Below are positions 1-64,000 of a stretch of 64,000 nucleotides of DNA, piece by piece. The notes beneath the pieces were generated by a model, which searched no databases, was not told the origin of the DNA, and worked only from the letters and a program-made list of their open reading frames with translations. The stretch is from Escherichia phage vB_EcoM_ESCO9. The position numbers were made by a program, and so were the translations under genes. The stretch is taken from sequence record OM386654.1; one strand, given 5' to 3'. Numbering within the stretch: the stretch's first letter is position 1; each line of letters starts with the position of its first letter.

Positions 1-135
1 GATATTGTAGAATACTTAATCGAATCCCCTGATGTTTGTATTGAGAAAGGATTGGCTCTTGCTAAGTATGTAAGAGATAACTACAATATTGATGATTTAA
101 ATGAAACCCGCAGACTGCTTATCGAGGATTTATAA
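1..135 (+). CDS. hypothetical protein, 3' end only (gene runs off window start)
   Basis: Open frame from nt 1 to TAA at 133-135; stop overlaps ATG of next ORF (TAATG). Confidence 0.35.
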   Translation, partial: DIVEYLIESPDVCIEKGLALAKYVRDNYNIDDLNETRRLLIEDL

Positions 136-404
136 TGCACACTTTTGATTTTGAGTATAAACAAGATAATAAAGAACCTATTATTGTTGAAGTAGATTAC
201 TATTATGAAGAACCTAACCCTTTCTCACGAGAAAGTGATTGGGATTATTATGGTGGTCTTATTGTTGATGGTATTAGGTTTTATTCTGGTACAAAAGACC
301 TTTTTGATATAGATATTTCCCCATCGGAAATTGTTTACCAATTTAAGAAACATATGGAAGATTTGGAAATGCAATATATTATGGAGACAAACGAATCATT
401 TTAG
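135..404 (+). CDS. hypothetical protein (89 aa)
   Basis: ORF track; co-oriented and tightly packed with replication genes. Confidence 0.5.
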   Translation: MHTFDFEYKQDNKEPIIVEVDYYYEEPNPFSRESDWDYYGGLIVDGIRFYSGTKDLFDIDISPSEIVYQFKKHMEDLEMQYIMETNESF

Positions 405-416
405 TAGGAGAATCCT

Positions 417-2189
417 GTGTCTTATGTTGTAAATAAATATGGGTATAACATTGATCTAAGTCAAGAAGGACATACTGGGTGTCCTCGTTGTATGAAAGGA
501 GGGCGTGATCGATCACAAAACAATTTGATGGTATATGGCTTAGATGCCGATGAAGACCATCGAGGCGCACATTGTTTTTCTTGTGGCTTTACTATCCCTG
601 ATCAAAAATGGTTAAATGCACACGGCGAAGAAATTGAAGAGGAGGATATCTTGGGTAGTGAGTTTAATCCAGAAGTACATGATAAACTAAAAGCCAGCAC
701 TGGAACTAATCCAAAAGGTTATCGCGGTATTCGTGAAGATATCTCTAAGCCTTTCGGTGTACGTTATATGTACGATGAAGCTACTGGCGAAGTAATTTCA
801 ACACTATACCCTACAACTAAAGATTACAATATTGCTGGGTATAAACAACGTATCGATCCAAAAGATTTCTCACATCCTATCGGTGAAACAGGAAAGGATT
901 GTGATCTTTTTGGGGAGTTTAAATATCGTAACCACAGCGGTACTATTCTAATCGTTGGTGGTGAACACGATATGCTGGCTGCAACACAGATGCTAAAAGA
1001 TTATAACAAGGGTGGTAAATATCCTGTTCCTGCTGTAGTATCTGGTACTTGTGGCGAAACATCTCTGCATAAGCAGCTTCAACATCGTTATAAATTCTTA
1101 GATCAATTTAAAAAGATTGTTCTATGTATGGATAATGATGAAGCTGGACGTGCAGCAGTTGAGAAATGTGTTAAAATCTTACCACGTAATAAAGTTTACG
1201 TGATGGAACTAACGGATGTTAAAGATCCTAACCAGGCACTAGTAGAAGGAAAAATTGATCATTTTATTGATCGCTTTTTCAAAGCTAAACTGTACACACC
1301 TGCTGGTGTTTACGCTTCTAACGTACTATATGAAGCAGCCTTGGAATGCCTGGAAGCTAAAATGATCACCCTTCCTCCATTCATGCGTGTTGCTTCGAAT
1401 ATGTTAGGTGGAGGCTTGGTAGAAGAAGAAATTACTGTTATACTTGCAAAAACAAGTATCGGTAAGACACTGTTGGTTAACGAGATTACGAAACACATTA
1501 TTCTTGCACACCCAGAACATACTCTTGGTATTTTATCTTTGGAGGCAACGTATAAGAAGTATTCTCGTAACTTACTGTCTTCATTCTTGCATATCCCTCT
1601 TCACCGTAAAACGAAAGAAGAGAAGGAAAAGATTTTAAAAGATAATGAAGAAAAGATTCGTGATTTTTACGAACGAGAAGATGGAACACCACGTTTCTAT
1701 GTTTGTGATGATCGTGGAGCTAACGTAGATGTGATTAAAGAGAAGGTTCTGGAAATGATTATTTATTTCGGAGTAACCATTCTTGTTATCGACCCTTATT
1801 CTGACTTGCTTTCTGGTATGGACGTGTCACAACAAGAGGAACTTGCGACGTGGCTGAAACGCATTATGAAAGAGTATGCAATAACCATTGTTGTAATTTC
1901 ACACGTTAAAAAGTCTTCTAACAATAGTAATGAACATATTGTAGAAGATGATGCAATGGGTAGTAGCTTCCTTGCTAAAGGTGCTGGTATCACAATTGCG
2001 CTGGAGCGTGATAAACAAGCTGAAGATCCTATGGAACGTAACCGCACATATTGCTACATTCTAAAGAACCGTGAGTTCTCAGAGACTGGTGCAGCAGGTA
2101 GTTTCTTCTATGAGATTAAAACAGCTACACTTCACGATTACGATCAATACACAAGTAACCCAGAGAATATTCCTGATGGTTCTTATTAA
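417..2189 (+). CDS. DNA primase/helicase (zinc ribbon + Toprim primase fused to DnaB-like P-loop helicase)
   Basis: GTG start after GGAGAA; CPRC...CFSC zinc ribbon; Toprim-like ILIVGGEHDM...CMDNDEAG; Walker A AKTSIGKT; Walker B-like VIDPYSD. Confidence 0.85.
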   Translation: MSYVVNKYGYNIDLSQEGHTGCPRCMKGGRDRSQNNLMVYGLDADEDHRGAHCFSCGFTIPDQKWLNAHGEEIEEEDILGSEFNPEVHDKLKASTGTNPKGYRGIREDISKPFGVRYMYDEATGEVISTLYPTTKDYNIAGYKQRIDPKDFSHPIGETGKDCDLFGEFKYRNHSGTILIVGGEHDMLAATQMLKDYNKGGKYPVPAVVSGTCGETSLHKQLQHRYKFLDQFKKIVLCMDNDEAGRAAVEKCVKILPRNKVYVMELTDVKDPNQALVEGKIDHFIDRFFKAKLYTPAGVYASNVLYEAALECLEAKMITLPPFMRVASNMLGGGLVEEEITVILAKTSIGKTLLVNEITKHIILAHPEHTLGILSLEATYKKYSRNLLSSFLHIPLHRKTKEEKEKILKDNEEKIRDFYEREDGTPRFYVCDDRGANVDVIKEKVLEMIIYFGVTILVIDPYSDLLSGMDVSQQEELATWLKRIMKEYAITIVVISHVKKSSNNSNEHIVEDDAMGSSFLAKGAGITIALERDKQAEDPMERNRTYCYILKNREFSETGAAGSFFYEIKTATLHDYDQYTSNPENIPDGSY

Positions 2190-2199
2190 GGAGAGAAAT

Positions 2200-2595
2200 A
2201 TGAAAGACAACGAAAATATCCTTTATGGGGTATCCCCTTCTGCGTTAGGGTATGATTATACGAAAACTGTTGCTAAGTTTAAATTTCAAGATGGATCGGA
2301 GTTAGAACCATACGGTTATGCTTATGGTGAACATTTGTGGTTTGAGGATGGTTGCCTATACCTTCTCATTCAAACTACCAGTGGTTTTGTGGGAGAGCTT
2401 GTAGATCGTATGCTGAAAAATGTTAGTGATAAAGTTGTTCTTGATATCGCTAGTAAGGATGAAAACATTAATAACATTGTTTCCACTTTTAATGGTTTGA
2501 CAGGCACTGTTAAAATTGAACGTGTAGGCTTGAGAAATACCAATGGTGTCCCTAATTGCCTTATTAAAGTACAACTAAGTGCTGACAATAAATAA
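2200..2595 (+). CDS. hypothetical protein (131 aa)
   Basis: ATG at 2200 preceded by GGAGAG; the track's longer ORF from 2071 would overlap the helicase gene. Confidence 0.5.
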   Translation: MKDNENILYGVSPSALGYDYTKTVAKFKFQDGSELEPYGYAYGEHLWFEDGCLYLLIQTTSGFVGELVDRMLKNVSDKVVLDIASKDENINNIVSTFNGLTGTVKIERVGLRNTNGVPNCLIKVQLSADNK

Positions 2596-2685
2596 CAAGA
2601 AGGGGCGAAAGCCCCTTTACAAAACAATTAATTTGTGGTACAGTATTAACAAATTAAGACTTTAGAAATATTTTAAGGAGGGAGA

Positions 2686-5265
2686 ATGGGAGCTTTTACT
2701 TTCGACATTGAAAGTAACAACTTGCTTAATGACGAAAGTGTAGATTACTTGGCAAGTCCATATCGTTTAAAAGATAGTTTTGCAATGCACTGTATTGTGT
2801 GCGAAAGTCATGATACTGGAGAGATTATTGCTTTCCATGATGGTGATAAATATCTTTTCGATGGTCGTCCGTATATTGAGACTGACGGAAAGTATGAATA
2901 CCGACTGGAGGAATATGAGCATTTAGAATATACCCATTTCCCTCTTAAAGATTTTCCTGATTTTGTAAATGGAACAGGTAAATTTAAAGGTAATTCAAAC
3001 TATAAAATTACCAAAGTAGTTGGACATAACATCATTAACTTTGACTTACTGGCAATTAAATTATTTTTTAAACTCAACTACAGTATTAAGTACAATACTT
3101 GGGGTAATAGTAACATTGAAATTTGTGATACTATGATCTTAAGTAAGACACTAAACCCTGATCGCTTCGGTGGTCATAGTCTGGCAGAGTTATCTAAGAA
3201 AGCTGGAGGGGATGTTAAAATTGATTTTAGAAAAAACATCCCTGAAACTGAAAGATTTAAAACATTTGCAGCAGATATGCTGTATTACTGTATTTACGAT
3301 AACAAAGCTAACACCGCAGTGTTCCGTTATTTGATGGAAGAGTGGGGTGATTATAATAAGTGGTCTGAACCATTTAACTTAGAACAACGTGTAGCTGATA
3401 TTATTACACGTCAAGAGCACCGTGGCTTTGCTTTCAATATGAAGCAAGCAGAAGATAATATTCGTGATCTGGATGCTCGAATGGAAGCATGTCGTTTAGA
3501 GGCAGAACCTGTGCTACCTCCTAAACCTGCTACTAAAGGTTATTTGAAATCATTCATTCCACCTAAACTACAGTTTAAAAAGAATGGTGAACCTTCAAGT
3601 AACATGATAAAGTTTGCAGAGAAACATTCTGGTGAACTTGTACAAAAAGAAGATGGTTGGTGGTTATTTGCATTAGGTAAAGAGTTTAAACTGCCTATTC
3701 CAGCAGAAGAACCTATTTGTGATCCTACAGTACCTGCTACTTTAGACGACACTACACATATTAAAAATTGGTTAGTTGGTTTAGGTTGGAGTCCATCTGA
3801 ATATAAAGATAAAGATATCACTCTTAAATCTGGCACTAAGATTAAGAAAGATGAAGCACAAATGGAGAAAGCTATTCGTGACTATGTTGATCAAACATTA
3901 GCATCTAACTTCTGCCAGGATAGATGTGATCATCTGGAGTGCACACCAGAAACTTTGGAATGGAAACTAAGAGATCGTATTGCTAAAGCTAAAGGTCGTG
4001 GTGTTAAGGTGCTTACTAACCCTTCCTTTACAAAAGGGCAAGAGAAGGATATTTGTCCTAACTTGGAAGCACTAGGTGAAAAGTTTCCTTATGCTACGCA
4101 GATTGTGCAGTATCTTACGTATAAACATCGTAGAAACTCTATTCTAGGCGGTGGTGCTGATTGGGAAGAGGATGAAGAGGATTACGATAAAGGTTATCTG
4201 GCGGCAGTAAGGGCTGATGGTCGTATACCGACTCCTGCTGCAACGTGTGATGCAGCTACGTCTCGTATGAAACATAGGTTAGTAGCAAATATCCCACGTG
4301 TAACATCTCTGTACGGATATGAAATGCGTAACTTATTTGGTGTAGAAGTTCCAAAATACTTCCAAATTGGTTATGACTTTGATTCTCTTGAGGCAAAAAT
4401 AGAATCACACTACTGTTGGCGGTACGAGCAGGAACCACATGAATATTGTAATGCTCTATTATTGGAAAAACCTAATGATGTTCATACAATGATGGCTCGA
4501 CGTATTTCTGACACTATTGGTCGTAAGTTTGAACGAAGCCCTGCTAAATCTGTTAAGTATGGTATTACTTATGGTGCTCAAGCTGCAAAAGTAGCAAAAA
4601 CTATAGGTAGTGATATGTATACAGGACAGCTTGTATACGATGCTTTCTGGGAAGCTGCAAAACCTCTTGCGCTTCTTAAAGAACGTCTGCATGATTTTTG
4701 GGTTAAAACAGGTAAGAAATACATTCTTGGTATTGATGGTAGGAAAGTACCTACACGATCTGCACACGCAATACTTAACTCTCTGTTCCAGAGTGGTGGT
4801 GTTATTTGTGCAAAAAGAGCAATGGTTATCTACGACGATCTTATCGAAGAAGAAGGATTAGCTGTTGACTTTTTTGTTGATGACTGGAAAAATAAGTCAT
4901 TCGTTCAACAAATGATTGCATATCACGATGAAGCACAGCTTGAAGTAACTCGTGATCTGGTGCATTTTAAATGGTTCTCTAAAGAATCTTTAGGTTGGAC
5001 TCAAGTTGATGATCCAGAAGAACAAAAGAAAATTGATAAAGAATGTTTGGATAAGGTTAATGCCTGGAAAGAAGAGGAAGAGAAACGTACTGGCAAGATT
5101 TGGGCTAACGTACATGAATCTCCGAAAGGTGGTTGGTTTACAGCCTACAGTCGTGCTGGAGAATTAGCATCTATCGCTGTTAATAAAGCTGGTGAGTATT
5201 ACAATCTTAATGTACCTCTCACTGCTGGTTACGATGTTGGTAGTTCATGGTCAACTTGTCACTGA
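2686..5265 (+). CDS. DNA polymerase, family A (Pol I-like) with 3'-5' exonuclease domain
   Basis: 859 aa; exo motif VGHNIINFDL; motif B-like KSVKYGITYGAQ; motif C AYHDEAQLEV; RBS AAGGAGGGAG. Confidence 0.9.
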   Translation: MGAFTFDIESNNLLNDESVDYLASPYRLKDSFAMHCIVCESHDTGEIIAFHDGDKYLFDGRPYIETDGKYEYRLEEYEHLEYTHFPLKDFPDFVNGTGKFKGNSNYKITKVVGHNIINFDLLAIKLFFKLNYSIKYNTWGNSNIEICDTMILSKTLNPDRFGGHSLAELSKKAGGDVKIDFRKNIPETERFKTFAADMLYYCIYDNKANTAVFRYLMEEWGDYNKWSEPFNLEQRVADIITRQEHRGFAFNMKQAEDNIRDLDARMEACRLEAEPVLPPKPATKGYLKSFIPPKLQFKKNGEPSSNMIKFAEKHSGELVQKEDGWWLFALGKEFKLPIPAEEPICDPTVPATLDDTTHIKNWLVGLGWSPSEYKDKDITLKSGTKIKKDEAQMEKAIRDYVDQTLASNFCQDRCDHLECTPETLEWKLRDRIAKAKGRGVKVLTNPSFTKGQEKDICPNLEALGEKFPYATQIVQYLTYKHRRNSILGGGADWEEDEEDYDKGYLAAVRADGRIPTPAATCDAATSRMKHRLVANIPRVTSLYGYEMRNLFGVEVPKYFQIGYDFDSLEAKIESHYCWRYEQEPHEYCNALLLEKPNDVHTMMARRISDTIGRKFERSPAKSVKYGITYGAQAAKVAKTIGSDMYTGQLVYDAFWEAAKPLALLKERLHDFWVKTGKKYILGIDGRKVPTRSAHAILNSLFQSGGVICAKRAMVIYDDLIEEEGLAVDFFVDDWKNKSFVQQMIAYHDEAQLEVTRDLVHFKWFSKESLGWTQVDDPEEQKKIDKECLDKVNAWKEEEEKRTGKIWANVHESPKGGWFTAYSRAGELASIAVNKAGEYYNLNVPLTAGYDVGSSWSTCH

Positions 5266-5292
5266 CATCTCTTTGATTTTAAAGGAGTTTTT

Positions 5293-5889
5293 ATGCTTAC
5301 CGTATATGGTGAAGGTATTAATGATTTGGAAGGCGAGAGTACGCTACCTGGTAGTAAGAAACTAACGCCGCATTATATGAAATGGATGGCTATGTTGGGG
5401 AGGTGTTACTCCCCTTGTCAACAAGAACGTGATCCTTGTTATAATGGGGTGACGGTTTGTGAAGAATGGAAACTGTTCTCCAATTTCTACTCTTGGTTGC
5501 AAACTTGGGATAACTGGGAAAACTTAGAACTTGATAAAGATATTATAGGAGGGAGAGTTTACTCTCCCGATACCTGTCTTTTAGTAACAGGAGATCTTAA
5601 CAAGTTCTTAGCTTATAGAGTAAGTAAAAGATCTCATGGGACTATGGTAGGATGTAGTTACGAAAAAGATCGTAAAAAGTATAAAGCCCATATTCAACGT
5701 GATGGACGTGTTATAACACTGGGACGTTTTAATACTGAAATTGAAGCGCATCTTTGTTGGTTGAAGGCTAAGGCAGAACAGCTTACAAAATTCTTTGAAA
5801 CTGAAGATGAAAGAGTTGTTCCACATCTTAAAGCACTATATAATGAAATGCTTGAGCATGTAGAACAACACAAAGAGTGGACACGATAG
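5293..5889 (+). CDS. AP2-domain DNA-binding protein, possible homing-endonuclease-like gene
   Basis: C-terminal YKAHIQRDGRVITLGRFNTEIEAHLCW resembles the AP2 DNA-binding domain found in phage homing endonucleases; no catalytic motif identified by eye. Confidence 0.4.
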   Translation: MLTVYGEGINDLEGESTLPGSKKLTPHYMKWMAMLGRCYSPCQQERDPCYNGVTVCEEWKLFSNFYSWLQTWDNWENLELDKDIIGGRVYSPDTCLLVTGDLNKFLAYRVSKRSHGTMVGCSYEKDRKKYKAHIQRDGRVITLGRFNTEIEAHLCWLKAKAEQLTKFFETEDERVVPHLKALYNEMLEHVEQHKEWTR

Positions 5890-5897
5890 GAGAAAAT

Positions 5898-6491
5898 ATG
5901 AATATTGAAGATCAAAAAGTACGAGCTTTAGAAGTATTACGTATGTGCCAACTGGTAGATCCGTTTGCAATTGTAGCTGGCGGCGCTGTACGTGACTGGC
6001 GATTAGAGAAACCTGCGCAAGATATTGACATTTACTTGCGTATGCCTAACCACAATACACTCGTGCTAGTAGAGAAGTTTTTGATGTTGGGTGTTGGTGC
6101 ACGTAATGTTAAACAACTTACTAAGCAAACAGAACACACTTATGCCGAACTACCACATTTGAAATGGGTATTTGAAGCATACTATAAAGACCTTAAGTTT
6201 AACTTTATGATCATGGAAGAAGGTGTACGCAGTGAAATCGTATGGAACTTTGATGTAGCTATTTGCCTGTGTTACTGGGATGGTCAAAATTATGTATATC
6301 ATCCAGATTTTGAATTTGCACTGAAAACTAATATTTGTACTATTAATCACCGCTACACAGGTAAAGAAGCACACGTCCGTAAAATGGCAGAACGTTTCCC
6401 TATGTTCCGCTTTGTAAAAGACGTTTTCATTCCCAAAGAACCAGAAGTACGTACACTGGATTCATTTAACAACGAAGAATTTAAGATTTAA
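5898..6491 (+). CDS. hypothetical protein
   Basis: ATG at 5898 preceded by AGGAG; track start at 5877 has no RBS and overlaps the upstream gene. Confidence 0.5.
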   Translation: MNIEDQKVRALEVLRMCQLVDPFAIVAGGAVRDWRLEKPAQDIDIYLRMPNHNTLVLVEKFLMLGVGARNVKQLTKQTEHTYAELPHLKWVFEAYYKDLKFNFMIMEEGVRSEIVWNFDVAICLCYWDGQNYVYHPDFEFALKTNICTINHRYTGKEAHVRKMAERFPMFRFVKDVFIPKEPEVRTLDSFNNEEFKI

Positions 6492-6494
6492 GTG

Positions 6495-6524
6495 TTGACA
6501 AACATTATAATTATGTGTTATTAT
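6495..6524 (+). promoter_or_regulatory. sigma70-like promoter (-35 TTGACA, -10 TATTAT)
   Basis: TTGACA at 6495-6500, 18-nt spacer, TATTAT at 6519-6524 preceded by TGTG; 10 nt upstream of the ATG at 6535. Confidence 0.4.
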
Positions 6525-6534
6525 TAGGACTTGA

Positions 6535-6933
6535 ATGACAGATAATCGTTCTAAAATCTTAGTCGAGACGTTCTACAGTAGAGAAACTAATCGTCTTGAG
6601 CTAACTAAAAAAGATGTTGAACCTCAAGATAATACCTTTTTTATTCAAATACTATGTCTCTTTGGTGGATACAATCGTTTAACAGTGAGAGTAGAAAACA
6701 AAGAGATATCTGAAACCACTATCACAAAACGTGAACTAATGCTACTACAGGATACAATACGAGATGTTTTGGATAATCCTGGAAAAGCAAAAGTAATTAA
6801 CCTTGGTGGAGAAAAGATACAAATCCTCCATTTCGAAAGTGGTGAAATAGGATTTGGTATTGGTCTTGGTAAATACCTGTTGGAAGAAACTGACGCTACT
6901 CTTTTACGAGAGTTTTGTGTTAAAGTAATGTAA
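6535..6933 (+). CDS. hypothetical protein (132 aa)
   Basis: ORF track; promoter-like element immediately upstream. Confidence 0.5.
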   Translation: MTDNRSKILVETFYSRETNRLELTKKDVEPQDNTFFIQILCLFGGYNRLTVRVENKEISETTITKRELMLLQDTIRDVLDNPGKAKVINLGGEKIQILHFESGEIGFGIGLGKYLLEETDATLLREFCVKVM

Positions 6934-6949
6934 TTATAGAGGAGAATTT

Positions 6950-7897
6950 ATGCCAGTAATTAATTCTGAAATCGATCGTCGTACTAAAAAAGAAGCATTC
7001 TGGGCTGAAGGTATCGTTGAATATGTCAAACTAGATAAGTTTGATGAAATGAAAGTCTCTTATATTAAGGTTGCAGGTCAGCCAGATAAGAAAATTGAAT
7101 CAACTCACAAAGCATCCCTGCTTATTAAAGAGAAAGGTGCTGGTGCTGATGATAAAGGTGTTTGGGTTAGCCTAGGTGAAGTTAAACTGCACCCAGAACA
7201 TGAAAACCTGCAAGTTAAAGATGGTGATAAGTGGATTACTATCGAAAAAGGTGTAGAAGTAACTATGGATGTTAAACCTTCCGAATGGAATGGCAAAACA
7301 TACTACAACTCCTCTAAAGGTAAAATCACTGTTCTTTCAACAGAAGGTGTTCAGCAAGCACAATCTTCTTCAAAAGGTGGAAATAAGCCATCTAATAACG
7401 AAGGTAGCAAGCCTAACTACAAAAAACGTGATACCGTAGGGATTGAAACAGGACACGCTGTAAACGGCGCTCTGGAGCTTCTACGTGCTGGTGTGAAAGG
7501 TGATGCTTTCGACTTGGCTGGTGTGGTACAATCTGCAACTGTTAATCTGAAAGCAGAAATTGCTAAAGATCGTGGCGTTGATGTGACTGACTATGATCTT
7601 GGTGCTTCAGTTGGACACGCAATTCTTAACGCTTGTCGTGATCATACAGGTAAAACTGTAACGGCAGAAGAGATTATTGAAGCTGCTCGTGAAGTTCTTG
7701 CTTTGTCTGATAAAGTAGCTGCTGCTATCCGTGGAATGTCTACCCCAGTACAAGAAGTTAAGAAAGAAACTAAAAAAGTAGAGAAAAAAGAGCCAGCACC
7801 GAAAGAACCAGAACCTGTTGTTCAAGATTTCGATGATGATATCCCATTTGCTCCTATTGGTTTGCAGTATGGTCGAAATTTCCTGCACTGTTTCTAA
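6950..7897 (+). CDS. single-stranded DNA-binding protein-like
   Basis: Contains DFDDDIPF, identical to the acidic C-terminal tip of bacterial SSB, followed by 15 extra residues; Gly/Ser/Asn-rich linker; high-expression-like codon usage; RBS AGGAG. Confidence 0.5.
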   Translation: MPVINSEIDRRTKKEAFWAEGIVEYVKLDKFDEMKVSYIKVAGQPDKKIESTHKASLLIKEKGAGADDKGVWVSLGEVKLHPEHENLQVKDGDKWITIEKGVEVTMDVKPSEWNGKTYYNSSKGKITVLSTEGVQQAQSSSKGGNKPSNNEGSKPNYKKRDTVGIETGHAVNGALELLRAGVKGDAFDLAGVVQSATVNLKAEIAKDRGVDVTDYDLGASVGHAILNACRDHTGKTVTAEEIIEAAREVLALSDKVAAAIRGMSTPVQEVKKETKKVEKKEPAPKEPEPVVQDFDDDIPFAPIGLQYGRNFLHCF

Positions 7898-7919
7898 TAG
7901 TTAAATATTGTGTGAATAT

Positions 7920-7945
7920 AAGGAGCCTAACGGCTCCTTTTCTTT
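7920..7945 (+). terminator. rho-independent terminator (GGAGCC-TAAC-GGCTCC + T-run)
   Basis: Perfect 6-bp stem with tetraloop at 7922-7937 followed by TTTTCTTT. Confidence 0.5.
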
Positions 7946-7957
7946 GAAGGAGATATA

Positions 7958-8689
7958 ATGAGCGAATTTGTAAACAACACCGCATTAAACTACCTGCAAA
8001 CCCTCGAAAGCAATAGTGTAGATTTGATTCTTACTGACCCACCATATGCTATTTCTCGTGACACAAATTTTCAGTCTGGAGAGCCTACTGGAAAAGATAC
8101 GGATAGATTCCGTGTATCTTACAACTTCGGTGATTGGGATGTTGTAGATATTCCTTACTTTAAAGAAGTATTCAAAGAAGCCTACAGGGTGCTTAGAAAA
8201 GGTGGTACTTGCATAGTTTGGTATGATATCTGGAAGATCCAGGAACTACGTGAAATCCTTGAACCGCTTGGTTTTCGTATGTTCCGTACCATCGAATGGA
8301 TTAAAACAAACCCTGTACCCATCAACAGTGGTGTTAACTACCTTAGTAACGCTAAAGAGATGGCTATTGTTTGTGTTAAAGGTTCGAAACCAACCTTCAA
8401 TGCTTCCTACCATAAGGGTGTGTTTGAGTATCCTATCTATCAAGGAGCAGATCGTTTTCATCCAACACAAAAACACTTGACTTTGTTTTGTGACCTTATT
8501 AATATACACACCAACGAAGGAGATGTAGTCTTAGACTTCTTCTCTGGAAGTGCAACAACACAAGTTGCGGCACTTTTAACAGGTAGAGAATACTTAGGCT
8601 GTGAAGCCGATGTAAATATTTTTAAGCAAGCGGAGGAACGACTAAATGAGTACACTGAACAGCAAAATCACCCTGAAAGCACTGATTAA
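7958..8689 (+). CDS. DNA methyltransferase (amino-MTase, N6-adenine or N4-cytosine)
   Basis: Motif IV LILTDPPYA (DPPY) precedes motif I VVLDFFSGSATT (FxGxG), the beta-class order. Confidence 0.8.
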   Translation: MSEFVNNTALNYLQTLESNSVDLILTDPPYAISRDTNFQSGEPTGKDTDRFRVSYNFGDWDVVDIPYFKEVFKEAYRVLRKGGTCIVWYDIWKIQELREILEPLGFRMFRTIEWIKTNPVPINSGVNYLSNAKEMAIVCVKGSKPTFNASYHKGVFEYPIYQGADRFHPTQKHLTLFCDLINIHTNEGDVVLDFFSGSATTQVAALLTGREYLGCEADVNIFKQAEERLNEYTEQQNHPESTD

Positions 8690-9077
8690 CAATGGTATGA
8701 ACCTGGACTCTGGTCTGTCTCCAAAGATTTCTATGGCACGACTGGAACAAGTTACTGGTCTTCGTCAAGTAAGTAATGGCGGTAAGATTATTCGTGATGA
8801 CGCTGTACCTTTTAATAAGTTTCAGATTGAACGTCATTACGATCCTGTAACTGCAAGCCTCACTGGTGTAACTTTCTCAGGTTATCGTACTGCCGGATAC
8901 CAGCGTAAAGTTGTAGCTGAACGTATTAAGAGTCGCAAACAGAAAATTGCGACATTGAAGAAACTGGTAGAGAAAGATGTTTCAGAACTTCTTAACCTGT
9001 ATGAAACTCTTGAGACAAAAGGTGAAGATCATAAACTCTTCTCTAAAGAAGATGTAAGCGTAATTTTCACTGATTAA
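8646..9077 (+). CDS. hypothetical protein (143 aa)
   Basis: ORF track; start overlaps the end of the methyltransferase gene. Confidence 0.45.
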   Translation: MSTLNSKITLKALINNGMNLDSGLSPKISMARLEQVTGLRQVSNGGKIIRDDAVPFNKFQIERHYDPVTASLTGVTFSGYRTAGYQRKVVAERIKSRKQKIATLKKLVEKDVSELLNLYETLETKGEDHKLFSKEDVSVIFTD

Positions 9078-9080
9078 GAT

Positions 9081-9113
9081 AAAAGAAAAGGAGCCTAATG
9101 GCTCCTTTTTGTT
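9081..9113. terminator. bidirectional terminator between convergent genes (A-run, GGAGCC-TAAT-GGCTCC, T-run)
   Basis: Hairpin at 9090-9105 flanked by A-run and T-run; sits where the plus block meets the minus block. Confidence 0.5.
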
Positions 9114-10999
9114 TATGTAACATTGACTGTAAATCTGACAAGAGGTGATAACACGTCATTATCAGCATCATAGTGTGCAACATCAAACACTGTTGTACCT
9201 GCTGCAAATCCATATTGTTCAACCTGATCTGCATAAGTAAATGTGTAAGTGTTAGTATCCAGGGTTTGTTCTGTAAGAATTGCTGCTGTGAGGACGTTTA
9301 CATTTCGGAAGTAATGTTTAGTATATCCTGCTGGTTCCCAAGAGACAATTGCATCTTGGTTAGCTTGTCTTACAGCGGCTCCTCCTGTTGGAACAGACAT
9401 ATCAACCCAAACAGGTGACGCTGATGTTAAGTCTGTACCGTCTGCTGCCGATTTAGCAAGTTTTGTAGCTGCTGTTTGATATACAGAAGAAATATAATGG
9501 ATACGACCATCAATACCTTCTTCATAAACATAACCACTGTAACGTTCAGCACCATCTACCCAAGAACCAATTATAACATCATCACGTGCTGTAGAGATGG
9601 TTCTTTGTACATTTCTGTACTTCTGCCAATCCACACCATTAACTTCTACACCATATAAATAAGAACGTCCTAGGATCTGCCAAACAATTTTTGCTTGAGA
9701 AGCAGGAACTATTGTACGCATCTTATCAAAGATAGCTATCGTAGCATCATGGTAACGTGTAGTGTTACTGTACCTACCTGCAACAGTCGAAGATGCTGAT
9801 ACAGCATCATTTTCACCTTGTCCCCAAATAATTGCTTTAACCTTACTTGCATAAGGTGTGACTTTAGTGATAAAGTTAGTTAAGCATGGCCCATCTGCTG
9901 TGTTATCCAGATCATACCAGTAGTTGTCTGGTGTTCCTGTTCCGGCTTTATCATCTGCATATTTATCTGCTGCTGATGATCCAGAAGCTGCATTTAACGG
10001 AAGAACTTCAGCATTTGCTAAACCACGTTGCGTAGCATATGCATTACGGGCTGTTGTGCTACTCATTGCTGCTTTATTTGCACCAGATAGTTCTGTAAAG
10101 TGTGCATTTACGTTATCTTGTCCAGCAAAGACAATAACTTCTTTAATGAATGAATCATCTGTAGCTATTGAGCTATTAAAGATAACGGCTGCTGCTTTGG
10201 TGCTCTTAACGCTAATTTTAAGGTATGTTGGAGCAAACCCATAAAGAGGAATAGAGTCAGAGATATCAAAGTAGGCGTAAGTATTTGTGGTTGTTGTAGT
10301 CCACTGGACACTATTATCACTTAAATCTAATACTTCTACAGTATAAGTATCACCATCTAGCGGATCAGTTACATCCCAAGCAACACGAACGTCTCCATAA
10401 CTGTTTGCCACGGCTGTTACATTAGAAATAACAGGAATAGCATTAACACCTAAATAAGAACTATCAGAGGCCACAACTGTTCCTTGATACGTTGCAGTAC
10501 AACCTATACGGCAATTACCATCTTTAAGAGCAGTTATTAATCCTGTAGGGCTTACAGTAGCTACTTCTGGATCTGTTGTGGTGTACGTAATTACCATGTC
10601 TGGAAGATCTTTAGCACCTTCTGGACTGATTGTAGCAACCAACTGTTGAGTAGTGCCTACATCCATAGCTGATAGACTTTCAGTGTACACGCTTAATTCT
10701 GAAGCATAACCACCAGATTGATCAGTTAAGACAGCACCTAAATTATTTTTAGCTGTCATTATTGCATCAAAACCACCTTCGGCAACAAACTCCATCATAC
10801 CACTATTATCTATAACCATTTTGGTATTATCTGAAGATGAAAAAGCTATATCAAATAACGCACCATCTTCCGGTGAAACTGTGTATGTCAGTTGCTTTTT
10901 ACTACCAACTATTGCAATACCAATAGAGGAAGTGGTTATAGATGTAGCTGTTACTACTGAAGCTGATGTTGTTGACATAAATAAAGGAATAGGATACAT
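9113..10999 (-). CDS. virion/tail-fibre protein with Ig-like (Big_2) domains and a SASA/SGNH-type carbohydrate esterase-like domain
   Basis: 628 aa; Big_2-like repeats (ATISPEGAKD..., VATVSPTGLITALKDGNCRI); esterase-like blocks IVFAGQDNVNAHF and IIWGQGENDA. Confidence 0.5.
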   Translation of the reverse strand: MYPIPLFMSTTSASVVTATSITTSSIGIAIVGSKKQLTYTVSPEDGALFDIAFSSSDNTKMVIDNSGMMEFVAEGGFDAIMTAKNNLGAVLTDQSGGYASELSVYTESLSAMDVGTTQQLVATISPEGAKDLPDMVITYTTTDPEVATVSPTGLITALKDGNCRIGCTATYQGTVVASDSSYLGVNAIPVISNVTAVANSYGDVRVAWDVTDPLDGDTYTVEVLDLSDNSVQWTTTTTNTYAYFDISDSIPLYGFAPTYLKISVKSTKAAAVIFNSSIATDDSFIKEVIVFAGQDNVNAHFTELSGANKAAMSSTTARNAYATQRGLANAEVLPLNAASGSSAADKYADDKAGTGTPDNYWYDLDNTADGPCLTNFITKVTPYASKVKAIIWGQGENDAVSASSTVAGRYSNTTRYHDATIAIFDKMRTIVPASQAKIVWQILGRSYLYGVEVNGVDWQKYRNVQRTISTARDDVIIGSWVDGAERYSGYVYEEGIDGRIHYISSVYQTAATKLAKSAADGTDLTSASPVWVDMSVPTGGAAVRQANQDAIVSWEPAGYTKHYFRNVNVLTAAILTEQTLDTNTYTFTYADQVEQYGFAAGTTVFDVAHYDADNDVLSPLVRFTVNVT

Positions 11000-11016
11000 T
11001 TAATCTCCTTAAATAA

Positions 11017-11036
11017 TAAGCCCCCGAAGGGGCTTT
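11017..11036 (-). terminator. terminator-like hairpin (AGCCCC-CGAA-GGGGCT)
   Basis: Perfect stem at 11019-11034; on the minus strand followed by TATTATTT. Confidence 0.35.
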
Positions 11037-11038
11037 GA

Positions 11039-13000
11039 TTATGTGCGTTTAGCAACAATAGCATCTACGTAATCGCCAACACCACAATATGTTAGTTGTA
11101 GTATTGTTACTCCGTTAGGATCTGTATTAATATCACTAGAACCAATTACTTTGTAAGATGGATCTAAAGTAACAGTACGACCTCCAGTGGCATCTTGGAT
11201 AAGATAAACTATTGCAGAGAATGGTTTAGGTTTTGTGCTATCTTCGACACCAGGCCATGCTTTTATAGTAGAGTTACCAGTAAGATTCAACACATTCATG
11301 TTATGTGTTCCTGGAGGTGTCCAGTCACCTGTAACAGAGTTGTTGGTGTATGCTGTAACCTCTATAAAATTAGTTGTTACTTTTGTTGGAACTATATCTT
11401 GACCATCTACAGAACTAGTGAGTTCTTCCCATGCTCCATCTTTACGAGCATAGATCTTACCGTCACTAGGTGCATCTGTGATGCTAGGCAGTGTACCTTG
11501 AGAAGTCCAGGCAGTTGCAGATGTTTTTAAGAACACCTCACCAGTGGAGATATTAAAGGCATAATCACCTTGTTTACCATCACTAGAAATTGGATCTGTT
11601 GTTTTAACAATCCAAGTTGCACCGTCTGTACCGTTAGTACCAGCGTCACCTTTTTCACCCTTATCACCTTTCAAACTACCCATATCTACATATTCAGCAG
11701 TTTGAGTTTGTTCATCATAGGTGTAAATGTAAAGATGACCTGTATCTTCCGTCAGATAAGCATCACCGTAATTGGCTGTAGGAGGAAGTGCACTTGCAGA
11801 CGCAACGTGTCCTTTTGCAGTGATTGGAGTACCAGCTAAACGACCAACATTTGTCCACTGTGTGGCTCCTTGCAACCAAACCCAAAGTTCATTATTGATC
11901 AGATAACCATCACCATCTTCTCCAGTTTGTGGTAGTTCAGAAGTGTCAGTCAGAATATCAATAATTGTCAACCCTGCACCAGTTGGCCCCGTCAAGCCTT
12001 GTATACCCTGCTCACCTTGATCACCCTTGTCTCCCTTATCACCTTTTTCTCCTTTCAGAGAGGCAATATATTCATCAATAGTACCAACGTTACCAGCATT
12101 TAACCAGACTTGATAAGCAGAATCACCAGTGTTACCCTTATCTCCTTTGTCGCCTTTATCTCCTTTTGGCCCCACTATAGCGCCCATATTGATCCATTCT
12201 ACACCGTTTGACACGTATAGATATGTACCAATACTCCATGCTTGAGATGTGTTTCCAGGAGATGCAGAAGGAAGATCTGAAACAGAATTAGCTGCACCTT
12301 GGTAATCAAAACCATTAGCATTATTACCTGGTACACCTTGTGGCCCCTCTGGGCCAGGTTCCCCTTTATCACCTTTAATTGAAGCAAGATAATCTAGTTC
12401 TGTACCTTCATTTCCTGCTGCAAGCCATACTTCATAAGCAGATTTACCTTCTGGCCCCTGTGAGTTTACTTTTCTCCAAGCAGTGCCATCCCAAGCATAC
12501 ATATTCTCGCCTACAATCCATGCGTCACCTGCATTGTTTCCAGTTGTAGGTAATTGGTTGGTATTAGACAGCGTTCCTAATAGCTTTAATGGAGCACCTG
12601 GATCGCCTTTTAAAGAAGCCAACCACTCTGCCTCAGTACCTTGGAAACCATTGTCTACGGCAATCTGGTAAGCTGATTTACCAGCTTCTGGAATGGACTC
12701 TCTAAGATCTTCAATTTCAGCTTCAATAGCATCTAATTCTGATTCTATTTGAGCAATGTCATCTGCATTACCCACATTTTTCCAAGCTGTATCTGAAATC
12801 CCTCCAGTAGATGTAGGAGTAGAGTTAGCAGGTACAACTTTAGGTAGAGAACCTTTCCACTGATAGTAGTTACCGTCAGTTTCAAAGAGCAATGCTTCAC
12901 GAGCATCTCTTAAGGTAAAACCACTTGCAAAACTTCTACGCTTTCTATAGCGAGACTCTACCATGTCTGCAATGGCACTATTTGGACGTGTTAAAATCAC
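11039..13000 (-). CDS. tail fibre protein with collagen-like Gly-X-Y repeats
   Basis: 653 aa; GDKGDKGDKGNTGDS and KGEKGDKGDKGDQGEQGIQGLTGPTGAG; recurring SAYQ(V/I)W...E(Y/W)LASLKG motif. Confidence 0.6.
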   Translation of the reverse strand: MILTRPNSAIADMVESRYRKRRSFASGFTLRDAREALLFETDGNYYQWKGSLPKVVPANSTPTSTGGISDTAWKNVGNADDIAQIESELDAIEAEIEDLRESIPEAGKSAYQIAVDNGFQGTEAEWLASLKGDPGAPLKLLGTLSNTNQLPTTGNNAGDAWIVGENMYAWDGTAWRKVNSQGPEGKSAYEVWLAAGNEGTELDYLASIKGDKGEPGPEGPQGVPGNNANGFDYQGAANSVSDLPSASPGNTSQAWSIGTYLYVSNGVEWINMGAIVGPKGDKGDKGDKGNTGDSAYQVWLNAGNVGTIDEYIASLKGEKGDKGDKGDQGEQGIQGLTGPTGAGLTIIDILTDTSELPQTGEDGDGYLINNELWVWLQGATQWTNVGRLAGTPITAKGHVASASALPPTANYGDAYLTEDTGHLYIYTYDEQTQTAEYVDMGSLKGDKGEKGDAGTNGTDGATWIVKTTDPISSDGKQGDYAFNISTGEVFLKTSATAWTSQGTLPSITDAPSDGKIYARKDGAWEELTSSVDGQDIVPTKVTTNFIEVTAYTNNSVTGDWTPPGTHNMNVLNLTGNSTIKAWPGVEDSTKPKPFSAIVYLIQDATGGRTVTLDPSYKVIGSSDINTDPNGVTILQLTYCGVGDYVDAIVAKRT

Positions 13001-13016
13001 TTTACTACTCCTTTTA

Positions 13017-13040
13017 TAAAGGGGCTTTCGCCCCTTTTTA
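13017..13040. terminator. terminator-like hairpin (GGGGC-TTTC-GCCCC) flanked by A- and T-runs
   Basis: Stem at 13021-13034; same hairpin family as 2601-2616 and 63093-63110. Confidence 0.4.
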
Positions 13041-13041
13041 A

Positions 13042-15456
13042 TTAAGCATTATTGACAGTAACAAAAGTAACAGGGTTCAGAGCTTTAATTTGTGTATTCT
13101 CTGCTGTAGGTGTTACAATTGGATCTGCAATATCTATTGTGTACAAACTATTTGTCACATATGTAGCACGTGCTATAGTTGTCACAAGATCGCCGCCATT
13201 TGCACCTGCACCTGGAATAACAATCTTAGTACCTGCTGCTTTAGCGTAGCCATTACTAGCCCAGTTTAAAGCATTAGACTGTAGATAGGTTTGACCTGTA
13301 ACAGTTGCTTTTATTTTCTCGTTGGCACTAAAGAAAGCACCACCTACTGTAACAACATGTTTTTTACCGCTTGCACAATGAATAACTGTTCCAGTAGGGA
13401 ATTCACGCCCACCTGGGAATTCATCATAAGCTGTAAAATATTGTTCAGAGATAGTAGTTAAAACTGGCCCACGATGACCTGTTCCATCAACAGCAGTTGG
13501 AACACCAAAGTTATTTCCAACCTGATCGCAACGATCCGTGTAGATTTTAGCAAAAGAAACTGTTGTTTCATCTCCGCTAAGTGCTGTACATCCTACCCAC
13601 TTCATATACGTGAATTGGCTGCGAGTATAGAAACCGCCACCACTTCCTTCTCCGCTTCCGTGTTGACCAATAAAGTCAATACTACGGCAACGAATATTAT
13701 TAAAGGTAGAGCTAGATGGTAGCCCACGCCATTTAAAAACATTACAATTGATATTACTAACAATTGTAGAGTTTTCCCAGTCATCTGATCCAGATGTTGC
13801 AATCTCAATTGAAGATTCTGGAATATCCAAATTCTTAATTGTAAAGTTAATTGGTGGCCCCGCATATCTTCCACTGTTAACACCCCAGTCAATAAAGACC
13901 ATGCGTGTTGAAACAGACGGATCATTAAGCAGATAACCAGTTAAACCATCAACTTCAAAATCTTGGCATCCGTATAATGCAACACCACAAGTAGTTAAAC
14001 CTGTACCTGTTGAAACTGCTGTGTTAGGATAAACTTCATTATCACGTATTGTGAAGTTTTTACCCATTTCAACGTGTAAACATTGACGGCAATTGTAAAC
14101 CCTATTCCCAACGATACTGAAATTACGTACATATTGTGAATCAGGAACATCAACACCATATGGGCCACTACCTGCTACACCAATACCAATACCCCAGTTT
14201 GCACCTTGTCCAGAAGCATCTACGTTAGCAATGTGGTTATTCTCGATAATCAAACCTTCAGTGTAGTGTTTTTGAACTACGTTAAGTTCAATAGCATCAC
14301 CTTTAATATCGTGAATATAGTTGTTAGAGTAACGCCCGTAGGTCATTACTTCTCCAGTACCTTGTTGCAGGATCGCATATTTACAACCATACATTTCGTT
14401 GTAACTGAAGTCCAACGTACCTTCACTTGTCATTGCTTGCATTAAGAATGCTGCTGTAGATGTTGCGTTGGAGAAGATATTACGATAGAATCGGCAATCG
14501 CCACCTAACATCTTAACATAACATTTTTCAAAGCGAACGTTTTCCATCCAACAGGACACAGTAGAAATCATTGTTCCACCGTTACCAGTGAATGTACCAC
14601 CATACCAACGAATACCAGACATAGCAATTGAGCTTGTGAATCTATAATTCTTATCTGCACGTACTTGAATGTTATTCGTGTTAGCGAAAGTAATGGTTTT
14701 TAAAATTGCTTGGGTATCATCGGTAACTCCATCACCAATTGCACCAAACTGCTCAGGCGTTACAAAGTATTGAGCTTGTAACAGGTTGCCTCCAGATGGA
14801 AGACCAACCATTGCTGCACCAGTGGTAGATGACAAAAGGTTTTTCTCTACGTAAGAAGTAGAGGCTGTTGTTTTACCAATAAAAGCAAACAATTTGTTAG
14901 GTAGACCAGTAGACGGATCTAAACCTAATGGTTCTGCCAGAATAATTTTACTATCTTTGATAGTAAATGCTTCACCTTGAATCTGAATTACACCGTTAAT
15001 GGTGACAATAGCATTATCAAAGATATAAGGAGGACTGATTTCTGTTTCATATCCTGTAGCACCTTTAAAATACCAAGGATACACATCTGAAGCTAACTGT
15101 TCAGTTTTAAGAGCGTACAGAGTCCAGTTACTATCTCCTACAGGTGTACCCTGCATAGGTACAGGGTTAGCAGTAGTGGCAGATGGGGCATAATAGTATC
15201 CACTCAAGATACCGTTTTCAAAATAACGTAACTGGTTAAATACAGTTTCAGTTGATCCTGCTGACCAAGCAACAGGACTCTTAAAGAAGAAGTTATCAAC
15301 AAGTGCTTTACGCAGTGTAGGTATTAAACCTGTTTCGGTTTCTACAGTTGCTGTAGCATCCCCATTAATAACATCATGCATCTGGTTAGACGAGAATATA
15401 ACCAGATCAACACCTTGTTCTAGTGTCGTAGCAGGATATGTTGGAAAATTCGCCAT
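13042..15456 (-). CDS. tail fibre/tailspike protein, probable right-handed beta-helix
   Basis: 804 aa; repetitive N/G/T/S-rich segments typical of beta-helix tailspikes; in the fibre cluster. Confidence 0.5.
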   Translation of the reverse strand: MANFPTYPATTLEQGVDLVIFSSNQMHDVINGDATATVETETGLIPTLRKALVDNFFFKSPVAWSAGSTETVFNQLRYFENGILSGYYYAPSATTANPVPMQGTPVGDSNWTLYALKTEQLASDVYPWYFKGATGYETEISPPYIFDNAIVTINGVIQIQGEAFTIKDSKIILAEPLGLDPSTGLPNKLFAFIGKTTASTSYVEKNLLSSTTGAAMVGLPSGGNLLQAQYFVTPEQFGAIGDGVTDDTQAILKTITFANTNNIQVRADKNYRFTSSIAMSGIRWYGGTFTGNGGTMISTVSCWMENVRFEKCYVKMLGGDCRFYRNIFSNATSTAAFLMQAMTSEGTLDFSYNEMYGCKYAILQQGTGEVMTYGRYSNNYIHDIKGDAIELNVVQKHYTEGLIIENNHIANVDASGQGANWGIGIGVAGSGPYGVDVPDSQYVRNFSIVGNRVYNCRQCLHVEMGKNFTIRDNEVYPNTAVSTGTGLTTCGVALYGCQDFEVDGLTGYLLNDPSVSTRMVFIDWGVNSGRYAGPPINFTIKNLDIPESSIEIATSGSDDWENSTIVSNINCNVFKWRGLPSSSTFNNIRCRSIDFIGQHGSGEGSGGGFYTRSQFTYMKWVGCTALSGDETTVSFAKIYTDRCDQVGNNFGVPTAVDGTGHRGPVLTTISEQYFTAYDEFPGGREFPTGTVIHCASGKKHVVTVGGAFFSANEKIKATVTGQTYLQSNALNWASNGYAKAAGTKIVIPGAGANGGDLVTTIARATYVTNSLYTIDIADPIVTPTAENTQIKALNPVTFVTVNNA

Positions 15457-15797
15457 TAATTTTTGTCCTTACTTTGTGTGCGCTTCGTAATCTCCTCTAA
15501 CATTAATTGAACAGGAGCATTTTTTAAATCCATTATTTTTTCAATCTTCTGTTCTAAGGCAGTGTTATTTGCCATTAATGTAGAGTTGATCTGGTTAAGC
15601 ATTTGAGCAAGTTCTGCTTTGGTAGCATAAGTGGATTCAACAAACACCAACTTCTTTTCTAGTTCGCGGTATTTGTCTTCCATTTTATCCAAATCACTTG
15701 CCATATCATCTATCTTCTGTTTGAAGACCACCCAGATTACGCCAATAAGAGGGATAATCGCCTCTTTAGCGATATCCCATACTTCTGTTAGCTCCAT
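15456..15797 (-). CDS. hypothetical protein (113 aa), membrane/coiled-coil
   Basis: ORF track; N-terminal hydrophobic segment; ATG overlaps upstream stop. Confidence 0.45.
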   Translation of the reverse strand: MELTEVWDIAKEAIIPLIGVIWVVFKQKIDDMASDLDKMEDKYRELEKKLVFVESTYATKAELAQMLNQINSTLMANNTALEQKIEKIMDLKNAPVQLMLEEITKRTQSKDKN

Positions 15798-15806
15798 ACA
15801 TTGCCC

Positions 15807-16358
15807 CTATTTCTTAGGTCTTGTAGGCCAAGTTATATTAGGTGCATCTTCAACGTTAATTTGAATTAATGTTGCACGATAGAGTTTAACTTTTCCTAAC
15901 CAATCTTTTTGTTCTTCAGATAAACCTTGTAATTCCTCTAAATCTTGAATCGCAGACACTTGATTCGTAGCCCAAGTTAGCTCCTTTTCTAACTTAAGAG
16001 TAGCATCTTCAATAGCAAGATTATTGTGAGGAACAAACTTACCTTCAACATATTGCCAAGAGCCAATATTACTTTCATCTTCTATTTTATCTGGTACATT
16101 ATATGTAACTAAAATAGATTGTCCGGCAGGGAAATAGGTAGTAACATCTTTAGTAGCACCACGTACAATATTATTATCATCTAAGGTAATAAAATAAGCG
16201 TCGGGATATTCTACCATCAAAGTTTTTTGAAGCTGATACCAGTCGTTACCATCTTTGTCTTGCAAAAAACCACCACCAACAGAAAGATAAAGAATATTTT
16301 CTTCTGTTAATTCTGGTTCATACAATTCAAAACCTGTAAAAATAACGTCTTTTTTCAT
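15807..16358 (-). CDS. hypothetical tail-associated protein
   Basis: ORF track; position inside the fibre/baseplate cluster. Confidence 0.45.
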   Translation of the reverse strand: MKKDVIFTGFELYEPELTEENILYLSVGGGFLQDKDGNDWYQLQKTLMVEYPDAYFITLDDNNIVRGATKDVTTYFPAGQSILVTYNVPDKIEDESNIGSWQYVEGKFVPHNNLAIEDATLKLEKELTWATNQVSAIQDLEELQGLSEEQKDWLGKVKLYRATLIQINVEDAPNITWPTRPKK

Positions 16359-16367
16359 AGACTCTCC

Positions 16368-17351
16368 TTACGAAACGTTGGTTACTGTTATCCAGCTACC
16401 ATTAATATAATATTGTAGCGGGGCTGACCAATACCAAGCACCACGAAGTTCTTTCTTGTCACCAAAACCCCAACCTGTGATCACGTGACCAGCATAGAAA
16501 CGAGACTCAGACACACCAGCTTGGATACGTGTTCCAAGACGGATAGCAGACACAACAGAAGAAACTCTATTGTTAATGCTATTAATTTGGCCTTGCAAGT
16601 TACTATTAACGTTGTTAATATTATTTTGCAGTGTGCTTTGCAATGAGTTTAGTCTGGAGTTAAGATAATCTAATCTTACAAGAGCATTACCATTACCAGT
16701 ATCTTGACCAGAATTAGAGCGAGGGTTGTCTATTAAAACATAACCTGCATCATATAAACGGACTGCACAAGATGTTCCTCCAGTCGATGGGTTCATTCTA
16801 TAAATATAGAGTTGACCACCTGCACCTGGTTCAGAGGACATATTACCTACTGTTTGTCCGTTGTAGTTTCTAAAAAATAATGTTGCAGGATCTGTAGCAC
16901 CTGTACCACAAGTGTAAATATCACCTGCATAGATAGCACCACCATTATCACGCTTAACAAGAACATTCCCTACAACTTGGTTTGATGTTGCGTCTGTAAT
17001 GTTAGCTGATAAGTGATTATGGCTGTTATCTACGACTTGAATAGATAATGTTACAGCAGCATTACCATTCCATGTAACTTCACCTGTAGCATCACCTGCC
17101 ATTGTAATTTTAGTACCGACTATAGGAAGATATGTAGTAGGCAATGTTGGGAAGAATTCATCTTGCATATAGCGAATCCAAGACCCAATATTGTTTAAGA
17201 TCCAGTTCATTTCTTCACAAGTCATAATCTGACCAAAGTCCATACCAACATTACGGATGGTTTCTTTTGGTCTAATCTTGTTTGTGTTTCCCGTTCCTGG
17301 GAGGGTTACTGTTTGTGTCGCCCAGTCAGGGTAGTATTGTGGCTTTGCCAT
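16368..17351 (-). CDS. putative tail fibre/baseplate protein
   Basis: 327 aa; N/S/Q-rich heptad-like repeats (NINNVNSNLQGQINSINNRVSS). Confidence 0.4.
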   Translation of the reverse strand: MAKPQYYPDWATQTVTLPGTGNTNKIRPKETIRNVGMDFGQIMTCEEMNWILNNIGSWIRYMQDEFFPTLPTTYLPIVGTKITMAGDATGEVTWNGNAAVTLSIQVVDNSHNHLSANITDATSNQVVGNVLVKRDNGGAIYAGDIYTCGTGATDPATLFFRNYNGQTVGNMSSEPGAGGQLYIYRMNPSTGGTSCAVRLYDAGYVLIDNPRSNSGQDTGNGNALVRLDYLNSRLNSLQSTLQNNINNVNSNLQGQINSINNRVSSVVSAIRLGTRIQAGVSESRFYAGHVITGWGFGDKKELRGAWYWSAPLQYYINGSWITVTNVS

Positions 17352-17364
17352 TAAGAGTAACTCC

Positions 17365-17994
17365 TTATTCTATTTGAGCTATCAGCATAGTCATTCGCCC
17401 TGTATCATCTCCTTCAGCCTCTGTGTAAAGAGAACCTAAACCACCTATACCATGAGGTGGAGTTGTGGCATAATAGGAAGTGAAACCAAAGGCTGCACCA
17501 GCTTTCGCACCTAAGCGATAACTACTTAGGATCGGGAAAACGTTAAGTAACTGTGCTACTGCCTGATCGGATTGTAGACACAAATTATAAAAGAATACGT
17601 CGAATGTTTTATTTAATCCAACGTATGTATTGATCGTTTCTTTTTCTGTTCCTGTAAAACGAGCGAACATATCAATGATATCATCTCGCGTACCAGAAGA
17701 CGCAACACGATAAGCCCTGATTTTTAATATTGTACGATACTCTTCATCTGTAGCACCATTTCTTTCCATCCCCATCTCTTCACCAATAAGATCTAAATAC
17801 TTACCAGTTGCAGTAGAGATTAAGCGGTGTTTGGCAAGATAGATCATTGCCTGATCTATCTTTTGTTTTTCGCTAGAAATGATATAGAGTAGTTTGACAA
17901 TGTTCGGAGAAGATTTAAAATCTTCAATCAGTAGGTCTTTAACATCTTCATTGATACTATCCCACGTTGTCACATGGTCAACACTCACTGCCAT
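17365..17994 (-). CDS. putative baseplate protein
   Basis: ORF track; position only. Confidence 0.4.
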   Translation of the reverse strand: MAVSVDHVTTWDSINEDVKDLLIEDFKSSPNIVKLLYIISSEKQKIDQAMIYLAKHRLISTATGKYLDLIGEEMGMERNGATDEEYRTILKIRAYRVASSGTRDDIIDMFARFTGTEKETINTYVGLNKTFDVFFYNLCLQSDQAVAQLLNVFPILSSYRLGAKAGAAFGFTSYYATTPPHGIGGLGSLYTEAEGDDTGRMTMLIAQIE

Positions 17995-17996
17995 TT

Positions 17997-19484
17997 TTAG
18001 ACTCCGTACTCGTAGGAAATATTATCAAGGTCAAAGGATGGTACAACATTGTACGCTGGAGTGATATCTCCCTCATTATATTTACTGTCATCCTCAGTAT
18101 TAAGTTTAACATAAACACGGAGAGAAGTCAAGCGTCCGAACGCAAGTGCAGAATAAATTACACCTTTTATCTGATCGTTAGTTACTGTTGACCCTAGCTC
18201 AAAATAAGCCTGTAAGTTTGCAAGAGCAGAAACAATATTTTCCCTTTCTGTTGTACTTAGCACACTACCATTGCCAGTTTGATACACCAGTTTAAGTGAA
18301 TATTCAGCATTGTCACCAGGAGAAAAACGAATTACTTCTTGACCGCCATCTTCTGTTACGATAGTAATTGCTGTTGTACCATAGGTTAAGGTGTTAATAG
18401 GCTTAGTATTATAAATAACCTGTGCAACTTCTTCTGCTGTACCACCATACACAATAGTCTGGAATGTCATAGCTGGAGCATGTTCCTGATCATGTAATGT
18501 AGGGTTATCATAAATCTTAACCTTTGTCACACCATCTGTCAGTAGCAGGGCTTTAACAATAGCAGCACGAGTAGCAGCATTAGCTTCATCCATATTATCA
18601 TTGAAACGAGAACGGAATTCTGCATCTGTTTCAACATCTGTACCTGGAGAGAATGGATAGAAGTTACCTGTATCTAAAAAGCCTGTAAACGTTGAAGAAA
18701 TACCTGTGATACTTTCTGTACCTACTGGATTATAACCAACGTCTGAACACGTAACTGGAATTTCACTCCATTTTGTACCAATTGCAATAGATGCGTAAAA
18801 TTTCACTGGTGTTACTAGACCTATTGGGTTAACATTATCTTCTGGATTATAACCCATATAAACATTACTAGCATCATTCCATACTAAAGCACGATCTGTT
18901 GTTGATACGTTAGCTTTAATGAAATTCGTGAGATCTAAAATAAAGTTTGTATTGCTAGGACTTAATGTTTTACTGTTAAGACCACCATCAATAGCACTTT
19001 GAATGTAGAAAGTAATAGAAGTTTCACCAGAAGCTGTTGCGTTTGCTTTAGAAATGGTGTATGCTCCAATCTTAGCATTCAACATTGTTGGTGCACTGAC
19101 ATAATATGTCAAATCGTTATCGGCATTAAAATAAACATCTGTGCTTAGTTCATAAGTCCAAGCTGCCTTATTGTTAGATTTAACATAAGCATAACCACTA
19201 CCAGCAGAAGCAGCTTTACGATAAAAACCTCTTTTAGAGAAGATTTCATCAAGGTAAATACCTTCTGCACCATCTAAGGTTTGGGTATTGTAAACACCTT
19301 GCATACCTTCCCAAAGGGTGTAATCTGTATATGCAATAATACGAAACAGTTGACCAAAGACAGTATCTTCAGATGTAGCTGTATCTGCACCGAAAGTGTT
19401 TTTCAATGCTGTCATATAATTATTTAAAATATCATCAAACGTTGGAATTACAAAACCAGCATCTGTTAAACCATAATCTGCCAT
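17997..19484 (-). CDS. putative baseplate wedge protein
   Basis: 495 aa; position only. Confidence 0.4.
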   Translation of the reverse strand: MADYGLTDAGFVIPTFDDILNNYMTALKNTFGADTATSEDTVFGQLFRIIAYTDYTLWEGMQGVYNTQTLDGAEGIYLDEIFSKRGFYRKAASAGSGYAYVKSNNKAAWTYELSTDVYFNADNDLTYYVSAPTMLNAKIGAYTISKANATASGETSITFYIQSAIDGGLNSKTLSPSNTNFILDLTNFIKANVSTTDRALVWNDASNVYMGYNPEDNVNPIGLVTPVKFYASIAIGTKWSEIPVTCSDVGYNPVGTESITGISSTFTGFLDTGNFYPFSPGTDVETDAEFRSRFNDNMDEANAATRAAIVKALLLTDGVTKVKIYDNPTLHDQEHAPAMTFQTIVYGGTAEEVAQVIYNTKPINTLTYGTTAITIVTEDGGQEVIRFSPGDNAEYSLKLVYQTGNGSVLSTTERENIVSALANLQAYFELGSTVTNDQIKGVIYSALAFGRLTSLRVYVKLNTEDDSKYNEGDITPAYNVVPSFDLDNISYEYGV

Positions 19485-19729
19485 TAGTTATCCTCCTTAT
19501 CAGGGGCAGGTGATCTGCCCCAACGTAAATCTATTAAATTCTTCATTAGTCTGGATGGTGTGATCATAAAAACAAAAGCCCAGCCCATCCATTCAGGAAT
19601 TTCTTTATCAATTCCCAAATAAATAAACATACTGGACATAACAATCATACCAATAGCATTCCAAACTTTAGTAGAACTGACTTTATTATCAGGATATGTA
19701 CAGAACATACCTATTAAAAATTTTCTCAT
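19484..19729 (-). CDS. small membrane protein (81 aa)
   Basis: Two hydrophobic segments; ATG overlaps the stop of the upstream frame (ATGA). Confidence 0.5.
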   Translation of the reverse strand: MRKFLIGMFCTYPDNKVSSTKVWNAIGMIVMSSMFIYLGIDKEIPEWMGWAFVFMITPSRLMKNLIDLRWGRSPAPDKEDN

Positions 19730-19730
19730 G

Positions 19731-20238
19731 GTGCGTTCTCATTACTTTTTAAATCACGATATACAGCTAATTCCCCAAGGTCTACAGAACCCGCTGAATG
19801 CACAAGTACAGCAGCACTAAGACTAATGGCAGTAGTACCTGGGGCAATATCAGCAGGTAGGGAAAGCGGGGTTTCTGTTACCAACTTGCATCTATATAAA
19901 ACGTTGGAGATGTAGTTGTGGACCCTTCAATCGATATTTGTCCTGTTGAAGCATTAATGGTGGCCATTGCCATGCCAAATGAAACGCCATCAGCAGTGAA
20001 CGGTACAGGGACATTTTTGGTTACTTTTGGTCTGCACCACCTTGGCAGCGTTGGAATTATCATAACTTGGTATTTTTGTAATCGACTGTAGAGTAAGGTC
20101 AGTGGCTAAAACCACTCCAGTGTCAGTAAGAAAGTTGGAAACTGTGCTTTTAACAGTCTTATCAGGTTGGTCTAAAACCAGGTAATCTGAACCATTAACT
20201 TTTGATGTTTCGGGTAAATTAGTAATTGTAGTTGACAT
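19731..20238 (-). pseudogene. tail-fibre-N-terminus-like gene split across two reading frames (two compensating frameshifts)
   Basis: N-terminal 82-aa frame (20238-19990) resembles the N-terminus of 25291..25764; continues in a second frame (20063-19878, NVPV motif shared with the paralog); returns to the first frame for the last ~50 codons, ending in TGA overlapping the next ATG. Shift points lie at A5 and T4 runs. Confidence 0.4.
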
Positions 20239-20246
20239 TTTTACTC

Positions 20247-22406
20247 CTATATATAAAATTTTTGTGTTGTTACTAAATCTTCTCCAGATTTAGTGGCTAA
20301 TGTAATTCCACTTATGGTGGCAATCGTAACATTTACCTGTTTAAGAGTGATATCTTGCAAATAGCAATTCAAAGGCACATTACCCATATAAAAAACTTGG
20401 GATTTTGAATTAAGAACAGTTATTGAATCATGCATTATTTGTGGATAAGCCCATATGTATTGATATAAACCAACAAACTTCTGGTCATTCAATACAATAT
20501 TACCTATAATCATTTTCCACAAATATGTCCTATAGTTTGATTCAGGATCAAAGCCATATAATGGTGCTAGAGTTGCATCTGGAACAAACCCTGCAAGATA
20601 ATGTATCTTATCATAACTAAAACCTAGTTGCTCATTAGGTATTGTGATAGCGTCAAAAGATCTTTCCATCTTACCTTCCAACAACCAATCATAACATTCT
20701 GAACAATAAAAATCAAAGTTTTCTGGGATATAATAATCTTTAGGGAAGTTAACAAATTCCATCATACCGTTACCTAAGATGGATGGTACAAATGGTAACA
20801 ATGTAACTTTTGCCCCAGGATATGCTAATCTAGTATCTGTTGCAAATTTAGCAACACGCAGTCCTAATGTTTTAGATAGGAATGCATAATATTCATCATA
20901 TGGTGTACCAGTTTTATAATTCTTAACTGTACCAACATCTTGTGCATATAATCCAGTTTCATTATTAAATGCAACTTTGGTTGTATAATCATAAATACAC
21001 GGTAGATTGGTAGCTGTATTATACCACCACCACGGTTCACCAACCTGAATAATAACCGGAAGATCATTAGCAGCGGATATAGAAGCTATCTTATTTATTA
21101 CACCTTGTAAATAATTCATCCCTTCATCAATTGAAGGAGATAAAACATAACTTGGTGGCTCATAACCTGTAGCAGCCAGATCATCATTCCAAGTATGTTG
21201 TACCCATTCTACAGGACACACTGTACTCATAAGTTCAAAACTTAAGGAGTTCATTACTGTGTAGCCCATAGCTTTTGCATTAGCGTGGAAGTTATCAAAC
21301 CAGGCTTCTGTTGCTGGGTTTAAATATTCTGTTCTGTTCAAAGCCCATTTATTAGAGCCAGCGTCCCAACTAAATTGATAATAATGTGACATACCATTAT
21401 AGTGGTTAATCATATCCCTATAACCTAATCTGTAGGTGTTAGAAATAACTCGCTCTGGGGTAAGGTTATACATATCATCATAAGATGTACACATTCTTAT
21501 GGTGTGTGCTGGAACATTTAAATTACCCATATTCATCATACTATAACCCGTATCAGGTTCCAGTATGGTAAACTTAAAGGAAAGATCCTCATTGTCTACA
21601 GGAATAATATCTTCAATTTCTTGATACCTTGTGGAGATCAAGGAGAAGAACATATTATCTATCTGTGTAGTGTCAACAACAATATCATTTTCTGGCCCAG
21701 ATTTTAAATTTGAGAAATCTAATTTTATTGTTGCTGTTTTACCATCCTCTGAAACTTCTTCTGCATAAAAGTTTAGAGATACATAATGAACTGTTTCATC
21801 CTTCAGTGTCACTGTTAAGGATGGCAATAATTTTTCTTCTTTTAATCCAGGAACACCTTGACTAAGTTCCATTTTAAACCAAAGTTTCTCTTTACTTAAG
21901 TCAGAATGTTCTTGGTAGCCTAATCCTTTGTGATCATATTTATCGTAAGTTGACCAAATAATCCCAGCAAGACCAGCCACTGTCCTATTAACCATTCTTG
22001 CTGTGAAAGAATCACCATTAGAGATAATAGAACAACTTTCTGTTGCTTGAGAATCTATTGTCCAAAACTTAGGATCAAACATTCTAGACTTCACAACAGG
22101 CCAAGTTAGCGGGGTTGTATTCGATTGATCAGTCGTAATAACACAACGAATTTCTTCATTGATCATCATGTTATTTTGACTTATGCTAGTAATCTCAAGA
22201 GTAAAATAAAGATCTAAAGAGTTTGCCGGACGTTCATATACATCAACCACTACAGTAGCAGAATCTGCATCAGAAGGGAACGTTACTGTTCCCTGTTTAG
22301 CTACATAATCTCTACCAGCGACCGCCGTTCCATCGACGGTCTTATAGCTGAATGAACTGGCATTTACTCTCGTATTTCGAGTTACAGTAAAAATAGCCTG
22401 TTTCAT
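20247..22406 (-). CDS. structural protein with N-terminal Calx-beta-like domain
   Basis: 719 aa; N-terminus FTVTRNTRVNASSFSYKTVDGTAVAGRDYVAKQGTVTFPSDADSATVVVDV matches the Calx-beta pattern. Confidence 0.45.
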   Translation of the reverse strand: MKQAIFTVTRNTRVNASSFSYKTVDGTAVAGRDYVAKQGTVTFPSDADSATVVVDVYERPANSLDLYFTLEITSISQNNMMINEEIRCVITTDQSNTTPLTWPVVKSRMFDPKFWTIDSQATESCSIISNGDSFTARMVNRTVAGLAGIIWSTYDKYDHKGLGYQEHSDLSKEKLWFKMELSQGVPGLKEEKLLPSLTVTLKDETVHYVSLNFYAEEVSEDGKTATIKLDFSNLKSGPENDIVVDTTQIDNMFFSLISTRYQEIEDIIPVDNEDLSFKFTILEPDTGYSMMNMGNLNVPAHTIRMCTSYDDMYNLTPERVISNTYRLGYRDMINHYNGMSHYYQFSWDAGSNKWALNRTEYLNPATEAWFDNFHANAKAMGYTVMNSLSFELMSTVCPVEWVQHTWNDDLAATGYEPPSYVLSPSIDEGMNYLQGVINKIASISAANDLPVIIQVGEPWWWYNTATNLPCIYDYTTKVAFNNETGLYAQDVGTVKNYKTGTPYDEYYAFLSKTLGLRVAKFATDTRLAYPGAKVTLLPFVPSILGNGMMEFVNFPKDYYIPENFDFYCSECYDWLLEGKMERSFDAITIPNEQLGFSYDKIHYLAGFVPDATLAPLYGFDPESNYRTYLWKMIIGNIVLNDQKFVGLYQYIWAYPQIMHDSITVLNSKSQVFYMGNVPLNCYLQDITLKQVNVTIATISGITLATKSGEDLVTTQKFYI

Positions 22407-22414
22407 TATTTTCC

Positions 22415-25291
22415 TTATTTGGTTACATCAACACTAATATCATTCATAGTTAGAACAGTTAGTGTTGGTATGTTACTATTATCCAAAATTGGTAAAGCGT
22501 TTTGAGGGTTTAGTTTACGATACAAGGCATATAAACCAAAACCACGTAATAGTTCTCCAGCATGGAAACCAAAGAACATTCCGTTATCTGAATCTGGGCG
22601 TGGTGCAACACTCCAGCAACCATTCATCGGATGGTTAGGGGAAAGCACAATATAGTTTTGCTGAATCAGATCAAAACATCTGTCTGCTACAATACCAATG
22701 TTTGGAATTTGTGAATCATAACCTGCCAAGCCCATGATTGAACAACCAGCCATAAACAGTGCAGACATATGACTAGTAAAGTCATCAATAGGTGCAAGAA
22801 CTGTACCATCTGGGTTAAAGATAGTTGGTGTTCTTCCATCATTATTGTCTTGGAACCATTTAAGGTAGTTGATCCAATTTTTACAAACAGTTACTAGTTT
22901 TTCAGGAGGTGTTTCTCCTCTTTGTACAAGTTCGTATACAGTATGACAAGCACAGTAGAATGCACGAGCTTCATAACCATCCCACGCTTTTTCATTCCAG
23001 TGTTTCATTGTAAACGTATTAGGTTCACCGTATTTTCTTGCATCCCAACGATCCCACACATATGCTTGTGCCATAGGCCCAGGCATCACAGGATCAAACG
23101 TGTTATAAAACCACATTTGAGCATCATACAAGAAATCAATACTGTTGTTTAAACGTGTCCAATCAATATCCCTACCTGCGAAACAGTATAAGGAAGGATA
23201 CTGGTATCCTGGGTATGGAATACCACGCCATCCATCGTATAATGCAGTGTTTGGGTCACTGATATTAGAGAATGGAATTATTCCTGGTGTGTAATTAAGA
23301 CTATTTAACTTATAGTCAATAATAGTACAATCACCTAACTTAGCAGTATGAGGACTTGAAGCCTGTACAGTAATACGGAAGTACATGGTATAATCATCAC
23401 CAGAAGATGACGAATATCTTTCAGGTACATCGTTAATACAATAGAAATCTATTGTTCCTGTTAAACCATTGACAGGAGCCGTATCAAGAACTAAATTTAC
23501 CTGATCTACAGCAGTAAGATTTATTGCTGAAGGTTTAGGATCTGTTTCTGGATGATTAGGCTGGTAAGCACTTAACTTAAAAGCAGAGGCTGATAAAGTC
23601 TTCGTACTCCATGCCCCTTGCGTTTTAGGCAGCATAGCCCACCATCTCCAACCTTGATCATCCGTGATAGTCATGTTAAAGTCATCTTCATATGTTCTAT
23701 ATGTAATAGACTTAACATTAGCTTTTGATGTAGGAGTTAACCAAAAACCAACAGTAACACCACCATCCGTATCCATTGATGCAGTAACAATCTGGTCATT
23801 ATTAGTTCCAGCAATACCTGTTACATACTTATATTGTACCACAGTATTGTCACCCCAGTCAACAATAATTCGCGGATCTGCGATAATATATGTTCCACCA
23901 CTAGGAGGGGTACTTCTCATAAAGCTGGATAGTGGAATATCCATGCTTGTCATATTAGCTGTACCTAGTGGTAAGCCACAGCGGTAAGTTACTGTGTTAT
24001 TTTCATCTTTGGTCTTACTTAATTCCAACTCTGGACGGAAAAGAATACCATGTCCTGCGTCATCTACACCTTGAAACTGGACTCGTAACTTAGAGTTCTG
24101 ATCAACTTTAAACCAAATGGCTTGCTGTTCTAATGTTGTTTGAGCAGCAACATCTTGTCTAATAACAATATAGCCTAAAGTATCTCTTGAATATTTAGGT
24201 ATTGCTGTAGATGGATACGAATAATCGTAAGAGATGCCATCTGTAAACGGGATAGTTGCATATGTAGACTTACGGAAGAATTTATCAAACATATCAATGT
24301 TTGAGTAATCTTGACACACTAACAGTGAAGACTGCCAGCATAGCCAATATTTTCTTTCTCCTGTAATTTGGTACATCAGGTAATTAGCATCACACCACCA
24401 AGTTTCAGCATCTGACGCATTATCCTGAAAGCCCATTTCTACCGGAACGTTAACTGGTCTGTTATGCCACATAGTGTTACGCTCCATTAAATAACCACCG
24501 TGTTCAACAGGGTTACAAGTCGCGTAGTTAAATTTATATGTACCGTTTACAGAAGTATTTTTTAGTTGAACTGTTCCGTATTGAGATGTTGGAAAACCTT
24601 CTTCTAAGATATTCCCATCCCAGTCAACTTTACGTCCTAGACGATCAATGATCCAATCAACATCCCATTGATCTCCCTTCTTAGACCAATCTGTTGTACC
24701 ATCTGCATTAACAGCATACACTGTAGCGTTTACAGAGTTCCATCCTAGATTACCATTAAAAGCAAACCATGCTTTGTCAAGGTATTCTCCCCAATGAGGA
24801 GCACCATGAGGAATAACTGTTCTGCCGTTAGTCCACGTCATTAAGCTACCCTTAAAACCTCCGTGTGTAGGGTAGCCATCATCTGTAAGAGGATAGTGCG
24901 CAAGACGTGGTTCTTTACCGTTAATAATCCAGTTAGGGCGATATTTTGCTGGCGGATCTGGGATAGGTTGACCACCAAAGAAGTAATCTATATAGGCTTG
25001 CCAATATTTTTTAGCAGAGTCTAAATACTTTGTATCGCCGGAAGCCAGGTATGCATAAGCGCAACCAAGAATAAGCACGGATTGACCTTCTGTTGTAGCA
25101 TCCCCGTTTGGTTGCCCTTCTTGAGCAGTCCAGTTTATAAAGTGTCTGTTATTAGCTAGAACGTTTTGTGGGTTTAATACATAGTGTTGCACTGTAGGAT
25201 CTACAGTTAAACCTGTATTACGATCTAAGAACTGAATATGTCCATCGATCAGTTGAAAAACATTGTCAATTCTGTGCTTAATTCTTGACAT
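22415..25291 (-). CDS. large virion structural protein (958 aa)
   Basis: ORF track; Trp/Tyr/Asn-rich; position in the tail cluster. Confidence 0.45.
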   Translation of the reverse strand: MSRIKHRIDNVFQLIDGHIQFLDRNTGLTVDPTVQHYVLNPQNVLANNRHFINWTAQEGQPNGDATTEGQSVLILGCAYAYLASGDTKYLDSAKKYWQAYIDYFFGGQPIPDPPAKYRPNWIINGKEPRLAHYPLTDDGYPTHGGFKGSLMTWTNGRTVIPHGAPHWGEYLDKAWFAFNGNLGWNSVNATVYAVNADGTTDWSKKGDQWDVDWIIDRLGRKVDWDGNILEEGFPTSQYGTVQLKNTSVNGTYKFNYATCNPVEHGGYLMERNTMWHNRPVNVPVEMGFQDNASDAETWWCDANYLMYQITGERKYWLCWQSSLLVCQDYSNIDMFDKFFRKSTYATIPFTDGISYDYSYPSTAIPKYSRDTLGYIVIRQDVAAQTTLEQQAIWFKVDQNSKLRVQFQGVDDAGHGILFRPELELSKTKDENNTVTYRCGLPLGTANMTSMDIPLSSFMRSTPPSGGTYIIADPRIIVDWGDNTVVQYKYVTGIAGTNNDQIVTASMDTDGGVTVGFWLTPTSKANVKSITYRTYEDDFNMTITDDQGWRWWAMLPKTQGAWSTKTLSASAFKLSAYQPNHPETDPKPSAINLTAVDQVNLVLDTAPVNGLTGTIDFYCINDVPERYSSSSGDDYTMYFRITVQASSPHTAKLGDCTIIDYKLNSLNYTPGIIPFSNISDPNTALYDGWRGIPYPGYQYPSLYCFAGRDIDWTRLNNSIDFLYDAQMWFYNTFDPVMPGPMAQAYVWDRWDARKYGEPNTFTMKHWNEKAWDGYEARAFYCACHTVYELVQRGETPPEKLVTVCKNWINYLKWFQDNNDGRTPTIFNPDGTVLAPIDDFTSHMSALFMAGCSIMGLAGYDSQIPNIGIVADRCFDLIQQNYIVLSPNHPMNGCWSVAPRPDSDNGMFFGFHAGELLRGFGLYALYRKLNPQNALPILDNSNIPTLTVLTMNDISVDVTK

Positions 25292-25764
25292 TAAATCACT
25301 CCTGCCATCACTAAACTACCTATCCAGGTAGCTCCATTATCATAACTAACAAATTCAAAAATATCTGTAGCTCCCTGTTTATAACTCAAAACAGGAGCGC
25401 GACCAAAACTCCATTTAACAGATTGAGGCCACGTTACTTTATTTGCTCCACTGCCTTGACGTAGGGATAGAGTAAAGTTTTGAACAATGTTAGTTGTAAC
25501 TGGAACATTACTAAATGAAATACTGCAAGTTGGACTAGATAAAGTGGCAGAGAAATACTCTGCCGTGCTAATATCTAAAGCTAGGGTATTTGTAACAGTA
25601 CCCCTTGCAGAAAGACGATTTCGTGTAACACCAGCACCCGCAAGAAGAACACGTAATGATGTTTTCTTAGTGATGCCTGATTGATCTGTTACAAAATAAT
25701 CTGTGTCTGAAACAGATGTTGTTACAGGTAGATCAGACACCTTGATTGTAGTTAAATCAGCCAT
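25291..25764 (-). CDS. tail-fibre-associated protein (157 aa), paralog of the N-terminus of 19731..20238
   Basis: Shared N-terminal pattern (..DLP.T..V.D.DY.V.DQ....K). Confidence 0.45.
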   Translation of the reverse strand: MADLTTIKVSDLPVTTSVSDTDYFVTDQSGITKKTSLRVLLAGAGVTRNRLSARGTVTNTLALDISTAEYFSATLSSPTCSISFSNVPVTTNIVQNFTLSLRQGSGANKVTWPQSVKWSFGRAPVLSYKQGATDIFEFVSYDNGATWIGSLVMAGVI

Positions 25765-26392
25765 TATTATTTGTAGCTCCCATTGTTGCTGTTATAGCAT
25801 AGTTGTAATTGGTTGCAAGACCTTTATTGGCTTCGTTAACAAGGTATTTTTCAATCAATGCCTCGTTAGACCACTCATTCCACCAAGTAGAATAAGTATC
25901 TTTAGGAAGACCAACAATGTTAATAAAGCGATAGAGTCTATTTGCAGATTCAACAATTTCAAATGCTTCACAAGTGATTGCTGCATTATCATCACCAGCT
26001 TCTGGATAAATATATTCTTCAGACGGCTGTGTACTGAATAGCGCACTAACAACTTGTTCACCAACTGTAACAGTAACGTTCATTGAGTAATACCTATCAT
26101 CTCTATCATAAGAGGAAGTGTAGGAATTAATATTATCTATATAAACATTACTTGCGATAGTTGATAAGAAAATGCGATCAACAATCTCTTTCTTCTTGGC
26201 AACACCAATAATCTCTTGCAGATATGGAACCCCAAAATTAGAATTGAGGAACCATTCTCCACGGAAAGTTCTAAGTGTTATTCCAAGCGTCTGTGCTGCA
26301 ATTTCACTTTTAGTTGTGGTTAGTGTTAAATCACCATCCACCATTACTAAATCGTTAGAACCATCAAGTTTTAAATCAAATGGTATTCCCAT
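25757..26392 (-). CDS. putative baseplate protein
   Basis: ORF track; position only. Confidence 0.4.
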   Translation of the reverse strand: MGIPFDLKLDGSNDLVMVDGDLTLTTTKSEIAAQTLGITLRTFRGEWFLNSNFGVPYLQEIIGVAKKKEIVDRIFLSTIASNVYIDNINSYTSSYDRDDRYYSMNVTVTVGEQVVSALFSTQPSEEYIYPEAGDDNAAITCEAFEIVESANRLYRFINIVGLPKDTYSTWWNEWSNEALIEKYLVNEANKGLATNYNYAITATMGATNNNG

Positions 26393-26395
26393 CTG

Positions 26396-27133
26396 TTAAC
26401 CTCCATTTGGTTTGTCGGAAGTAACAGTGCTACCACCAGTTTCAACACCGCGCACAGGGTGTGTATGTGTGTGTAAACCAATGCCACCACTATCTTTCAT
26501 ACGACCGTCAGGTGTGATTGTTAAACCGTTTAAATTTACAGTACCACCTTTATATGTCATAGTCCCACCTTGCAGTGTAAGTTTTCCTCCTCCTGCATCA
26601 GTAAGAACGATACTGTTTGGTGTCATATCTATTTTCATACCTTGTGTGTTGTACACAGATATATTACCGTTAGGATCAAACGAAGCGTAAGTTTGCTTAT
26701 TATTTGAGATAACAACTTTTTCAGAATCTACTTCTTCTGAAGAATCTGTAGCTGTTGCTATCTTAGGAATAAAACAGGCTGGATACAAACCACAAGGTTG
26801 AATTAATGTTCCGCTGCTGGCTGTATCTCCGTCTGTCTGGAAAGCATTCGACGGATCTCTTTCTGAAAAGACAACAACACCAATATCTCCTGCTTTAATT
26901 GGAAATGAAATTCTACCTGTACCACCACCATTTACCATAAAAGGAACATCGTGGAATGTTGGGTAATCTATTTCATCTTCAGTAGATCTGGTATTTTTTA
27001 CGATAGATTCTAAAGTTACTGTCTTAGATCCATAATCTACACCAATTACCCTTACAGGTAAAGATGTATGTACTTCCGCAACTTGCTCGTTGATTAGTCC
27101 ACGGATTGCTGTTACAAAATTTAAAGCATCCAT
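26396..27133 (-). CDS. putative baseplate spike/assembly protein
   Basis: 245 aa; Gly-rich C-terminus; position only. Confidence 0.4.
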   Translation of the reverse strand: MDALNFVTAIRGLINEQVAEVHTSLPVRVIGVDYGSKTVTLESIVKNTRSTEDEIDYPTFHDVPFMVNGGGTGRISFPIKAGDIGVVVFSERDPSNAFQTDGDTASSGTLIQPCGLYPACFIPKIATATDSSEEVDSEKVVISNNKQTYASFDPNGNISVYNTQGMKIDMTPNSIVLTDAGGGKLTLQGGTMTYKGGTVNLNGLTITPDGRMKDSGGIGLHTHTHPVRGVETGGSTVTSDKPNGG

Positions 27134-27135
27134 TT

Positions 27136-28146
27136 CTAGCCCTTCTTAATAATTGCAGATACAGATACAGACTCTACTTCAGTTGTCCAGTCTTTACCTT
27201 CCCTATCACCTGTATGAACAACAGACACCACCTTAAAACCACCATCGTAGTTATGGCTCTTGAGCCAAACAGTTTTTTCTGGTAAGATAGCACCGTTCAT
27301 TTCACATCTGAACTTAACACCATCTGTAGGCTTTTTAGCTTTCTTAGAAGATTTAGTTACTTTTTGTGTCGGTTTAATATCGTTGTGGAAAGGTTCTGGA
27401 CTACCAATTAAACCTGTTTCTGCACTAATATATGCGCATCTTGCACTAGACATTTGTGATCTTGGTGTCACGTAAACAGATCCATCTTGTATCGACACAT
27501 TGTGATCAATACCTTTACAGATACTTTCTAAGTAATGTGATGTGTTACCACACATAGCTGTTGCAGATGATAAAGTTTTCTCTGTGTCTACGTGAATATT
27601 ACCTTCTGTAGTACCTAAATCTTTAACTAAGTCTTTAACAACCTTACTTACTTTTGTACCTTTCGGATAACTTCGGCTTGTCCTTGCTTCGGAGATGTTA
27701 ATACCACCATCCAGACAATGTAACACTGTACGTCTGTCTGTATTGTTAAAAGTATCACTCACCCATTGCACCGTTCCCTTAAAGATCATAATTAACTCTT
27801 GACCTTCATAACCTACTGCCAAAGCAACAGCCAAGTTGTTACGAATACCTTTGTTAATATAATTAACAGTATCATCACTTAGGTTATAAATAGTTATCTC
27901 GGCTTGATTAGGATCTTTATTATTATCTTTTCTTATTGTGAAAGATATTTGGTGCTCCGTAATAACATACAAATTAGGGGTTGATTTTTTAGCATCCCCT
28001 AGTTTAGTATCTAAGTCTACTGTAGATTTGAAAGAGGAATTTTTTGTCCTTTTTTCTTTAGTATTAGTAGCTGTACCTATTAATAGTTTGTATGCTCTGT
28101 TTAGATTGGGTGCAGGAGCTTTTGTGTAATTTCTTTCTTCTGCCAT
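27136..28146 (-). CDS. putative baseplate hub / tail protein
   Basis: 336 aa; position only. Confidence 0.4.
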   Translation of the reverse strand: MAEERNYTKAPAPNLNRAYKLLIGTATNTKEKRTKNSSFKSTVDLDTKLGDAKKSTPNLYVITEHQISFTIRKDNNKDPNQAEITIYNLSDDTVNYINKGIRNNLAVALAVGYEGQELIMIFKGTVQWVSDTFNNTDRRTVLHCLDGGINISEARTSRSYPKGTKVSKVVKDLVKDLGTTEGNIHVDTEKTLSSATAMCGNTSHYLESICKGIDHNVSIQDGSVYVTPRSQMSSARCAYISAETGLIGSPEPFHNDIKPTQKVTKSSKKAKKPTDGVKFRCEMNGAILPEKTVWLKSHNYDGGFKVVSVVHTGDREGKDWTTEVESVSVSAIIKKG

Positions 28147-28162
28147 TTAAAAACTCCTTTTA

Positions 28163-28582
28163 TCATGCTTGATATGGAAGAGCGTCGATATAAACCAAAG
28201 CAAATCTTTTATCTACACCTGTGTCATAGTAATTAGGTCTACCGTTTATTTTAACAGTATCTACCAAATAGAGTTGACCATCCGGCACAGATTCTATATA
28301 CTTATATGGTTCTAGAAGATCTAAACCATTGGTTACTTTAAAAGTTACACTAGGATTGTCTCCTGATAATCCTAATTGCATTTGCCACGCTTGATCTCTT
28401 GTGTTCCATCTCAAACGTATATCATAATCTACTCCATCGAGAGTTACTGTATATGTTTGGTCTGGGTACTGTTCTGTAGGTAAGTACCAAGAATAATAAC
28501 CTAAATTTCGATCAATAAATACTGCATTGTAGCCACTATTAGATGTGCTTCTACTGATCTTTGAATAAGATGAAATAGCCAA
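28163..28582 (-). CDS. hypothetical tail protein
   Basis: ORF track; position only. Confidence 0.4.
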   Translation of the reverse strand: MAISSYSKISRSTSNSGYNAVFIDRNLGYYSWYLPTEQYPDQTYTVTLDGVDYDIRLRWNTRDQAWQMQLGLSGDNPSVTFKVTNGLDLLEPYKYIESVPDGQLYLVDTVKINGRPNYYDTGVDKRFALVYIDALPYQA

Positions 28583-28593
28583 AAATTTTCTCC

Positions 28594-29304
28594 TTATTTT
28601 TTACCATCTGCACTGTGATCACTAAGATGTTCTGTACCAGTTGCTTTCCCTGTTCTTGCATCCAAATCAGCATCTGGACTAGTACCTTTCTTGTTTTTAA
28701 CACCTGTATTCTTATTTGGTTTTGTCTTAAGTGCAATAGCATTTGTTTCCCCGTAAGAAACTAATCTTACTTGTTCAAATTCCAAGTCAAATTGCATTGC
28801 ATATTCTGTTTGATATTCATATGATATGCCTTTCAAAATAACATTCTCATACACCTTATGTTCTGTTATTAAAATAATAGGCTGTCTTTCATCAAATATT
28901 TTATCTAAGTAAGTAATTGCTTGACTGATACGAGTACCGTTAACACCAGCACTATATAGCATATCTCGCATTAATCTTACAGGTGTCTCTGTAATCATTC
29001 CTGATAAAGAGAAAGTATTATTCTTAACTTGAACGTGATCCGATACATTAGCACCATTTTCTACAGGATAGCTAGTAACATCTGCTTGACGTTTTACACC
29101 GATATTTGGAACAGCATCAAAAACTATAGCTTGGTAGTTTTGAATATATTGATCACTTGCACTATTGTAAACACTTGCTAAAATACAAAAACCATTCTCC
29201 CCTTTCACAGTAGAGGCAGAGTTATTTGTGTTTTTTGTAGAATTTATATCTTGTTCCGCTTTATAAACCGCTTGAACGTGTTGTTCTGGAGTGTTTGCTG
29301 CCAT
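28594..29304 (-). CDS. hypothetical tail protein
   Basis: ORF track; promoter-like element immediately upstream. Confidence 0.4.
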   Translation of the reverse strand: MAANTPEQHVQAVYKAEQDINSTKNTNNSASTVKGENGFCILASVYNSASDQYIQNYQAIVFDAVPNIGVKRQADVTSYPVENGANVSDHVQVKNNTFSLSGMITETPVRLMRDMLYSAGVNGTRISQAITYLDKIFDERQPIILITEHKVYENVILKGISYEYQTEYAMQFDLEFEQVRLVSYGETNAIALKTKPNKNTGVKNKKGTSPDADLDARTGKATGTEHLSDHSADGKK

Positions 29305-29344
29305 ATAATTTTACCTCTTAATGTGATAAGAAACATTCTCCCTT

Positions 29345-29381
29345 ATCACTCATTTTATCACGAAAAACAACTCTTTGTCAA
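29345..29381 (-). promoter_or_regulatory. sigma70-like promoter (-35 TTGACA, 18-nt spacer, -10 TAAAAT)
   Basis: Minus-strand TTGACA at 29376-29381 and TAAAAT at 29352-29357. Confidence 0.45.
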
Positions 29382-29385
29382 GACA

Positions 29386-29413
29386 AATAAAAAGCCCCGC
29401 CGAAGCGAGGCTT
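29386..29413 (-). terminator. rho-independent terminator after the tape measure gene
   Basis: Minus strand reads GCCTCGC-TTCG-GCGGGGC followed by TTTTTATTTG. Confidence 0.55.
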
Positions 29414-29419
29414 TATGCA

Positions 29420-31399
29420 TTAACCACCAGTAGAAGATTGTCCACTGCTTAACTGAAGAGTTAAACCTTGTGAGAAGTTACTAAAACTGGTATTCATTGT
29501 CGCATCTAGATAATTACTAAAACCATAGCCATCTGGAATAACATTAATCTGGAATGCGTTATCTGGGATAACAACCGTATTCTCTACACTTAATGGTACT
29601 GGAACACCTTGGCGTGGTGTTAGCATAGATGCTGTTAAATCAGGTCTATTGTAACCGATACTAGAAGCACTTGGGTTTAAGGCACTAGTTAAGAAACTAC
29701 TATCAAAGTCACCTAAAGGTTGATTTTCAGGTTTATATTGATCTCTTCCAATAGGCCAATAAGCCCAAGGATTACCACCAACCTGTGCATCGTACCCATA
29801 CTGCGTACCATTATAATAATCTCTTACAGCTTCTTTAGTATTGTTTTTTGGCCCAACCTTATTTGAAAAATCAAGGAAATATTTCGCAATTTTTGCAAGG
29901 CTACTTACAATACTACCAGACATTTCACCAAGACCACGAGCAGCTTCTTGGAAAGTTTTCATATTCTCTGCAAAATCTGGTGCAGATTTTAAACCATCCA
30001 TGAATCCTATAAGTAAGTTATTGGTAAAACCTTCTCCTGCTGCACTAATTTGTGCTCTTAGCTTAACAAAATCTTGTGCTGCTTTGATGTTTTCATCGTT
30101 AAGAGTTGCTCCTGAATTTTTTAACATATCCAAGACTTTCATGTACTCTTTACCGTTATCCAAAAACATACGTTGGTAGTGCATTAAGTCATCACCAAGG
30201 TTTTCCATCAAACGACCAATTTGCGCGGAGTTCATTCCTCTTTTTTGACCTTCATTAACAAGTGCTTGAACAAAGTCTAAAGGTCTGTTCTGGAATTTAG
30301 CAACGTCTTCTTTTGACCAACCAAATTGGTTCATGATTTCATTAATACCACTATCTCCACCTTTCCATTTACCTGATTTTTCATCAAATTCAGAGTGGAG
30401 TACAGTATTACCTAAACGTTCACGAACGTCTTTAATATTGTCAATGGCTTTAATAATGCTGGCAGAGTCTACACCGTTCATCTCACCCCAAGTACGCATT
30501 GTTAAAATTGCATTAGGGTTTACCTGTACGTTCTGACCACCTTTACTAACCATATTAATACGTTCTGCCGCAGTTGTGATACTTTCAGCTATTTTGCTTA
30601 TACCTTGATATAAACCAGCACCTAAAAGAGCAGCACCAAACATAGCAGGGTTAAGAGCAATAGCAGCATTACCTACACCAGATAGCTTACGTTGTCTATC
30701 TCGTTGTCTTGCTTCTTTCTCTCTTCTTTGCTGACGTTCGAAATCCTTTCTTTCTCTTTCTCGGATACGCTGTCTTCTTTTATCTTCTGCTTCTTGCAGA
30801 CGGGCAATTCTACGTCTAGCTCTCTCTTCATCAAGAAGTTGTGCATTCTTCTCTCTATGAGATCTGCGTAGTTCTTCTAACTGTCTAGCCAAAGTATTAT
30901 TCATTTGTTGGCTAGTGATTACACCTTTACGATAAAGTTCAACAGTTTCTTCTACAATCTTTTTAGATTTTTCTAGAATTCTGCTGTCTGCTTTTGTAAA
31001 AGGCATAGCTTTAAAACTAAAATCGTCTTGCTTCATATTAGCAAGTGCTGCACGTTTAGCGGCGGCTTCTGCGGCTCTTTCCTCTGGTGTCTTACGTCCT
31101 CCAGAAGATCCAGAACCACCTCTACCACTTCCTCCTTTTCCACCACCACTTGAACCTCCGGTTGGTGGGATTGGTGGAGGATTACCGCCGCCAAGACCTG
31201 ACATTTGCTGCCTTATTCTTTTAGCATACTCTTCCATACTTTTAAACTGACGACGCATTTTAGTCATATTTAAAGATGGTTCAATAGATTCTGTAAAAGT
31301 TTTAAGGTTTTTAATTGCGTCTTTAGTATTTTTTAAACTGTCTTTATCTACAGTAAACGTTACTGTATTCTTAATCTTGGAAGTGTTAATTTCTAACAA
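29420..31399 (-). CDS. tail tape measure protein
   Basis: 659 aa; charged coiled-coil stretch (RRRIARLQEAEDKRRQRIRERERKDFERQQRREKEARQRDRQRK), Gly-rich segment, hydrophobic central region. Confidence 0.6.
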   Translation of the reverse strand: MLEINTSKIKNTVTFTVDKDSLKNTKDAIKNLKTFTESIEPSLNMTKMRRQFKSMEEYAKRIRQQMSGLGGGNPPPIPPTGGSSGGGKGGSGRGGSGSSGGRKTPEERAAEAAAKRAALANMKQDDFSFKAMPFTKADSRILEKSKKIVEETVELYRKGVITSQQMNNTLARQLEELRRSHREKNAQLLDEERARRRIARLQEAEDKRRQRIRERERKDFERQQRREKEARQRDRQRKLSGVGNAAIALNPAMFGAALLGAGLYQGISKIAESITTAAERINMVSKGGQNVQVNPNAILTMRTWGEMNGVDSASIIKAIDNIKDVRERLGNTVLHSEFDEKSGKWKGGDSGINEIMNQFGWSKEDVAKFQNRPLDFVQALVNEGQKRGMNSAQIGRLMENLGDDLMHYQRMFLDNGKEYMKVLDMLKNSGATLNDENIKAAQDFVKLRAQISAAGEGFTNNLLIGFMDGLKSAPDFAENMKTFQEAARGLGEMSGSIVSSLAKIAKYFLDFSNKVGPKNNTKEAVRDYYNGTQYGYDAQVGGNPWAYWPIGRDQYKPENQPLGDFDSSFLTSALNPSASSIGYNRPDLTASMLTPRQGVPVPLSVENTVVIPDNAFQINVIPDGYGFSNYLDATMNTSFSNFSQGLTLQLSSGQSSTGG

Positions 31400-31418
31400 G
31401 GGTAATCCTCCGTATTAC

Positions 31419-31646
31419 TTATGAATCTGGAATTAATTTTTTCATAGCCGTATCCAGTTCTCTTATTGTTCTCTGTTGACCACGTTTAATATCCGCATCT
31501 TTAACGTGAAGATCTTGTACATAATCTTCGAATGTTAAATATTCATAAATTTTAAGTAGATAATCTACACCATAATTATCTAACGAGGACAAGGTTTCGG
31601 AGGTATTCTTAATTACCTTACAAAGAATTACTTCATACCATGTCAA
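31419..31646 (-). CDS. hypothetical protein (75 aa), possible tail assembly chaperone
   Basis: Position upstream of the tape measure gene. Confidence 0.35.
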   Translation of the reverse strand: MTWYEVILCKVIKNTSETLSSLDNYGVDYLLKIYEYLTFEDYVQDLHVKDADIKRGQQRTIRELDTAMKKLIPDS

Positions 31647-31693
31647 GCTAAGGGTTTGTGAGGCAATTTCAATTGCTGATTTAATTGCCGGAC

Positions 31694-32176
31694 TTAACTC
31701 TTCGCTAGAGTCTCTATTCCTTGAAATTGGGTCAACAGTTTTCCGAAACCTCGTTTGAAAAAAGGGGCATAGTTCACCTCAAGAACTTTTGCAGCTAAGT
31801 CAACAACTAATTCTGGGTGAGCAAAAAACAATTCATCAAAATTATCGGAAACACTGTGACCTGCTTCTGTGTAAACTTCATCTAAAATTTTACGTAAGAA
31901 TGCGGCTAAGTTTTTTTCTTCCAGACCACTGAATAACTGGATCAGCGCCATAGCAATACGAGCTTCTAGATCTTCATCTGCTGACATAAGAGCAGTATTA
32001 TACATTGTCATAGGAACAGCTAGTACACTACCTAGTTCTGGAATCCTTTCAAAAACTTTAGTTGGACTCCACTTGAGAACTCTAAATTTTACACTGCGTC
32101 CTTCATCCAGATCAATTTCAACCATTACTTCTGGACGAGCAAATTTTGCAATAGTATTATCTTTTTGTTGTTCCAT
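31694..32176 (-). CDS. putative tail assembly chaperone
   Basis: 160 aa acidic protein between tube and tape measure genes. Confidence 0.4.
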   Translation of the reverse strand: MEQQKDNTIAKFARPEVMVEIDLDEGRSVKFRVLKWSPTKVFERIPELGSVLAVPMTMYNTALMSADEDLEARIAMALIQLFSGLEEKNLAAFLRKILDEVYTEAGHSVSDNFDELFFAHPELVVDLAAKVLEVNYAPFFKRGFGKLLTQFQGIETLAKS

Positions 32177-32192
32177 TATTTCCTCTCTCTTT

Positions 32193-32221
32193 AAAAATAA
32201 AGGGCATTTCTGCCCTTTTTA
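32193..32221. terminator. terminator-like hairpin (AGGGCA-TTTC-TGCCCT) flanked by A- and T-runs
   Basis: Stem at 32201-32216, T-run 32217-32221, A-run upstream. Confidence 0.45.
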
Positions 32222-32701
32222 TTACTGAATAGTTAGAGCACTAATAGAGTTAAGTGCGTTAACACCAACACCTACAGTAGAACGAAGTAGGCTTGCATCT
32301 TTAAGACCAATTACCCATTGGTTTTCTTGAATAGTTTCACCAATAGTATCGTCCGGTTGGCTTTGAATCCAACCAATTGTGCTGATATAATATCCGCGAG
32401 GGTCTTCTAGATATACGCTAAATGCTACTTGACGAGTAGAATACATCGTTTGTGCATAAGCAGCAAGAACTTCGTTTGCTGGGGAAGTACGTTGCAGTGA
32501 CATTGTTAGCGTACCTAAGCGGTTACGACTAAGCGCCAAGGAAACGTCACCATCAGTACCTGAATATGGGTTGATGATATCGTTAGTTTTGTTAATAACA
32601 ATTTTGGTATCTGCGGCGAAACCCCAAGGTTCCCAACCACCCAAAGACAGGATTACTTGAGAAGGATCATAGGCCATTACGCCAGTAAGCATTTTATCCA
32701 A
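32222..32701 (-). CDS. putative tail tube protein
   Basis: 159 aa, directly downstream of the sheath-like gene. Confidence 0.45.
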   Translation of the reverse strand: MDKMLTGVMAYDPSQVILSLGGWEPWGFAADTKIVINKTNDIINPYSGTDGDVSLALSRNRLGTLTMSLQRTSPANEVLAAYAQTMYSTRQVAFSVYLEDPRGYYISTIGWIQSQPDDTIGETIQENQWVIGLKDASLLRSTVGVGVNALNSISALTIQ

Positions 32702-32759
32702 AGTGGATCTCCTTTTATACTACTTTTCATATAAGCGGGGTTGCCCCCGCTGCTTTTAA

Positions 32760-34166
32760 TTATGAAGATACAGTAGAGCTATTGGAATTCTGGCTATTTG
32801 CAGTGCGGTTCGTCAGAACGTTTACCTGCACTTTAACATAGTGGAAGAATCCAGCATATACGTATTCAATAACCATACCATCAACCAAACGTGCATTGAT
32901 TTGAGCATCAGTCATATCTGCACGAGATGGGATATAGATAGTAGGTTTAAGGCTTACCAGAAGTCCTGTTTCCTCTGAAGTTACTACCTCATTGGCAATA
33001 GAACCATTGTTAATACCTACTTGGATTGGGTTTGCAGTAACAGCCTGACGAATCAAAGCAAGACCAGCAGAAGTTGCTCTAACACCGCTACCAAGCATAG
33101 ATTGCTGTTTAAATAGAGTGAACAGAGATTCTTCTACGCGAGCTTTGAACCACAGAGCGTGTACCACATAGTCAACATAGAAACCACTAACCATGAAACC
33201 ATCACGGTAGAACAGAACACCGTGTTCTTTACGGTAAATATTACCATTCTGTTGAACGATAAAGTTTTCTGCTGTCTGACCAAGTTTTTCAATCTCGATA
33301 CCAACAAGGGTTTTACCATGCAGGGTAGTAGTACCTGGTGTTGCAGAGCAGATAGAACCAACTACAGCAGCCTCTGGGAACACTGTATCAGCGTTAGTCA
33401 TCCACAATGCCATACAAGTGTTATTGTAGCCCATATCACCTAAGCGTTCTAGAATGTTATCTTCTTCTTTAGTTAGAACACCTGGTTGCGAGGTAGAGAA
33501 GAAATACACTTTATCATGCTCTTCTACATAACCTGCTAGATCGATAATATCTTGTTCTGCGTGAGAATCAGATAGTAACCAGAACCAACTGTTTTCATAA
33601 TCTGCAATTTTAGTAATATCTTCTAAGATATCATTTGCATATTCTACTTTAGTTGTGAATCCTGAACTATCCATAGTAGCGTATTTACCTGCAACTGGGG
33701 TTACAGTGATAACACTACCATCATTTGATACAGTGAAGAATTCTTTATACACTGTGTCTGCGTTGATCATTTCTGTTAAACCAACAACAATCTCTTGCGC
33801 AGTTGCAGTATCATCGGCAACAAACTTGAAGTCCTTGCTTTTTGAATTTGCTTTAATAGTGATAACGTAAGTTGCACTATCTTCAACTACTGGAGTTAGA
33901 GTCGTTTTAGAAACATCACGCTTACCGACGATAACTTGTTCTGGTGCGAACAGACCGTCAAATAGTAGTTTTGCCATTTTATAAGCTGGATCGGCAGTGC
34001 CAAAACCTGCTTGCAGAAGTGCGTCTGAAGAAGTGAAATAATCTACAAGATTGCCAGTAACGTTATGCCCTGTAAGAATTAGAGGGATATCAAACTGTGT
34101 TTCACTAATTGAAGTAGCACCGTAGGTAAGGGTTACGGAAACTACCTTATCACGAAAAGTTGCCAT
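32760..34166 (-). CDS. putative tail sheath protein
   Basis: 468 aa; size and position (before tube, chaperone, tape measure) fit a contractile tail. Confidence 0.5.
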   Translation of the reverse strand: MATFRDKVVSVTLTYGATSISETQFDIPLILTGHNVTGNLVDYFTSSDALLQAGFGTADPAYKMAKLLFDGLFAPEQVIVGKRDVSKTTLTPVVEDSATYVITIKANSKSKDFKFVADDTATAQEIVVGLTEMINADTVYKEFFTVSNDGSVITVTPVAGKYATMDSSGFTTKVEYANDILEDITKIADYENSWFWLLSDSHAEQDIIDLAGYVEEHDKVYFFSTSQPGVLTKEEDNILERLGDMGYNNTCMALWMTNADTVFPEAAVVGSICSATPGTTTLHGKTLVGIEIEKLGQTAENFIVQQNGNIYRKEHGVLFYRDGFMVSGFYVDYVVHALWFKARVEESLFTLFKQQSMLGSGVRATSAGLALIRQAVTANPIQVGINNGSIANEVVTSEETGLLVSLKPTIYIPSRADMTDAQINARLVDGMVIEYVYAGFFHYVKVQVNVLTNRTANSQNSNSSTVSS

Positions 34167-34186
34167 TTATGCTCCTGTTAGAAACT

Positions 34187-34888
34187 TTATTCCAATGAAT
34201 TATCCGTTGGGATATACTTAATTAATGATCCATCATCAGTCGTCGTAAAGTAATAAGTTTTACTTCTGTGAGCAACAATGTAAATCTTATCCAAAGGAAG
34301 ATCTATTGGAGTAGGATCATCGTAATCATCTCTGAACGAATGAATGTTCATATTAATTGCTTCAATTTCGGTAGTTACTAAATCCTCAATAACCATCGTA
34401 GTATTGAATGTAAGAAATATTCTCGCTCTTTGTTCAGTTTTATCTCCATCCAGAACAGTGTTAGCCTGTGCAACATTTGTTGCAGATAAGAAGCTAATAC
34501 CTTTGGAATAAAGATACTGGTATTTTAATTCATCTGCACCACGAAGTGCCGCAAGAACATAACTTAAAAGTGTCATGGGTCTTCCTCTAAAAGCCATAAG
34601 TTCTATTTCATACTTATTGTCCATTAGATAGGAAAACGCATCTTCACTAAAAGAATATTTTTGTGACCAACCACCTGAATCATCAGATGATACAATACGT
34701 AATGTCAGATATGGGGTTGTTGGTTTAACAAATGGTTTATCCATAGCATAAACCGGAAGCCCCACTAGTCTTTGTAAGAACTTAGCGATATTTAATAATA
34801 TCGTATTTTCATACAATTCAATTTGTTCATAGATATTAGCCAAAATTACCACCCTCCTCAGAATATGAATAGGTGTTATTCTGGTCAT
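34187..34888 (-). CDS. hypothetical virion protein
   Basis: ORF track; real start may be the internal TTG near 34843 after GAGGAGG, which avoids overlap with the upstream gene. Confidence 0.4.
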   Translation of the reverse strand: MTRITPIHILRRVVILANIYEQIELYENTILLNIAKFLQRLVGLPVYAMDKPFVKPTTPYLTLRIVSSDDSGGWSQKYSFSEDAFSYLMDNKYEIELMAFRGRPMTLLSYVLAALRGADELKYQYLYSKGISFLSATNVAQANTVLDGDKTEQRARIFLTFNTTMVIEDLVTTEIEAINMNIHSFRDDYDDPTPIDLPLDKIYIVAHRSKTYYFTTTDDGSLIKYIPTDNSLE

Positions 34889-35252
34889 CTAGAATAGCAA
34901 CACAATGTGTGTGTATTAAGAAAGATGTTCTTGTCCAGTCTTTCAAAGAATAAATGGAAAACCATTGTCCATCTATTAGTATTTGGTCAGATAATTGATC
35001 TGATCCTTGCTGGATGCCTCTGATTTCTGTTTTTGTCCAGAAGCTATATTGTGCCTTAGATCTGTATCCTTCTGGCAGTGCTTGAAGTGTTCTACCTGAT
35101 ATTGGTTGCAAACTTGCAGCCTCTATTGTAAAGTCTTCGTATGCTACTGTATTACCCATATTGGAAATTGGCGAATCAGGATCTTGAACATAGGTTCTTT
35201 TACGACCCTGATACGTTGTAAGATCAAGGAGAGTAAATTGGTCTAATAGCAT
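34836..35252 (-). CDS. hypothetical virion protein
   Basis: ORF track; position only. Confidence 0.4.
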   Translation of the reverse strand: MLLDQFTLLDLTTYQGRKRTYVQDPDSPISNMGNTVAYEDFTIEAASLQPISGRTLQALPEGYRSKAQYSFWTKTEIRGIQQGSDQLSDQILIDGQWFSIYSLKDWTRTSFLIHTHCVAILDDQNNTYSYSEEGGNFG

Positions 35253-35296
35253 TGTATCTCCTTTTTAGTATACATCAAAAACAGACTTATTGCAAG

Positions 35297-35785
35297 TTAT
35301 TTTTTAGAACGACCCTTCTTGATTTCTGATTCAATACTGTTAATTAAGTGTCCAGTATCAATAAGAATATGAGAAGAGTAGTTACCTTTATCTCTACGGA
35401 TTTTAATAGTCACAGGAGATAGTGGTCTATAACGTTGCAGAGCAATCGCTTTAGCAATAGATTCTCGTGAAACTTTTGCAATAGGTTCAAAGGCAGCTAA
35501 ACCCCTTCCACGAAGTAAATAATTTCTAAACACTTCATCAAAATGTTTAGGTATTTCTTTGCTGGCGTGGACTGCACCATCTGTTAAAAACGGACGTGCA
35601 GGAGTATTGTTTGTTTCATTACCAAATTGTTGTATGGCAGCAATTGCAGGGATAGTGAGATCTGATTCTGGATGGCGAACAGCAGTAAGAAAACCAGCAT
35701 CTATTTCTATATTATCCAGAGCCAGCATTTTACTAAAATATTCATCTAACGACATATCATCGCCACGTTTGATCTCACATTTCAT
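35297..35785 (-). CDS. hypothetical virion protein
   Basis: ORF track; position only. Confidence 0.4.
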   Translation of the reverse strand: MKCEIKRGDDMSLDEYFSKMLALDNIEIDAGFLTAVRHPESDLTIPAIAAIQQFGNETNNTPARPFLTDGAVHASKEIPKHFDEVFRNYLLRGRGLAAFEPIAKVSRESIAKAIALQRYRPLSPVTIKIRRDKGNYSSHILIDTGHLINSIESEIKKGRSKK

Positions 35786-36333
35786 TATTTATCCCTTCTG
35801 TAGTAACCAATGGGGCCATAGTTTCTGGCATACTTGATATTTCTCGTGTGTCGATCTACACTGCCAACACCACCTAAACCATTTACTGAATTAGGATCAC
35901 TGTTGACACGATCAATTTCACGAGCATCAACACCACCAACTAATACTTTACTCGTTACACCTCTACCAGAAGTACAACCAGGTATCATCATATCACCATC
36001 AAGATATCCTTTATAGATATTTTCCCAAGGTGAGATGTATTCTGTCTGTCCAGTACCAAAGGTTACTTCAACCTGTACTTCGCCAACTTTCTCTTTTCTA
36101 GAAAGAGCACCACCTGTCTGTGTATTATGATTTAGTACGTCTGTATTCCACAAATATTCAAGTACAGAGATCAGACTGTTCCACAATACGGCACATTTAT
36201 TGGCATCATCATTTCCTAGCACATCTATCCACGTTTGAATGATCTGTTCAATCATTGCATCAGGAAGCGTTTCTTGTGAAGGATTAAACACCAATATGCG
36301 GATCATAGGTACAAGGTCACTAGCTACAAGCAT
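35785..36333 (-). CDS. hypothetical virion protein
   Basis: ORF track; ATG overlaps downstream stop. Confidence 0.4.
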   Translation of the reverse strand: MLVASDLVPMIRILVFNPSQETLPDAMIEQIIQTWIDVLGNDDANKCAVLWNSLISVLEYLWNTDVLNHNTQTGGALSRKEKVGEVQVEVTFGTGQTEYISPWENIYKGYLDGDMMIPGCTSGRGVTSKVLVGGVDAREIDRVNSDPNSVNGLGGVGSVDRHTRNIKYARNYGPIGYYRRDK

Positions 36334-36345
36334 GTAAACCTCCTG

Positions 36346-36714
36346 TTACTTTTTAGTGCGCTGTGCACGTTTCTTTGCTGGTGTGTCTACTGCTTTAACT
36401 TCAATTTTATCTTGCGTTTTTAATTCTACAGGGGCATAATCTTCATAGCTAACGAGATAGTAGCCAGGATGTTCTTCACTTCCGAAAGGATGAACCTGAA
36501 TCCCTGTCTCTTCACGTAGACGAACTAAGAAGTGAATAAAGTTACCGCCAAGGGCTACTCTACCATCTGTAGTATAGAATGACATAGGTGGAGCAACACT
36601 AAGTGTCTTACCTGCATCTAAGGCAGGAGATAGTGAAGCAAAATCCATAATCATTTCATGGTAGCTAAAATATGTTTTCAGTACAGCGTTACCCATAATC
36701 GTGTTTCCTCTCAT
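36346..36714 (-). CDS. hypothetical virion protein
   Basis: ORF track; position only. Confidence 0.4.
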   Translation of the reverse strand: MRGNTIMGNAVLKTYFSYHEMIMDFASLSPALDAGKTLSVAPPMSFYTTDGRVALGGNFIHFLVRLREETGIQVHPFGSEEHPGYYLVSYEDYAPVELKTQDKIEVKAVDTPAKKRAQRTKK

Positions 36715-36735
36715 TGTTAGTGGGACACATAATAA

Positions 36736-36765
36736 AAAAGCCCACCCGCAAGGGGCAGGCTTTTT
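36736..36765. terminator. GC-rich hairpin flanked by A- and T-runs, downstream of the capsid gene
   Basis: AAAAAAGCCCACCCGCAAGGGGCAGGCTTTTT. Confidence 0.4.
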
Positions 36766-36781
36766 AGAATCCCGTTAAGGA

Positions 36782-37783
36782 TTAAGCAGTAGTCAGTTTA
36801 ACTACCAGTTCTGGACGGGTATTAACCGCCAGCAGGGAGAATTCAGACTGTAGCTGTACAGTGCGGTGTTCAGATACCATAAAGGTATACAGATCACGAG
36901 CAACAGTGTTAGCCAGTTCTGGAGTATCCGCTGGAGCATAGTGCGCCTGGAACATATCTGGAATACCCATTGGCAGAACAAACGCTTCACCAGCAGGGAT
37001 GTTACCGTGGATATCTTCGATGTAGGTTACACCATTCCATTCGAATACCTGAACGTCCATATTACCGCTTAGGCGGTCACGCAGAAGGTTCGGAGTACCT
37101 TGGAAGTATTGATAAGCCTGGCGAACAAACGGAGAGTTAACCAGAGAAGCAAAGAACTCACGAGAGCACAGAGCAACGATACGAGTAGCGGTAGAACCGT
37201 CTTGTTTCTGATCGATGATGTATGCACGAGCTTCTTTCTCAATGGTAGCAGCCGGAGAAACAGTAGTAGAAGCGAAATCTACAGATACTGATTTCTGGGT
37301 AGCACCCCATTCGGTGTACCAGTTGTATGCAGAGTTAGCTGCACCACCAACACCATTGTATGCACGACCCATTACTGCTTCTGCAAAGATTTTTTCTTTA
37401 GTTTTTGCAACATCACGCAGGATTTGAGTCATATAGCGGTTAACAACTTCCGCTTCGGTACGCAGGTTATCATTGATGCCACCCATAGCGAAGCTACGGA
37501 AGGATTGAATATCCTGTGCCTTAATGTTCTTATCCAGAGGGAAGAACGGAATACGGAAGACTTTAACGCTTGGAGCGTCCATAGTCAGGAAGTTACGCTC
37601 ACCACCACGTTCACGTGCTGGGATCAGACCATCTGCATTTTTCTGTCTGCCAATTTCGATAGCAGTGGTAGCATGATACTGAACATCAAACAGGTTCAGA
37701 CTTGCGATAAGTGTATCAGGAGTTTCTTGTAGCTCAATCATTGGGCTAAAGTCAACAACCTGATCTAAGATAATAGCTGGCAT
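36782..37783 (-). CDS. major capsid protein (HK97-fold-like)
   Basis: 333 aa; strongly biased high-expression-like codons; sits after portal, scaffold and decoration-like genes. Confidence 0.6.
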   Translation of the reverse strand: MPAIILDQVVDFSPMIELQETPDTLIASLNLFDVQYHATTAIEIGRQKNADGLIPARERGGERNFLTMDAPSVKVFRIPFFPLDKNIKAQDIQSFRSFAMGGINDNLRTEAEVVNRYMTQILRDVAKTKEKIFAEAVMGRAYNGVGGAANSAYNWYTEWGATQKSVSVDFASTTVSPAATIEKEARAYIIDQKQDGSTATRIVALCSREFFASLVNSPFVRQAYQYFQGTPNLLRDRLSGNMDVQVFEWNGVTYIEDIHGNIPAGEAFVLPMGIPDMFQAHYAPADTPELANTVARDLYTFMVSEHRTVQLQSEFSLLAVNTRPELVVKLTTA

Positions 37784-37804
37784 GTATAAATCTCCTATTA
37801 AAAA

Positions 37805-38197
37805 TTAAGAAGTGAAAACAACTTTTTCAGTCAGTTTCAGATCGTGAGTTTCCAGTGCTGCAACGCCAGCGTCATCAATCAGATCACCACTCTTGTAGTA
37901 AACTGCATAACGGTTGAGAGTCAGGTCACGTACACCAACAACTGCGGTGAAAGTGTCACCTACTGCAACATCATCGATCCCGAACAGTGCGTCAGTCCAC
38001 AGCAGAACTTTAACAGCTTCACCAGCAGAAGCAGCTTCTGTGTTGTCAGCTTTCAGTACAGAACCAATTTTCATGGTTGCAGTTTTAACCAGGTTCACTT
38101 CACGAACACAGTGACCTAGGTCAGAACTAAATACTCCACCCAGAACAAGGTGTCCAAATTCCTGGCGGTAGTTTGATAAAGAAATTCCAGTTGCCAT
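37805..38197 (-). CDS. putative head decoration/accessory protein
   Basis: 130 aa, biased codon usage, adjacent to the capsid gene. Confidence 0.4.
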   Translation of the reverse strand: MATGISLSNYRQEFGHLVLGGVFSSDLGHCVREVNLVKTATMKIGSVLKADNTEAASAGEAVKVLLWTDALFGIDDVAVGDTFTAVVGVRDLTLNRYAVYYKSGDLIDDAGVAALETHDLKLTEKVVFTS

Positions 38198-38215
38198 TAA
38201 TTAAATCTCCTTAGA

Positions 38216-39331
38216 TTATTTCTGGGCTTTTTTAAGTTCAGCAGCTTTTTGACGAATCAGTTCAGAAGCAGATTTAGCAACAGGTTCTTTGTTTTCAACA
38301 TCAACACCTACTTCTTTGCCAAATTCTTTCTTAACTGTTTCAACTTCTTCGCGAGCTTTTTCAAATGCAGTAACAACAGTTTCAGCAATTTCTTTGTTAT
38401 CTACTAGGTATTTAACAAGTGCTTCAACTTTGTCTTCTTCAACATAGCCATAAGACTTAATTACATTGGTATAGTCTTCTTCGATACGAGCAATTTCTGC
38501 TTTACGAAGTTCTTCGGCTTCTGCCTTAGCTTTGTTGATTTCTTCCTGTGCTTTAGCTTCTGCCTCTGCACGAGCTTCAGCAGCAGCTTTTTCTACCGCT
38601 TCTGCAATCTGTGCTTTAATAAGGTCTTGCACCTCAGCAGATTTCAGGAATTCTTCTTTGTTAATATTTTCCAAAGGGGTATCTCCTTTATTTATATCGG
38701 TTGTGTTTGCAGATTCAAGATCTGCTGGATTATCCTCTGCAATCACAGAGTCTTTATTAGTACGAGCTTCGTGAGCTTTTACTAAATAATCTTTTACGTG
38801 ATCAAACTTAATTGCGCTCTTAACTAAATCACCTAGAGCATCATCAATCAAGTTATCAAAGAAATCCAGGGAAACTAAAACATCACCGTCTACTACTTCA
38901 TAGTCCGTTGTTTGTACTACTGGTTTTGCAACATCACCAACTTCAACAAGAAGTCCGTTAATGGTAAAATCAGTAGAGAACATTCCATAGTCAGAACAGA
39001 AAATAACAATGCCATTATCAAAATCGGCATCGACTACATAAACCCAATCCCAACCAGACTCGTATTTTTCACGAACGGCATCAGATAATGATCCCATAAG
39101 TTGGTTCATATATGATTTACGTAATTCAGTAACGTCTTCACCCATTTTTTCTAGAGCTTCTAACTTAGTGAAGCTAATGTCTGGGTTGTCGCCAGATTTA
39201 AAAAGTAGAGGGGTATTAAAGCCAGAAGCAGCACCACCTTGAAAATCGAAGGTGTAAGCAATGTGTGCTCCGCAAGAATCTTCCGTAGCTTTACCCGAAA
39301 AGTCTACGTCAGCTAGATATGTATGTGCCAC
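38216..39331 (-). CDS. putative scaffolding protein
   Basis: 371 aa, acidic, C-terminal Ala/Glu/Lys-rich helix (AEAVEKAAAEARAEAEAKAQEEINKAKAEAEELRKAE). Confidence 0.5.
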   Translation of the reverse strand: MAHTYLADVDFSGKATEDSCGAHIAYTFDFQGGAASGFNTPLLFKSGDNPDISFTKLEALEKMGEDVTELRKSYMNQLMGSLSDAVREKYESGWDWVYVVDADFDNGIVIFCSDYGMFSTDFTINGLLVEVGDVAKPVVQTTDYEVVDGDVLVSLDFFDNLIDDALGDLVKSAIKFDHVKDYLVKAHEARTNKDSVIAEDNPADLESANTTDINKGDTPLENINKEEFLKSAEVQDLIKAQIAEAVEKAAAEARAEAEAKAQEEINKAKAEAEELRKAEIARIEEDYTNVIKSYGYVEEDKVEALVKYLVDNKEIAETVVTAFEKAREEVETVKKEFGKEVGVDVENKEPVAKSASELIRQKAAELKKAQK

Positions 39332-39333
39332 AA

Positions 39334-39825
39334 TTAATCCTTCTTCACTTTACATCCTACTGCACCAATACTTAAACCTTTAAGAACGCCGTTCTTTCTT
39401 GCTTCATACAGTTCAGGATCATAGAATTGAATTTTAACGAGTGGTGTTCCTTCAACAACAAACTCGTCACCAATATAACAATCGACTTCATTAACCCAAG
39501 CCTTAACTGGTTTAAATTTATCGGTGTTTTTGATATGACCAAGATTACCACTTACGTTAGTAATATTTGCGTTGAAGTTGTCAACCATCTTTCTGATTTC
39601 AATTTCAGACATACGTTCACCGTGGAGGTCATCGTGTTCTGGTGGACAATACATCACTTCAATCACTTGCATTTTTTCTTCGTCAAATTTATTTTGTTTG
39701 ACGATAGTAGCAGGTGTTTCTTCTGGAGTGGAATTTTGTTGGGTTTGCTTTTTCTCTTTCGTTCCACTGAACGTTTTATAGAGTTCCCAAAGCGTGTCTT
39801 TATTAAGTTCCATACGGTTCCTCAT
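39334..39825 (-). CDS. hypothetical head morphogenesis protein (possible prohead protease)
   Basis: 163 aa between portal and scaffold genes; no catalytic motif confirmed. Confidence 0.35.
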   Translation of the reverse strand: MRNRMELNKDTLWELYKTFSGTKEKKQTQQNSTPEETPATIVKQNKFDEEKMQVIEVMYCPPEHDDLHGERMSEIEIRKMVDNFNANITNVSGNLGHIKNTDKFKPVKAWVNEVDCYIGDEFVVEGTPLVKIQFYDPELYEARKNGVLKGLSIGAVGCKVKKD

Positions 39826-39844
39826 AAAAACAAATATCCCATAA

Positions 39845-39878
39845 ATCTTAGTCTACAGGATATTTGCTTATTTGTCAA
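39845..39878 (-). promoter_or_regulatory. sigma70-like promoter (-35 TTGACA, 17 nt, -10 TAGACT)
   Basis: Minus-strand TTGACA at 39873-39878 and TAGACT at 39850-39855. Confidence 0.35.
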
Positions 39879-39909
39879 TACCTAAATTAAAAAATTTTTA
39901 AAAATATTT

Positions 39910-47889: not shown

Positions 47890-47979
47890 TGGAGGAAGAT
47901 AATGGAGTCGAACCATCACCGTATCACTACAATGGGCCAGGGTTCAAACCTGGTTGCGCACCGCTGCGCCCTACCTTCC
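47890..47979 (-). tRNA. tRNA-Ser (anticodon TGA), long variable arm
   Basis: 90 nt; anticodon arm CCAGG-UUUGAAC-CCUGG; T-arm GAUGG-UUCGACU-CCAUU; acceptor GGAAGGU/AUCUUCC with one G.U; CCA encoded. Confidence 0.65.
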
Positions 47980-47989
47980 CGTTATCATA

Positions 47990-48024
47990 CTTTAAATCTA
48001 ACATAAAACTATCTTGCTTGTCAA
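47990..48024 (-). promoter_or_regulatory. sigma70-like promoter for a tRNA transcription unit (-35 TTGACA, 17 nt, -10 TTAGAT)
   Basis: Minus-strand TTGACA at 48019-48024; -10 at 47996-48001; tRNA-Ser 5' end about 17 nt downstream. Confidence 0.4.
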
Positions 48025-48042
48025 GTAGTTTTTAAAACTTTT

Positions 48043-48124
48043 TGGCCGGGGTGACAGGATTCGAACCTGCATACTCCAATTACTCGGTTAACGCCTGATT
48101 AGAAGTCAGGTGAGATACACCCCG
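48043..48124 (-). tRNA. atypical tRNA-like (anticodon arm consistent with Arg-TCT; no recognisable D-arm)
   Basis: Acceptor CGGGGUG/CACCCCG, T-arm GCAGG-UUCGAAU-CCUGU, CCA, hairpin CCUGA-CUUCUAA-UCAGG; only 7 nt between acceptor and that hairpin, 23 nt after it. Confidence 0.4.
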
Positions 48125-48197
48125 TTTTTATAATGACTATAACAAAAAACTAAGTAAATGTCAAGATATTTTTTACTAAAATTACTATTTAAATTGA

Positions 48198-48303
48198 AGC
48201 CTAGTTATGGAATCGAACCATATTTCGTATTTAGTTAGACAAAGCGGTCTAACATATTTTTCAGGCTTTGATGGCCTCGGAATTACCAAATACCCTACTA
48301 GGC
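48198..48303 (-). tRNA. atypical 106-nt tRNA-like element; candidate anticodon loop CAUCAAA (UCA) in my fold
   Basis: Perfect 7-bp acceptor GCCUAGU/ACUAGGC; T-arm UAUGG-UUCGAUU-CCAUA; D-region GGUAUU-UGGU-AAUUCC; hairpin AGGC-CAUCAAA-GCCU; extra perfect 7-bp hairpin GUUAGAC-CGCUUU-GUCUAAC; no CCA encoded. Confidence 0.4.
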
Positions 48304-48305
48304 GT

Positions 48306-48391
48306 TGGTGCAAGTGGAGGGATTCGAACCCTCAATCATTTAAGCGTTGCGTTTTAAGCACAATGTGTATCACCAATTCCACCACACTTGC
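48306..48391 (-). tRNA. tRNA-Leu (anticodon TAA), long variable arm
   Basis: 86 nt; D-stem GUG/CAC; anticodon arm UUGUG-CUUAAAA-CGCAA; T-arm GAGGG-UUCGAAU-CCCUC; CCA encoded. Confidence 0.7.
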
Positions 48392-48422
48392 GTATAGGAG
48401 ATGCATAGCACCTCCTTTTAAA

Positions 48423-48498
48423 TGGTGGTTCCCCAGGGTTACAATCCCTGCCCTCGACACTTATGAGGTGTGCGCTCTCGTCAGTGAGCTATGGAACC
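48423..48498 (-). tRNA. tRNA-Met (anticodon CAT), second copy, non-canonical T-loop
   Basis: Acceptor GGUUCCA/GGGAACC; D-arm GCUC/GAGC; anticodon loop CUCAUAA; T-arm CAGGG-AUUGUAA-CCCUG; CCA encoded. Confidence 0.55.
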
Positions 48499-48505
48499 TT
48501 GAATA

Positions 48506-48772
48506 TTAAGCATACTGGGTCATTTCACCAGCTTCGCGTTTCTCCAGAAGAACTGCAATCAAAGCAATAGCTGCTTCTTCTTCGTGAGGAAGCCCCATTT
48601 CATCCAGAAGAGCAAGGAAGTCAATTACCAAACTTTCTGTTTTAAGGCTAACGCTACCATTTTCGTTTTCAGTAAGAACTGATTCAGGATCAAAAATAAA
48701 GATTGCTCCACCTTTATTATCAATCAATACGTGCTTCTCAATCAATTCTTTGCCATAAGTCTTTTCTGTCAT
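48506..48772 (-). CDS. hypothetical protein (88 aa)
   Basis: ORF track; promoter-like element upstream. Confidence 0.5.
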   Translation of the reverse strand: MTEKTYGKELIEKHVLIDNKGGAIFIFDPESVLTENENGSVSLKTESLVIDFLALLDEMGLPHEEEAAIALIAVLLEKREAGEMTQYA

Positions 48773-48795
48773 AGTTTTCTCCTTTTGTTTAACTT

Positions 48796-48831
48796 GTGCT
48801 TATCTTAGCAAATAACTAGCTATGTTGTCAA
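48796..48831 (-). promoter_or_regulatory. sigma70-like promoter (-35 TTGACA, 18 nt, -10 TAAGAT)
   Basis: Minus-strand TTGACA at 48826-48831 and TAAGAT at 48802-48807. Confidence 0.4.
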
Positions 48832-48951
48832 CTAGTTTTTACAATATTTTTTCTTGATCTGTAACCCAGTGTATAACCGCATACAAAAGATACAATAGCA
48901 ATAAAAACAGATAAGCCAAAAATAATTTCTGTAGACATACTGTTTCCTTAA

Positions 48952-49173
48952 TTATGTGAAATCTAATTCCTCCTCTGGTGCTGTGTAATTTAGAAGAAGA
49001 TCAGTTACACTTTGATGTTGATAAACCCTTTCGGGACTGTCGTCGAATGCCAAACTTGTACAAATCGAGCATAGATCCGACTCTTGAATATTACCATTCC
49101 TGTCTCTACGGGAGTGATTAGTCAAGTGTCTGTTACAGGCTCGGCAACGAAAATAAAAATTATGTTGTTTCAT
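48952..49173 (-). CDS. small zinc-ribbon-like protein (73 aa)
   Basis: Cys pairs CRAC ... CSIC. Confidence 0.45.
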   Translation of the reverse strand: MKQHNFYFRCRACNRHLTNHSRRDRNGNIQESDLCSICTSLAFDDSPERVYQHQSVTDLLLNYTAPEEELDFT

Positions 49174-49244
49174 AAATCCTTCGTGAAGCCCATCCAGGGC
49201 AGTTGCAGGCTCTCCTTACCTTAATCTTATCACGAAGTTTTTAT

Positions 49245-50978
49245 TTAGTCAACCTGGATGGTTCCCATAGTACGAAGAACCTCTACATCAACACGGTTAC
49301 GGATATCTGTAAATGTTTCATCACGTCCTTCTACTTGTGGTGTAATAACCGTACCATCCCTGAAGATAACTTTTAACTCATTGTCTTCATCTTGGATATC
49401 TTTAAAAGAAAGATTATCCACAAGAGAAAGTTTACCATTTGTATCCTTAACAACCTTAATAAAACCTTTTGCAGAGCGTTTACCAGGATCAGTTTTAGGC
49501 TCCTTACTTACCAAAATTTCGTGTTCACCGATGATACTACCTGTTGCTTTAACAGCAAAACCAAAAGTATCTCGTGTATTGAACTGATAAGTATAACTAC
49601 CAACACCAAATACAATATTGGAAGCTGCAAAACCTTTCTTCTTCAGTCGGCGTAAGATCTCGTGTTCTCGTTCAACAGTAATAGAATCACCATAAATCAT
49701 ACCGATGTGCTGATCAAGAACCTTGTAGCCTTTTCGGTTGATAGTACCACCAAACACTTCCCAAAGGATTTGAATAGAACCTACTGCTTCACAATAAGGA
49801 ATCTCATAAGTTTCATCAATACAATCAGCAACACTGCAATCCTGAAGAACATTGTAATACTTATTAACATCAGCCAAATGAACTACTTCAGTGGCTGTAG
49901 CAATACCATTATTTAAAAGGTCTTCATAGTTATCAAAAGATTCAACATTGTATCCTGCAACAACTTTAACCGGATCTCCTGAATCTGGACGAATAACAAG
50001 ACGACCATTTCGTGACATAATGGAATCTTTCAACTCTACCAGAATGCGAGTCAAGACAGCCCAGTAGTCATAAGAATCTGCTACATATGAACAAAAACCT
50101 TCTGGAACAATTTCTTCAATATAGCGGCGAAGAAACTCTTTCTCTGCTACATAACGAAGCCCATCAACATCATCTTTAAGATGTGGGAAATGTTTCTTCA
50201 GACCTTCAACAATAGCTCCAATGTTAGTCGTTGCTACTGAATGTTCTGTTGCCGGAATAGAACCTGCAACAAACTGATCATAATCAATACCATAATAATC
50301 ATGCACAGTCTCAATAGCCAGAATGTTATCTGTTCCTGTGAAAGATGCCAAATGAGCGATACCACTCTTATAACCATCTTCGATATTACTTAAACCACGT
50401 AGGCTAAAATCATGACACTGGAAGTTAACGTGATCAATATTATCACACGTTGCCATCGCATATGCCATAGCGATACGCTTATACTGAAAAGCTGCTGTGG
50501 CATTAGTCATTGTCTTCCAAGTTTCATCTGACAATAGTGTTTCCACATAGTTAGTTAACCAAAAGAATTTTTCTAAAGTATTATGCACAGTAAACACAGG
50601 AACACCAATAGGACACAAAACACCTTCTGGCAGAGATCGAACTTCCAGCGGAAGATAACCTAAATCGTGCAATTCTCCCCAACATTCAGCAGAAGGAGCA
50701 GAAGCACCTAATGCATTCTTAGACATACGATAAAATTTATTTACTGCTGCACTACGAGACATTTTAAAGAAGCTGTCCCACATAGTTACAAGGGCATCGG
50801 TGACTGCTCGACGAATACCTAAAACAATTACACCACGTGCTTCACGATCTGCATAGTGTGCAAAGTTTTTATCATTACGAGGAGTTAAATTAGAGAAAAT
50901 GAGTTTTGTATTTTGGTTGTACATCTGCTTGTGACCAGGTTTATACCAATCAGTAGCAAAAGGTGCAAAAATATTCAT
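49245..50978 (-). CDS. nicotinamide phosphoribosyltransferase family protein (NAMPT/NadV-like; Namat-type activity not excluded)
   Basis: 577 aa; blocks recalled from NAMPT: FATDWYKPGHKQMY, LPEGVLCPIGVPVFTVHNT...FWLTNYVETLL, HDFSLRGLS, RPDSGDP. Confidence 0.85.
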   Translation of the reverse strand: MNIFAPFATDWYKPGHKQMYNQNTKLIFSNLTPRNDKNFAHYADREARGVIVLGIRRAVTDALVTMWDSFFKMSRSAAVNKFYRMSKNALGASAPSAECWGELHDLGYLPLEVRSLPEGVLCPIGVPVFTVHNTLEKFFWLTNYVETLLSDETWKTMTNATAAFQYKRIAMAYAMATCDNIDHVNFQCHDFSLRGLSNIEDGYKSGIAHLASFTGTDNILAIETVHDYYGIDYDQFVAGSIPATEHSVATTNIGAIVEGLKKHFPHLKDDVDGLRYVAEKEFLRRYIEEIVPEGFCSYVADSYDYWAVLTRILVELKDSIMSRNGRLVIRPDSGDPVKVVAGYNVESFDNYEDLLNNGIATATEVVHLADVNKYYNVLQDCSVADCIDETYEIPYCEAVGSIQILWEVFGGTINRKGYKVLDQHIGMIYGDSITVEREHEILRRLKKKGFAASNIVFGVGSYTYQFNTRDTFGFAVKATGSIIGEHEILVSKEPKTDPGKRSAKGFIKVVKDTNGKLSLVDNLSFKDIQDEDNELKVIFRDGTVITPQVEGRDETFTDIRNRVDVEVLRTMGTIQVD

Positions 50979-51004
50979 AGTTATGTCTCCTTGTTTGTTA
51001 GTGT

Positions 51005-51039
51005 GGGAGTATCTTACTAAGCATACTCCCTATTGTCAA
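51005..51039 (-). promoter_or_regulatory. sigma70-like promoter (-35 TTGACA, 17 nt, -10 TAAGAT) overlapped by an inverted repeat
   Basis: Minus-strand TTGACA at 51034-51039 and TAAGAT at 51011-51016; inverted repeat GGGAGTAT...ATACTCCC (51005-51030) spans the -10. Confidence 0.4.
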
Positions 51040-51049
51040 CACTTATTAT

Positions 51050-51943
51050 TTAAAAATTCCACACGTATGGAGATACAATTTGTTGTTGCAAATCTGACTG
51101 ATTCTTAACAAGAACACCGGAATCTTCTTGGATGTTATCTTCCCACACATTAAGAGAATGAATGCAGTCAAAGTGCTCACTTAACTCTTTAAGACCTTTA
51201 GAAAAGATACCGTGTGTAACATATAACTCAATCTTACCTGCGTTACGAGCACGTAGCACTTTAGCCAATTCAATAAAAGTTCTACCGCCGTCACAGATAT
51301 CATCTACGATCATCAGGTTACGCTTATTGAAATCCTGTACAGAAATGTCTGTACGAACAATAGCACCTGTTGCAGTATCTCTAACCTTCTCTGCACAGAA
51401 CACATCTAAAGACATTTTCTTAGATAATTTAAATATTTTCTTAAGAGCACCACCATCAGGACTAACAAGAGCAAAATTCTCCATACGTAACTTCCACTTT
51501 AAAGTTTCGTAAGCAATCTCTTCTTGAGGTATTACACAGAGTCTGTCAAACACTGCTGGAGTAACATCACTATGTGGATCAGCAACGATAACACGTGAGA
51601 AATTTAATGAATTAATTATAGAAGCAAAGGCTTTAACTCCGAATGCTTCCCCAGGCTCACACACTCTGTCTTGTCGTGCATACGGCACATACAACATGAG
51701 TAAATCAACACAATATGGTTTATGATATAACATATTGTCCAATGCATTCTTAGTCATAACCAAAGTCATCAAGTCTTTAGCAGATCTTACTTCTAAAGAG
51801 AGTAAGATTCTGTCTGTAGCATGATTGAAACCTGATAGATTCGTGTCTAGTTGAACATGTTGTTCTCCACCAGAGAATGTAAAGACTTTAACGTCTACAT
51901 CAGTAACATAACAGTCAACACCATGTAGAATACTAACTTTCAT
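51050..51943 (-). CDS. ribose-phosphate pyrophosphokinase (PRPP synthetase)-like protein
   Basis: 297 aa; Prs-like motifs YARQDR, VSPDGG and IVDDICDGGRT; RBS AAGGAG. Confidence 0.85.
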   Translation of the reverse strand: MKVSILHGVDCYVTDVDVKVFTFSGGEQHVQLDTNLSGFNHATDRILLSLEVRSAKDLMTLVMTKNALDNMLYHKPYCVDLLMLYVPYARQDRVCEPGEAFGVKAFASIINSLNFSRVIVADPHSDVTPAVFDRLCVIPQEEIAYETLKWKLRMENFALVSPDGGALKKIFKLSKKMSLDVFCAEKVRDTATGAIVRTDISVQDFNKRNLMIVDDICDGGRTFIELAKVLRARNAGKIELYVTHGIFSKGLKELSEHFDCIHSLNVWEDNIQEDSGVLVKNQSDLQQQIVSPYVWNF

Positions 51944-51977
51944 TGTTTATCTCCTTAGTTGAGTTAGGACTTTATGT

Positions 51978-52011
51978 TCTCTACTCTACATACAGATAGA
52001 TCTAAAGTCAA
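51978..52011 (-). promoter_or_regulatory. sigma70-like promoter (-35 TTGACT, 17 nt, -10 TAGAGT)
   Basis: Minus-strand TTGACT at 52006-52011 and TAGAGT at 51983-51988, inside the AT-rich divergent region. Confidence 0.4.
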
Positions 52012-52352
52012 TAGATATTTATTATTTAATTAATAATAAAATTAATAAAGAATCTATTGTTAGTATAGAGTATGTATGTTAGTATTATAGACATAACATA
52101 GTGCTATATGTAGACTACTCAGTTGTCTGTTAGATCATGTATCACAAGATTAGATAACACCCCCTCGCTGCGCTCGGCGTTTTTCGGGGGTTAGGGTAGC
52201 ATACTTTTTTGCGTTTGTCAACACCTTTTTGGATTATTTTTAAGTACAACCTAAACCTCCTAAAAACGATTGTAACGAGTTTTACTGTGAGGTAAGGTGA
52301 TTGCATATCTTAAAGGCCATTAGCTCGTTACAGAGCCGTATAGGAGGGAATA

Positions 52353-52721
52353 ATGAGGGTCACACGCTACGTTAGAAGTGAAACAATAGATGGAAGCATA
52401 ATGTATGCTTTCTACGATGATAAAACTTTTTGTTCTGCGTTCTATGAAGAAGACTTGTCTACGGAATGGCAACAAATCATCTTCTTACTTGACATTTTGA
52501 AAAGAAGAGATAACTTTGAAGGTATTGAGTGGACAGTGGGAAGCAAAGTTATCATTCCAGGTTTAAGCAAACATGAGTTGCTTGACTTAGATTGTAAACT
52601 TTGTAATTATCAATTCTCAAAACGTTTACCATTAGAAAGACAGTTAGGAGTTGAGATTCATGTTGACTTGGGCGATGGAGTATCCTATACTCTCAACAAT
52701 CATAGTGCTGACGTTAATTAG
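52353..52721 (+). CDS. hypothetical early protein (122 aa)
   Basis: ORF track; RBS AGGAGGG; first gene of the plus-strand block. Confidence 0.5.
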   Translation: MRVTRYVRSETIDGSIMYAFYDDKTFCSAFYEEDLSTEWQQIIFLLDILKRRDNFEGIEWTVGSKVIIPGLSKHELLDLDCKLCNYQFSKRLPLERQLGVEIHVDLGDGVSYTLNNHSADVN

Positions 52722-52787
52722 TGGGATCACAAAGTGCGTCACAAGCATTTGCGATTGTTTAACACATTTTAAACAAAGGAAAAATAA

Positions 52788-52985
52788 ATGAATCAAACTA
52801 TGCAAACAATCTATAGAGTAATTCTTGGTGAGTTCCATGTTGTTAAGTCAACATTGAATTATGAAGAAGCTAAAGAGAATTTCTTGCTTTGGGTTGAAGC
52901 ATTCTCTGAAGTTGAAAAGGTGAGTTACAATTGTGTAACTTTAACTGCTGATCACGTACCTGTATTGGAGTTTATTAAGAAATGA
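52788..52985 (+). CDS. hypothetical protein (65 aa)
   Basis: ORF track; RBS AAGGAAA. Confidence 0.45.
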   Translation: MNQTMQTIYRVILGEFHVVKSTLNYEEAKENFLLWVEAFSEVEKVSYNCVTLTADHVPVLEFIKK

Positions 52986-53221
52986 AAAAAGAAATTTTAA
53001 CTGATGTAACATATTCTTGTATTAGCAAAGGCGGTTTATATCGTGTAGTTGGCTTTCCTAAACCAGCGGGTGTATCTAAAGTATTTGATCCTGTTGTGAT
53101 CTACGAAGATGTAAGGACTGGTCAACAGTATTGGCGATTCCAGCAAGATTTCTTACACCGCATGGAGGTTGTTGATGGCGAAAACACCGAAGAAGCGATC
53201 CGTAACAAAGCACGCATCTAA
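52982..53221 (+). CDS. hypothetical protein (79 aa)
   Basis: ORF track; ATGA overlap with upstream gene. Confidence 0.45.
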   Translation: MKKEILTDVTYSCISKGGLYRVVGFPKPAGVSKVFDPVVIYEDVRTGQQYWRFQQDFLHRMEVVDGENTEEAIRNKARI

Positions 53222-53510
53222 AGATGGGGCGGCAAAGACCGCTCCTAAGAAACAAAAATTTGACACAGAGGCTTTTGTCTTTGATACTCCAATAGAGAAG
53301 ATAGAAGAAGCTCTTGCTAGATTTGAAGAACGTGAAGCAGATCCTATGGCAGATCCTTTCACAGAAGATGAATTGTATTGGTTTGGCTGGTGGGTTTTGA
53401 ATCTACCAGAAGCTAAAAAACGAGGAATGAAGTTAGTTCCTATCTGTGCAAAAGAGTCTGCTGTGTTAGGTTTATACGAGAAGCCTAAAAGAAGGAGCAA
53501 AAAGAAATGA
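53175..53510 (+). CDS. hypothetical basic protein (Lys-rich termini)
   Basis: ATG at 53175 preceded by GGAGG. Confidence 0.45.
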   Translation: MAKTPKKRSVTKHASKDGAAKTAPKKQKFDTEAFVFDTPIEKIEEALARFEEREADPMADPFTEDELYWFGWWVLNLPEAKKRGMKLVPICAKESAVLGLYEKPKRRSKKK

Positions 53511-53785
53511 GAAAAACCTATCTGAAGTGTTTGTCTGTTGTGCAAAATGAATGGTATTCAGGTTTGCTGACAGCAGGTAAGAAATATGAAGTGCTCAATA
53601 AACCAGGGGCAAGGTTTTCATTAATTAAGAACGATGAAGGCACTGAAATGCTTATTTCAGTTGCAGATTCTGTGTATGGTACTTTTGAGTTTGTCTATGA
53701 ACATGCACCAATTATTCTTGAATACAGTGGTACAAACAAACCTTACACAGCTTTAGATGTGATCAACAACAAAAGGAATAAGTAA
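53507..53785 (+). CDS. hypothetical protein (92 aa)
   Basis: ORF track; ATGA overlap. Confidence 0.45.
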   Translation: MRKTYLKCLSVVQNEWYSGLLTAGKKYEVLNKPGARFSLIKNDEGTEMLISVADSVYGTFEFVYEHAPIILEYSGTNKPYTALDVINNKRNK

Positions 53786-53979
53786 TGTTTCTTATTTATT
53801 CAGGTAAAGCCAAATACATGCAAGGTGTAAAGCGTGTAGAAGTAGCAGATACTGTAACTATAGGAAAATCCTTTATTCTTTATTTGTTTTATATCAATGG
53901 AGAAAGATTTGCTGTTTCTAAGAAGTTGGTAGATAATGGTAAAACTTGGAAAGAAGAGAAACAGGAAGGGGGTAGATAG
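53785..53979 (+). CDS. hypothetical protein (64 aa)
   Basis: ORF track; TAATG overlap. Confidence 0.4.
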   Translation: MFLIYSGKAKYMQGVKRVEVADTVTIGKSFILYLFYINGERFAVSKKLVDNGKTWKEEKQEGGR

Positions 53980-54320
53980 TGGCTAAAATTCTTTGGTTAG
54001 ACGATTTAAGAGATCCTAAAGATTATGGTTATGAGGATGCCATTTGGTTAAAATCTTTTGAGGATTGGTTATCTTTTGTTTCAGATGAAGATAATTTCAA
54101 TAATATCTCAGAGATACACTTCGATAATGATCTTGGAGAAGATCAAGAAGGATATCATGCGTTCTTAGACGTAGAATGTATGTTGTACGCGGGTGAATGG
54201 GATGCTCTTAAAACTATCTATGTTCATACATCAAATCCTTCTGCTGCTGGTAAATATATGTTAGCTAAGGAAAATTTTATTTCATCCTATGGTATTGAAA
54301 TTAAACGTGTTAACTATTAA
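53979..54320 (+). CDS. hypothetical acidic protein (113 aa)
   Basis: GTG start overlapping upstream stop. Confidence 0.45.
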   Translation: MAKILWLDDLRDPKDYGYEDAIWLKSFEDWLSFVSDEDNFNNISEIHFDNDLGEDQEGYHAFLDVECMLYAGEWDALKTIYVHTSNPSAAGKYMLAKENFISSYGIEIKRVNY

Positions 54321-54329
54321 GTAGGTATT

Positions 54330-54479
54330 ATGCATTACTCAGTTTGGTCAGAGCAAGAAGAGGATGAAGGGCATTTTATCTATAGAGAGGAAGAAAATTG
54401 GAGCGATACGAGTAATGATCTTTTACTTCCTGATTACAGTTTTTTCGCTGATAGACTAAAAGAGTATGGAGAAAATTGA
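54330..54479 (+). CDS. small hypothetical protein (49 aa)
   Basis: ATG ORF found by eye (MHYSVWSEQEEDEGHF...); below the track's length cut-off. Confidence 0.3.
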   Translation: MHYSVWSEQEEDEGHFIYREEENWSDTSNDLLLPDYSFFADRLKEYGEN

Positions 54480-54838
54480 TGTGCGCTACTAATCAACATG
54501 ATATTTGTTACCAACCTCTCACTTGGATTGGTGAGGATCACTATGCTCAACGTGTTATAGTCTGCGCTGCGAACAAGTATATTCTTAACAATGGCGAAGA
54601 GTTAATTATTCCTTGTGTTAGGCATGCAAATCCTGTACTATCTGCACAACTTAATGTTTTAAAAGATGCAGGATTGATCGATAAACTGTTTTGCTTACCT
54701 GATAATCAAGGGTTTATTGATCAGTATTATAACTGGTGGAGTCGCAAAGATGCTTATGTCATTGCAGATAACGCCAAACAAATTAACTACGAAAGAAATG
54801 GTCACAACAGTGAACTATTCAGCGAGGGATTATACTAA
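54476..54838 (+). CDS. hypothetical protein (120 aa)
   Basis: ORF track; ATGA overlap on both sides. Confidence 0.45.
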   Translation: MMCATNQHDICYQPLTWIGEDHYAQRVIVCAANKYILNNGEELIIPCVRHANPVLSAQLNVLKDAGLIDKLFCLPDNQGFIDQYYNWWSRKDAYVIADNAKQINYERNGHNSELFSEGLY

Positions 54839-55389
54839 TGTTTATTACAAGTGATTTGCATTTTATGCACAAACGTATCCGAGAGTTTGCTCCTGAATAT
54901 CGCCCGTGGGAAGATATGGAGCATATGACAGAAGCACTGATCGAAGCATGGAATAAATGTGCCAAAACACCAGGAGTAAAGATGTACCATCTTGGGGACT
55001 TCTGTTTCGGGACTGAAGAAGATACCCGTAAGATTGCTTCCCGTCTCCAAGGGGATATTACTTACTGTGTTGGGAACCATGATTACAGCAAACACAGAAA
55101 AGTGCTTGCAGAATATGGTGAGGTTGTGTATTATGACGAAGTGAAATATCAGAAACTGTTCTTCGTCTTAAGTCATTACCCTATGGCTGCCTGGAATAAA
55201 CAAGGGCGTGGATCAATCATGCTACACGGGCACTCTCACGGATCATTCCCTGATCATTTGTATGGGAAAATGTTGGATGTTGGTTGGGACGCACACGGAA
55301 AAATCTTGCATTTTGACGAAATCATCTCTATTATGGATAAACGTGATATTGTTGTTGTAGACCATCATAAGATAATCAAAGGAGATTAA
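54838..55389 (+). CDS. calcineurin-like metallophosphoesterase
   Basis: Motifs DLHFMH, LGDFCFG, GNHDY, HGHSHG. Confidence 0.7.
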   Translation: MFITSDLHFMHKRIREFAPEYRPWEDMEHMTEALIEAWNKCAKTPGVKMYHLGDFCFGTEEDTRKIASRLQGDITYCVGNHDYSKHRKVLAEYGEVVYYDEVKYQKLFFVLSHYPMAAWNKQGRGSIMLHGHSHGSFPDHLYGKMLDVGWDAHGKILHFDEIISIMDKRDIVVVDHHKIIKGD

Positions 55390-55390
55390 G

Positions 55391-56323
55391 GTGGCTAAGT
55401 TCAATTGTGATGACCTGATTGCAAAAGGTTTAGTGCATAAAAAAGAAGTTAAATCTGGAGAGTATGCTGGTCTTGCTGTACTTAAATACAAAAACAATGT
55501 ATTCTGGGATAACTTGTGGAACGTTGACAAACGACTTCTAGATTGTCGTGGGTTGGTTGTTGACTCAGAAGACAATGTTGTTATTTGGCCTTTTACTAAA
55601 ATCTTTAATCGTTTTGAGAATGGTACAGATCTTCCAGCAGACGAACTTGTAGATGCTGTCCGTAAAGTAAACGGTTTTATGGCATCTGTAGGTGTGTACA
55701 AAGGGAAACTTGTTGTATCAACAACAGGGAGCCTAGAATCAGATTTTGCAATTATGGCAAAGAACCGTATTGTTTCCGAGTGTGACGACATAGAGTATTT
55801 CATTAAGTGGACAGAAAGTGCAAAAGCAACTTTTCTTTTTGAAATCTGTGATCCTTCTGATCCACATATTGTCGAAGAAGAACCAGGCGCATACTTAATT
55901 GGAGCAAGAATTCAAAATCTTGATGGGACAAGTTTCATGTTACCTGAAGGTGTTCTTGATGGGATTGCATCTATTACAAAATTTAAACGTCCTGAAGTTT
56001 ATCCGATGATTAAATTTTCAGATGTTGTTGAAATGTCTAAACATTGTAGACACGAAGGCTTTGTTGTTCGTGAAACAAACTATCCGTTTAACTTACTCTT
56101 AAAGATTAAGTCACCATACTATCTTGCTAAGAAGTTCCTTATGCGTGGTGGCAATAAGAAGTGGGATATGATTTGGGACAACCCAAACAATGCTAAACAA
56201 ATTGTTGACGAAGAATATTATACTTTGTTAGAATGGCTTCGAAATAACTTTACGAAGGTTCAATGGGCTGCTCTAGATCCACAAGAGCGACGTAAAGAAA
56301 TAGAAAACTTCTTTGGAGGCTAA
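55391..56323 (+). CDS. ATP-dependent nucleic acid ligase (nucleotidyltransferase superfamily), candidate RNA ligase
   Basis: GTG start; motif I VRKVNGF (KxNG), motif III-like FLFEICDP, motif IV EGFVVRE, motif V LLLKIKSP. Confidence 0.65.
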   Translation: MAKFNCDDLIAKGLVHKKEVKSGEYAGLAVLKYKNNVFWDNLWNVDKRLLDCRGLVVDSEDNVVIWPFTKIFNRFENGTDLPADELVDAVRKVNGFMASVGVYKGKLVVSTTGSLESDFAIMAKNRIVSECDDIEYFIKWTESAKATFLFEICDPSDPHIVEEEPGAYLIGARIQNLDGTSFMLPEGVLDGIASITKFKRPEVYPMIKFSDVVEMSKHCRHEGFVVRETNYPFNLLLKIKSPYYLAKKFLMRGGNKKWDMIWDNPNNAKQIVDEEYYTLLEWLRNNFTKVQWAALDPQERRKEIENFFGG

Positions 56324-56728
56324 ATGAAACAACTTATCATTTTACGTGGTGTTTCAGGTGCAGGTAAATCTACAGTAGCAGAAATTATCTCTGAAAATCA
56401 TTGGCCTATTTGTGAGGCAGATCAATACCACTACACTGAAGATGGTGTGTATGAGTGGAAACAAGAGAATATCCATAAAGCACACCAATGGTGTCGTGTC
56501 AAAGTAGAAAAATATATGCAGTATGGTGTTGAAAAGATTATTGTTTCTAATACCTCTACTACAGAAAAAGAACTTAAACCTTATTTAACTCTTGCTGAAG
56601 AGTTTGGTTATCAAGTTATCTCCTTAGTTGTTGAAAATAGGCACGGTAACGACTCAATTCATGAGGTTCCACAACATATTCGTGATCAGCAAGAGAAACG
56701 TCTTCGCAGTTCACTTAAGCTACAATAA
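56324..56728 (+). CDS. P-loop kinase, candidate polynucleotide 5'-kinase
   Basis: 134 aa; Walker A ILRGVSGAGKST at the N-terminus; directly follows the ligase-like gene. Confidence 0.6.
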   Translation: MKQLIILRGVSGAGKSTVAEIISENHWPICEADQYHYTEDGVYEWKQENIHKAHQWCRVKVEKYMQYGVEKIIVSNTSTTEKELKPYLTLAEEFGYQVISLVVENRHGNDSIHEVPQHIRDQQEKRLRSSLKLQ

Positions 56729-56737
56729 GGAGAGTGT

Positions 56738-57058
56738 ATGGAAATTTATTCTGGTGAAGGTAAGTATTTTACAGTAGTCGATAATGGTGAAATTATTATT
56801 TATCGCTACGGAAGTGAGTGGAGGAACGAGACAGGAGACGGCTATATCTTATCTTTGCTCAGTTTGATTAATGATCTTACGGAAGAACTTGAAGAAACAA
56901 AACGTTCGTATGATGATCAAGTAGATTCATTAGAAAACATTATTTCAGATCTAAACGAAGAAGTTTCTTGTTTGAATGAACAAGTTTCAGAATTAACACT
57001 GGAATGTGAAGATTTAGGTGATGTTATTGCAGATTTAAATGAACGTCTTAAGGATTAA
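56738..57058 (+). CDS. hypothetical coiled-coil protein (106 aa)
   Basis: ORF track; acidic heptad-like repeats. Confidence 0.45.
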   Translation: MEIYSGEGKYFTVVDNGEIIIYRYGSEWRNETGDGYILSLLSLINDLTEELEETKRSYDDQVDSLENIISDLNEEVSCLNEQVSELTLECEDLGDVIADLNERLKD

Positions 57059-57061
57059 TAT

Positions 57062-57286
57062 ATGAGTACAGCTATCTATGTTAAAGGTGTAAGCGAAGAT
57101 CAACAAATGTTATTCTCATTTGGTGAGAATACTGAAATGGAAGATATGTTTAATGATATCCTTGATGCCCTTTCTTCGGAAGGGTTCACAATGATTACAT
57201 ACTTTATGGCAACATCTTCTGAATACGTTGATACAGATCTTGAAGACTTAATGGAAGAAATTCAAACTCTTGTGTATAATTGGTAA
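57062..57286 (+). CDS. hypothetical acidic protein (74 aa)
   Basis: ORF track. Confidence 0.45.
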   Translation: MSTAIYVKGVSEDQQMLFSFGENTEMEDMFNDILDALSSEGFTMITYFMATSSEYVDTDLEDLMEEIQTLVYNW

Positions 57287-57483
57287 GGGTAACTATGACA
57301 TTTATTGAAGAACTAACGAGAATTGCAAACGCACCTAACAGTAGCGAAGATCCTTACTTTATGGTGGATGATTACACTGGTGGTAATATTGATTATGCCT
57401 ATGAACTAGGCAGACTACACGGTGAAATTGAAATGGCTAAATGGGTTCTTTCTCAACTGGAGGTTAAAGATGAAACAAACTAA
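57280..57483 (+). CDS. hypothetical protein (67 aa)
   Basis: ORF track. Confidence 0.4.
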   Translation: MVRVTMTFIEELTRIANAPNSSEDPYFMVDDYTGGNIDYAYELGRLHGEIEMAKWVLSQLEVKDETN

Positions 57484-58585
57484 TCCTACATTGTATGGTA
57501 AAACTTCTACAGGTAAAATTAAACAGTGGTCAGTCTATACAGAAGGTAGTGTTGTAACTGTTGCTCATGGTCAATTAGGTGGAAAGATTACTAGCAAATC
57601 TTATATAGCAGAACCTAAAAATATTGGTCGCTCAAATGAAACAACAGCAGAAGAACAAGCTGAAATAGAAGCTCTTGCCAAATGGACAAAACAACTTAAG
57701 AATGGGTACTATAAAACAAAAGAGGAAGCTGAAAACCATGTTCCTTCCACACCCATGAAATGTCAGGATTATAAAGATTATGCTGATCGTGTTTTGTTCC
57801 CAGGTTATGCACAGTATAAATTGAATGGTCTACGTTCAATGATTAACATGCAAGGTGAATGCTTATCTAAAGCTGGGGAAGTATATAAACTTCCACCTCA
57901 CTGGAAAGAAATTCCAACCTTCATTAAAGAAGTAGTTGGTCATCCTCTTGACGGTGAAGTTTTTGCTGGTTTGGGTGTCCTTAGCCTTCAACAAATTAAT
58001 AGTGCGTGGAAAAAGCACAATGCTAACACACCGCTTCTTAAATATTATGTATACGATGTTCCTGTGGCATCTGTACCATTTGAGAAGAGAGTTCAAGTTT
58101 TGGCTGCTCTGAAAGAAGTTGTTGAAGATAAAGGTTTAGATGAACTTATTTGTGTAGTACATACAGAGTACATTGAAAACCAAGAACAGTTTGATGCTTT
58201 CTATGCAAAAGCTCTACGAGAGAAAGCGGAAGGTGTGGTGTATCGTAACGCACAAGGTGTTTACGAGTTTGATAAACGTTCTTATGATGTTATTAAACGT
58301 AAACCACGTCAGACGCTTGAAGTTAAAGTGGTAAGTGCAAAACGTGATAAAAATGGTGACGGGGTATTGACAGGCGAGATGGAAAATGGTAAAGTAGTCG
58401 AATTCCTGATGCGTAAGGATTCAGATGAAACCATTAACTATCGTAAAGAAGAAAATGCTTTGACACTTATTGGTCAATTTGTTGAAATAGAGTACGAAGA
58501 ATTTTCAGACGAAGGTATTCCTACCAAGCCTGTTGGGGTACGTGTACGTAATATGATTCCAGGTACTTGGGAACCAGCAGAGTAA
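57470..58585 (+). CDS. ATP-dependent DNA ligase
   Basis: ATG at 57470 preceded by GGAGG; motif I YKLNGLR, motif III PLDGEVFAG, motif IV EGVVYRN, motif V VIKRKP; C-terminal extension consistent with an OB domain. Confidence 0.75.
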   Translation: MKQTNPTLYGKTSTGKIKQWSVYTEGSVVTVAHGQLGGKITSKSYIAEPKNIGRSNETTAEEQAEIEALAKWTKQLKNGYYKTKEEAENHVPSTPMKCQDYKDYADRVLFPGYAQYKLNGLRSMINMQGECLSKAGEVYKLPPHWKEIPTFIKEVVGHPLDGEVFAGLGVLSLQQINSAWKKHNANTPLLKYYVYDVPVASVPFEKRVQVLAALKEVVEDKGLDELICVVHTEYIENQEQFDAFYAKALREKAEGVVYRNAQGVYEFDKRSYDVIKRKPRQTLEVKVVSAKRDKNGDGVLTGEMENGKVVEFLMRKDSDETINYRKEENALTLIGQFVEIEYEEFSDEGIPTKPVGVRVRNMIPGTWEPAE

Positions 58586-58593
58586 GAGGTAAT

Positions 58594-58773
58594 ATGGTAT
58601 TAGTAACAGTTCTTATGATGTTAATTGCTATTGCAATTATAATGTTAGCCTCGTTTCCAGTGGATAAATGGTACTGCAATTTTTGTAGATTTGTTGTTTT
58701 CCTCTGTGCTGGGGCGTATATGGGCGAATCGGTAGTTCGCATTAGTGTTTTGTTAGAACAATATTTTAAATAA
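58594..58773 (+). CDS. small membrane protein (59 aa)
   Basis: ATG at 58594 preceded by AAGAGG; hydrophobic N-terminal segment. Confidence 0.4.
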   Translation: MVLVTVLMMLIAIAIIMLASFPVDKWYCNFCRFVVFLCAGAYMGESVVRISVLLEQYFK

Positions 58774-58782
58774 GGAGAAACA

Positions 58783-59505
58783 ATGATCGAGAATTTTTTC
58801 AAACAAGTAAAAGTGGACAATAGCTTCTTTATCAAAGCTGCCGATCAAATTGTTGCTTGGAATGCTAAGGCACGCGGTGGAGTAACTCCAGAATTTACTC
58901 AAGAGATGTTTGAAGCTCAACTTTCTTTTGTACGAGAAGAACTTAAAGAGTTTCAAGCAGCAGCACAGGAAAATGATCACGTTGAATTACTTGATGCAGC
59001 AGCAGATATTTTTGTGGTAGCATCCTATCTGGCATTTATGTTCTTTGGTAAAGAAGGTGTTGATAAAGCTCTGGAAATGCCGACAGGCGATGTTCTGGCA
59101 GAAAACATTTACGATGTTATCATTGAATTTGATAAAATGGTAGAAAATGACTTGCAATTTGCCTTAATGTCTCTTACACTTACACGTATGGCACGAGATA
59201 CTTTGGTGCGTTCTGTCTATAACGAGAAGAAGGTTATGCGTGAAGTGTTGAATAGCAATGAGTCCAAGTATCCTACCAAGAAGCAACTCCTGGCTATTTG
59301 GGAAACTAAGGATATTATTGAAGCTCTTGAAAAAGAGTGCGATGCTATCGAGATGCGAAGCAAAGATCGTGCAGAAGGTTCTTATACTGGGGTACATGCT
59401 GTATATAACGAAGTTCAAAAGGTGTACGTATTCTTTGATGACAAAGGTAAAATTATGAAACCATCTACCTTTGTTAAACCTAATATCGCAGCAATCATTG
59501 CTTAA
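58783..59505 (+). CDS. hypothetical protein, possibly MazG-like nucleotide pyrophosphohydrolase
   Basis: EE/ExxD-type acidic helix pairs (VREELKEF ... ELLDAAADIF); weak. Confidence 0.3.
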   Translation: MIENFFKQVKVDNSFFIKAADQIVAWNAKARGGVTPEFTQEMFEAQLSFVREELKEFQAAAQENDHVELLDAAADIFVVASYLAFMFFGKEGVDKALEMPTGDVLAENIYDVIIEFDKMVENDLQFALMSLTLTRMARDTLVRSVYNEKKVMREVLNSNESKYPTKKQLLAIWETKDIIEALEKECDAIEMRSKDRAEGSYTGVHAVYNEVQKVYVFFDDKGKIMKPSTFVKPNIAAIIA

Positions 59506-59541
59506 GAAATAAAGCCCCTTCGGGGGCTTATTGGAGGTATT

Positions 59542-59820
59542 ATGTTAACAGCAGAAGATATCTTTAAACACGGTTTGCGTCAGGTAATCAAATCCTTGAA
59601 GAATGCAGGTATTGAAGATATCACACAGGAAATTGTTGGTTTAGAAAAAGAAGGTAAGAGAACAGAGTTTAAGTTTTACACAGAAGAACAGTGGTTGAGT
59701 AATCCGCAAAACAAAGCTAATGAGGCTGTTAGTCTGTTTGGTAAATCTTATAAAGGATTTAAATATCCTGATCATATTGTCGAATATGATGGTGTAAAAT
59801 ATTTTGTAGTTATTATTTGA
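59542..59820 (+). CDS. hypothetical protein (92 aa)
   Basis: ORF track; preceded by hairpin AGCCCC-TTCG-GGGGCT at 59512-59529. Confidence 0.45.
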   Translation: MLTAEDIFKHGLRQVIKSLKNAGIEDITQEIVGLEKEGKRTEFKFYTEEQWLSNPQNKANEAVSLFGKSYKGFKYPDHIVEYDGVKYFVVII

Positions 59821-59830
59821 GGAGAAAACT

Positions 59831-60715
59831 ATGTTTGCTAAAAATTTCAAATCTTGCGTAACCCTGATTTCTGGTGATGGTCTGTCTATTTCCGCACTGA
59901 ACACAGTAACAGACAAACCGCTGGATTTTGTTGTGGCACAGGGTCAACAAGCACATACCATTGGTCTTGTTCGTTTTGAAGATGATGGTTCCTATGTAAA
60001 AGTGTTCTCTGGTTTAGAGGTTATTAAAGTAGGGCAATCTGTTAAGAAAGTTAACAAGAAAAAAGTTAAACGCATTCTTAATGAAAAACTCCAAGAGATG
60101 GAACAAGAGTTTATTGCTGCAAATCCTACTAAAGAATTCTTCTTGGATAAAGAAAGTAAAAAAGCAATTGAGGCTGATATCGTGTTTTCTCTGCTCCCAG
60201 AGACAGAGGCAGATGATTTCTATAACTATGTTGTTGTAGACACTGAGAACAGTATTACCTACGTTCTTAATGGTACTAAGAAAATTAGTGAAGATATTGC
60301 TGTGTTTCTTCGTGAGGTGTTGGGTACTTTCCCAGTTCTGCCGTTTAGTGTACACGAAGAAGCCATTATTAAAGGTTTTGATACCATCTTAGAAGAACAT
60401 GAGGCTGAACGACTGACCCTTGGTAATTATATTAAACTTGAAGATTCTGAAGGTGTGGTTGTATGGAGTAAAGAATCCCTTTATGAATCTCGTGCAGTAG
60501 AACTTATGGAAGATGGTAAGCACGTTGTTGCCATTGGCCTGGAATATGACGGTTTCGTTAACTTTATTGTTGATAAAGAATTTAAGTTGAGTGGTATTAA
60601 ATTCCCTAAATACTTTAACGATGAAGAAGGATCTTTTGAAGCATCTGTCCTTCTGTGCTTTAATGAAATCCGTGGTATTATGCAAGACCTTATTAAGTCA
60701 ACTATTCAAAAATAA
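59831..60715 (+). CDS. hypothetical protein (294 aa)
   Basis: ORF track; RBS GGAGAA. Confidence 0.5.
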   Translation: MFAKNFKSCVTLISGDGLSISALNTVTDKPLDFVVAQGQQAHTIGLVRFEDDGSYVKVFSGLEVIKVGQSVKKVNKKKVKRILNEKLQEMEQEFIAANPTKEFFLDKESKKAIEADIVFSLLPETEADDFYNYVVVDTENSITYVLNGTKKISEDIAVFLREVLGTFPVLPFSVHEEAIIKGFDTILEEHEAERLTLGNYIKLEDSEGVVVWSKESLYESRAVELMEDGKHVVAIGLEYDGFVNFIVDKEFKLSGIKFPKYFNDEEGSFEASVLLCFNEIRGIMQDLIKSTIQK

Positions 60716-60718
60716 TAC

Positions 60719-60748
60719 TTGACTTACTAATTTAATATGTGTTAATAT
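60719..60748 (+). promoter_or_regulatory. sigma70-like promoter (-35 TTGACT, -10 TAATAT)
   Basis: TTGACT at 60719-60724, 18-nt spacer, TAATAT at 60743-60748 preceded by TGTG. Confidence 0.4.
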
Positions 60749-60789
60749 GCCTACCTACTTAGTTAGGTGGGCTTTTAAGGAGACACACC

Positions 60790-61002
60790 ATGAAAAAACT
60801 TCTTGTCGGTTTACTTTTAGTAATCAGTTCTTATTCTTATGCTGGTCAAATAACTTTAATTAATTCTGGAGAACAAGTTTCTGGAAGTACAAAATACTGT
60901 TTTTACTCTAACGGTATGTACGACAAGGTTATAGAGGTTTCTGCAAGTCGTCAGTGTCCCTACACACGAACATTCTCAACAGAGAGTTCAGATGATGAAT
61001 AG
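60790..61002 (+). CDS. small secreted protein (70 aa) with N-terminal signal peptide
   Basis: MKKLLVGLLLVISSYSYAGQ...; two Cys; RBS AAGGAG. Confidence 0.5.
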   Translation: MKKLLVGLLLVISSYSYAGQITLINSGEQVSGSTKYCFYSNGMYDKVIEVSASRQCPYTRTFSTESSDDE

Positions 61003-61010
61003 GAGGTAAT

Positions 61011-62129
61011 ATTAGCGGTTACATTTTAATCCAACCGGAAGACCTGCACAAATATGTTGACGAGAACACAATTCTTGCAATAGACTACGATCAAGTGGCG
61101 TTCCAAGCATCTTCAGCTTTAGAGCAAAGAAAAATCCACGCTGTACACAAGGCTTCCGGTAATGTAAAAGAGTTTGAAACAAGAACAGATTTTTGGGGTA
61201 AATCTTCAAAAAATATTGGAGGATGGTTAGGAGCACTTAACGCGCAACGCGAAGCTGCTGGTAAGAAGTTGTTCTCCAAGGAAGATTTTGAAATAAAAGA
61301 TGTTCAAATAGTCCCAGAGAATATTTCTTTTACGTTTCAAGCTGCAAAGACAAAAATAACCCAGATGGTGGATCACCTAAAACTTCAAAAGTATTGCGGT
61401 GTCATCGGGGTAGGAAAAACCTTCCGGCATTCTTTCAAAATGCCAAAAGAATATAAATCAGAACGATCAGATTTAAGACCAATCCAATTATCAGATACTA
61501 AAGATTATCTAGTTGAAAAACATAACGGTGACGTTGTTACTGGTATTGAGGCAGATGATGCTTTAGAAATCTATGGATATGCAGGGTATAAAGCCTACAA
61601 GGAAACTGGTAAGTTTTCTCATATTGTAGCATCTATCGACAAAGATAGCTTACACACACCAAGTTTACTCTTTAACTTTTATAAAGAGGATGGTGTTTAT
61701 AAAAATCCTTGTGTTATTCTGATTGATGAATCTATCGGTGATATCTGGATCGTAGAAAAAGGTAAGAAAAAAGAAGTTAAGGGTTGGGGTAGTTACTGGT
61801 TAGCTTATCAAATGCTAATGGGCGATAAGACAGATAGTATTCGACCTTACCAAGATTTCGATGTTAAGTTTGGAGATATTACTTGCTTTAATCTTATTTC
61901 CAAATGTAAAACACAGGCTGAACTTTTTCAGACAGTTAAAGATCAGTATTATGAATGGTTCCCAGATGGCGTTAAATTTACTTCTTGGGATGGTGAAGAA
62001 GTAGAAATGACAACTGATGAATGGATAGAGACAATTTTTCAGTTGGTATATATGAAACGTTGGGCGAATGATGAAACAACTTTTGAAAGTATGCTACAAG
62101 CATATATTTCAGAGCAGGAGGAACATTGA
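61011..62129 (+). CDS. 5'-3' exonuclease / flap endonuclease (RNase H-like); start codon uncertain, probably non-AUG
   Basis: GIEADDALE metal-binding motif; N-terminal-type motif ILAIDYDQVAF lies upstream of the first in-frame GTG (61095), with no in-frame ATG; AGGAGG at 61001-61006 precedes an in-frame ATT at 61011. Confidence 0.65.
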   Translation: MSGYILIQPEDLHKYVDENTILAIDYDQVAFQASSALEQRKIHAVHKASGNVKEFETRTDFWGKSSKNIGGWLGALNAQREAAGKKLFSKEDFEIKDVQIVPENISFTFQAAKTKITQMVDHLKLQKYCGVIGVGKTFRHSFKMPKEYKSERSDLRPIQLSDTKDYLVEKHNGDVVTGIEADDALEIYGYAGYKAYKETGKFSHIVASIDKDSLHTPSLLFNFYKEDGVYKNPCVILIDESIGDIWIVEKGKKKEVKGWGSYWLAYQMLMGDKTDSIRPYQDFDVKFGDITCFNLISKCKTQAELFQTVKDQYYEWFPDGVKFTSWDGEEVEMTTDEWIETIFQLVYMKRWANDETTFESMLQAYISEQEEH

Positions 62130-63088
62130 GTAAATTAACAGACGAACAGAAAGCCTTGATTGTATCTATGAAAGCACAAGGTTATTCTTCGCGTAAGATT
62201 GCACAAGAGGTGTTGGGAAGTTCTACTAAGAAGAGCACAGTAAATGATTACTTAGCTCGTGTAAATTCACCGCATCGCGGTGCTCCGCAAGATAAAGGTG
62301 GGCCAGTAATTAAAATTATTGACGTAGAGACAGCACCGGAGATTGTGTATAGCTTCTCACGTTTCAAAGCCTTTATTGCACCTGAACAAGTTATTCGTCG
62401 AGGTTACTTGCTTTCCTATTCATCTGCTGATTTAGAAACAGGGGAAGTAGAAGGTAAGAACCTTAGCAATTACCCTTTGTTTGACATAGATCATACGGAT
62501 GATTGGGAATTATGTCAAGATCTCTGGCACTTGCTTGACGATGCAGATATTGTGATCGCGCACAATGGTATTAAGTTTGATAAGGCTTATATTAACCAAC
62601 GTTTTGCTTTTCACGGTATGGAGCCACCATCACATTACGTTGTAATTGATACACTCAAGGCAGCTAAGAAGCAGTTTGCACTACCTTCTAATGCGCTTAA
62701 AGAAATGTGTTTGTATTTTGATACAGAAAACTTTAAACTTGATAATGAAGGTTTTCCTTTGTGGAAAGCATGTTGTGAAGGAGATAGACATGCCTTCTTC
62801 CGTATGCAAACATACAACGATGGTGATGTTGTTTCTCTTCGAGATCTTTACATCAAACTTCGTGCATGGATTCCACAACATCCTAACGTATCTGCATTCT
62901 ATGACGATGAAAAACTTCGTTGTCCTCGTTGCGGTAAAGAGCACCTTGAAGTTGTTCCTGGTAAGGTTTACACAACAGCGGTTAGTACATTCCAAGTGCT
63001 AAGATGCACATCATGTAATAGCCTGTCTCGTGGACGTGTTAATTTGCGTAGCAAAGAGAAGCGTGTAAACACTGTTATTGGAATTTAA
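62126..63088 (+). CDS. DEDD-family (DnaQ-like) 3'-5' exonuclease with N-terminal HTH-like segment and C-terminal zinc ribbon
   Basis: TTG start after AGGAGG; exo motifs IIDVETAP, IAHNGIKFD, YNDGDV; CPRCG...CTSCN. Confidence 0.6.
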   Translation: MSKLTDEQKALIVSMKAQGYSSRKIAQEVLGSSTKKSTVNDYLARVNSPHRGAPQDKGGPVIKIIDVETAPEIVYSFSRFKAFIAPEQVIRRGYLLSYSSADLETGEVEGKNLSNYPLFDIDHTDDWELCQDLWHLLDDADIVIAHNGIKFDKAYINQRFAFHGMEPPSHYVVIDTLKAAKKQFALPSNALKEMCLYFDTENFKLDNEGFPLWKACCEGDRHAFFRMQTYNDGDVVSLRDLYIKLRAWIPQHPNVSAFYDDEKLRCPRCGKEHLEVVPGKVYTTAVSTFQVLRCTSCNSLSRGRVNLRSKEKRVNTVIGI

Positions 63089-63116
63089 TAAAAAGGGGCG
63101 AAAGCCCCTTTATTTT
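63088..63116 (+). terminator. rho-independent terminator (AAGGGGC-GAAA-GCCCCTT + T-run)
   Basis: Hairpin at 63093-63110 followed by TATTTTT. Confidence 0.5.
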
Positions 63117-63126
63117 TGGAGGATTT

Positions 63127-63528
63127 ATGACTACAGCACTGGATATTCAAATTGATGGTGATCACTACAAACGTATGCGTATGCAACCTTTGGAACTTGC
63201 ATATCTAATTGGTGCAACTCCTTGTTTCACTAAGTTAGCTAAGTATGCTTGTCGAAACAAAGGTGATCGTGTGATCAACCTAAACAAAGCGATTCACGTT
63301 ATTCATATTGAAAAAGAATTGAGTGATAAATATTACAATATGTTGTATGAAGCCTACCCTAACTTAAAAAATCCTGTAAAAATTGAGTTAGCTAATCAGC
63401 TAATTGATTTATACACAGACGATGATCTTGTTCGTAAGGCTTTAAAAGCAATGTATAAAGGTAAGTATATTGAAGCAGCAGATGCTATTGAACAATTGAA
63501 GGAGAGTGTAGATGGCTTCTCACGGTAA
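63127..63528 (+). CDS. hypothetical protein (133 aa)
   Basis: ORF track; RBS GGAGG. Confidence 0.5.
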   Translation: MTTALDIQIDGDHYKRMRMQPLELAYLIGATPCFTKLAKYACRNKGDRVINLNKAIHVIHIEKELSDKYYNMLYEAYPNLKNPVKIELANQLIDLYTDDDLVRKALKAMYKGKYIEAADAIEQLKESVDGFSR

Positions 63529-63706
63529 ACAATACGGAGAGGGTGAAGTATATAAAATATACAATAAACGTGGAGATAAACTCCTATATACAATCACAAT
63601 CCCAGAAAACATGTGTAAGGCTGGTTTAGACCGTATGCTTTTCTTTAAATATAACATTCCACCTGGAGATTATGTAGCTAAAAAGGTGAGCACTATTGGA
63701 AAATAA
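63512..63706 (+). CDS. hypothetical protein (64 aa)
   Basis: ORF track; overlaps upstream gene end. Confidence 0.4.
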   Translation: MASHGKQYGEGEVYKIYNKRGDKLLYTITIPENMCKAGLDRMLFFKYNIPPGDYVAKKVSTIGK

Positions 63707-64000
63707 AGAACCTAAAGTTATTTGGGGAGATGGAACACCTTGGAAAACTCAAGCAGCCTTTTATACATATTTAAGGGGTTGCTTAAGGAAAGCATGGGTG
63801 AGACACCCGAATAAGATAAAAAAGATCCAATCTGTACGATTTAAAGCCGATAGGTTGGATAAAGATGGCAATGTAGTTTTAGATAAGAAAACAGGCAAAC
63901 CGAAACAGGTTTGGAATTGTCAATGTGAATTGTGTGGACATACAGGAGGTATGAAAGACTTTCAAGTAGACCATATTAATGCAGCAGGTACATTAACCTG
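63696..64000 (+). CDS. HNH endonuclease-like protein, 5' part only (runs off window end)
   Basis: Frame open from TTG at 63696 to the window end; CQCELCGHTGGMKDFQVDHINA resembles an HNH Cys/His motif. Confidence 0.45.
   Translation, partial: MENKEPKVIWGDGTPWKTQAAFYTYLRGCLRKAWVRHPNKIKKIQSVRFKADRLDKDGNVVLDKKTGKPKQVWNCQCELCGHTGGMKDFQVDHINAAGTLT

Follow-up and report, generated by a model that had tools for sequence, protein, structure and literature searches.

When a small gene lies wedged behind the DNA polymerase gene of a phage, is it a selfish insertion or a resident gene? We address this question for an open reading frame (ORF) at positions 5293–5889 of a 64,000-nt stretch of phage DNA (the window). 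A sequence-only reading had described it as an AP2-domain gene and a free-standing homing endonuclease insertion, and had pointed to a second, partial HNH-like gene at the end of the window.

The window comes from a phi92-like E. coli myophage (Justusliebigvirus). In megablast searches, window positions 4300–7000 matched 124 phage records, the best being Escherichia phage VEcB (Justusliebigvirus, Stephanstirmvirinae; 99.5% identity), with alia, ESCO8 and further phi92-like myophages ranking next. Against phage muut, positions 63100–64000 show 100% identity; against VEcB the value is only 98.3%. Since the right end is closest to muut and the polymerase locus is closest to VEcB, the source genome is a recombinant mosaic of known lineages. 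At the polymerase locus itself, muut carries a deletion allele, though it is identical to the window's right end. GenBank records MG065639, MG065645, MG065656 and MG065689 bear the names 'Campylobacter phage A150/A145/C3/A110a', with C. jejuni as host, and share 96–99.6% identity with these phi92-like coliphages; they look like mislabelled or contaminant genomes.

As the sequence-only reading stated, an ORF of 198 aa, running from ATG to TAG on the + strand, lies directly downstream of the DNA polymerase gene, 27 nt after its stop codon; 8 nt separate its end from the next gene (Table 1). That reading saw no strong ribosome-binding site, but there is an AAGGAG followed by five T's and the ATG, a spacing of 5 nt. 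The downstream neighbor, described earlier as the next replication gene, encodes a nucleotidyltransferase and is not clearly a replication gene. A consensus scan of 4800–6600 gave no surplus of promoter-like sites over shuffled sequences and no terminator. With no separate promoter or terminator signal in this interval, the gene is probably transcribed with its neighbors as part of one transcription unit. The possibility of a chance ORF is ruled out by homologs, a signal of selection and the ribosome-binding site; this is a real, expressed-looking gene that is free-standing, adjoins the DNA polymerase gene and has its own ribosome-binding site.

Table 1. Coordinates of the features discussed, numbered from the first letter of the window
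Feature	Positions	Strand	Evidence or remark
Family-A DNA polymerase gene, 859 aa, upstream neighbor	2686–5265	+	Pfam DNA_pol_A E 4.5e-13; PHROG 17 E 3.8e-111
Ribosome-binding site AAGGAG	5282–5287	+	Read directly; kept in 7/7 aligned relatives, deletion alleles too
IPA-HNH-type homing-endonuclease-like gene, 198 aa	5293–5889	+	PHROG 953; tblastn to ICP1 ORF; dN/dS 0.12–0.30
Segment absent from phage outra: 448-bp internal deletion at AAA microhomology	5383–5830	+	Rest 99.5% identical
Predicted variant beta-beta-alpha-metal (His-Me-like) motif without His, residues 78–106	5524–5610	+	AlphaFold secondary structure; invariance; gp086 mapping
AP2-type DNA-binding domain, residues 117–165, three strands and a helix	5641–5787	+	Family profile vs PDB; Foldseek; 8/52 members match PF00847
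TAGGAG, stop of the 198-aa gene overlapping the next gene's ribosome-binding site	5887–5892	+	Cross-genus similarity stops here
Nucleotidyltransferase gene, downstream neighbor	5898–6491	+	PHROG 1614 E 2e-34; Pfam PolyA_pol E 0.0017
First 101 codons of HNH-like gene, ortholog of VEcB gp076 / phi92 gp081	63696–64000	+	PHROG 1985; identity to gp076

The polymerase gene of the window (2580 nt) lacks a 735-nt intein whose insertion point is at ~4417. The intein is present at that point in phi92, PaulScherrer, SD2, PD06 and others, where the match to the window splits into two pieces, and the polymerases that bear it are annotated 'intein-containing DNA polymerase precursor'. The intein accounts for a second polymorphism of a selfish element, also in this gene.

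Two domains and the position of a missing histidine

An AP2-type segment had been noticed in the protein from its sequence, and this assignment of the C-terminal half is sound, although the signal is weak in the window copy. Pfam AP2 does not match the 198-aa protein itself even at E ≤ 1, and a phmmer search with the protein against PDB sequences returned only a spurious 23-residue match. However, PF00847 (AP2) is matched by 8 of 52 aligned family members (best 1.6e-5), and a family profile run against PDB sequences found AP2/ERF chains only (WRI1, 7e-5; ERF096, 0.006; AtERF1, 0.025; TEM1, 0.06). In the AlphaFold model of the protein (pLDDT 91.9), residues 121–164 form three strands and a helix. 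When the full model was submitted to Foldseek, the AP2 domain was the only one returned, with TEM1, WRI1 and PfAP2 at the top, and WRI1 superposed on the model with an rmsd of 1.2 Å over 46 columns.

What, then, is the N-terminal half? The catalytic domain expected of a homing endonuclease, HNH or GIY-YIG, was not recovered in canonical form. Pfam and NCBIfam gave no nuclease domain for the 198-aa protein, and a DIX match at E 0.053 is noise. Comparison of the family alignment with a 48-member I-HmuI/HNH_3 alignment using hhalign yielded a probability of 1% on a spurious 19-column match, and thus no direct profile-profile support for an HNH relationship. An I-HmuI HMM run against family members with hmmsearch found nothing except gp086, a paralog encoded by VEcB. 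Foldseek with the N-terminal domain alone returned nothing significant, but the non-significant list consists mostly of His-Me nucleases: PacI is first (3ldy; TM 0.42 on the query, E 1.3, probability 0.18), and pyocin AP41, colicin E9 and the Gme HNH nickase are also present. The domain is only distantly related to HNH nucleases.

The paralog gp086 provides the bridge. It matches the 198-aa protein in blastp (6e-10, 30% identity over 124 aa) and an I-HmuI-family HMM at a conditional E of 3.5e-5, and through it D81, K82 and N103 map onto D74, H75 and N96 of I-HmuI with an identical 22-residue spacing between Asp and Asn. In I-HmuI, D74 and N96 reportedly hold the metal, and H75 is said to be the general base. 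The AlphaFold model (pLDDT >90) places a strand at residues 78–81, a loop, a second strand at 96–99 and a helix at 100–106, all preceded by helices. The signature of this domain reads D81-K82-D83 ... Y90-S91-P92 ... C95 ... N103.

The signature is strictly kept. We aligned 148 of the best 150 cluster representatives, all less than 50% identical to one another, of which 146 align at the motif columns. R37, Y50, W59, F65, W68, D81, K82, D83, C95 and N103 are invariant in all 146, and Y90 is kept in 145. Invariant D81 and N103 thus occupy the metal-ligand positions, and the position of the catalytic His is Lys82 in 146/146; no conserved His occurs anywhere in residues 74–107 of these representatives. 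In the model and the alignment, therefore, fold and metal ligands look His-Me-like, with the catalytic His replaced by Lys. With this arrangement invariant in the aligned representatives, the motif is not a product of decay.

Known systems help to place the protein. With the canonical HNH_3 plus AP2 homing endonucleases (His-Me group 2, to which I-HmuI, PDB 1u3e, belongs) it has in common a beta-beta-alpha arrangement, predicted in its case, the Asp-Asn spacing and an AP2 module that recognizes DNA. It differs in having Lys82 for His75 and Tyr90 for Asn83, and in lacking a NUMOD4-type N terminus; the protein is silent in Pfam HNH_3, and its family is negative in hhalign. With PacI (His-Me group 20), its best though weak structural match, it shares a beta-beta-alpha-metal motif without His, predicted for the 198-aa protein, and a loop Tyr, which is catalytic in PacI, but the two have no detectable sequence similarity and PacI has no AP2 domain. 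PacI also has a Cys4 site. Since C56 (partly) and C95 are the only cysteines conserved in the family, there is no Cys4 site of the PacI kind. A further comparison is gp086 ('LDRID' ... 'NCRW' plus AP2), a distant paralog with the same motif order, the AP2 tail and the Tyr conserved. At the His position gp086 has Arg where the 198-aa protein has Lys; unlike the 198-aa protein, it carries an extra N-terminal Cys-rich segment and its gene adjoins a DNA ligase gene.

VEcB (NC_052663) carries two more genes annotated 'HNH endonuclease': gp086 (40297–40926) and gp247 (53110–53469), the latter inside a tRNA cluster. Neither has a counterpart in the window by tblastn, where gp086 matches only the 5293–5889 ORF (30% identity). 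These genes are further presence/absence differences between phages that are 98–99% identical.

The family itself is large. The 198-aa protein matches PHROG 953 ('HNH endonuclease') at E 8.5e-74, and further PHROGs match its N-terminal or its C-terminal half. A word-indexed search found 103 homologs, and a profile run against 1.84 billion cluster representatives retrieved 6192 at E ≤ 1e-30. Matches occur in 1467 phage records, in up to 6 copies per genome and in varied contexts. Among these records are ICP1 and the Barba phages, which define the group called IPA-HNH, and the identical gene in VEcB is annotated 'HNH endonuclease' (RefSeq). By tblastn against ICP1 records, the protein is 32.6% identical over 85% of the query (E 7e-16 to 1e-15) to a 210-aa ORF (TUST1-2_01050), which itself has a weak AP2 match. 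Two PADLOC matches, the only ones, at E ~0.006–0.009 fall on the C-terminal helices, and we take them as noise.

IPA-HNH homing endonuclease genes (HEGs) were defined from gp59, gp115-116 and gp209 of ICP1; their N-terminal HNH domain is too divergent for Pfam HNH_3 but is seen by HHsearch, and their C terminus is AP2 (Barth, Dunham & Seed 2023, PMC10448857). That census counted 431 such genes in 240 phages, with the family abundant in Barba phages and Flaumdraviruses; DNA polymerase genes are the most frequent neighbors, with 29% of the IPA-HNH genes near them (PMC10448857). On homology and domain order, the gene belongs to this published family of putative free-standing HEGs. Like the IPA-HNH HEGs of ICP1, it encodes ~200 aa with a Pfam-silent N terminus and a C-terminal AP2 domain, is free-standing and sits where these genes often do, beside a polymerase gene; unlike them, it differs from the ICP1 copy at all but ~33% of positions. 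It is thus an ordinary addition to a family of selfish phage genes that has already been described. The supplementary tables of Barth et al. name no phi92-like phage and no member of the Stephanstirmvirinae, we looked there for biochemical assays of IPA-HNH proteins and found none, and the paper does not address the change of His to Lys (PMC10448857).

Loss, selection and exchange among relatives

Is the gene present wherever its flanks are? We compared 55 close relatives, defined as records with flanks ~94–99% identical. The gene is intact in 27; another 27, including phi92, muut, Nernie and Paula, share a 496-bp deletion, and one, outra, has a separate deletion of 448 bp (Table 1). The 496-bp deletion is old and that of outra is recent. 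The phi92-type allele keeps the ribosome-binding site, the ATG and ~85–100 bp of the gene's 3′ end, a remnant that is ~76% identical and contains a frameshift and stop codons. Since the gene-less alleles retain a ribosome-binding site, an ATG and a decayed 3′ remnant, they are losses and not naive target sites. We saw no naive empty target site among them; every gene-less allele seen was a deletion derivative. Synteny with relatives lacking the insert, which the sequence-only reading had proposed as a check, therefore bears out variable presence, but the 'insert-free' alleles are deletion remnants that document loss and not gain. The same reading had named, as grounds for giving up its view, a gene conserved at this position in all relatives and without an endonuclease domain. 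The locus approaches that description but departs from it, the gene having been lost from half of the close relatives.

The deletion alleles (muut L001 2490–2602; phi92 L002 ~3226–3338), with their strong ribosome-binding site and ATG, could translate a 19-codon remnant, MWNNLLLPRLFRTFKPFHN. Some records have a 'hypothetical protein' annotated there.

Beyond the genus, the same slot behind the polymerase gene is occupied in Phapecoctavirus (nieznany, iGC_PHA_EC001 and phiWec186) and in Klebsiella phage KP2025. The Phapecoctavirus genomes have three small ORFs (~55–72 aa) that separate the endonuclease-like gene from the nucleotidyltransferase gene (nieznany L005 4017–4607, with equivalents in L011 and L012). 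Justusliebigvirus lacks those three ORFs, and similarity between the genera ends exactly at that junction.

Differences at the polymerase end do not sort with presence of the gene: phi92, which has the deletion, is like the window, and PaulScherrer, which has the intact gene, is like muut. For this reason a target site cannot be inferred from these polymorphisms.

Where the gene is intact, it is under constraint. Its dN/dS against diverged intact copies (Nei-Gojobori) is in the range given in Table 1, which argues that the 198-aa protein is maintained by purifying selection. Its history differs from that of its flanks, and in opposite directions at two scales. Against Phapecoctavirus phages phiWec186 and iGC, the gene has a dS of 0.57–0.61, and in the same comparisons the last 900 nt of the polymerase gene have a dS of 1.3–3.1, which is saturated; the downstream nucleotidyltransferase proteins of the two genera are only 35% identical. 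In sliding windows across the two genera, no stretch is better conserved than the gene, and precisely at its stop codon the similarity drops away. Between genera, then, the gene is younger than its flanks. Within the genus, PaulScherrer shows the reverse, with a dS of 0.28 for the gene vs 0.07–0.10 for the flanks. The flanks of PaulScherrer stand at 97–100% identity, which falls to 60–80% over 5200–5350 and to 83–87% around 5650–5700.

PaulScherrer and nieznany, which belong to different genera, have a variant of the polymerase end and gene start in common: the last polymerase codons travel together with 5′-end variants of the endonuclease-like gene. Yet another 5′ segment is found in records such as ECGD1. 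Such discordance between gene and flanks would be expected if a gene cassette were exchanged laterally; the gene is mosaic and has been exchanged in this way. It marks a recombination boundary beside the polymerase gene. In this it resembles other IPA-HNH HEGs, and it agrees with what Barth et al. announce in their title, namely that nuclease genes lie at boundaries of genetic exchange (PMC10448857).

Homing, repression or decay

How are these observations best explained? The gene is probably a selfish, homing-endonuclease-like gene of the IPA-HNH type in the spacer between the polymerase and nucleotidyltransferase genes. We infer DNA cleavage, a target site and active homing. In the mechanism that we envision, the C-terminal AP2 domain would bind a specific site near the polymerase/nucleotidyltransferase junction of a co-infecting relative that lacks an intact copy, and the N-terminal beta-beta-alpha-metal-like domain would nick or cut nearby. 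Recombinational repair from the gene-bearing genome would then copy the gene together with adjacent markers. The active site would be non-canonical, with Lys82 in the place of the general-base His, Asp81 and Asn103 as metal ligands, and the loop residue Tyr90 where the His-less HNH enzyme PacI has its catalytic Tyr. Small genes wedged between essential genes, with variable presence and local mosaicism, are also characteristic of the free-standing homing endonucleases of T4, Seg and Mob (PMC10448857). The gene is like these in all three respects, but Seg and Mob have GIY-YIG or canonical HNH domains and their cleavage has been shown experimentally.

Thus, the earlier view of the polymerase-adjacent gene as a homing endonuclease insertion was right in kind: the two-domain layout, IPA-HNH membership, variable presence and mosaicism agree with it, but the canonical HNH or GIY-YIG domain it implied is absent. 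Several observations weigh against this view. The catalytic His is missing, Pfam and NCBIfam find no nuclease domain, hhalign and Foldseek give no significant match for the N-terminal domain, and the polymerase-end polymorphisms point to no target site. The same position in three lineages would also fit an old resident gene, and we saw no case in which homing had brought the gene into a naive site, all empty alleles being deletions.

One alternative is that the protein has been domesticated and, nuclease-dead, binds DNA sequence-specifically to control transcription or replication in the phage, a competitor or the host. The general-base His is missing, and His-Me groups lacking both the His and a substitute Tyr, such as Smad MH1 and Enpp, have lost catalysis and are inactive DNA binders (PMC5714182). 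There are also parallels in PLE CapR, in the CapR+AP2 'CasPR' anti-CRISPR repressors and in Smad MH1, a His-Me finger. Phage AP2 proteins are known to act as repressors: those joining CapR to AP2 are transcriptional silencers of cas genes (2026 preprint, 10.64898/2026.02.23.707548), a function that keeps alive the reading of our protein as a DNA binder only. A fixed position behind the polymerase gene in three lineages, in a string with replication genes, and a low dN/dS would suit a domesticated gene. However, the gene is deleted in half of the close relatives, all of them viable isolates, and its family is multi-copy and scattered over many contexts, as selfish genes are. The strictest conservation falls on the beta-beta-alpha motif (D-K-D, Y-S-P, C, N) and not on AP2, and the loop Tyr is present, unlike in Smad MH1. 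The CapR/CasPR repressors are likewise phage-borne AP2 proteins related to homing endonuclease modules, but they have a CapR zinc finger in place of the nuclease-like domain; Pfam CapR does not match the 198-aa protein and matches 1 of 52 aligned relatives. On balance, we regard domestication as unlikely.

A more specific proposal is a sub-case of homing with a defined chemistry, in which the protein is an active His-less nuclease of the PacI type and Tyr90 (or Lys82) replaces His, the Tyr possibly acting as a direct nucleophile. PacI itself lacks the His, and a Tyr in its inter-strand loop takes over (PMC5714182). Among structural matches to the N-terminal model PacI ranks first, and Y90, where the I-HmuI family has Asn, is retained in the paralog gp086 as well as in nearly all representatives. 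This strict conservation of the loop Tyr, together with PacI as top structural neighbor, suggests by analogy that the family could be a PacI-like active enzyme. Nevertheless, the Foldseek match is not significant, and the family profile did not retrieve PacI from PDB sequences at E ≤ 10. We consider this particular chemistry rather improbable.

Could the gene instead be what is left of a former homing endonuclease gene, now decaying and without function? Two independent deletions have occurred in relatives, the older one with stop codons. Yet 27 close records and other genera keep the frame open, dN/dS stays at 0.12–0.30, and all family-invariant residues are present. We disfavor decay as a description of the window copy and consider it very improbable.

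The homing reading that we prefer leaves room for a wider proposal about the IPA-HNH family (>6000 clusters), with its invariant D-K-D ... Y-S-P ... C ... N and no catalytic His. We put it forward tentatively and with more doubt than conviction: its members may be nucleases of unusual chemistry, using the loop Tyr or the Lys and perhaps a covalent protein-DNA intermediate, or they may be non-nuclease, sequence-specific DNA binders that are still mobile and mark boundaries. If the proposal is true, either outcome would revise the reading of thousands of phage genes annotated 'HNH endonuclease'.

The value of the present assignment is mainly one of annotation, as a gene variously called 'HNH endonuclease', 'AP2 domain-containing protein' or 'hypothetical protein' can be placed in the class of putative IPA-HNH HEGs. 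It is also of some interest that, in the aligned sequences, the 'HNH' domain of this family has no histidine, its nuclease activity being presumed. Phi92-like phages, in which the gene marks a recombination boundary, are used in phage-therapy collections. Intact, recently deleted and anciently deleted alleles in near-isogenic, culturable coliphages form a convenient natural set for testing directly whether the gene homes and what its His-less active site does.

The partial gene at the end of the window

The second endonuclease-like gene, with an HNH-type Cys/His motif, had been reported to begin at 63696 and run off the window, and it is real. It has a TTG start and 305 bp within the window. 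The encoded segment shares 98% identity with residues 1–101 of VEcB gp076, a 191-aa protein with the annotation HNH endonuclease. It has a CxxC...DH...CxxC-N arrangement and a match to PHROG 1985 (E 6.5e-28). The full-length ortholog has sub-threshold Pfam matches only, all to His-Me families (HNH, 0.013; HNH_5, 0.016; Endonuclease_7, 0.038).

That this gene is also a selfish insertion, as the sequence-only reading supposed, finds no support. Positions 63100–64000, which include the first 305 bp of the gene, are fully covered at 98–100% identity in 55/55 close relatives, and this comparison, which concerns the start region, thus gives no evidence of a mobile insertion. The TTG start overlaps the end of an upstream 64-aa ORF (63512–63706) by 11 nt, an arrangement found in 55/55 relatives, and the overlap suggests translational coupling of the two genes.

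Follow-up and report, generated by a model that had tools for sequence, protein, structure and literature searches.

The 64,000-nucleotide stretch of Escherichia phage vB_EcoM_ESCO9 (OM386654.1) analysed here, which we will call the window, is by its sequence that of a phi92-like phage (Justusliebigvirus): between positions 6500 and 8700 it shares 99.9% identity with Escherichia phage muut and about 99% with phi92 and some 50 further Justusliebigvirus genomes. The gene of interest encodes an SSB-like protein and is the second of a two-gene unit, which has a promoter-like site upstream and is closed by an intrinsic-terminator-like hairpin. Genes for a primase/helicase and a family-A DNA polymerase lie upstream and a methyltransferase gene downstream (Table 1). 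In L071 and L072 an ORF of 132–133 aa is called at the place of the first gene of the unit, before the SSB-like gene, which is a match of position only. Between the polymerase and nucleotidyltransferase genes there is a 198-aa ORF (5293-5889) with no Pfam match; at the matching position phage nieznany has an ORF annotated as HNH endonuclease. The nucleotidyltransferase ORF itself (5877-6491) belongs to phrog_1614; its homologues in L071 and L072 have precomputed Pfam matches to Gad2, an anti-Gabija family (weak in L071), and a direct Pfam scan of the window ORF gave no match at E < 0.001. Several database records (MG065639, MG065645, MG065656, MG065689 and others) are named 'Campylobacter phage', with Campylobacter jejuni as the host, and are, where compared, about 99% identical to phi92-like or rV5-like phages of E. 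coli; they probably carry wrong host labels or represent phages from contaminating E. coli.

Table 1. Features of the window around the SSB-like gene, and endonuclease genes beside SSB-tip genes at other loci.
Sequence	Feature	Position	Strand	Remarks
Window	TOPRIM+DnaB_C primase/helicase	417..2189		upstream of SSB-like gene
Window	Family-A DNA polymerase	2686..5265		upstream of SSB-like gene
Window	Promoter-like site TTGACA-18-TATTAT	6495..6524	+	11/12 consensus match only; TG before second hexamer
Window	132-aa ORF, function unassigned	6535..6933	+	phrog_16560; upstream of SSB-like gene
Window	SSB-like protein gene, 315 aa	6950..7897	+	phrog_4477; Phi92_gp156 / Bas52_0087 family
Window	N-terminal all-beta domain, OB-fold-like, aa 1-135	6950..7354	+	AlphaFold2, Foldseek
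Window	Four-helix bundle, aa 163-260	7436..7729	+	AlphaFold2 model
Window	Disordered Lys/Pro/Glu-rich linker, aa 261-292	7730..7825	+	pLDDT about 50-60, no secondary structure
Window	SSB-type acidic tip DFDDDIPF, internal, residues 293-300	7826-7849	+	
Window	15-residue extension APIGLQYGRNFLHCF, residues 301-315	7850-7894	+	core APIGLQY + 8-residue hydrophobic end
Window	Tip + extension as a single C-terminal peptide, PPMDFDDDIPFAPIGLQYGRNFLHCF			
Window	Stop codon TAA	7895-7897	+	in-frame TAG directly after
Window	11-codon stub ORF MVEISCTVSNS*	7869..7904	+	+2 frame; at endonuclease start site of nieznany and others
Window	Intrinsic-terminator-like hairpin (7920-7939) + T-run	7920..7949	+	closes two-gene unit
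Window	N6/N4 DNA methyltransferase	7958..8689		downstream of SSB-like gene
L001	Zinc-finger endonuclease gene beside SSB-tip gene	3405-3899		
L002	Zinc-finger endonuclease gene beside SSB-tip gene	3600-4223		
L069	Zinc-finger endonuclease gene beside SSB-tip gene	2694-3119		
L072	Zinc-finger endonuclease gene beside SSB-tip gene	3944-4372		
L074	Zinc-finger endonuclease gene beside SSB-tip gene	1544-2167		
L075	Zinc-finger endonuclease gene beside SSB-tip gene	2292-2870		

AlphaFold2, run on the full protein with a 77-sequence alignment, produced a confident all-beta domain (aa 1-130) and a four-helix bundle, followed by a tail which is disordered from about residue 261 (pLDDT ~50). When modelled alone, the beta domain reached a pLDDT of 93.7 and a pTM of 0.84, and its Foldseek matches in the PDB were mostly OB-fold ssDNA binders, including lactococcal phage p2 SSB, RPA32, STN1, MCM N-terminal domains and Rim1, with TM-scores of 0.26–0.47 and a best E of 0.096 (none < 0.09). 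An OB fold is a plausible assignment for the modelled domain. The protein belongs to phrog_4477, the family of the Bas52_0087-type SSB-like proteins of Vequintavirinae and Stephanstirmvirinae, by profile match (E = 2.7e-101) as well as by its gene neighbourhood and the succession of beta domain, four-helix bundle and tip-bearing disordered tail. Bas52_0087 of phage RudolfGeigy is a homologue (BLASTP E = 2e-15, with beta domain and four-helix bundle both aligned), and its escape position D252 aligns with D161 of the window protein, part of the near-invariant D161/G164/H169 region of the bundle. Links to bacterial SSBs are confined to the tail. A Pfam scan of the 315-aa protein found no family, PF00436 included, at E up to 1, the profile of the N-terminal domain aligned by hhalign to canonical phage SSB OB domains with a probability of 0.2%, and the family profile matches E. 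coli SSB (PDB 1eqq/4mz9) only across ...EPPMDFDDDIPF. As far as sequence comparison goes, the window protein is outside the bacterial SSB family and the tail alone is common to both. The label 'SSB-like', as used in the original prediction, fits the confident beta domain with its mostly OB-fold matches, the disordered tail and the homology to Bas52_0087, but has no backing in any match to PF00436 or to the canonical OB profiles.

The same prediction had singled out an internal DFDDDIPF followed by 15 extra residues, and this is what the ORF encodes: ...DFDDDIPF, then the extension, then TAA, with the octapeptide equal to the last eight residues of E. coli SSB in the profile match. The feature proper occupies 7826-7897; position 7730, from which it had been counted, is merely where the linker starts. 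A canonical SSB tip ends in a Phe with a free carboxylate, and in the window protein this Phe is internal.

It had also been proposed that the true stop codon was lost. With this, or with read-through or an assembly error, the real protein would end at DIPF. A whole-protein search, not conditioned on the motif, gave 98 phrog_4477 homologues, 76 of which do end exactly at [ILV]PF, as this explanation would have it; one has a single extra Ser after PF and 21 are extended by 14–17 residues. Nevertheless, a lost stop can practically be dismissed. The same 315-aa product is encoded, with 98-99.7% identity, in about 54 independently sequenced phi92-like genomes, all of which keep the extension, so that neither chance nor sequencing error can account for it, and the few DNA differences within the extension among phi92-like genomes (the window, L020 and L041) are synonymous. 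At the place of the stop stands GCT, which would need three changes to become TAA or TGA, and no single indel separates this genome from the orthologues that end at DIPF. Moreover, the 15 residues are homologous to extensions of unrelated proteins and under purifying selection, which identifies them as a conserved, selected module. A frameshift or an alternative stop that would give a DIPF-ended isoform was rejected, as the sequence shows neither a slippery site nor a stop close by in another frame.

The extended homologues share a clear pattern. Twenty of the 21 have G, L and Y at positions 4, 5 and 7 without exception, and among these 20 an A opens the extension in 19 and a P comes second in 18. 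Overall identity of the extended proteins to the window protein falls to as low as 30–40%. We define the module as A-P-[IVLF]-G-L-[QPM]-Y followed by 7–8 (rarely up to 10) mostly hydrophobic terminal residues, placed directly behind an SSB-type acidic tip DD[IT]PF. In the window the core APIGLQY comes directly after PF and is followed by GRNFLHCF and TAA. The GRNFLHCF end is found also in nieznany and ECO340P2, and closely similar ends occur in Salmonella, Cronobacter and Vibrio phages. Overall, the ends fall into two length classes, GLQY with 8 residues (GRNFLHCF, GKSRIYAL, AKHAIYVI) and GLQY with 7 (PALLMCM, PALLNCI). In every case the protein ends 7–10 residues after GLQY, which is consistent with a C-terminal anchor.

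The module extends well beyond phrog_4477. The back-translated pattern DDIPFAPxGLQY was found in 36 viral contigs, nearly all of them with ordinary PF00436-type SSBs of 160–250 aa, and among canonical PF00436 SSBs the module stands behind DD[IT]PF in proteins from Vibrio and enterobacterial phages, prophages and plasmids; lambdoid and P22-like phages have the variant APVTLPFPRHAIHAI. With the 20 residues of tip and extension as a tblastn query, 230 of 50,697 phage records matched, at 242 places. A 26-aa query of tip and extension matched 722 plasmid records, most at the tip only, and 103 of them with at least 80% query coverage; the full-length plasmid carriers are mostly 40–100 kb among the matches listed. 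A role as a translocation signal for SSB of conjugative plasmids is unsupported, since 540 of the 722 matching plasmids (most of them tip-only) are predicted to be non-mobilizable, the others being conjugative (135) or mobilizable (47). In a set of bacteria with one genome per species, a shorter pattern picked up the SSB C-termini of Sodalis, Providencia, Vibrio, Pseudoalteromonas, Oceanisphaera and Glaciecola. All true matches in this set are gammaproteobacterial except for one MAG labelled Parasphingorhabdus, and the other matches were by chance, in unrelated ORFs. A tail-only profile search of a 5.8-billion-protein collection returned short SSB fragments only, apparently due to length bias, and no further carrier families; a literature search on the motif, phage SSB tails and defence found no description of the extension. 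We also noted that at marine or Vibrio-type extension loci (L016, L021, L023, L037, L059) the SSB gene is flanked by a ~380-aa ORF, the N-terminus of which we take to resemble RdgC, and that at L011, L013, L019, L025 and L034 an MT-A70-like methyltransferase ORF starts 10 nt past the SSB stop.

A third carrier family is the T7-gp4-like primase/helicase (DnaB_C) of Klebsiella Mydovirus phages, which ends ...GPDDDTPF-APIGLQYAKHAIYVI; the window's own primase/helicase has no tip-plus-extension tail. In KpS11 (L078) the primase/helicase (386-2449) and the SSB-like protein (16804-18021) both carry tip and extension, with different terminal octapeptides, AKHAIYVI and GRNFIHCI, respectively, and in K54_rec6 the extension is found on the primase/helicase only. 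The DNA polymerase of KpS11 (2578-5934) is annotated as two CDSs with an HNH endonuclease ORF between them, and this gene looks like it has been split by a homing endonuclease. The presence of the extension varies between close relatives, so it is dispensable: it is found in Bas54, CM1 and rV5 and absent from Bas51, Bas52 and Bas58. One near-isogenic pair was aligned at the DNA level, the primase/helicases of K54_rec2 and VLCpiM5a (L070), which are 99.9% identical and whose DNA homology stops exactly at the Phe codon. At this point K54_rec2 continues with the 48-nt extension and a stop, VLCpiM5a with a stop and then a 155-aa ORF (5029-5496, phrog_8569), and homology picks up again at a 56-nt hairpin segment. 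In L071 a TGA directly behind the Phe codon marks the same boundary. On this sequence comparison, the exact break in one near-isogenic pair shows that the module is gained or lost by recombination at the tip-coding sequence.

What is preserved is the peptide rather than the DNA. The window and nieznany encode an identical extension and differ at 7 of its 45 nt, all 7 changes being synonymous and none non-synonymous in the SSB frame; alleles encoding identical APIGLQYPALLNCM differ at about 12 synonymous sites, and across alleles synonymous sites are saturated (pS about 0.8). The pN of the APxGLQY core is 0.03–0.06, a value which is not independent evidence, as the alleles were picked by a pattern that fixes the core. 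The terminal 7–8 residues, on which the selection of alleles was not conditioned, have a pN of ~0.4 and a pN/pS of ~0.5 with saturated synonymous sites, so they appear moderately constrained. In the AlphaFold2 model the extension has a pLDDT of ~50, no secondary structure and no sign of a folded or docked conformation. The extension is thus shown to be a disordered short linear motif under purifying selection on the peptide.

How did such a peptide come to be attached to different genes? Free-standing homing endonuclease genes are known to adjoin conserved phage replication genes, as does T4 segG beside gene 32. Directly 3' of SSB-type genes we find endonuclease genes with an N-terminal zinc finger, belonging to phrog_2340 (HNH) and phrog_1035 ('endonuclease VII'). 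At loci with the extension these genes begin within it, the start lying at -29 nt in nieznany, CM1/Bas54 and L040, -14 nt in L072 and -11 nt in L031. Extension-free alleles with an endonuclease neighbour (K54_rec6, Bas51, Bas58) have a different zinc-finger N-terminus, and the endonucleases of Bas54 and Bas51 are nearly identical save for this N-terminal segment. This suggests, on sequence grounds, separate endonuclease lineages specialised for each allele type, and the tip-coding DNA looks like a homing site common to unrelated genes. Co-conversion may then carry the extension from one gene to another where both contain the EPPMDFDDDIPF-coding sequence. The association is observed, and from it we infer that the endonuclease lineage probably helps the extension to spread. 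The window locus has no endonuclease gene, only the stub ORF, followed by the terminator and the methyltransferase gene. The stub matches the first codons of nieznany endonuclease gp213 (MVETSCIASK...) and could be the remnant of a lost endonuclease gene or a by-product of the conserved overlapping peptide.

One could go further and regard the extension as a mere footprint: DNA brought in or left by a free-standing endonuclease that targets the conserved tip-coding sequence, serving to protect the allele against cleavage, with a peptide product that itself does nothing. Endonuclease genes do begin in or just past the extension in L001, L002, L031, L040, L072 and L074, an HNH gene lies 56 nt downstream in K54_rec2, the type of zinc-finger N-terminus co-varies with the presence of the extension, and the window retains the 11-codon stub of such a gene. 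Selection speaks otherwise, since the changes between window and nieznany inside the overlap are synonymous in the SSB frame but non-synonymous in the nieznany endonuclease frame. Furthermore, an endonuclease gene is missing from the neighbourhood of most carriers, among them the window, GAP31, KpS11 and all alleles of the GLQY-P class, and the same endonuclease families sit behind the extension-free alleles L069, L075 and L076. We therefore consider a footprint quite improbable. The extension as an obligatory part of an endonuclease cassette was rejected on the last two of these grounds. With most carriers lacking the gene, endonucleases would account for the mobility of the extension and not for its conservation.

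We consider it fairly probable that the extension is a conserved, transferable C-terminal docking module placed behind an SSB-type tip. By analogy with SSB-Ct, the tip itself presumably serves as a protein-recruitment peptide. Canonical clients of the SSB tip need the free carboxylate of the terminal Phe, as published SSB-Ct complexes indicate. The extension removes this carboxylate and would weaken such contacts. At the same time it would supply a further docking peptide, anchored through a hydrophobic C-terminus of its own, and so re-address the tail of its carrier, be it an SSB, an SSB-like protein or a primase/helicase, to a particular partner. Of the options in the original prediction, a tip that is masked or used differently lies in the direction favoured by the evidence, to which the comparisons add that this transferable motif is widespread. 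The partner is more likely to be a host protein, one conserved among Gammaproteobacteria, than a phage protein, because the module occurs both in large virulent phages with a family-A polymerase and in small temperate-phage recombination modules (Erf, SSB, exonuclease, Abc2), and because the extension is the sole difference between near-isogenic phages. Among specific candidates, docking to Erf was rejected, as Erf is near only 8 of 52 extension-bearing loci (searched with the L043/L044 Erf proteins as seed), and so was any single co-occurring neighbour, as clusters of flanking ORFs (for instance the RdgC-like and MT-A70-like methylase genes) are lineage-specific only. To our knowledge, none of the clamp-binding, ClpX-adaptor, ssrA or FtsZ-tail peptides fits both length classes.

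Alternatively, the extension might be self-contained, with no specific new partner, acting either as a cap that hides the tip from host tip-binding proteins or tip-linked immunity such as ExoI-dependent DRT10, or as a degron, a non-polar C-terminal degradation signal limiting the level of the carrier. Non-polar C-terminal ends can be degradation signals, and almost every variant finishes with five non-polar residues. Presence or absence of the extension among nearly identical phages would also suit an arms-race or dosage trait. The free-tipped homologue Bas52_0087 also speaks for this alternative. Its authors call it SSB-like and describe OB-fold domains, a four-helix bundle and a disordered tail with C-tip; it is the reported trigger of DRT10, is required for efficient activation of this defence and has its tip linked to ExoI by the authors (bioRxiv 10.64898/2026.04.29.721553). 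On the other hand, a generic hydrophobic end needs no strictly conserved A-P-x-G-L-x-Y core, and the acidic tip is intact in all carriers. Simple evasion of DRT10 by the extension is also weakly disfavoured, since DRT10 is reported, at the subfamily level, to restrict Stephanstirmvirinae as well as Vequintavirinae (bioRxiv 10.64898/2026.04.29.721553). Overall, we regard a cap or degron as unlikely.

The docking module that we prefer can be embedded in a broader picture, which we offer tentatively as a possibility. The extension may represent a second C-terminal 'address code', parallel to the SSB tip, for proteins of the phage replisome and of recombination: a portable peptide used by phages of Gammaproteobacteria on SSBs, SSB-like proteins and primase/helicases. 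It would capture one host hub protein, or else divert the tail from the SSB interactome or from tip-linked immune sensing, and would spread between unrelated genes by recombination at the tip sequence with dedicated homing endonucleases.

Bacterial SSB is generally held to recruit over a dozen genome-maintenance proteins through one universal handle, the free Phe at the C-terminus of its tip. In about 230 sequenced phages, and in many prophages and plasmids, the identical tip is internal with a conserved peptide behind it, and the same add-on is found on three unrelated replication proteins. If it redirects or blocks tip contacts, it would be a natural switch with which to tell the SSB interactions that phages need from those that they must avoid, and this includes the connection proposed between SSB-like phage proteins, exonuclease I and immunity by DRT10. 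The natural near-identical pairs, Bas54 versus Bas51/52/58 and K54_rec2 versus VLCpiM5a, make this question testable.

Several known systems resemble parts of this arrangement. The closest in the tail is E. coli SSB-Ct (...MDFDDDIPF-COOH), with an octapeptide identical to the window tip and likewise at the end of a disordered linker; however, the E. coli tip finishes with a free terminal Phe, whereas in the window protein this Phe is followed by 15 conserved residues, and the bodies of the two proteins (PF00436 in E. coli SSB) are unrelated in sequence. In T7, gp2.5 and gp4 both have acidic C-terminal tails ending in Phe. The window similarly has a TOPRIM+DnaB_C primase/helicase and a family-A polymerase beside the SSB-like gene, and the T7 logic of two proteins with one docking tail reappears in Mydovirus, where the SSB-like protein and the primase/helicase share a tail type. 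The T7 tails stop at the aromatic residue, while the extended tails described here continue with a conserved hydrophobic peptide. T4 segG beside gene 32 is matched by the zinc-finger/HNH endonuclease genes 3' of SSB-type genes, which often overlap the last codons, but the segG-type arrangement has an endonuclease gene and the window has the stub only. A precedent for a phage SSB C-terminus tuned to its partner is HK620 SSB, which requires its C-terminal hexapeptide, NDYPPF, for stimulation of the cognate annealase, Sak4 (PMC5928155). Several extension carriers are similarly found in Erf-SSB modules, although the HK620 tail has a different sequence with a free terminal Phe and the extension occurs also at loci without Erf. 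Finally, Bas52_0087 belongs to the same family, phrog_4477, as the window protein and has a comparable gene neighbourhood and a matching architecture. It differs in having 408 aa and ending at a free ...SFDDDIPF, while the 315-aa window protein has the tip internal; the DRT10 preprint deals with the free-tip form only and makes no mention of extended variants (bioRxiv 10.64898/2026.04.29.721553).

Follow-up and report, generated by a model that had tools for sequence, protein, structure and literature searches.

Closest Described Systems

The SASA/CE6 family (PF03629), which includes NanS, SIAE, At4g34215 (PDB 2apj), and CAC0529 (1zmb), has the SGNH fold with Gln in block I, QGE in block III, and His in block V, all of which it has in common with the phage protein described here. 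Block III (H)QGE and the Gln next to the Ser of block I form the inverted oxyanion hole of the SASA group, and the block V Asp, which is missing from NanS, is dispensable (PMC9487903). The SGNH mechanism proceeds via an acyl-serine intermediate, and substitutions in block I abolish activity (PMC9487903); in human SIAE both Ser and His are essential, and mutation of the equivalent Ser (S127) inactivates the enzyme (PMC8319020). In the CE2 esterases (CtCE2, PDB 2wao and 2w9x), whose SGNH domains rank high among the PDB neighbors of the domain studied here, there is a precedent for an esterase active site that doubles as a carbohydrate-binding site, with non-catalytic polysaccharide binding in the active-site cleft (PDB 2w9x; PMC2661963). 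It should be noted, however, that the CE2 proteins, whose substrates are plant polysaccharides, keep a Ser-His dyad, and that the likeness does not extend beyond fold and concept.

Among phages, SGNH domains are carried on tail appendages encoded in fiber clusters, examples being G7C gp63.1, the Moo19 and B2 tailspikes, the SGNH receptor-binding proteins of Klebsiella prophages, and tail proteins of Vi phages; G7C gp63.1 and two of the Klebsiella prophage proteins are experimentally confirmed esterases (PMC13123978). The closest relative of known structure is N4 gp65 (PDB 9lc0, 9yf4, and 9yf5), a non-contractile tail sheath and receptor-binding protein of 1382 aa that pairs with gp64 to build a six-fold sheath on the podovirus tail. 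It begins with an NCTSP_N domain, a TIM-barrel portion, and an initial, incomplete SGNH domain, continues into a cassette in which an SGNH-like domain lies between two "YGF" β-sandwiches, and ends in extra repeats. In current models of N4, gp66 is the protein that binds NGR and gp65 the one that binds NfrA (PMC12892993; PMC13434306). N4 and the Justusliebigvirus phages Bas60-62 all need NGR, wecB, and nfrB (PMC8669472; PMC11990801).

The Gene and Its Surroundings

The window analyzed is a stretch of 64,000 nucleotides from Escherichia phage vB_EcoM_ESCO9 (OM386654.1), a phi92-like myovirus of the Justusliebigvirus type. The gene of interest and its flanking signals are as follows.

9113 to 10999, minus strand: complete gene of 628 aa with an ATG start, ortholog of phage muut gp034 (short allele), predicted tail accessory or lateral-fiber protein
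11005 to 11010, minus strand: ribosome-binding site AAGGAG, read from the sequence, 5 nt 5' of the ATG
11018 to 11035, minus strand: terminator-like hairpin AAGCCCC-TTCG-GGGGCTT from a pattern scan, of putative function, separating the gene from the upstream fiber gene, which lies at 11039-13000 and has a Tail_spike_N domain
9085 to 9110, no strand assigned: putative bidirectional intrinsic-terminator hairpin from a pattern scan, after the clean stop of the gene and common to the convergent plus-strand gene

The AAGGAG motif is annotated as a ribosome-binding site in phi92 as well. A previous examination of the window (the sequence-only reading) placed the gene as the most distal of the fiber cluster, which is borne out, in that it is the final gene of the minus-strand tail module and the plus-strand genes beyond converge on it. 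Its DNA is 99.4% identical with that of the "tail protein" genes of muut and ZYD, PHROG 32204 ("tail protein") matches the encoded protein from end to end, and the Avunavirus ortholog occupies the same genomic position. Association of the protein with the virion is plausible from the PHROG match, from synteny, and from its homology with gp65, the sheath protein of N4; a literature search for Justusliebigvirus virion proteomics gave nothing useful. With respect to tail esterases of the G7C gp63.1 type, the position in the tail cluster and the PHROG "tail" label are shared, but the catalytic Ser is absent.

Domain Organization

The 628-aa protein comprises, after 13 disordered residues, two Big_2 domains, a β-sandwich, a central α/β domain, and a second β-sandwich.

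10700 to 10954, minus strand: Ig-like domain 1 of the Big_2 type, residues ∼16-100, from Pfam Big_2, all-β in the AlphaFold model
10439 to 10693, minus strand: Ig-like domain 2, Big_2, residues ∼103-187, best Pfam stretch 112-170, from the AlphaFold model
10166 to 10435, minus strand: β-sandwich "YGF" domain 1, residues ∼189-278, FN3-like with one short helix, from AlphaFold secondary structure
9419 to 10162, minus strand: central domain, predicted SASA-type SGNH fold lacking the nucleophile, residues ∼280-527, from the domain model, Foldseek, transitive Pfam matches, and profile matches
9116 to 9397, minus strand: C-terminal β-sandwich "YGF" domain 2, residues ∼535-628, from the AlphaFold model

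The two Big_2-like repeats recognized in the sequence-only reading are confirmed by Pfam (PF02368), which matches two stretches of the protein with an E value of 2.3e-12 and 47.1 bits, above the gathering score of 22.8. The same pair is 55-72% identical with segments of RCC1/DUF285 tail proteins that are otherwise unlike this one. Neither a trimeric β-helix nor a coiled coil is predicted in the 628-aa protein.

Fold of the Central Domain

Direct searches with the whole protein gave little. Pfam and PDB sequence searches returned only Big_2 and a sub-threshold match to SASA (E 0.019; 15.0 bits against a gathering score of 24.8) that covers profile positions 106-162 only, and an NCBIfam search returned nothing, so that transitive and profile searches were required and the motif match alone is unconvincing. 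An exhaustive phmmer search with residues 265-535 yielded 80 cluster representatives; SASA was detected at E ≤ 1e-5 in 19 of the 50 that were scanned, and several family members exceed the SASA gathering score (P0194 with 51 bits and P0158 with 49 bits, for example). Because homologs reached by phmmer pass Pfam SASA, homology of the central domain to that family is established transitively, and a profile of the family also matches solved SASA structures (2apj, E 9e-6; 1zmb, E 1.8e-3). The search against esterase families that had been proposed as a check stays below threshold when made directly and succeeds by way of the relatives.

Since Ig and FN3 arrays dominated the matches to the full-length model that followed those to N4, the central domain was predicted again on its own. 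The AlphaFold model of residues 276-532 has a pLDDT of 95.5 and a pTM of 0.92, and structure prediction yields the esterase (SGNH) fold that the sequence-only reading had anticipated. This fold is characterized by a three-layer α/β/α arrangement with a five-stranded parallel sheet and by a block I residue at the turn behind strand 1; in the model of the whole protein, a strand at 287-293 is followed by a helix at 295-301. In a Foldseek search of the PDB the first match to this model is N4 gp65 (TM 0.81, E 5e-14), and every match other than N4 among the 50 listed is of the SGNH/GDSL/CE2/SASA/PatB/PAF-AH/SIAE type. Taken together, the model and the family members that pass Pfam SASA identify the central domain as a genuine though divergent SGNH fold of the SASA type.

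Catalytic Residues

Both sequence blocks on which the original assignment was based, GQDNVN and WGQGEND, are present, at residues 293-298 and 392-398, respectively. The positions that correspond to the active site are listed below.

10112 to 10123, minus strand: block I, G293-Q294-D295-N296, with the Asp codon GAT (10115-10117) in the place of the family's catalytic Ser
9812 to 9820, minus strand: block III, Q394-G395-E396, the SASA-specific (H)QGE motif as defined in PMC9487903
9497 to 9499, minus strand: block V His501, within RIHY; Asp497, which precedes it, lacks conservation, with Ala at this position in some orthologs

The hallmarks of the SASA group are kept, namely Gln294 of block I, residues 394-396 (QGE) of block III, and His501 of block V. 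Both sequence elements of the inverted oxyanion hole are present; the His of HQGE is replaced by Gly393, and in block V Asp497 lies at −4 from His501 instead of −3. The protein differs from SASA/CE6 members in its Pfam score (15 against 24.8 bits), in large insertions between blocks I and III, in its setting in a phage tail protein, and at the nucleophile, where the family sequence GQSN is replaced by GQDN and Asp295 aligns, through the profile, with S31 of 2apj. The Asp within GQDN is a detail that the sequence-only reading had left unweighed. It is invariant in the orthologs (36 of 36 clusters), whereas 27 of 38 aligned family domains have both the Ser of block I and the His of block V. Eleven domains are without Ser, three of which belong to the Asp clade; seven of these 11 also lack the His, and all seven are among the eight that lie outside the Asp clade.

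With Asp295 in the place of the nucleophile, the central domain is predicted to be inactive as an acetylesterase on O-acetyl groups of sialate or xylan, and deacetylation most likely does not occur. The view that the protein is a virion-borne deacetylase is not supported, given that the catalytic Ser/His/Asp arrangement, whose absence the sequence-only reading itself had named as grounds for abandoning it, lacks its key residue throughout the ortholog clusters. The accompanying view that an esterase would be unusual at a fiber position is outdated, since tail proteins of the SGNH esterase type occur widely in phages (G7C gp63.1 and Klebsiella prophage proteins, PMC13123978); many phage SGNH tail proteins are also structural neighbors of the domain in BFVD. 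The 628-aa protein appears to differ from these phage tailspikes in belonging to the SASA and not the GDSL branch, and in lacking the block I Ser that the SGNH mechanism requires. Some GenBank records already name the ortholog "tail carbohydrate esterase," a label that, given the replacement of Ser by Asp, probably overstates its function.

The possibility that the protein is nevertheless an active esterase deserves consideration. Asp295 would then serve as nucleophile or general base together with His501 and an oxyanion hole formed by Gln294 and QGE, and the enzyme would strip O-acetyl groups at adsorption, its substrate being O-antigen, capsule, or the NGR glycan. Retention of the SASA pocket residues and of an Asp that shows no drift among Justusliebigvirus orthologs is what such an enzyme would display, as is purifying selection on the domain (dN/dS ∼0.15); moreover, O-acetyltransferases are encoded in Achromobacter NGR-like clusters. 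However, an Asp nucleophile is not known to occur in SGNH enzymes. The requirement for an acyl-serine intermediate (PMC9487903) and the inactivity of the S127 mutant of SIAE (PMC8319020) also speak against one. SGNH tail esterases are common and proven (G7C gp63.1 and the Klebsiella prophage receptor-binding proteins, PMC13123978), and odd triads are on record, such as the water-mediated triad of CE20 (PMC12313940) and that of NanS without the block V Asp (PMC9487903). Nonetheless, in the Av-05-like sister clade, which has the same Asp, the block I Gln is replaced by Gly, the block II Gly is lost, QGE has become LGE, and His is replaced by Gln in two of four members; such erosion would hardly be expected if the Asp had a conserved part in catalysis, and the matching domain of the closest solved relative, gp65, is degenerate. 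We therefore regard an active esterase as quite unlikely, and the variant in which Asp295 and His501 constitute a catalytic dyad new to the SGNH fold is likewise a less likely reading, but the conservation of Asp295 with Gln294, QGE, and His501 under strong purifying selection could denote a modified catalytic site.

Relation to N4 gp65 and Possible Link to the NGR Receptor System

The homology to N4 gp65 pairs residues 190-628 with gp65 residues 616-1079. It is detected by phmmer with the 628-aa protein (E 8.7e-24), by the family profile over gp65 residues 616-1079 (E 1.1e-68), and by Foldseek with the full-length model (E 1.5e-31 over ∼480 columns), although the identity is only ∼20%. YGF domain 1 resembles repeats of gp65 and is aligned by the family profile from gp65 residue 616, and YGF domain 2 aligns up to residue 1079 and also to the C-terminal repeats, so that the complete YGF-SGNH-YGF cassette is present. 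Both matching SGNH domains are without a serine nucleophile, but the Gln, QGE, and His that are kept in the 628-aa protein are lost in the second SGNH domain of gp65, which has GINQ, no QGE, and Tyr in place of His. The setting of the cassette also differs, in that here it comes after two Big_2 domains, the phage has a contractile tail, and a separate gene encodes the NCTSP_N and TIM-barrel modules.

20247 to 22406, minus strand: related gene of 719 aa (2160 nt) with Calx-β, NCTSP_N, and TIM-barrel_NCTSP domains (Pfam 1.3e-81 and 5.6e-21)

NCTSP_N or TIM-barrel sheath domains are also carried by 13 of the 50 scanned homologs, but neither NCTSP_N nor TIM-barrel_NCTSP gave a Pfam match in the 628-aa protein. 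The separate gene holds the remaining modules of the N4 gp64/gp65 sheath, its matches among PDB sequences being gp64 (2.4e-27) and residues 359-416 of gp65. It equals bas60_0026 of phage PaulScherrer ("glycosidase and deacetylase domains") in length and in relative tail-cluster position, a correspondence made by these two properties, and it is the "deacetylase" lateral tail fiber of the BASEL papers. Identification of the 9113-10999 gene with that "glycan deacetylase lateral tail fibre," which has been aligned with an N4 tail protein, was considered and rejected for this reason; in PaulScherrer its own ortholog is bas60_0037, whose annotation reads "intimin and glycosidase domains."

Within phages the cassette is confined to Justusliebigvirus, Avunavirus, and proteins that are N4-like or otherwise annotated as "tail sheath and receptor binding." The latter include proteins of the Achromobacter phages whose hosts carry nfrA/nfrB/wecB clusters. 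The rV5-like Vequintavirus phages, for which there was no record among the cassette carriers, depend partly on NGR and share only the TIM-barrel fiber. The 628-aa protein is therefore not required for NGR use in general.

Alleles and Selection

The gene is intact in ∼50 genomes, and comparison with the PaulScherrer ortholog gives a dN/dS of ∼0.15 in every domain, indicative of purifying selection, with only four amino acid differences in the SGNH domain. Two alleles can be distinguished. The long allele encodes 939 aa, with an extra C-terminal domain of 310 aa that is absent from the short allele in the window, and most relatives have an additional mosaic C-terminal domain that is 62% identical with Phapecoctavirus proteins. 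YGF domain 2 of the short allele is highly diverged from the long-allele version (dS 1.16 compared with 0.05-0.10 upstream), and this jump in dS marks a recombination boundary at about residue 531. The 628-aa form was considered as a truncated pseudogene of the 939-aa form and rejected, because it has a clean stop and a terminator, is present in many phages (muut, ZYD, Eryne, VEcB, phi92, and others), and is under purifying selection.

A short allele has also been considered in connection with poor use of NGR, as Eryne, which carries it, is reported to grow poorly on O-antigen-less K-12. Phages muut, arall, and outra, which match through the stop codon like the short-allele phages, were isolated on K-12.

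In phi92 itself the gene is disrupted by a 226-bp deletion and a 2-bp insertion, giving gp152 and gp153, and is thus dispensable, at least in that phage. This split, together with the loss of the catalytic Ser, might be taken to indicate a decaying remnant with no present function. We consider this highly improbable in view of the ∼50 intact genomes and the selection on every domain, the conservation of the ribosome-binding site and terminator, and the synteny that is kept in Avunavirus orthologs at 41-49% identity.

Proposed Function

Another alternative assigns the SGNH-like domain a purely architectural role, as a rigid spacer or assembly module derived from a sheath-like ancestor; it would have no ligand, and the 310-aa C-terminal domain of the long allele would recognize the host. 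This would agree with the structure of N4, where the matching cassette helps to build the wall of the sheath and the C-terminal repeats of gp65 bind the tail plug and not the host (PMC13434306), with the mosaic character of the extra domain in most relatives, which is typical of a distal receptor-binding tip, with the recombination boundary, and with the tolerance of phi92 for disruption of the gene. However, a spacer would have no need of the SASA pocket residues, which the Justusliebigvirus clade nonetheless keeps, and many phages preserve an intact short allele that ends just past the cassette and has a terminator of its own. Since these alleles are maintained, the cassette must be useful without the extra tip, and we judge a purely architectural role to be unlikely.

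The interpretation that we favor, as the probable one, is that the 628-aa protein is an accessory tail or lateral-fiber protein whose nucleophile-less SGNH domain acts as a non-catalytic glycan-binding and/or scaffold module. The protein is built like beads on a string, from two Big_2 Ig-like domains followed by the gp65-type β-sandwich/SGNH/β-sandwich cassette. In the latter, the SGNH domain has preserved the fold and much the larger part of the SASA pocket (Gln294, QGE, and His501), with Asp295 substituting for the serine nucleophile, and may present a lectin-like pocket that reversibly binds a host surface glycan at adsorption, may serve as a scaffold, or may do both. The leading candidate for the ligand would be the NfrA/NGR system, which is used by both N4 and Justusliebigvirus phages; with gp65 assigned to NfrA binding, the ligand of the 628-aa protein could be a protein and not a glycan. 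A broader proposal, which is improbable as it stands, is that the cassette is a common host-recognition determinant of N4-like podoviruses, in gp65, and of phi92-like and Avunavirus myoviruses, groups of unrelated morphotype, with the former esterase pocket and its Asp295 constituting a lectin site for the ManNAc-based NGR glycan or a site for the exporter NfrA.

Apart from these features, the gene is an ordinary conserved tail accessory gene. The findings are relevant to enzyme mining and to host-range engineering of the phi92-like "Swiss-army-knife" phages. The Ser-retaining relatives and the Asp clade form a natural pair for the recycling of an esterase fold into binding or scaffold modules, and the homology to the gp65 cassette, combined with the joint dependence on NfrA/NGR, makes the 628-aa protein a concrete, testable candidate for a part in receptor recognition.

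Gene Location and Neighborhood

The window is part of a Justusliebigvirus genome (phi92-like, Stephanstirmvirinae), and the gene under study occupies exactly the interval and strand proposed in the sequence-only reading, ending in a clean TAA.

9113..10999, minus strand: ORF encoding 628 residues
Upstream of this ORF, minus strand: ribosome-binding site AAGGAG, read from the sequence
9085-9110: bidirectional terminator hairpin common to the 628-residue gene and a convergent plus-strand gene

Over its 1887 bp the gene has 99.4% identity to Escherichia phages muut and vB_EcoM_ZYD, and 55 phage records contain a match of at least 90% identity. Its muut counterpart, gp034 ("tail protein"), closes the tail module, preceded by a colanidase tailspike and a collagen-like fiber, and the Avunavirus Av-05 ortholog has the same terminal place in its cluster, which confirms the description of this gene as the most distal of the fiber cluster.

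The upstream fiber (11039-13000, minus strand) joins an anchor of the Tail_spike_N family (TSP1/Gp66-type) to collagen-like GDKGDKG repeats and a fibritin-C-like foldon, and is a possible docking partner of the 628-residue protein. Between its stop (11039) and the ribosome-binding site lies a GC-rich hairpin ending in a T-rich tail (11018-11035, minus strand), which may reduce read-through toward the operon's final gene. Four GenBank records of "Campylobacter phage" A150, C3, A110a, and A145 (MG065639, MG065656, MG065689, and MG065645), with C. jejuni as stated host, are 99% identical to this gene of E. coli Justusliebigvirus and equal in genome size; they are probably mislabeled or contaminant genomes. 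Upstream of the replication genes, muut gp044-047 are annotated as four successive glycosyltransferases, with equivalents expected at about 1-3500 of the window by offset from muut; BASEL 2021 mentions this run in phi92-like phages as "putative dTDP glycosylation machinery".

Domain Organization and Fold

The protein matches tail-protein family phrog_32204 (PHROGs) end to end. Two Big_2 stretches are detected by Pfam (E 2.3e-12), confirming the Ig-like repeats previously noticed, and an AlphaFold2 model (26 homologs as input, mean pLDDT 91) has the following layout.

Residues 1-13: disordered N terminus
Residues ~16-100: Ig-like sandwich 1
Residues ~103-187: Ig-like sandwich 2
Residues 189-278: third β-sandwich, with one short helix and "LYGF"
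Residues 280-527: α/β domain
Residues 535-628: last β-sandwich, of the same kind as the third, with "QYGF"

The direct SASA match is weak (Pfam E 0.019; 15 bits, where the cut-off is 24.8), but three agreeing lines of evidence establish that the central domain has a true esterase fold. Searching exhaustively with residues 265-535, phmmer found 80 homolog cluster representatives; Pfam SASA is matched at E ≤ 1e-5 in 19 of the 50 homologs scanned, several well over the gathering score. Among solved structures, the family profile picks out 2apj (E 9e-6) and 1zmb (E 1.8e-3), both SASA proteins, as well as 9h4u, a CE20 esterase. The domain modeled alone (pLDDT 95.5, pTM 0.92) has phage N4 gp65 as its top PDB neighbor (TM 0.81); the others among the matches listed are exclusively SGNH, GDSL, CE2, SASA, PatB, SIAE, and PAF-AH proteins, and its BFVD neighbors include many phage SGNH tail proteins. 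SASA hallmarks are a Gln adjoining the Ser of block I, the conserved motif block that normally bears the nucleophile, and a block III (H)QGE that positions this Gln, whereas the block V Asp is not needed, as in NanS (PMC9487903). The 628-residue protein retains Gln294, Gln394-Gly395-Glu396, and His501.

Loss of the Nucleophile

What the sequence-only reading observed is confirmed, and its interpretation was half right: the esterase-family fold stands, but the proposed virion-borne deacetylase activity is unlikely. Block I reads G-Q-D-N, with Asp295 (codon GAT, 10115-10117) at the nucleophile position. In SIAE, a SASA enzyme, Ser and His are essential (PMC8319020), and the SGNH mechanism proceeds through an acyl-serine intermediate (PMC9487903). 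Ser at this position accompanies the block V His in 27 of 38 aligned homologous domains. Asp is found in all 36 ortholog clusters recovered, including a clade at 41-44% identity (P0033-36), which represents the Av-05-like phages. In this sister clade the block I Gln is Gly, the block II Ser-Gly is Phe-Ala/Ile, QGE is LGE, and the block V His is Gln in two of four members, the pattern expected if the ancestor of the Asp clade had already ceased to be an enzyme. Other members of the family have repeatedly replaced this Ser (by Ala, Met, Glu, Val, or Leu), usually along with the His. The 628-residue protein is therefore probably not an esterase, judging from these replacements, and an active enzyme of unconventional mechanism, despite the retained SASA residues, is unlikely.

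The nearest Ser-retaining relative among those examined is P0123 (GQSN, 48% domain identity; L006 5832-7379, metagenome contig ERZ4198739), which in this phage-like contig is the last structural gene ahead of the lysis cassette, marked by Phage_lysozyme; the versions of the domain that are likely active are therefore phage tail genes too.

Alleles and Selective Constraint

Most relatives have 936-939 residues, comprising the same 628 residues and a 310-residue C-terminal domain, of which there are at least two types, alia/PaulScherrer and phAPEC8-like (62% identity); it is 62% identical in Phapecoctavirus proteins and more distant elsewhere.

9113-9397 of the window: short/long allele region; the 3' extension of relatives is at L003 15093-16028

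At about residue 531, dS rises from ~0.05-0.10 to 1.16, which marks a recombination breakpoint; recombination therefore accounts for the difference between the short and long forms, and truncation of the long form was rejected on the basis of this silent-site jump. Eryne, with the short allele, reportedly uses the N4 glycan receptor (NGR) poorly and PaulScherrer, with the long allele, is NGR-dependent, but no firm correlation of allele length with NGR use was established.

In phi92 (FR775895) the ortholog is disrupted (L002 3411-5073): 226 bp are deleted (gene nt 590-815) and 2 bp inserted at nt 1001, leaving gp152, which holds the Big_2 part, and gp153, which holds the C-terminal part of the SGNH domain and lacks a ribosome-binding site. 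This copy is a true pseudogene or else a sequencing artifact; the gene, being broken there, would be dispensable at least in phi92. General decay of the gene is nevertheless highly improbable: comparison with the PaulScherrer ortholog gives dN/dS values near 0.15 for the Big_2, SGNH, and C-terminal domains and of 0.10 for the first sandwich, with just four substitutions in the SGNH domain, so by this measure the gene is not decaying. That the protein is purely a spacer is rather unlikely.

Relationship to the N4 Sheath and Receptor System

The sole strong PDB sequence match is a 1382-residue "non-contractile tail sheath" protein (9lc0, 9yf4, 9yf5; E 8.7e-24), which is gp65, the long-known N4 receptor-binding protein (2026 N4 structure paper, PMC13434306). 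The family profile matches gp65 residues 616-1079 (E 1.1e-68) across sandwich, SGNH domain, and sandwich, the cassette formed by residues ~189-628 here, and Foldseek aligns the full model with gp65 over about 480 columns (E 1.5e-31). The matching gp65 domain is likewise degenerate, with GINQ in block I, no QGE, and Tyr in place of His. Among phages the cassette occurs in three groups only: Justusliebigvirus, the Av-05 group, and genes named "tail sheath and receptor binding protein" in phages of Escherichia, Achromobacter, Delftia, and Pseudomonas, the majority of which are N4-like judging from genome size and naming. For the same Achromobacter phage group, hosts with nfrA/nfrB/wecB clusters were noted by Sellner et al. 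(PMC8669472). Of 50 homologs, 13 also have the NCTSP_N and TIM-barrel domains that characterize gp65-type proteins.

It should be noted that gp65 (9lc0 chain I) has a first SGNH-like domain (residues 438-601) that amounts to no more than the N-terminal two-thirds of the fold; it contains blocks I-III, and its Ser is kept (GESQ/GESN). The remaining C-terminal third, His included (GQIHF), has a weak match in the N terminus of gp64 (chain M, residues 15-78; E ~0.03-0.04). A single whole SGNH esterase, split between two chains and possibly active, may therefore be reconstituted in the gp64-gp65 heterodimer, and the TIM barrel appears divided between the same chains.

N4, Vequintavirinae, and the phi92-like phages Bas60-62 require wecB and nfrB, the NGR system (PMC8669472, PMC11990801), a dependence that the BASEL authors ascribed to a shared "glycan deacetylase" lateral tail fiber. 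The 628-residue gene was considered as this fiber and rejected, the fiber being the following ORF instead.

20247-22406, minus strand: ORF encoding 719 residues, with Calx-β, NCTSP_N, and a contiguous TIM-barrel_NCTSP ("non-contractile tail sheath TIM barrel")

This ORF shares its length and relative position with PaulScherrer bas60_0026 ("glycosidase and deacetylase domains"); bas60_0037 ("intimin and glycosidase domains") is the ortholog of the 628-residue gene. The 719-residue ORF matches gp64 residues 109-367 and gp65 residues 359-416. This myovirus thus has the modules of the N4 gp64/gp65 sheath heterodimer distributed between the 719-residue ORF and the 628-residue gene, which lie about 9 kb from each other; we found no paper pointing out the second half of the set, the 628-residue gene. 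A role in NGR/NfrA binding is hypothetical, since rV5-like phages use NGR without the cassette and present N4 models assign NGR to gp66 and NfrA to gp65 (PMC13434306, PMC12892993).

Since virion-borne SGNH esterases are already well known and the ortholog is auto-annotated in some records as "tail carbohydrate esterase" or "non-contractile tail sheath," what is new here is limited to two points, recognition of the absent nucleophile and the split-gp65 relationship. The interpretation moderately favored is that the 628-residue protein would act, without catalysis, as a glycan-binding or scaffold module that shares its origin with the N4 gp65 cassette.

Follow-up and report, generated by a model that had tools for sequence, protein, structure and literature searches.

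Layout of the locus and of the gp143 slot

The window analysed here is a stretch of 64,000 nucleotides from Escherichia phage vB_EcoM_ESCO9 (record OM386654.1), which by its sequence is that of a phi92-like myophage (Stephanstirmvirinae; Justusliebigvirus). On its minus strand, from 20238 to 19726, three consecutive open reading frames follow one another, the first in frame A, the second in frame B and the third in frame A again (Table 1). A preliminary description of this DNA had interpreted them as a single tail-fibre-like gene interrupted by two compensating frameshifts at homopolymer runs. The features from which that interpretation started are present in the sequence: the A-B-A pattern itself, an A5 run at 20018..20014 and a T4 run at 19901..19898, and a last stop codon, TGA, that has bases in common with the start codon of the gene behind it (ATGA at 19729..19726). 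The third ORF opens on a TTG at 19884 without a recognisable ribosome-binding site (RBS) upstream.

Table 1. Features of the remnant and of its neighbouring genes, in window coordinates
Feature	Position	Strand	Remarks
Shine-Dalgarno AGGAG of remnant gene	20244..20248	minus	read from sequence; overlaps TAG stop of gp142-like gene
ORF, 82 aa	19990..20238	minus	frame A, ATG start
ORF, 61 aa	19878..20063	minus	frame B
ORF, 52 aa	19726..19884	minus	frame A again, TTG start
N-terminal anchor module, codons 1-46, MSTTITNLPETSKVNGSDYLVLDQPDKTVKSTVSNFLTDTGVVLAT	20102..20238	minus	common to tailspikes of the phi92 gp143 slot
Codons 47-63, DLTLQSITKIPSYDNSN, start of receptor-binding body	20049..20101	minus	residues ~135-151 of 745-aa P22-like E. 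coli prophage tailspike
Deletion joint, single 8-bp repeat copy TTCCAACG	20049..20056	minus	two blastn segments overlap at exactly these 8 bases
Out-of-frame tail AAKVVQTKSNQKCPCTVHC, stop TGA 19992..19990	19990..20048	minus	nonsense translation of tailspike 3' end
Last 58 codons and native stop TAA (19880..19878) of prophage-type body	19878..20056	minus	frame B
Post-stop spacer CAGAAACCCCGCT(TT)	19865..19877	minus	resembles left arm of terminator hairpin
3' 45 codons and stop of separate small ORF	19726..19864	minus	homologous to CBA120 TSP1/G7C gp63.1 N-terminal domain
gp142-like 719-aa tail protein gene, upstream, intact	20247..22406	minus	Pfam Calx-beta, NCTSP_N, TIM-barrel_NCTSP
gp144-like small membrane protein gene, downstream, intact	19484..19729	minus	phrog_1322 membrane protein, E = 5e-27

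The DNA flanking the locus is 96-99.8% identical to that of many Justusliebigvirus and Phapecoctavirus genomes. The 3' end of the upstream gene is 98% identical to phi92 gp142, the downstream gp144-like gene is 98-99.8% identical to its relatives, and the remnant between them occupies the position that the endosialidase tailspike gene gp143 has in phi92. The layout is also the same as in phi92, where an AGGAG RBS is annotated at the gp142/gp143 junction. The 719-aa protein encoded upstream combines Calx-beta with the N-terminal and TIM-barrel domains of the 'non-contractile tail sheath protein' (PF23844, PF23845), an unexpected family name for a myophage fibre protein. According to a 2026 cryo-EM study, gp143 sits on an arm-like scaffold at the fibre I tip (PMC13450770).

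Examination of the same interval in related phages revealed a slot of variable content. In phi92, gp143 is followed directly by gp144, with no extra small ORF. In BME3, alia and UAB_1 the slot holds a tailspike gene of 550-575 codons and then a small additional ORF, and in muut and AMO3598 it is empty, with 11 nt between the flanking genes. The latter two phages also have unrelated sequence in place of the ~100 nt with which the gp142-like gene ends elsewhere (window 20247..20351 compared with nt 1750-1770 of L022/L023), indicating that the empty slot is not merely the product of a clean excision. Since muut and AMO3598 lack any slot gene and such empty-slot relatives are viable phages, the gp143 slot is dispensable. 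Several GenBank records labelled 'Campylobacter phage' with the host C. jejuni (MG065639, MG065645, MG065656, MG065689 and MG065650) are also ~96-98% identical to the E. coli phi92-like phages across the locus; these look like mislabelled hosts or contaminating coliphages.

Origins of the three segments

The first 137 nt of the remnant (20238..20102) are 98-99% identical at the DNA level to the 5' ends of slot tailspike genes in dozens of Stephanstirmvirinae phages, and this identity breaks off abruptly at 20102. The tailspikes of BME3, phi92 (gp143, EndoN92) and alia begin with the same anchor and diverge past residue ~43-46, the 46-residue module thus being carried by proteins with quite different bodies. 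In its position between the gp142 and gp144 homologues, its RBS layout and its first 46 codons, the remnant is like phi92 gp143 and the slot tailspikes of BME3, alia, UAB_1, PD06 and phAPEC8. It differs from them in having no enzymatic or receptor-binding body: the ORF ends after 82 aa, where an intact tailspike would continue into a receptor-binding or depolymerase body of several hundred residues. Neither the catalytic region nor the C-terminal chaperone domain of an endosialidase is present, as the likeness to phi92 gp143 and to other EndoN genes ends at nt 137 (residue 46), and the residues past the anchor match PHROG 17606 and not endosialidase. The 82-aa ORF is identical to the ESCO9 protein named 'endo-N-acetylneuraminidase' in GenBank; because only the 46-residue anchor is common to endosialidases, that name is misleading.

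The preliminary description had likened the first 82 codons as a whole to the N-terminus of a paralog, the 157-aa protein encoded at 25291..25764 (minus strand). The resemblance holds for anchor residues 5-42 (37% identity, pairwise E = 3e-6) but not for the rest of the 82 codons. A peptide in the second frame had further been linked to this paralog through a shared NVPV motif; we rejected this homology, as the comparison of the frame-B peptide with the 157-aa protein gave E = 28, and the motif is a chance match. The 157-aa tail-fibre-like protein itself corresponds to phrog_9017, and the N-terminal motif of ~38 residues that it has in common with the slot anchor suggests that several fibre proteins of the phage dock by way of one motif.

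Past the anchor, the remnant continues with two pieces of a 745-aa tailspike from P22-like E. coli prophages. The piece in frame A gave blastn matches to nt 2342-2381 of L005, a locus holding the intact gene (window 20088..20049), and to nt 2330-2381 of L018/L021; the 745-aa protein reads DLVLQSITKIPSYDNSN at the residues that correspond to window codons 47-63. The piece in frame B matches nt 3987-4165 of the intact gene, and the alignment of window 20056..19871 with L005 3987-4172 extends over 186 nt without a gap at 93.5% DNA identity. At the protein level, 17 IMG/VR loci encode a counterpart of the frame-B peptide (for example, NVPVPFTADGVSFGMAMATINASTGQISIEGSTTTSPTFYIDASW) with 83-98% identity over all 54 residues. 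The matching residues include RWCRPKVTK, which lies upstream of the shift point proposed earlier, and in these loci the peptide forms the C-terminus of the 745-aa tailspike (98% amino acid identity over 54 residues). Comparison with the PHROG 17606 profile gave the same picture, with the 82-aa ORF matching positions 136-163 of its 753 and the 61-aa ORF matching 696-753 (E = 2e-36), so that about 530 profile positions of the body are missing. Relative to L005, the frame-B piece has six synonymous and two non-synonymous codon differences, one of the non-synonymous ones at the joint, and it has neither an indel nor an internal stop relative to the closest prophage allele. It is out of reach of translation from the start of the gene.

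The intact 745-aa protein begins with a P22-type head-binding domain (PF09008, residues 1-113, E = 6e-66), which in the window is replaced by the phi92-type anchor; what the window keeps of the protein is residues ~135-151, the last 58 residues and the stop. A weak Pfam GDSL match at residues ~450-627 scored 19.5 bits against a gathering threshold of 32.9 bits, and the esterase assignment of the protein is therefore tentative. In RefSeq E. coli chromosomes the protein is annotated either as 'phage tailspike protein' or as 'SGNH/GDSL hydrolase family protein'. The putative hydrolase region is absent from the window, as it falls inside the segment of 1,613 bp that separates the two pieces in the parent gene. 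A body of this type is seen in no other phage of the phi92-like group. In a wider comparison of the prophage body with our phage collection there was no DNA match, and at the protein level only three distant matches were obtained (23-29% identity), to Aeromonas and Enterobacter phages. The same body (query nt 583-2235) is found behind another N-terminal module, annotated as an SGNH/GDSL hydrolase, both in chromosomes and in NZ_CP076267.1, the 38.7-kb record of an E. coli plasmid, indicating that mobile elements of E. coli combine one body with anchors of several types.

The two pieces meet at a short repeat. The intact gene in L005 contains the 8-bp sequence TTCTAACG at both 2374-2381 and 3987-3994, and the window has a single copy at the joint, reading TTCCAACG, so that the repeat can be written TTC(T/C)AACG. 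The distance between the two segments in the parent gene is 1,613 bp in all 11 loci that hold both (L005-L011 and L018-L021). This number leaves a remainder of 2 on division by three, and its removal is out of frame. When we deleted the interval from L005 in silico, the product ended in ...SYDNSNASEVVQTKSNQKCPCTVHC*, essentially the C-terminus of the 82-aa ORF with the same stop codon, and the out-of-frame tail ...VVQTKSNQKCPCTVHC* was reproduced; the stop falls 19 codons past the joint. On these alignments the first change of frame marks the joint at which 1,613 bp were lost from inside the gene between 8-bp direct repeats, and this joint precedes the A5 run, which is unchanged in the intact gene, by ~40 nt. 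Like other microhomology-mediated (short direct repeat) deletions, this one has the repeat at both ends, retains one copy and has lost the middle, and the flanks are collinear with the parent gene while the frame is lost and a premature stop follows. Compared with the short-repeat deletion pseudogenes of phage and bacterial genomes it has nothing unusual, and may be regarded as a textbook instance.

Beyond the native stop of frame B, the window reads CAGAAACCCCGCTTT, which looks like the left arm of the hairpin AACCCCCGCTTTGGCGGGGTTTTTT that terminates the tailspike gene of BME3. It is similar also to the hairpins that follow the stop codon in the prophage loci; the right arm is absent in the window. 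A promoter and terminator scan of 19400..20600 predicted no terminator and yielded nothing informative.

The third segment belongs to a different gene. Its DNA is 97-100% identical to that of many phi92-like phages, the matches beginning at 19864 or 19849. In BME3, to which identity is 99.8% from 19864 onward, the counterpart is a separate ORF of 102 aa with its own start, located 50 nt downstream of the tailspike stop (L001:3831-4139). In alia and UAB_1 it is 49 aa long as the result of an in-frame internal deletion, MNEMFSQGG|IAPGTT... (L003:3475-3624 and L004:3475-3624), which is a different deletion of the same ORF from that in the window. The overlap with the start of the gp144-like gene (ATGA) is common to BME3, alia, UAB_1 and the window. 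The 3' ends of the stand-alone 102-aa ORFs of BME3, PD06 and PD114 are 99-100% identical to the last 45 codons of the window, which retains codons ~58-102 of the BME3-type ORF and is missing the start, the RBS and the first ~57 codons.

The preliminary description had regarded these last ~50 codons as the C-terminus of the same protein, a claim that does not agree with their separate location downstream of a complete tailspike gene with its own stop in the relatives. We likewise rejected the idea that the segment is the C-terminal chaperone end of a slot tailspike, because in relatives it is a separate ORF past the tailspike stop and terminator, and phi92 is without it. Since the small ORF is separate from the tailspike gene, the second frame change is not a frameshift, and the shared frame is a one-in-three coincidence. 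That each segment is a separately conserved small gene, which the same description had named as an outcome speaking against it, is borne out for the third segment.

Two tailspikes of solved structure, CBA120 TSP1 (4oj5, E = 4e-49) and G7C gp63.1 (4qnl, E = 5e-44), have N-terminal domains that are almost the same as the 102-aa form over ~94 residues; this form also matches CBA120 TSP3 and TSP4, and the PDB matches include 5w6f. A tblastn search with the small ORF found the N-termini of tailspikes in ~180 Salmonella phage records, and the 52-aa ORF of the window has PHROG tail-spike N-terminal matches. The window has residues ~58-102 only, and with neither start nor RBS it does not encode the complete TSP1/gp63.1-type domain. 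In many phi92-like phages, a stand-alone 102-aa ORF that is essentially the TSP1/gp63.1-type N-terminal domain alone lies downstream of the slot tailspike. It may be what remains of a second tailspike that was lost, or else an ORF with a function, as a mini-adaptor or in translational coupling.

Alternative accounts of the locus

The account from which the preliminary description set out, that of one gene of ~170 codons, paralogous to the 157-aa protein and shifted by two indels, one of +1 and one of -1, at the A5 and T4 runs (as mutations or as sequencing errors), appears very improbable. It agrees with the A-B-A order of frames, with the existence of both runs and with the resemblance of the N-terminal 38 residues to the paralog. 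However, the 186-nt alignment to intact homologues crosses both runs without a gap, the A5 run is the same in the intact gene, and the T4 run, where an indel had been proposed, is the result of a synonymous TTC>TTT change. Homology in frame B begins at 20056, well before the A5 run, and continues through both runs to a native stop, while the flanks of the supposed first shift are 1,613 bp apart in the parent gene. Nor do the segments form one contiguous coding sequence, as the frame-B peptide has no similarity to the paralog and the third segment is a different gene in relatives. Of the options listed earlier, that of a recently inactivated gene was the right one, although the inactivation came about through deletion. 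We attach practically no probability to the related proposal that the three frames are expressed as one full-length fusion by way of programmed ribosomal frameshifting or transcriptional slippage, in favour of which there are the short homopolymers and the return to the first frame and nothing else. The fusion would join unrelated fragments of two genes and is without a homologue, the A5 and T4 runs are too short and lie away from the frame boundaries, and the boundary at which a slippery site would be expected is a deletion joint. The arrangement, moreover, occurs in no other sequence of the collections that we searched. The middle 237 nt (20101..19865) had no match by blastn or tblastn among 50,697 phage records, and the stitched middle peptide matched only the 82-aa ORF itself among 5.8 billion proteins. 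Exact and degenerate patterns for the 5' chimeric junction GCCACTGACCTTACTCTACAGTCGAT, the 3' junction and the deletion joint likewise gave 0 matches in IMG/VR, JGI metagenomes and GTDB genomes.

Two further accounts accept the deletion and differ over what it means. On permissive laboratory hosts, phages that have lost a dispensable tailspike gene are readily selected, and it could be argued that the natural phage has a full-length tailspike, the deletion being present only in the assembly or in a laboratory-passaged subpopulation. In keeping with this, there is no second independent sequence with the deletion joint. We nevertheless consider such an artefact unlikely, since a repeat would have to be far longer than 8 bp for an assembly to collapse at it. 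The 82-aa ORF stands in the published genome as well, whose authors describe a truncated gene, and a second independent lesion, the truncated small ORF, adjoins the first. A deletion mutant may still have become fixed while the phage was propagated in the laboratory, or may make up part of the phage stock only. Alternatively, the remnant may be functional, either through an 82-aa anchor-only peptide that caps or plugs the tailspike dock on the fibre scaffold, or through the 52-aa TTG ORF, which might couple translation into the gp144-like gene. In favour of this, the AGGAG RBS is undamaged and all 46 residues of the anchor are present, the last stop codon still overlaps the start of the gp144-like gene in ATGA, and relatives widely have a stand-alone mini-ORF of the anchor type, of 49-102 aa, at the corresponding place. 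However, a recent deletion would leave the RBS and the anchor in place just as well, nonsense residues make up 19 of the 82, and the remnant is found in one genome only. In addition, empty-slot relatives are viable, no recognisable RBS precedes the TTG, and a narrow host range has been reported for ESCO9 (PMC10269720). We therefore judge function of the remnant to be improbable. The same low probability applies to the more specific conjecture that the 82-aa peptide is expressed and caps the fibre-I dock as a functional 'blank', which would place it with the 49-102-aa TSP1-type ORFs in a class of stand-alone tailspike-anchor mini-proteins. If this were true, an anchor-only 'blank' would alter virion architecture or host range. 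It is conceivable, if improbable, that the peptide could still dock on the fibre-I scaffold.

Proposed history and significance

The reading that we favour, with a probability of roughly 90%, is that the locus is a decayed receptor-binding-protein gene in the gp143 slot, whose tailspike was gutted by a short-repeat deletion next to a truncated small ORF. The ancestor would have been a chimeric tailspike, in which the 46-residue slot anchor was continued by residues ~135-745 of a P22-like E. coli prophage tailspike, a body of GDSL/SGNH-hydrolase-like type. Downstream of the ancestral tailspike gene there would have been a terminator and then, as many relatives have it, the small ORF for a stand-alone CBA120-TSP1-type N-terminal domain. 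We searched for an intact chimera of this anchor with an esterase-type body and found none in the phage collection, IMG/VR, JGI metagenomes or GTDB genomes, and it is on this account that the full-length, phage-borne precursor has to be inferred. In principle, the fragments may have arrived already deleted.

In the order of events that we propose, a single deletion between the two TTC(T/C)AACG copies would have removed 1,613 bp. Because this is not a multiple of three, translation passes from 63 genuine codons into 19 nonsense codons and terminates at 19990. What survived of the 3' part of the tailspike gene would have been left untranslatable in the other frame, ending at its native TAA. A second loss, probably of ~200 bp and with only TT as microhomology, would have taken away the right arm of the terminator, the RBS and the first ~57 codons of the small ORF, leaving its last 45 codons by chance in the first frame. 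Neither an indel nor an internal stop has appeared in the tailspike remnant, and the third segment still agrees with its relatives at 97-100% identity; this lack of detectable decay after inactivation fits a recent event.

The only plausible product of the locus is a peptide of 82 aa consisting of the anchor, 17 neck residues and 19 nonsense residues, without any receptor-binding or enzymatic part. We infer that the phage has effectively lost its gp143-slot tailspike, and that it now resembles the empty-slot relatives of the muut/ESCO32 type. This agrees with the original ESCO9 paper, which described the 249-bp gene at the gp143 position as truncated and probably non-functional, and whose authors tied the narrow host range of the phage to the absence of a depolymerase (PMC10269720).

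The truncation was thus already known from the literature, and the locus, an ordinary pseudogene, has no bearing on frameshifting or on any open question. What is new is the exact position of the breakpoints, the identity of the 3' segment, and the finding that the lost body came from a prophage and was of the GDSL/SGNH-like type, not an endosialidase. The value of these results lies mainly in correcting the annotation of the 82-aa ORF as an 'endo-N-acetylneuraminidase'. The locus also provides a small and clear example of a known process by which receptor-binding modules pass between the prophages of temperate P22-like podophages and virulent phi92-like myophages, with the swap falling exactly at the boundary between anchor and body. 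It is equally an example of a second known process, in which a dispensable tailspike slot erodes by short-repeat deletion towards the empty state seen in muut and ESCO32, an erosion that fits the narrow host range reported for ESCO9.

Follow-up and report, generated by a model that had tools for sequence, protein, structure and literature searches.

Within the tRNA cluster of Escherichia phage vB_EcoM_ESCO9 lies an element that resembles a tRNA, is oversized at 106 nt and displays the triplet UCA in a candidate anticodon loop. The locus raises the question of whether a real RNA gene is present and, if so, whether its product reads UGA, serves the selenocysteine (Sec) pathway or has another role. 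Herein, we analyzed the element in the whole 64,000-nucleotide (64-kb) stretch of sequence record OM386654.1, hereafter called the window. The genome is that of a phi92-like E. coli myovirus (Justusliebigvirus, Stephanstirmvirinae), and its tRNA cluster lies on the minus strand.

Anatomy of the element and support for its fold

The arms proposed in the initial annotation were located on the minus strand, reading from 48303 to 48198 (Table 1). The 7-bp acceptor stem, the canonical T-arm, the hairpin with UCA and the extra 7-bp hairpin were all present. The proposed D-arm, a 6-bp stem with a 4-nt loop, was recovered as a feature of the family, but the stem of the window copy consists of five Watson-Crick pairs and one U.U, whereas most homologs form a perfect 6 bp. 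The element had also been placed between two well-formed tRNAs. This was true of the upstream tRNA-Leu(UAA) but not of the downstream neighbor, which is aberrant.

Table 1. Features of the element and its surroundings in the window.
Feature	Position	Strand	Description
tRNA-Met	48423-48498	-	Precedes tRNA-Leu(UAA); putatively co-transcribed with tRNA-Leu and the element
tRNA-Leu(UAA)	48306-48391	-	Upstream neighbor, well formed; its CCA ends 2 nt before the element
tRNA-like RNA gene	48198-48303	-	106 nt, from G1 (48303) to discriminator U73 (48198); 111.7 bits with covariance model R1
Element sequence, 5' half	from 48303	-	GCCUAGU-AG-GGUAUU-UGGU-AAUUCC-G-AGGC-CAUCAAA-GCCU-G-AAAAAUAU-
Element sequence, 3' half	to 48198	-	GUUAGAC-CGCUUU-GUCUAAC-UAAAUACGAAA-UAUGG-UUCGAUU-CCAUA-ACUAGGC-U; then UCA
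Acceptor stem, 5' strand	48297-48303	-	GCCUAGU; pairs with ACUAGGC (48199-48205), perfect 7 bp
A8 G9	48296-48295	-	Precede the D-arm, replacing U8
D-arm	48279-48294	-	GGUAUU-UGGU-AAUUCC; 6-bp stem and tetraloop UGGU, tRNA-Sec/allo-tRNA type
Anticodon-like arm	48263-48277	-	4-bp stem AGGC/GCCU and 7-nt loop CAUCAAA
Anticodon-like loop	48273-48267	-	UCA at 48271-48269; A33 at 48272
G.G around the anticodon-like arm	48278 and 48262	-	Invariant
Oversized variable region	48223-48262	-	G-AAAA(A), hairpin, 3' flank
5' motif of variable region	48262-48257	-	Invariant G-AAAA(A)
Extra hairpin	48253-48234	-	GUUAGAC-CGCUUU-GUCUAAC, perfect 7 bp; sequence and length vary among homologs
Motif in 3' flank of variable region	48231-48227	-	Invariant AAUAC
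T-arm	48206-48222	-	UAUGG-UUCGAUU-CCAUA; 5 bp, canonical T-loop
3' trailer	48195-48197	-	UCA, no encoded CCA; CCC in the L011/L020 variant
Promoter	48136-48164	-	Sigma-70-type, TTGACA-17-TATAGT; 11/12 matches, TG extension; directly downstream of the element
Downstream neighbor	48124-48046		Aberrant, without D-arm; found by Rfam only
tRNA-Ser(UGA)	47890-47979		Folds as 8/4; same D-arm type, U73 and near-identical T-arm
tRNA-Gly(UCC)	46607-46681		Ordinary tRNA of the window phage

In every lineage, the element sits tightly behind another tRNA, at a distance of 2-5 nt. Since the promoter directly downstream drives the next tRNA-like gene, the element is placed as the last gene of the tRNA-Met/tRNA-Leu unit. 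The annotations tRNA-OTHER and tRNA-Undet found in relatives were rejected as calls of the element, as they belong to the neighboring gene.

The standard programs did not detect the element. ARAGORN and Rfam (gathering threshold and E<=10) gave no call at 48198-48303. ARAGORN found no tmRNA in the window, and the element has C:G as its 3:70 pair, in place of the G3:U70 of a tmRNA, and no conserved ORF that could serve as a tag. The fold of the single window copy was moderately better than that of shuffled sequences (z = -2.7; 3 of 200 shuffles were as good), and in other lineages the cloverleaf with the extra hairpin was the minimum-free-energy fold (z = -3.1 to -4.2). In a MAFFT alignment of 13 distinct homologs, 95.8% of the cells were paired, compared with 30-52% in slid controls, and double changes were seen at 11 of the 24 pairs. 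RNAalifold independently recovered the same cloverleaf. With 27 distinct sequences, paired cells rose to 99.5% (slid controls, 32-50%); this alignment was fitted to the covariance model, whereas the 13-sequence MAFFT result is independent of it. Furthermore, the tertiary elbow was swapped as a unit in the 27 sequences, with G19:C56 in 20, U19:A56 in 7 and none broken. We accepted the element as real because these comparative data are decisive, whereas the single-copy fold is only moderate.

The covariation extended to every arm. The acceptor stem was 100% paired in all homologs, with compensatory changes at pairs 3-6, an invariant G1:C72 and a nearly invariant C2:G71. In the D-arm, pairs 11:24, 12:23 and 13:22 covaried, and the third loop base, G19, covaried with C56 of the T-loop. 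The first and fourth pairs of the anticodon-like stem covaried as well. The sequence of the extra hairpin was replaced from lineage to lineage with compensatory changes (L025 vs. L014). This hairpin is separated from the core by single strands of 8 and 11 nt, and its flanks are conserved as sequence and not as a helix. Pairing between these flanks, or of AAUAC with the D-strand, was considered and rejected as lineage-specific. The proposal of a single RNA of about 106 nt with the shape of a tRNA, rather than a standard tRNA plus spacer, was thus upheld.

By its arms, the element is a four-arm cloverleaf, with a 7-bp acceptor, a 5-bp T-stem, a T-loop of the form UUCRANY and the GG elbow of the D-loop. 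It departs from canonical tRNAs in having A8 and U14 for U8 and A14, a 4-bp instead of a 5-bp anticodon stem, and A33 for U33, all of which are invariant in subgroup 1 (described below). A relative from subgroup 3 passed the general tRNA model RF00005 (37.1 bits; cut-off, 29), and ARAGORN called that relative 'tRNA-???'. On this comparative evidence, the element is a real and conserved gene for a predicted oversized, non-standard tRNA-shaped RNA. The alignments demonstrate a selected L-shaped tRNA fold, a tight placement after a tRNA, and an abnormal, fast-evolving anticodon arm.

Family distribution and variation of the anticodon loop

The initial annotation had pointed to orthologous loci as a check on the element, and these proved informative: the covariation described above comes from a family found in about 200 or more phage genomes, comprising Vequintavirinae, phi92-like Justusliebigvirus and one N4-like phage. 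The records with the element were about 30 from Justusliebigvirus, 124 from rV5-like phages, about 60 from Seunavirus, Mydovirus and Henunavirus, and that of the N4-like phage. The first homologs, with about 70% identity, came from Erwinia phages (Hena1, where the gene is annotated as tRNA-sup(tca)) and the N4-like Salmonella phage, and more were found in uncultivated viral and metagenomic contigs. The Vequintavirinae copies, from Seunavirus (PVP-SE1, SSE-121, GAP31 and Cronobacter phages), Mydovirus (Klebsiella, Raoultella and Proteus phages), 4MG and rV5-like phages, scored 75-102 bits against the covariance model that was derived from the initial 13 sequences.

No copy was found by a scan of 185,579 bacterial genomes with a pattern specific to subgroup 1, or by blastn against 5,426 E. 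coli genomes. The pattern matches in bacterial genomes, together with several viral ones, were chance matches in coding DNA. The pattern scan did not find the U33 version of the loop, CTTCAAA. Exact patterns built on the UCA loop retrieved subgroup 1 only, and the invariance of the loop that they suggested was therefore wrong. A pattern free of the anticodon gave more than 120 loci among the matches listed, all of which the model rejected as family members.

Within the genus of the window phage, 30 genomes carried copies with 98-100% conservation, and only the hairpin loop and the trailer differed. The full region was present in 30 of 55 close relatives. At the locus of the element, phi92 lacks about 125 nt, and in EC_OE_11 the sequence between two CTAG microhomologies, one in each acceptor strand, has been cleanly removed. 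The two losses are independent, and the element is dispensable. In most records, the element is unannotated or lies under small hypothetical ORFs, and a few give tRNA-TERM, tRNA-Lys or tRNA-OTHER. The small ORFs annotated over it (cardinal, Mydo, SSE-121 and others) were rejected as genes, as the substitution pattern is of the compensatory RNA type. The 3' end varies as well: CCA is encoded in the other copies of subgroups 1 and 2, as it is in all 15 ordinary tRNAs of the window cluster.

We found no description of the family in the literature searched on phage tRNA-like RNAs and on U33/A33 tRNAs. Its kind is already known, namely the non-canonical Sec-like tRNAs, phage ones included. As judged from the alignments, it is a distinct 7/5 family, set apart by a short anticodon stem, an oversized variable region with GAAAA and AAUAC flanks, and a hypervariable loop. 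Species 1 and 2 of phage T4 (rnaC and rnaD) are likewise small stable RNAs that end a phage tRNA cluster and abut a tRNA, and rnaC ends in AAAAAUAU, a hairpin, a canonical T-arm and a terminal stem. However, the 5' half of rnaC is one long hairpin without D and anticodon arms. Homology to rnaC and rnaD was rejected, as model R1 found only ordinary tRNAs in T4 (19-22 bits).

Across the family, G1:C72, C2:G71, A8, the 6-bp D-stem with its tetraloop and the T-arm were invariant or nearly so, and the G.G around the 4-bp anticodon stem and the single-stranded GAAAA and AAUAC beside the extra hairpin were near-invariant. The anticodon-like loop was constant within subgroup 1 and different between subgroups. 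Subgroup 1 (the window phage, Henunavirus, UTK0002 and two metagenomic lineages) has the 7-nt loop CAUCAAA with UCA and A33, followed by U73 and, except in the genus of the window phage, an encoded CCA. Subgroup 2 (Seunavirus, Mydovirus and 4MG) has AGGUC-CAUCCA-GACCU, which can be drawn as 5 bp with 6 nt or 4 bp with 8 nt, and ends in U73-CCA; its loop variants are CCUCCA, CCACCA, CCGCCA, CAGCCA and CCUCAA, and most read UCC, ACC or GCC. Subgroup 3 (rV5-like) has U33, with UUUUUAA and A73 or UUUAUAA and U73, and no encoded CCA.

The change was concentrated at few positions. FENT2, NDO71 and K54_rec1 are identical outside the arm and carry AU, CA and CG, respectively, at positions 33-34. KE22 and NINP13076 differ at one site outside the arm and at positions 33 and 36, and the change at position 36 brings the origins of UCA from UCC to at least two. 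In subgroups 1 and 2, position 34 was free (U, A or G), C35 never changed and C36 changed to A twice, while U73, G1:C72 and C2:G71 were fixed apart from one U2.G71. C36 was present in 5 of the 6 loop types of subgroup 2, and the 3:70 pair varied in the family; the window copy has A36 and C3:G70. Judged by this distribution, the UCA loop is a local variant of a loop that evolves fast, and is not evidence of stop-codon recoding or selenocysteine. The opal and Sec reading of the initial annotation holds only as a description of the subgroup 1 loop.

Stop codons and rival explanations

A count of TGA codons had been proposed as a sign of recoding, and it gave none. The 73 long ORFs in the 64-kb window ended in TAA (54), TGA (10) or TAG (9), and no long ORF of the window was split by TGA. 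One candidate for TGA read-through, 2686-5265 plus 207 codons, was rejected, because behind the DNA polymerase lies a second gene, which has an ATG and a Shine-Dalgarno sequence of its own. Backup stops after TGA lay at a median of 3 codons in the first count, and the medians were 6 vs. 10 (TAA) and 8 codons with a cleaner ORF set, a difference that is not significant (n = 10). The element is not the suppressor of a recoded genome, since TGA serves this phage as a usual stop codon and such close relatives as phi92 and EC_OE_11 have lost the element by deletion. The crAss-like phages and Lak megaphages also encode tRNA genes with an anticodon complementary to a stop codon, but there reassigned stops are frequent within reading frames and the suppressor tRNAs are canonical, whereas the window phage has no such stops, uses TGA as a stop and carries a losable gene. 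The suggestion that suppression is the reason for the existence of the element was likewise not supported, given the confinement of UCA to one subgroup.

A weaker form of suppression deserves consideration, in which the RNA is charged and delivered to the ribosome and reads UGA at a low level, throttled by A33 and the short stem. Such an attenuated opal suppressor would lengthen certain proteins of the phage or the host, or would act as a competitor of RF2. We consider this unlikely, although it would explain why C32, UCA, A37 and A38 of the 7-nt loop are constant, despite variable stems, across 5 lineages represented by 13 distinct subgroup-1 sequences, and it fits the second origin of UCA in NINP13076, the small share of TGA among the window stops and the name given to the Hena1 homolog by its annotators. 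Natural A33 and G33 tRNAs decode, and G33 is thought to limit mistranslation (PMC11415595). The earlier argument that A33 speaks against standard decoding was correct in that A33 is a real and conserved oddity, but A33 alone does not exclude decoding (PMC11415595). The difficulty for the opal suppressor is that most loops of the family are unable to read UGA or have 6 or 8 nt, that the stem has only 4 bp and the U-turn nucleotide U33 is missing, and that TGA still acts as a stop, with no interrupted gene in the window and no significant excess of nearby backup stops. In addition, about 25 of the 55 close relatives, including phi92 and EC_OE_11, do without the element. It is scarcely credible that the element is a selenocysteine tRNA or supplies the SelA/SelB pathway as a mimic of one. 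The element shares with tRNA-Sec (selC, RF01852) the D-arm architecture of 6-bp stem and tetraloop, the long extra arm and, in subgroup 1, UCA with A37 and A38; its loop differs from the tRNA-Sec consensus CUUCAAA at position 33 only, and tRNA-Sec was the best-scoring Rfam model for relatives in subgroups 1 and 2. However, those scores were 23-31 bits against a cut-off of 47, and the window gave no match. The element is 7/5 and lacks the 13-bp acceptor/T helix of tRNA-Sec (8/5 in bacteria), has U73 and not G73, and has an anticodon stem of 4 bp and not 6, besides A33. An eighth acceptor pair is absent, as the fifth T-stem pair covaries (U-A to G-C and back) and position 8 faces A or C, with which it cannot pair. 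UCA itself is not conserved, being found only in subgroup 1 and one copy of subgroup 2. The element is therefore no tRNA-Sec, and the Sec-like reading of the initial annotation was abandoned, although the tRNA-Sec-type D-arm and the extra hairpin were confirmed.

In another rival account, the RNA stays uncharged and acts as a decoy or sponge that would occupy a host factor with affinity for tRNA anticodon loops. This factor could be an anticodon nuclease or a different defense or toxin directed at tRNAs, and the loop would be the recognition surface of an arms race. Positions 33 and 34 are a mutational hot-spot on identical backbones, and known anticodon nucleases cut at positions 33 and 34. 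The accessory and often lost gene is also what would be expected for counter-defense, and phage tRNAs are reported to evade or neutralize tRNA-targeting defenses through changes in the anticodon loop (PMC10264068, PMC11464382, PMC11555353). Nevertheless, such a decoy is an unlikely account of the whole, given that no enterobacterial nuclease is known to target UCC or UCA loops, that no protein partner is linked to the gene, and that recognition by a synthetase accounts better for the constancy of C35, U73 and the first two acceptor pairs. If a synthetase is involved, it might be SerRS, for which the extra arm and U73 would suffice whatever the anticodon; the element would then be a serine-accepting, allo-tRNA-like paralog of the phage (8/4) tRNA-Ser(UGA). 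The tRNA-Ser(UGA) of the window is indeed close in D-arm, discriminator and T-arm. SerRS reads a rigidly oriented V-arm, and the extra hairpin on its single strands of 8 and 11 nt is unlike such an arm. SerRS accepts G73 or U73 with a long V-arm (PMC5389517). Allo-tRNAs and related Sec-like tRNAs share with the element the long D-stem with tetraloop, the extra arm, a U73 or G73 discriminator and diverse anticodons, some of which read stop codons; they are known to occur in phage tRNA clusters, and the tRNA-Ser(UGA) of the window resembles their phage (8/4) tRNA-Ser (Mukai et al. 2017, PMC5389517). In contrast, the geometry of the element is 7/5 and not 8/4 or 9/3, its anticodon stem is shorter (4 bp) rather than longer, its extra hairpin stands between long invariant single strands (GAAAA and AAUAC), its hosts are phages of Enterobacterales, and its conservation points to a Gly/Lys-type rather than a Ser/Ala identity. 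An anticodon-blind synthetase would also leave unexplained the fixed C35 beside a free N34, and the pairing of A73 with UUU. We therefore find the serine-accepting paralog quite improbable. Finally, a decaying pseudo-tRNA without function in the genus of the window phage is highly improbable. The encoded CCA was lost there in two ways (UCA and CCC), the D-stem has its U.U mismatch and many relatives have deleted the element, but all helices are intact, the copies are 98-100% conserved in 30 genomes with changes only in the hairpin loop and the trailer, and compensatory changes maintain the family across distant phage groups.

Proposed glycine-type identity and the meaning of the family

Given that the conservation ranking of the loop and the acceptor mirrors the identity hierarchy of E. 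coli GlyRS, we infer that the element is of glycine type. E. coli GlyRS barely reads position 34 (G34 is barely contacted), mutants of C35 lose 105-1500-fold and mutants of C36 lose 21-41-fold, and U73 and the first two base pairs are important (PMC9908026). The element has the identity set U73, G1:C72, C2:G71 and C35; the window copy does not have the glycine identity elements C36 and G3:C70. With bacterial tRNA-Gly(UCC) it shares U73, G1:C72, C2:G71, C35(C36) and the T-loop UUCGAUU, and its loop is near the CUUCCAA of glyT. In E. coli genetics, the single substitution UCC to UCA is known to turn glycine tRNAs into UGA readers, the glyT-derived suppressors. The element exceeds tRNA-Gly(UCC) in length by about 35 nt and, unlike it, has a Sec-like D-arm, A8/U14 for U8/A14, no G3:C70, A33 and a 4-bp stem, and most of its relatives have loops of other than 7 nt. 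In the rV5-like copies, UUU occurs with A73, a combination of LysRS identity elements. The anticodon and the discriminator thus appear to change together, because the UUU copies carry A73, as expected if aminoacylation is needed.

We tentatively favor, as close to probable but short of it, the reading that the element is a functional gene whose product, non-canonical and L-shaped, mimics a tRNA and belongs to a family confined to phages; the RNA would be processed and probably glycine-type and chargeable. From its anatomy, the RNA would be transcribed at the end of the tRNA-Met/tRNA-Leu unit, RNase P would generate its 5' end, 2 nt downstream of the tRNA-Leu CCA, and trimming followed by the action of a CCA-adding enzyme would complete the 3' end. 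The body would keep what is needed for a tRNA fold and for recognition of the acceptor end, that is, the 7/5 acceptor-T helix, the D/T elbow, G1:C72, C2:G71 and U73. The RNA would be glycine-type and probably chargeable, and the window copy would be a C36-to-A (UCC to UCA) variant. If it entered the ribosome at all, the outcome would be low-level UGA-to-Gly read-through. The conserved role of the family would be independent of UGA reading. More likely, the RNA matters because factors of the host or the phage recognize it as a (Gly-)tRNA, and it might, for instance, serve as a spare or a decoy where tRNAs are contested.

Efficient decoding is unlikely because of A33, the 4-bp stem and the 6- or 8-nt loops of most relatives, and the window copy would read UGA weakly at best. 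Natural tRNAs that mistranslate can carry A33 (PMC11415595), and some non-canonical Sec-like tRNAs are folded, even charged, yet unused in translation (PMC5389517). The mistranslating tRNA-ProX has A33 in an otherwise tRNA-like loop (PMC11415595), and the non-proteinogenic tRNA-Gly of Staphylococcus is a chargeable tRNA that is reportedly kept partly or wholly out of decoding (PMC4574755). Both differ from the element in their unrelated sequences, their normal size and arms, and their bacterial rather than phage origin.

Several observations run against a glycine-type reading. By analogy, A36 in the window copy lowers charging by GlyRS; the long extra arm with U73 could make the element a substrate of SerRS (PMC5389517); and one rV5-like copy, with UAU and U73, fits no simple identity rule. 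As for a functional gene in general, the deletions in phi92 and EC_OE_11 show the element to be dispensable, and the loss of the encoded CCA in the window copy and the sister variant could mean relaxed selection in this genus.

Both the mutational hot-spot (positions 33-34) and the accessory nature of the gene point to a possible conflict with host factors that recognize tRNA anticodon loops. We know of no host factor targeting tRNA-Gly that is tied to these phages. A wider proposal, possible but doubtful, is that Vequintavirinae and phi92-like phages carry chargeable, largely non-decoding mimics, the loop of which (positions 33, 34 and 36) would be under diversifying selection against host tRNA-directed immunity or toxins. 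The identity would switch in a coupled manner among Gly-type NCC/U73, opal UCA/U73 and Lys-type UUU/A73, with the window copy as the opal morph.

Phage tRNA genes are now seen partly as weapons against tRNA-cleaving host defenses, and here a conserved member of the tRNA cluster was missed or mislabelled by standard annotation. The single UCA loop is a warning against inferring recoding from such a loop alone. The carriers are phages used against E. coli, Salmonella, Klebsiella, Cronobacter and Erwinia, and the natural deletion variants phi92 and EC_OE_11 are ready-made controls. The combination of a strict tRNA fold with a fast-changing, abnormal anticodon arm makes the family tractable for the study of charged non-decoding mimics, natural shifts of tRNA identity and low-level UGA reading in infection.

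Unusual tRNA-like genes in the window and on other contigs

The second aberrant tRNA-like gene was recovered as an Rfam match (38.6 bits), and ARAGORN, run on the window, made no call for it. The gene comprises a T-arm, an acceptor stem and a UCU anticodon arm, and it encodes CCA. Only 4 nt occupy the site of the D-arm, and a D-loop-like sequence, AGUAAUUGG, is found within the long variable region. Relatives carry this gene under the annotation tRNA-OTHER or Undet, and its homologs in Felixounavirus, Klebsiella phages and jumbo phages are 82-86% identical to it.

In the fold of the gene labelled tRNA-Ser(UGA), the acceptor stem has 8 bp, the T-stem 4 bp and the D-stem 5 bp; a tetraloop closes the D-arm, the V-arm is long and the discriminator is U73. 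The gene was best matched by the tRNA-Sec model (Rfam RF01852; 35 bits) and agrees with the phage (8/4) tRNA-Ser of PMC5389517. In phi92, the corresponding copy is labelled a pseudogene.

Features described in this part, with their positions
Feature	Locus	Position	Strand	Basis or mark
Second aberrant tRNA-like gene	window	48046-48124	minus	Rfam match
Its own promoter, strong	window	48164-48136	minus	
tRNA-Ser(UGA), as labelled	window	47890-47979	minus	
75-nt tRNA, CUA (amber) anticodon, "tRNA-Pyl"	L026	2791-2865		ARAGORN
97-nt Sec-like tRNA	L061	533-629	minus	family model
T4 species 1 RNA (rnaC)	L034 (T4)	1909-2047		
Intrinsic-terminator-like site (extra hairpin of the element, then AUAUUUUUCA)	window	48234-48253	plus	score
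Family-A-like DNA polymerase ORF, TGA stop	window	2686-5265	plus	
Separate 198-aa gene	window	5293-5889	plus	own ribosome-binding site
204-aa ORF	window	5877-6491	plus	GGAVRD...DIDI motif

Unusual tRNAs were also noted on two contigs outside the window. L026, a metagenomic phage contig that also has the element, encodes the tRNA called as tRNA-Pyl. Its Rfam score was 61.9 bits, the anticodon stem pairs poorly in the CUA register, and UCU with an 8-nt loop is a possible alternative reading. The Sec-like tRNA of L061, an unrelated viral contig, has a tetraloop D-arm, a long V-arm and a canonical CUUCAAA loop; its score with the family model was weak (29.9 bits).

At its 3' end, T4 rnaC has AAAAAUAU and a 10-bp hairpin, after which come UAAUAA, a canonical T-arm and the terminal stem. 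This part of the RNA is a loose echo of the 3' half of the element, and the family model detected no homology between the element and rnaC.

Plus-strand reading of the extra hairpin and host labels of relatives

With plus-strand polarity, the extra hairpin leads into AUAUUUUUCA and the two together have an intrinsic-terminator-like score, and therefore the invariant GAAAA flank could, as a second reading, be a U-run. No convergent plus-strand gene was evident at this site.

MG065656 (C3), MG065682 (A112b) and about 16 other records are labelled "Campylobacter phage" with C. jejuni as the host. In the region of the element, these records are 97-99% identical to phi92-like or rV5-like phages of E. 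coli. Judged by sequence, the C. jejuni labels look doubtful.

The DNA polymerase ORF and a putative nucleotidyltransferase

The 198-aa gene lies downstream of the DNA polymerase ORF and shares its frame. A Pfam search with its product gave no match, and the gene could be a homing-endonuclease-type insertion adjoining the polymerase.

The 204-aa ORF matched PHROG 1614, "nucleotidyltransferase", with an E value of 1e-34. It scored 19 bits against the Pfam PolyA_pol head domain, below the threshold of 23, and faintly resembles CCA-adding enzymes of the PDB. The predicted product may be a minimal tRNA nucleotidyltransferase. If true, such an enzyme would bear on the element, which lacks an encoded CCA.
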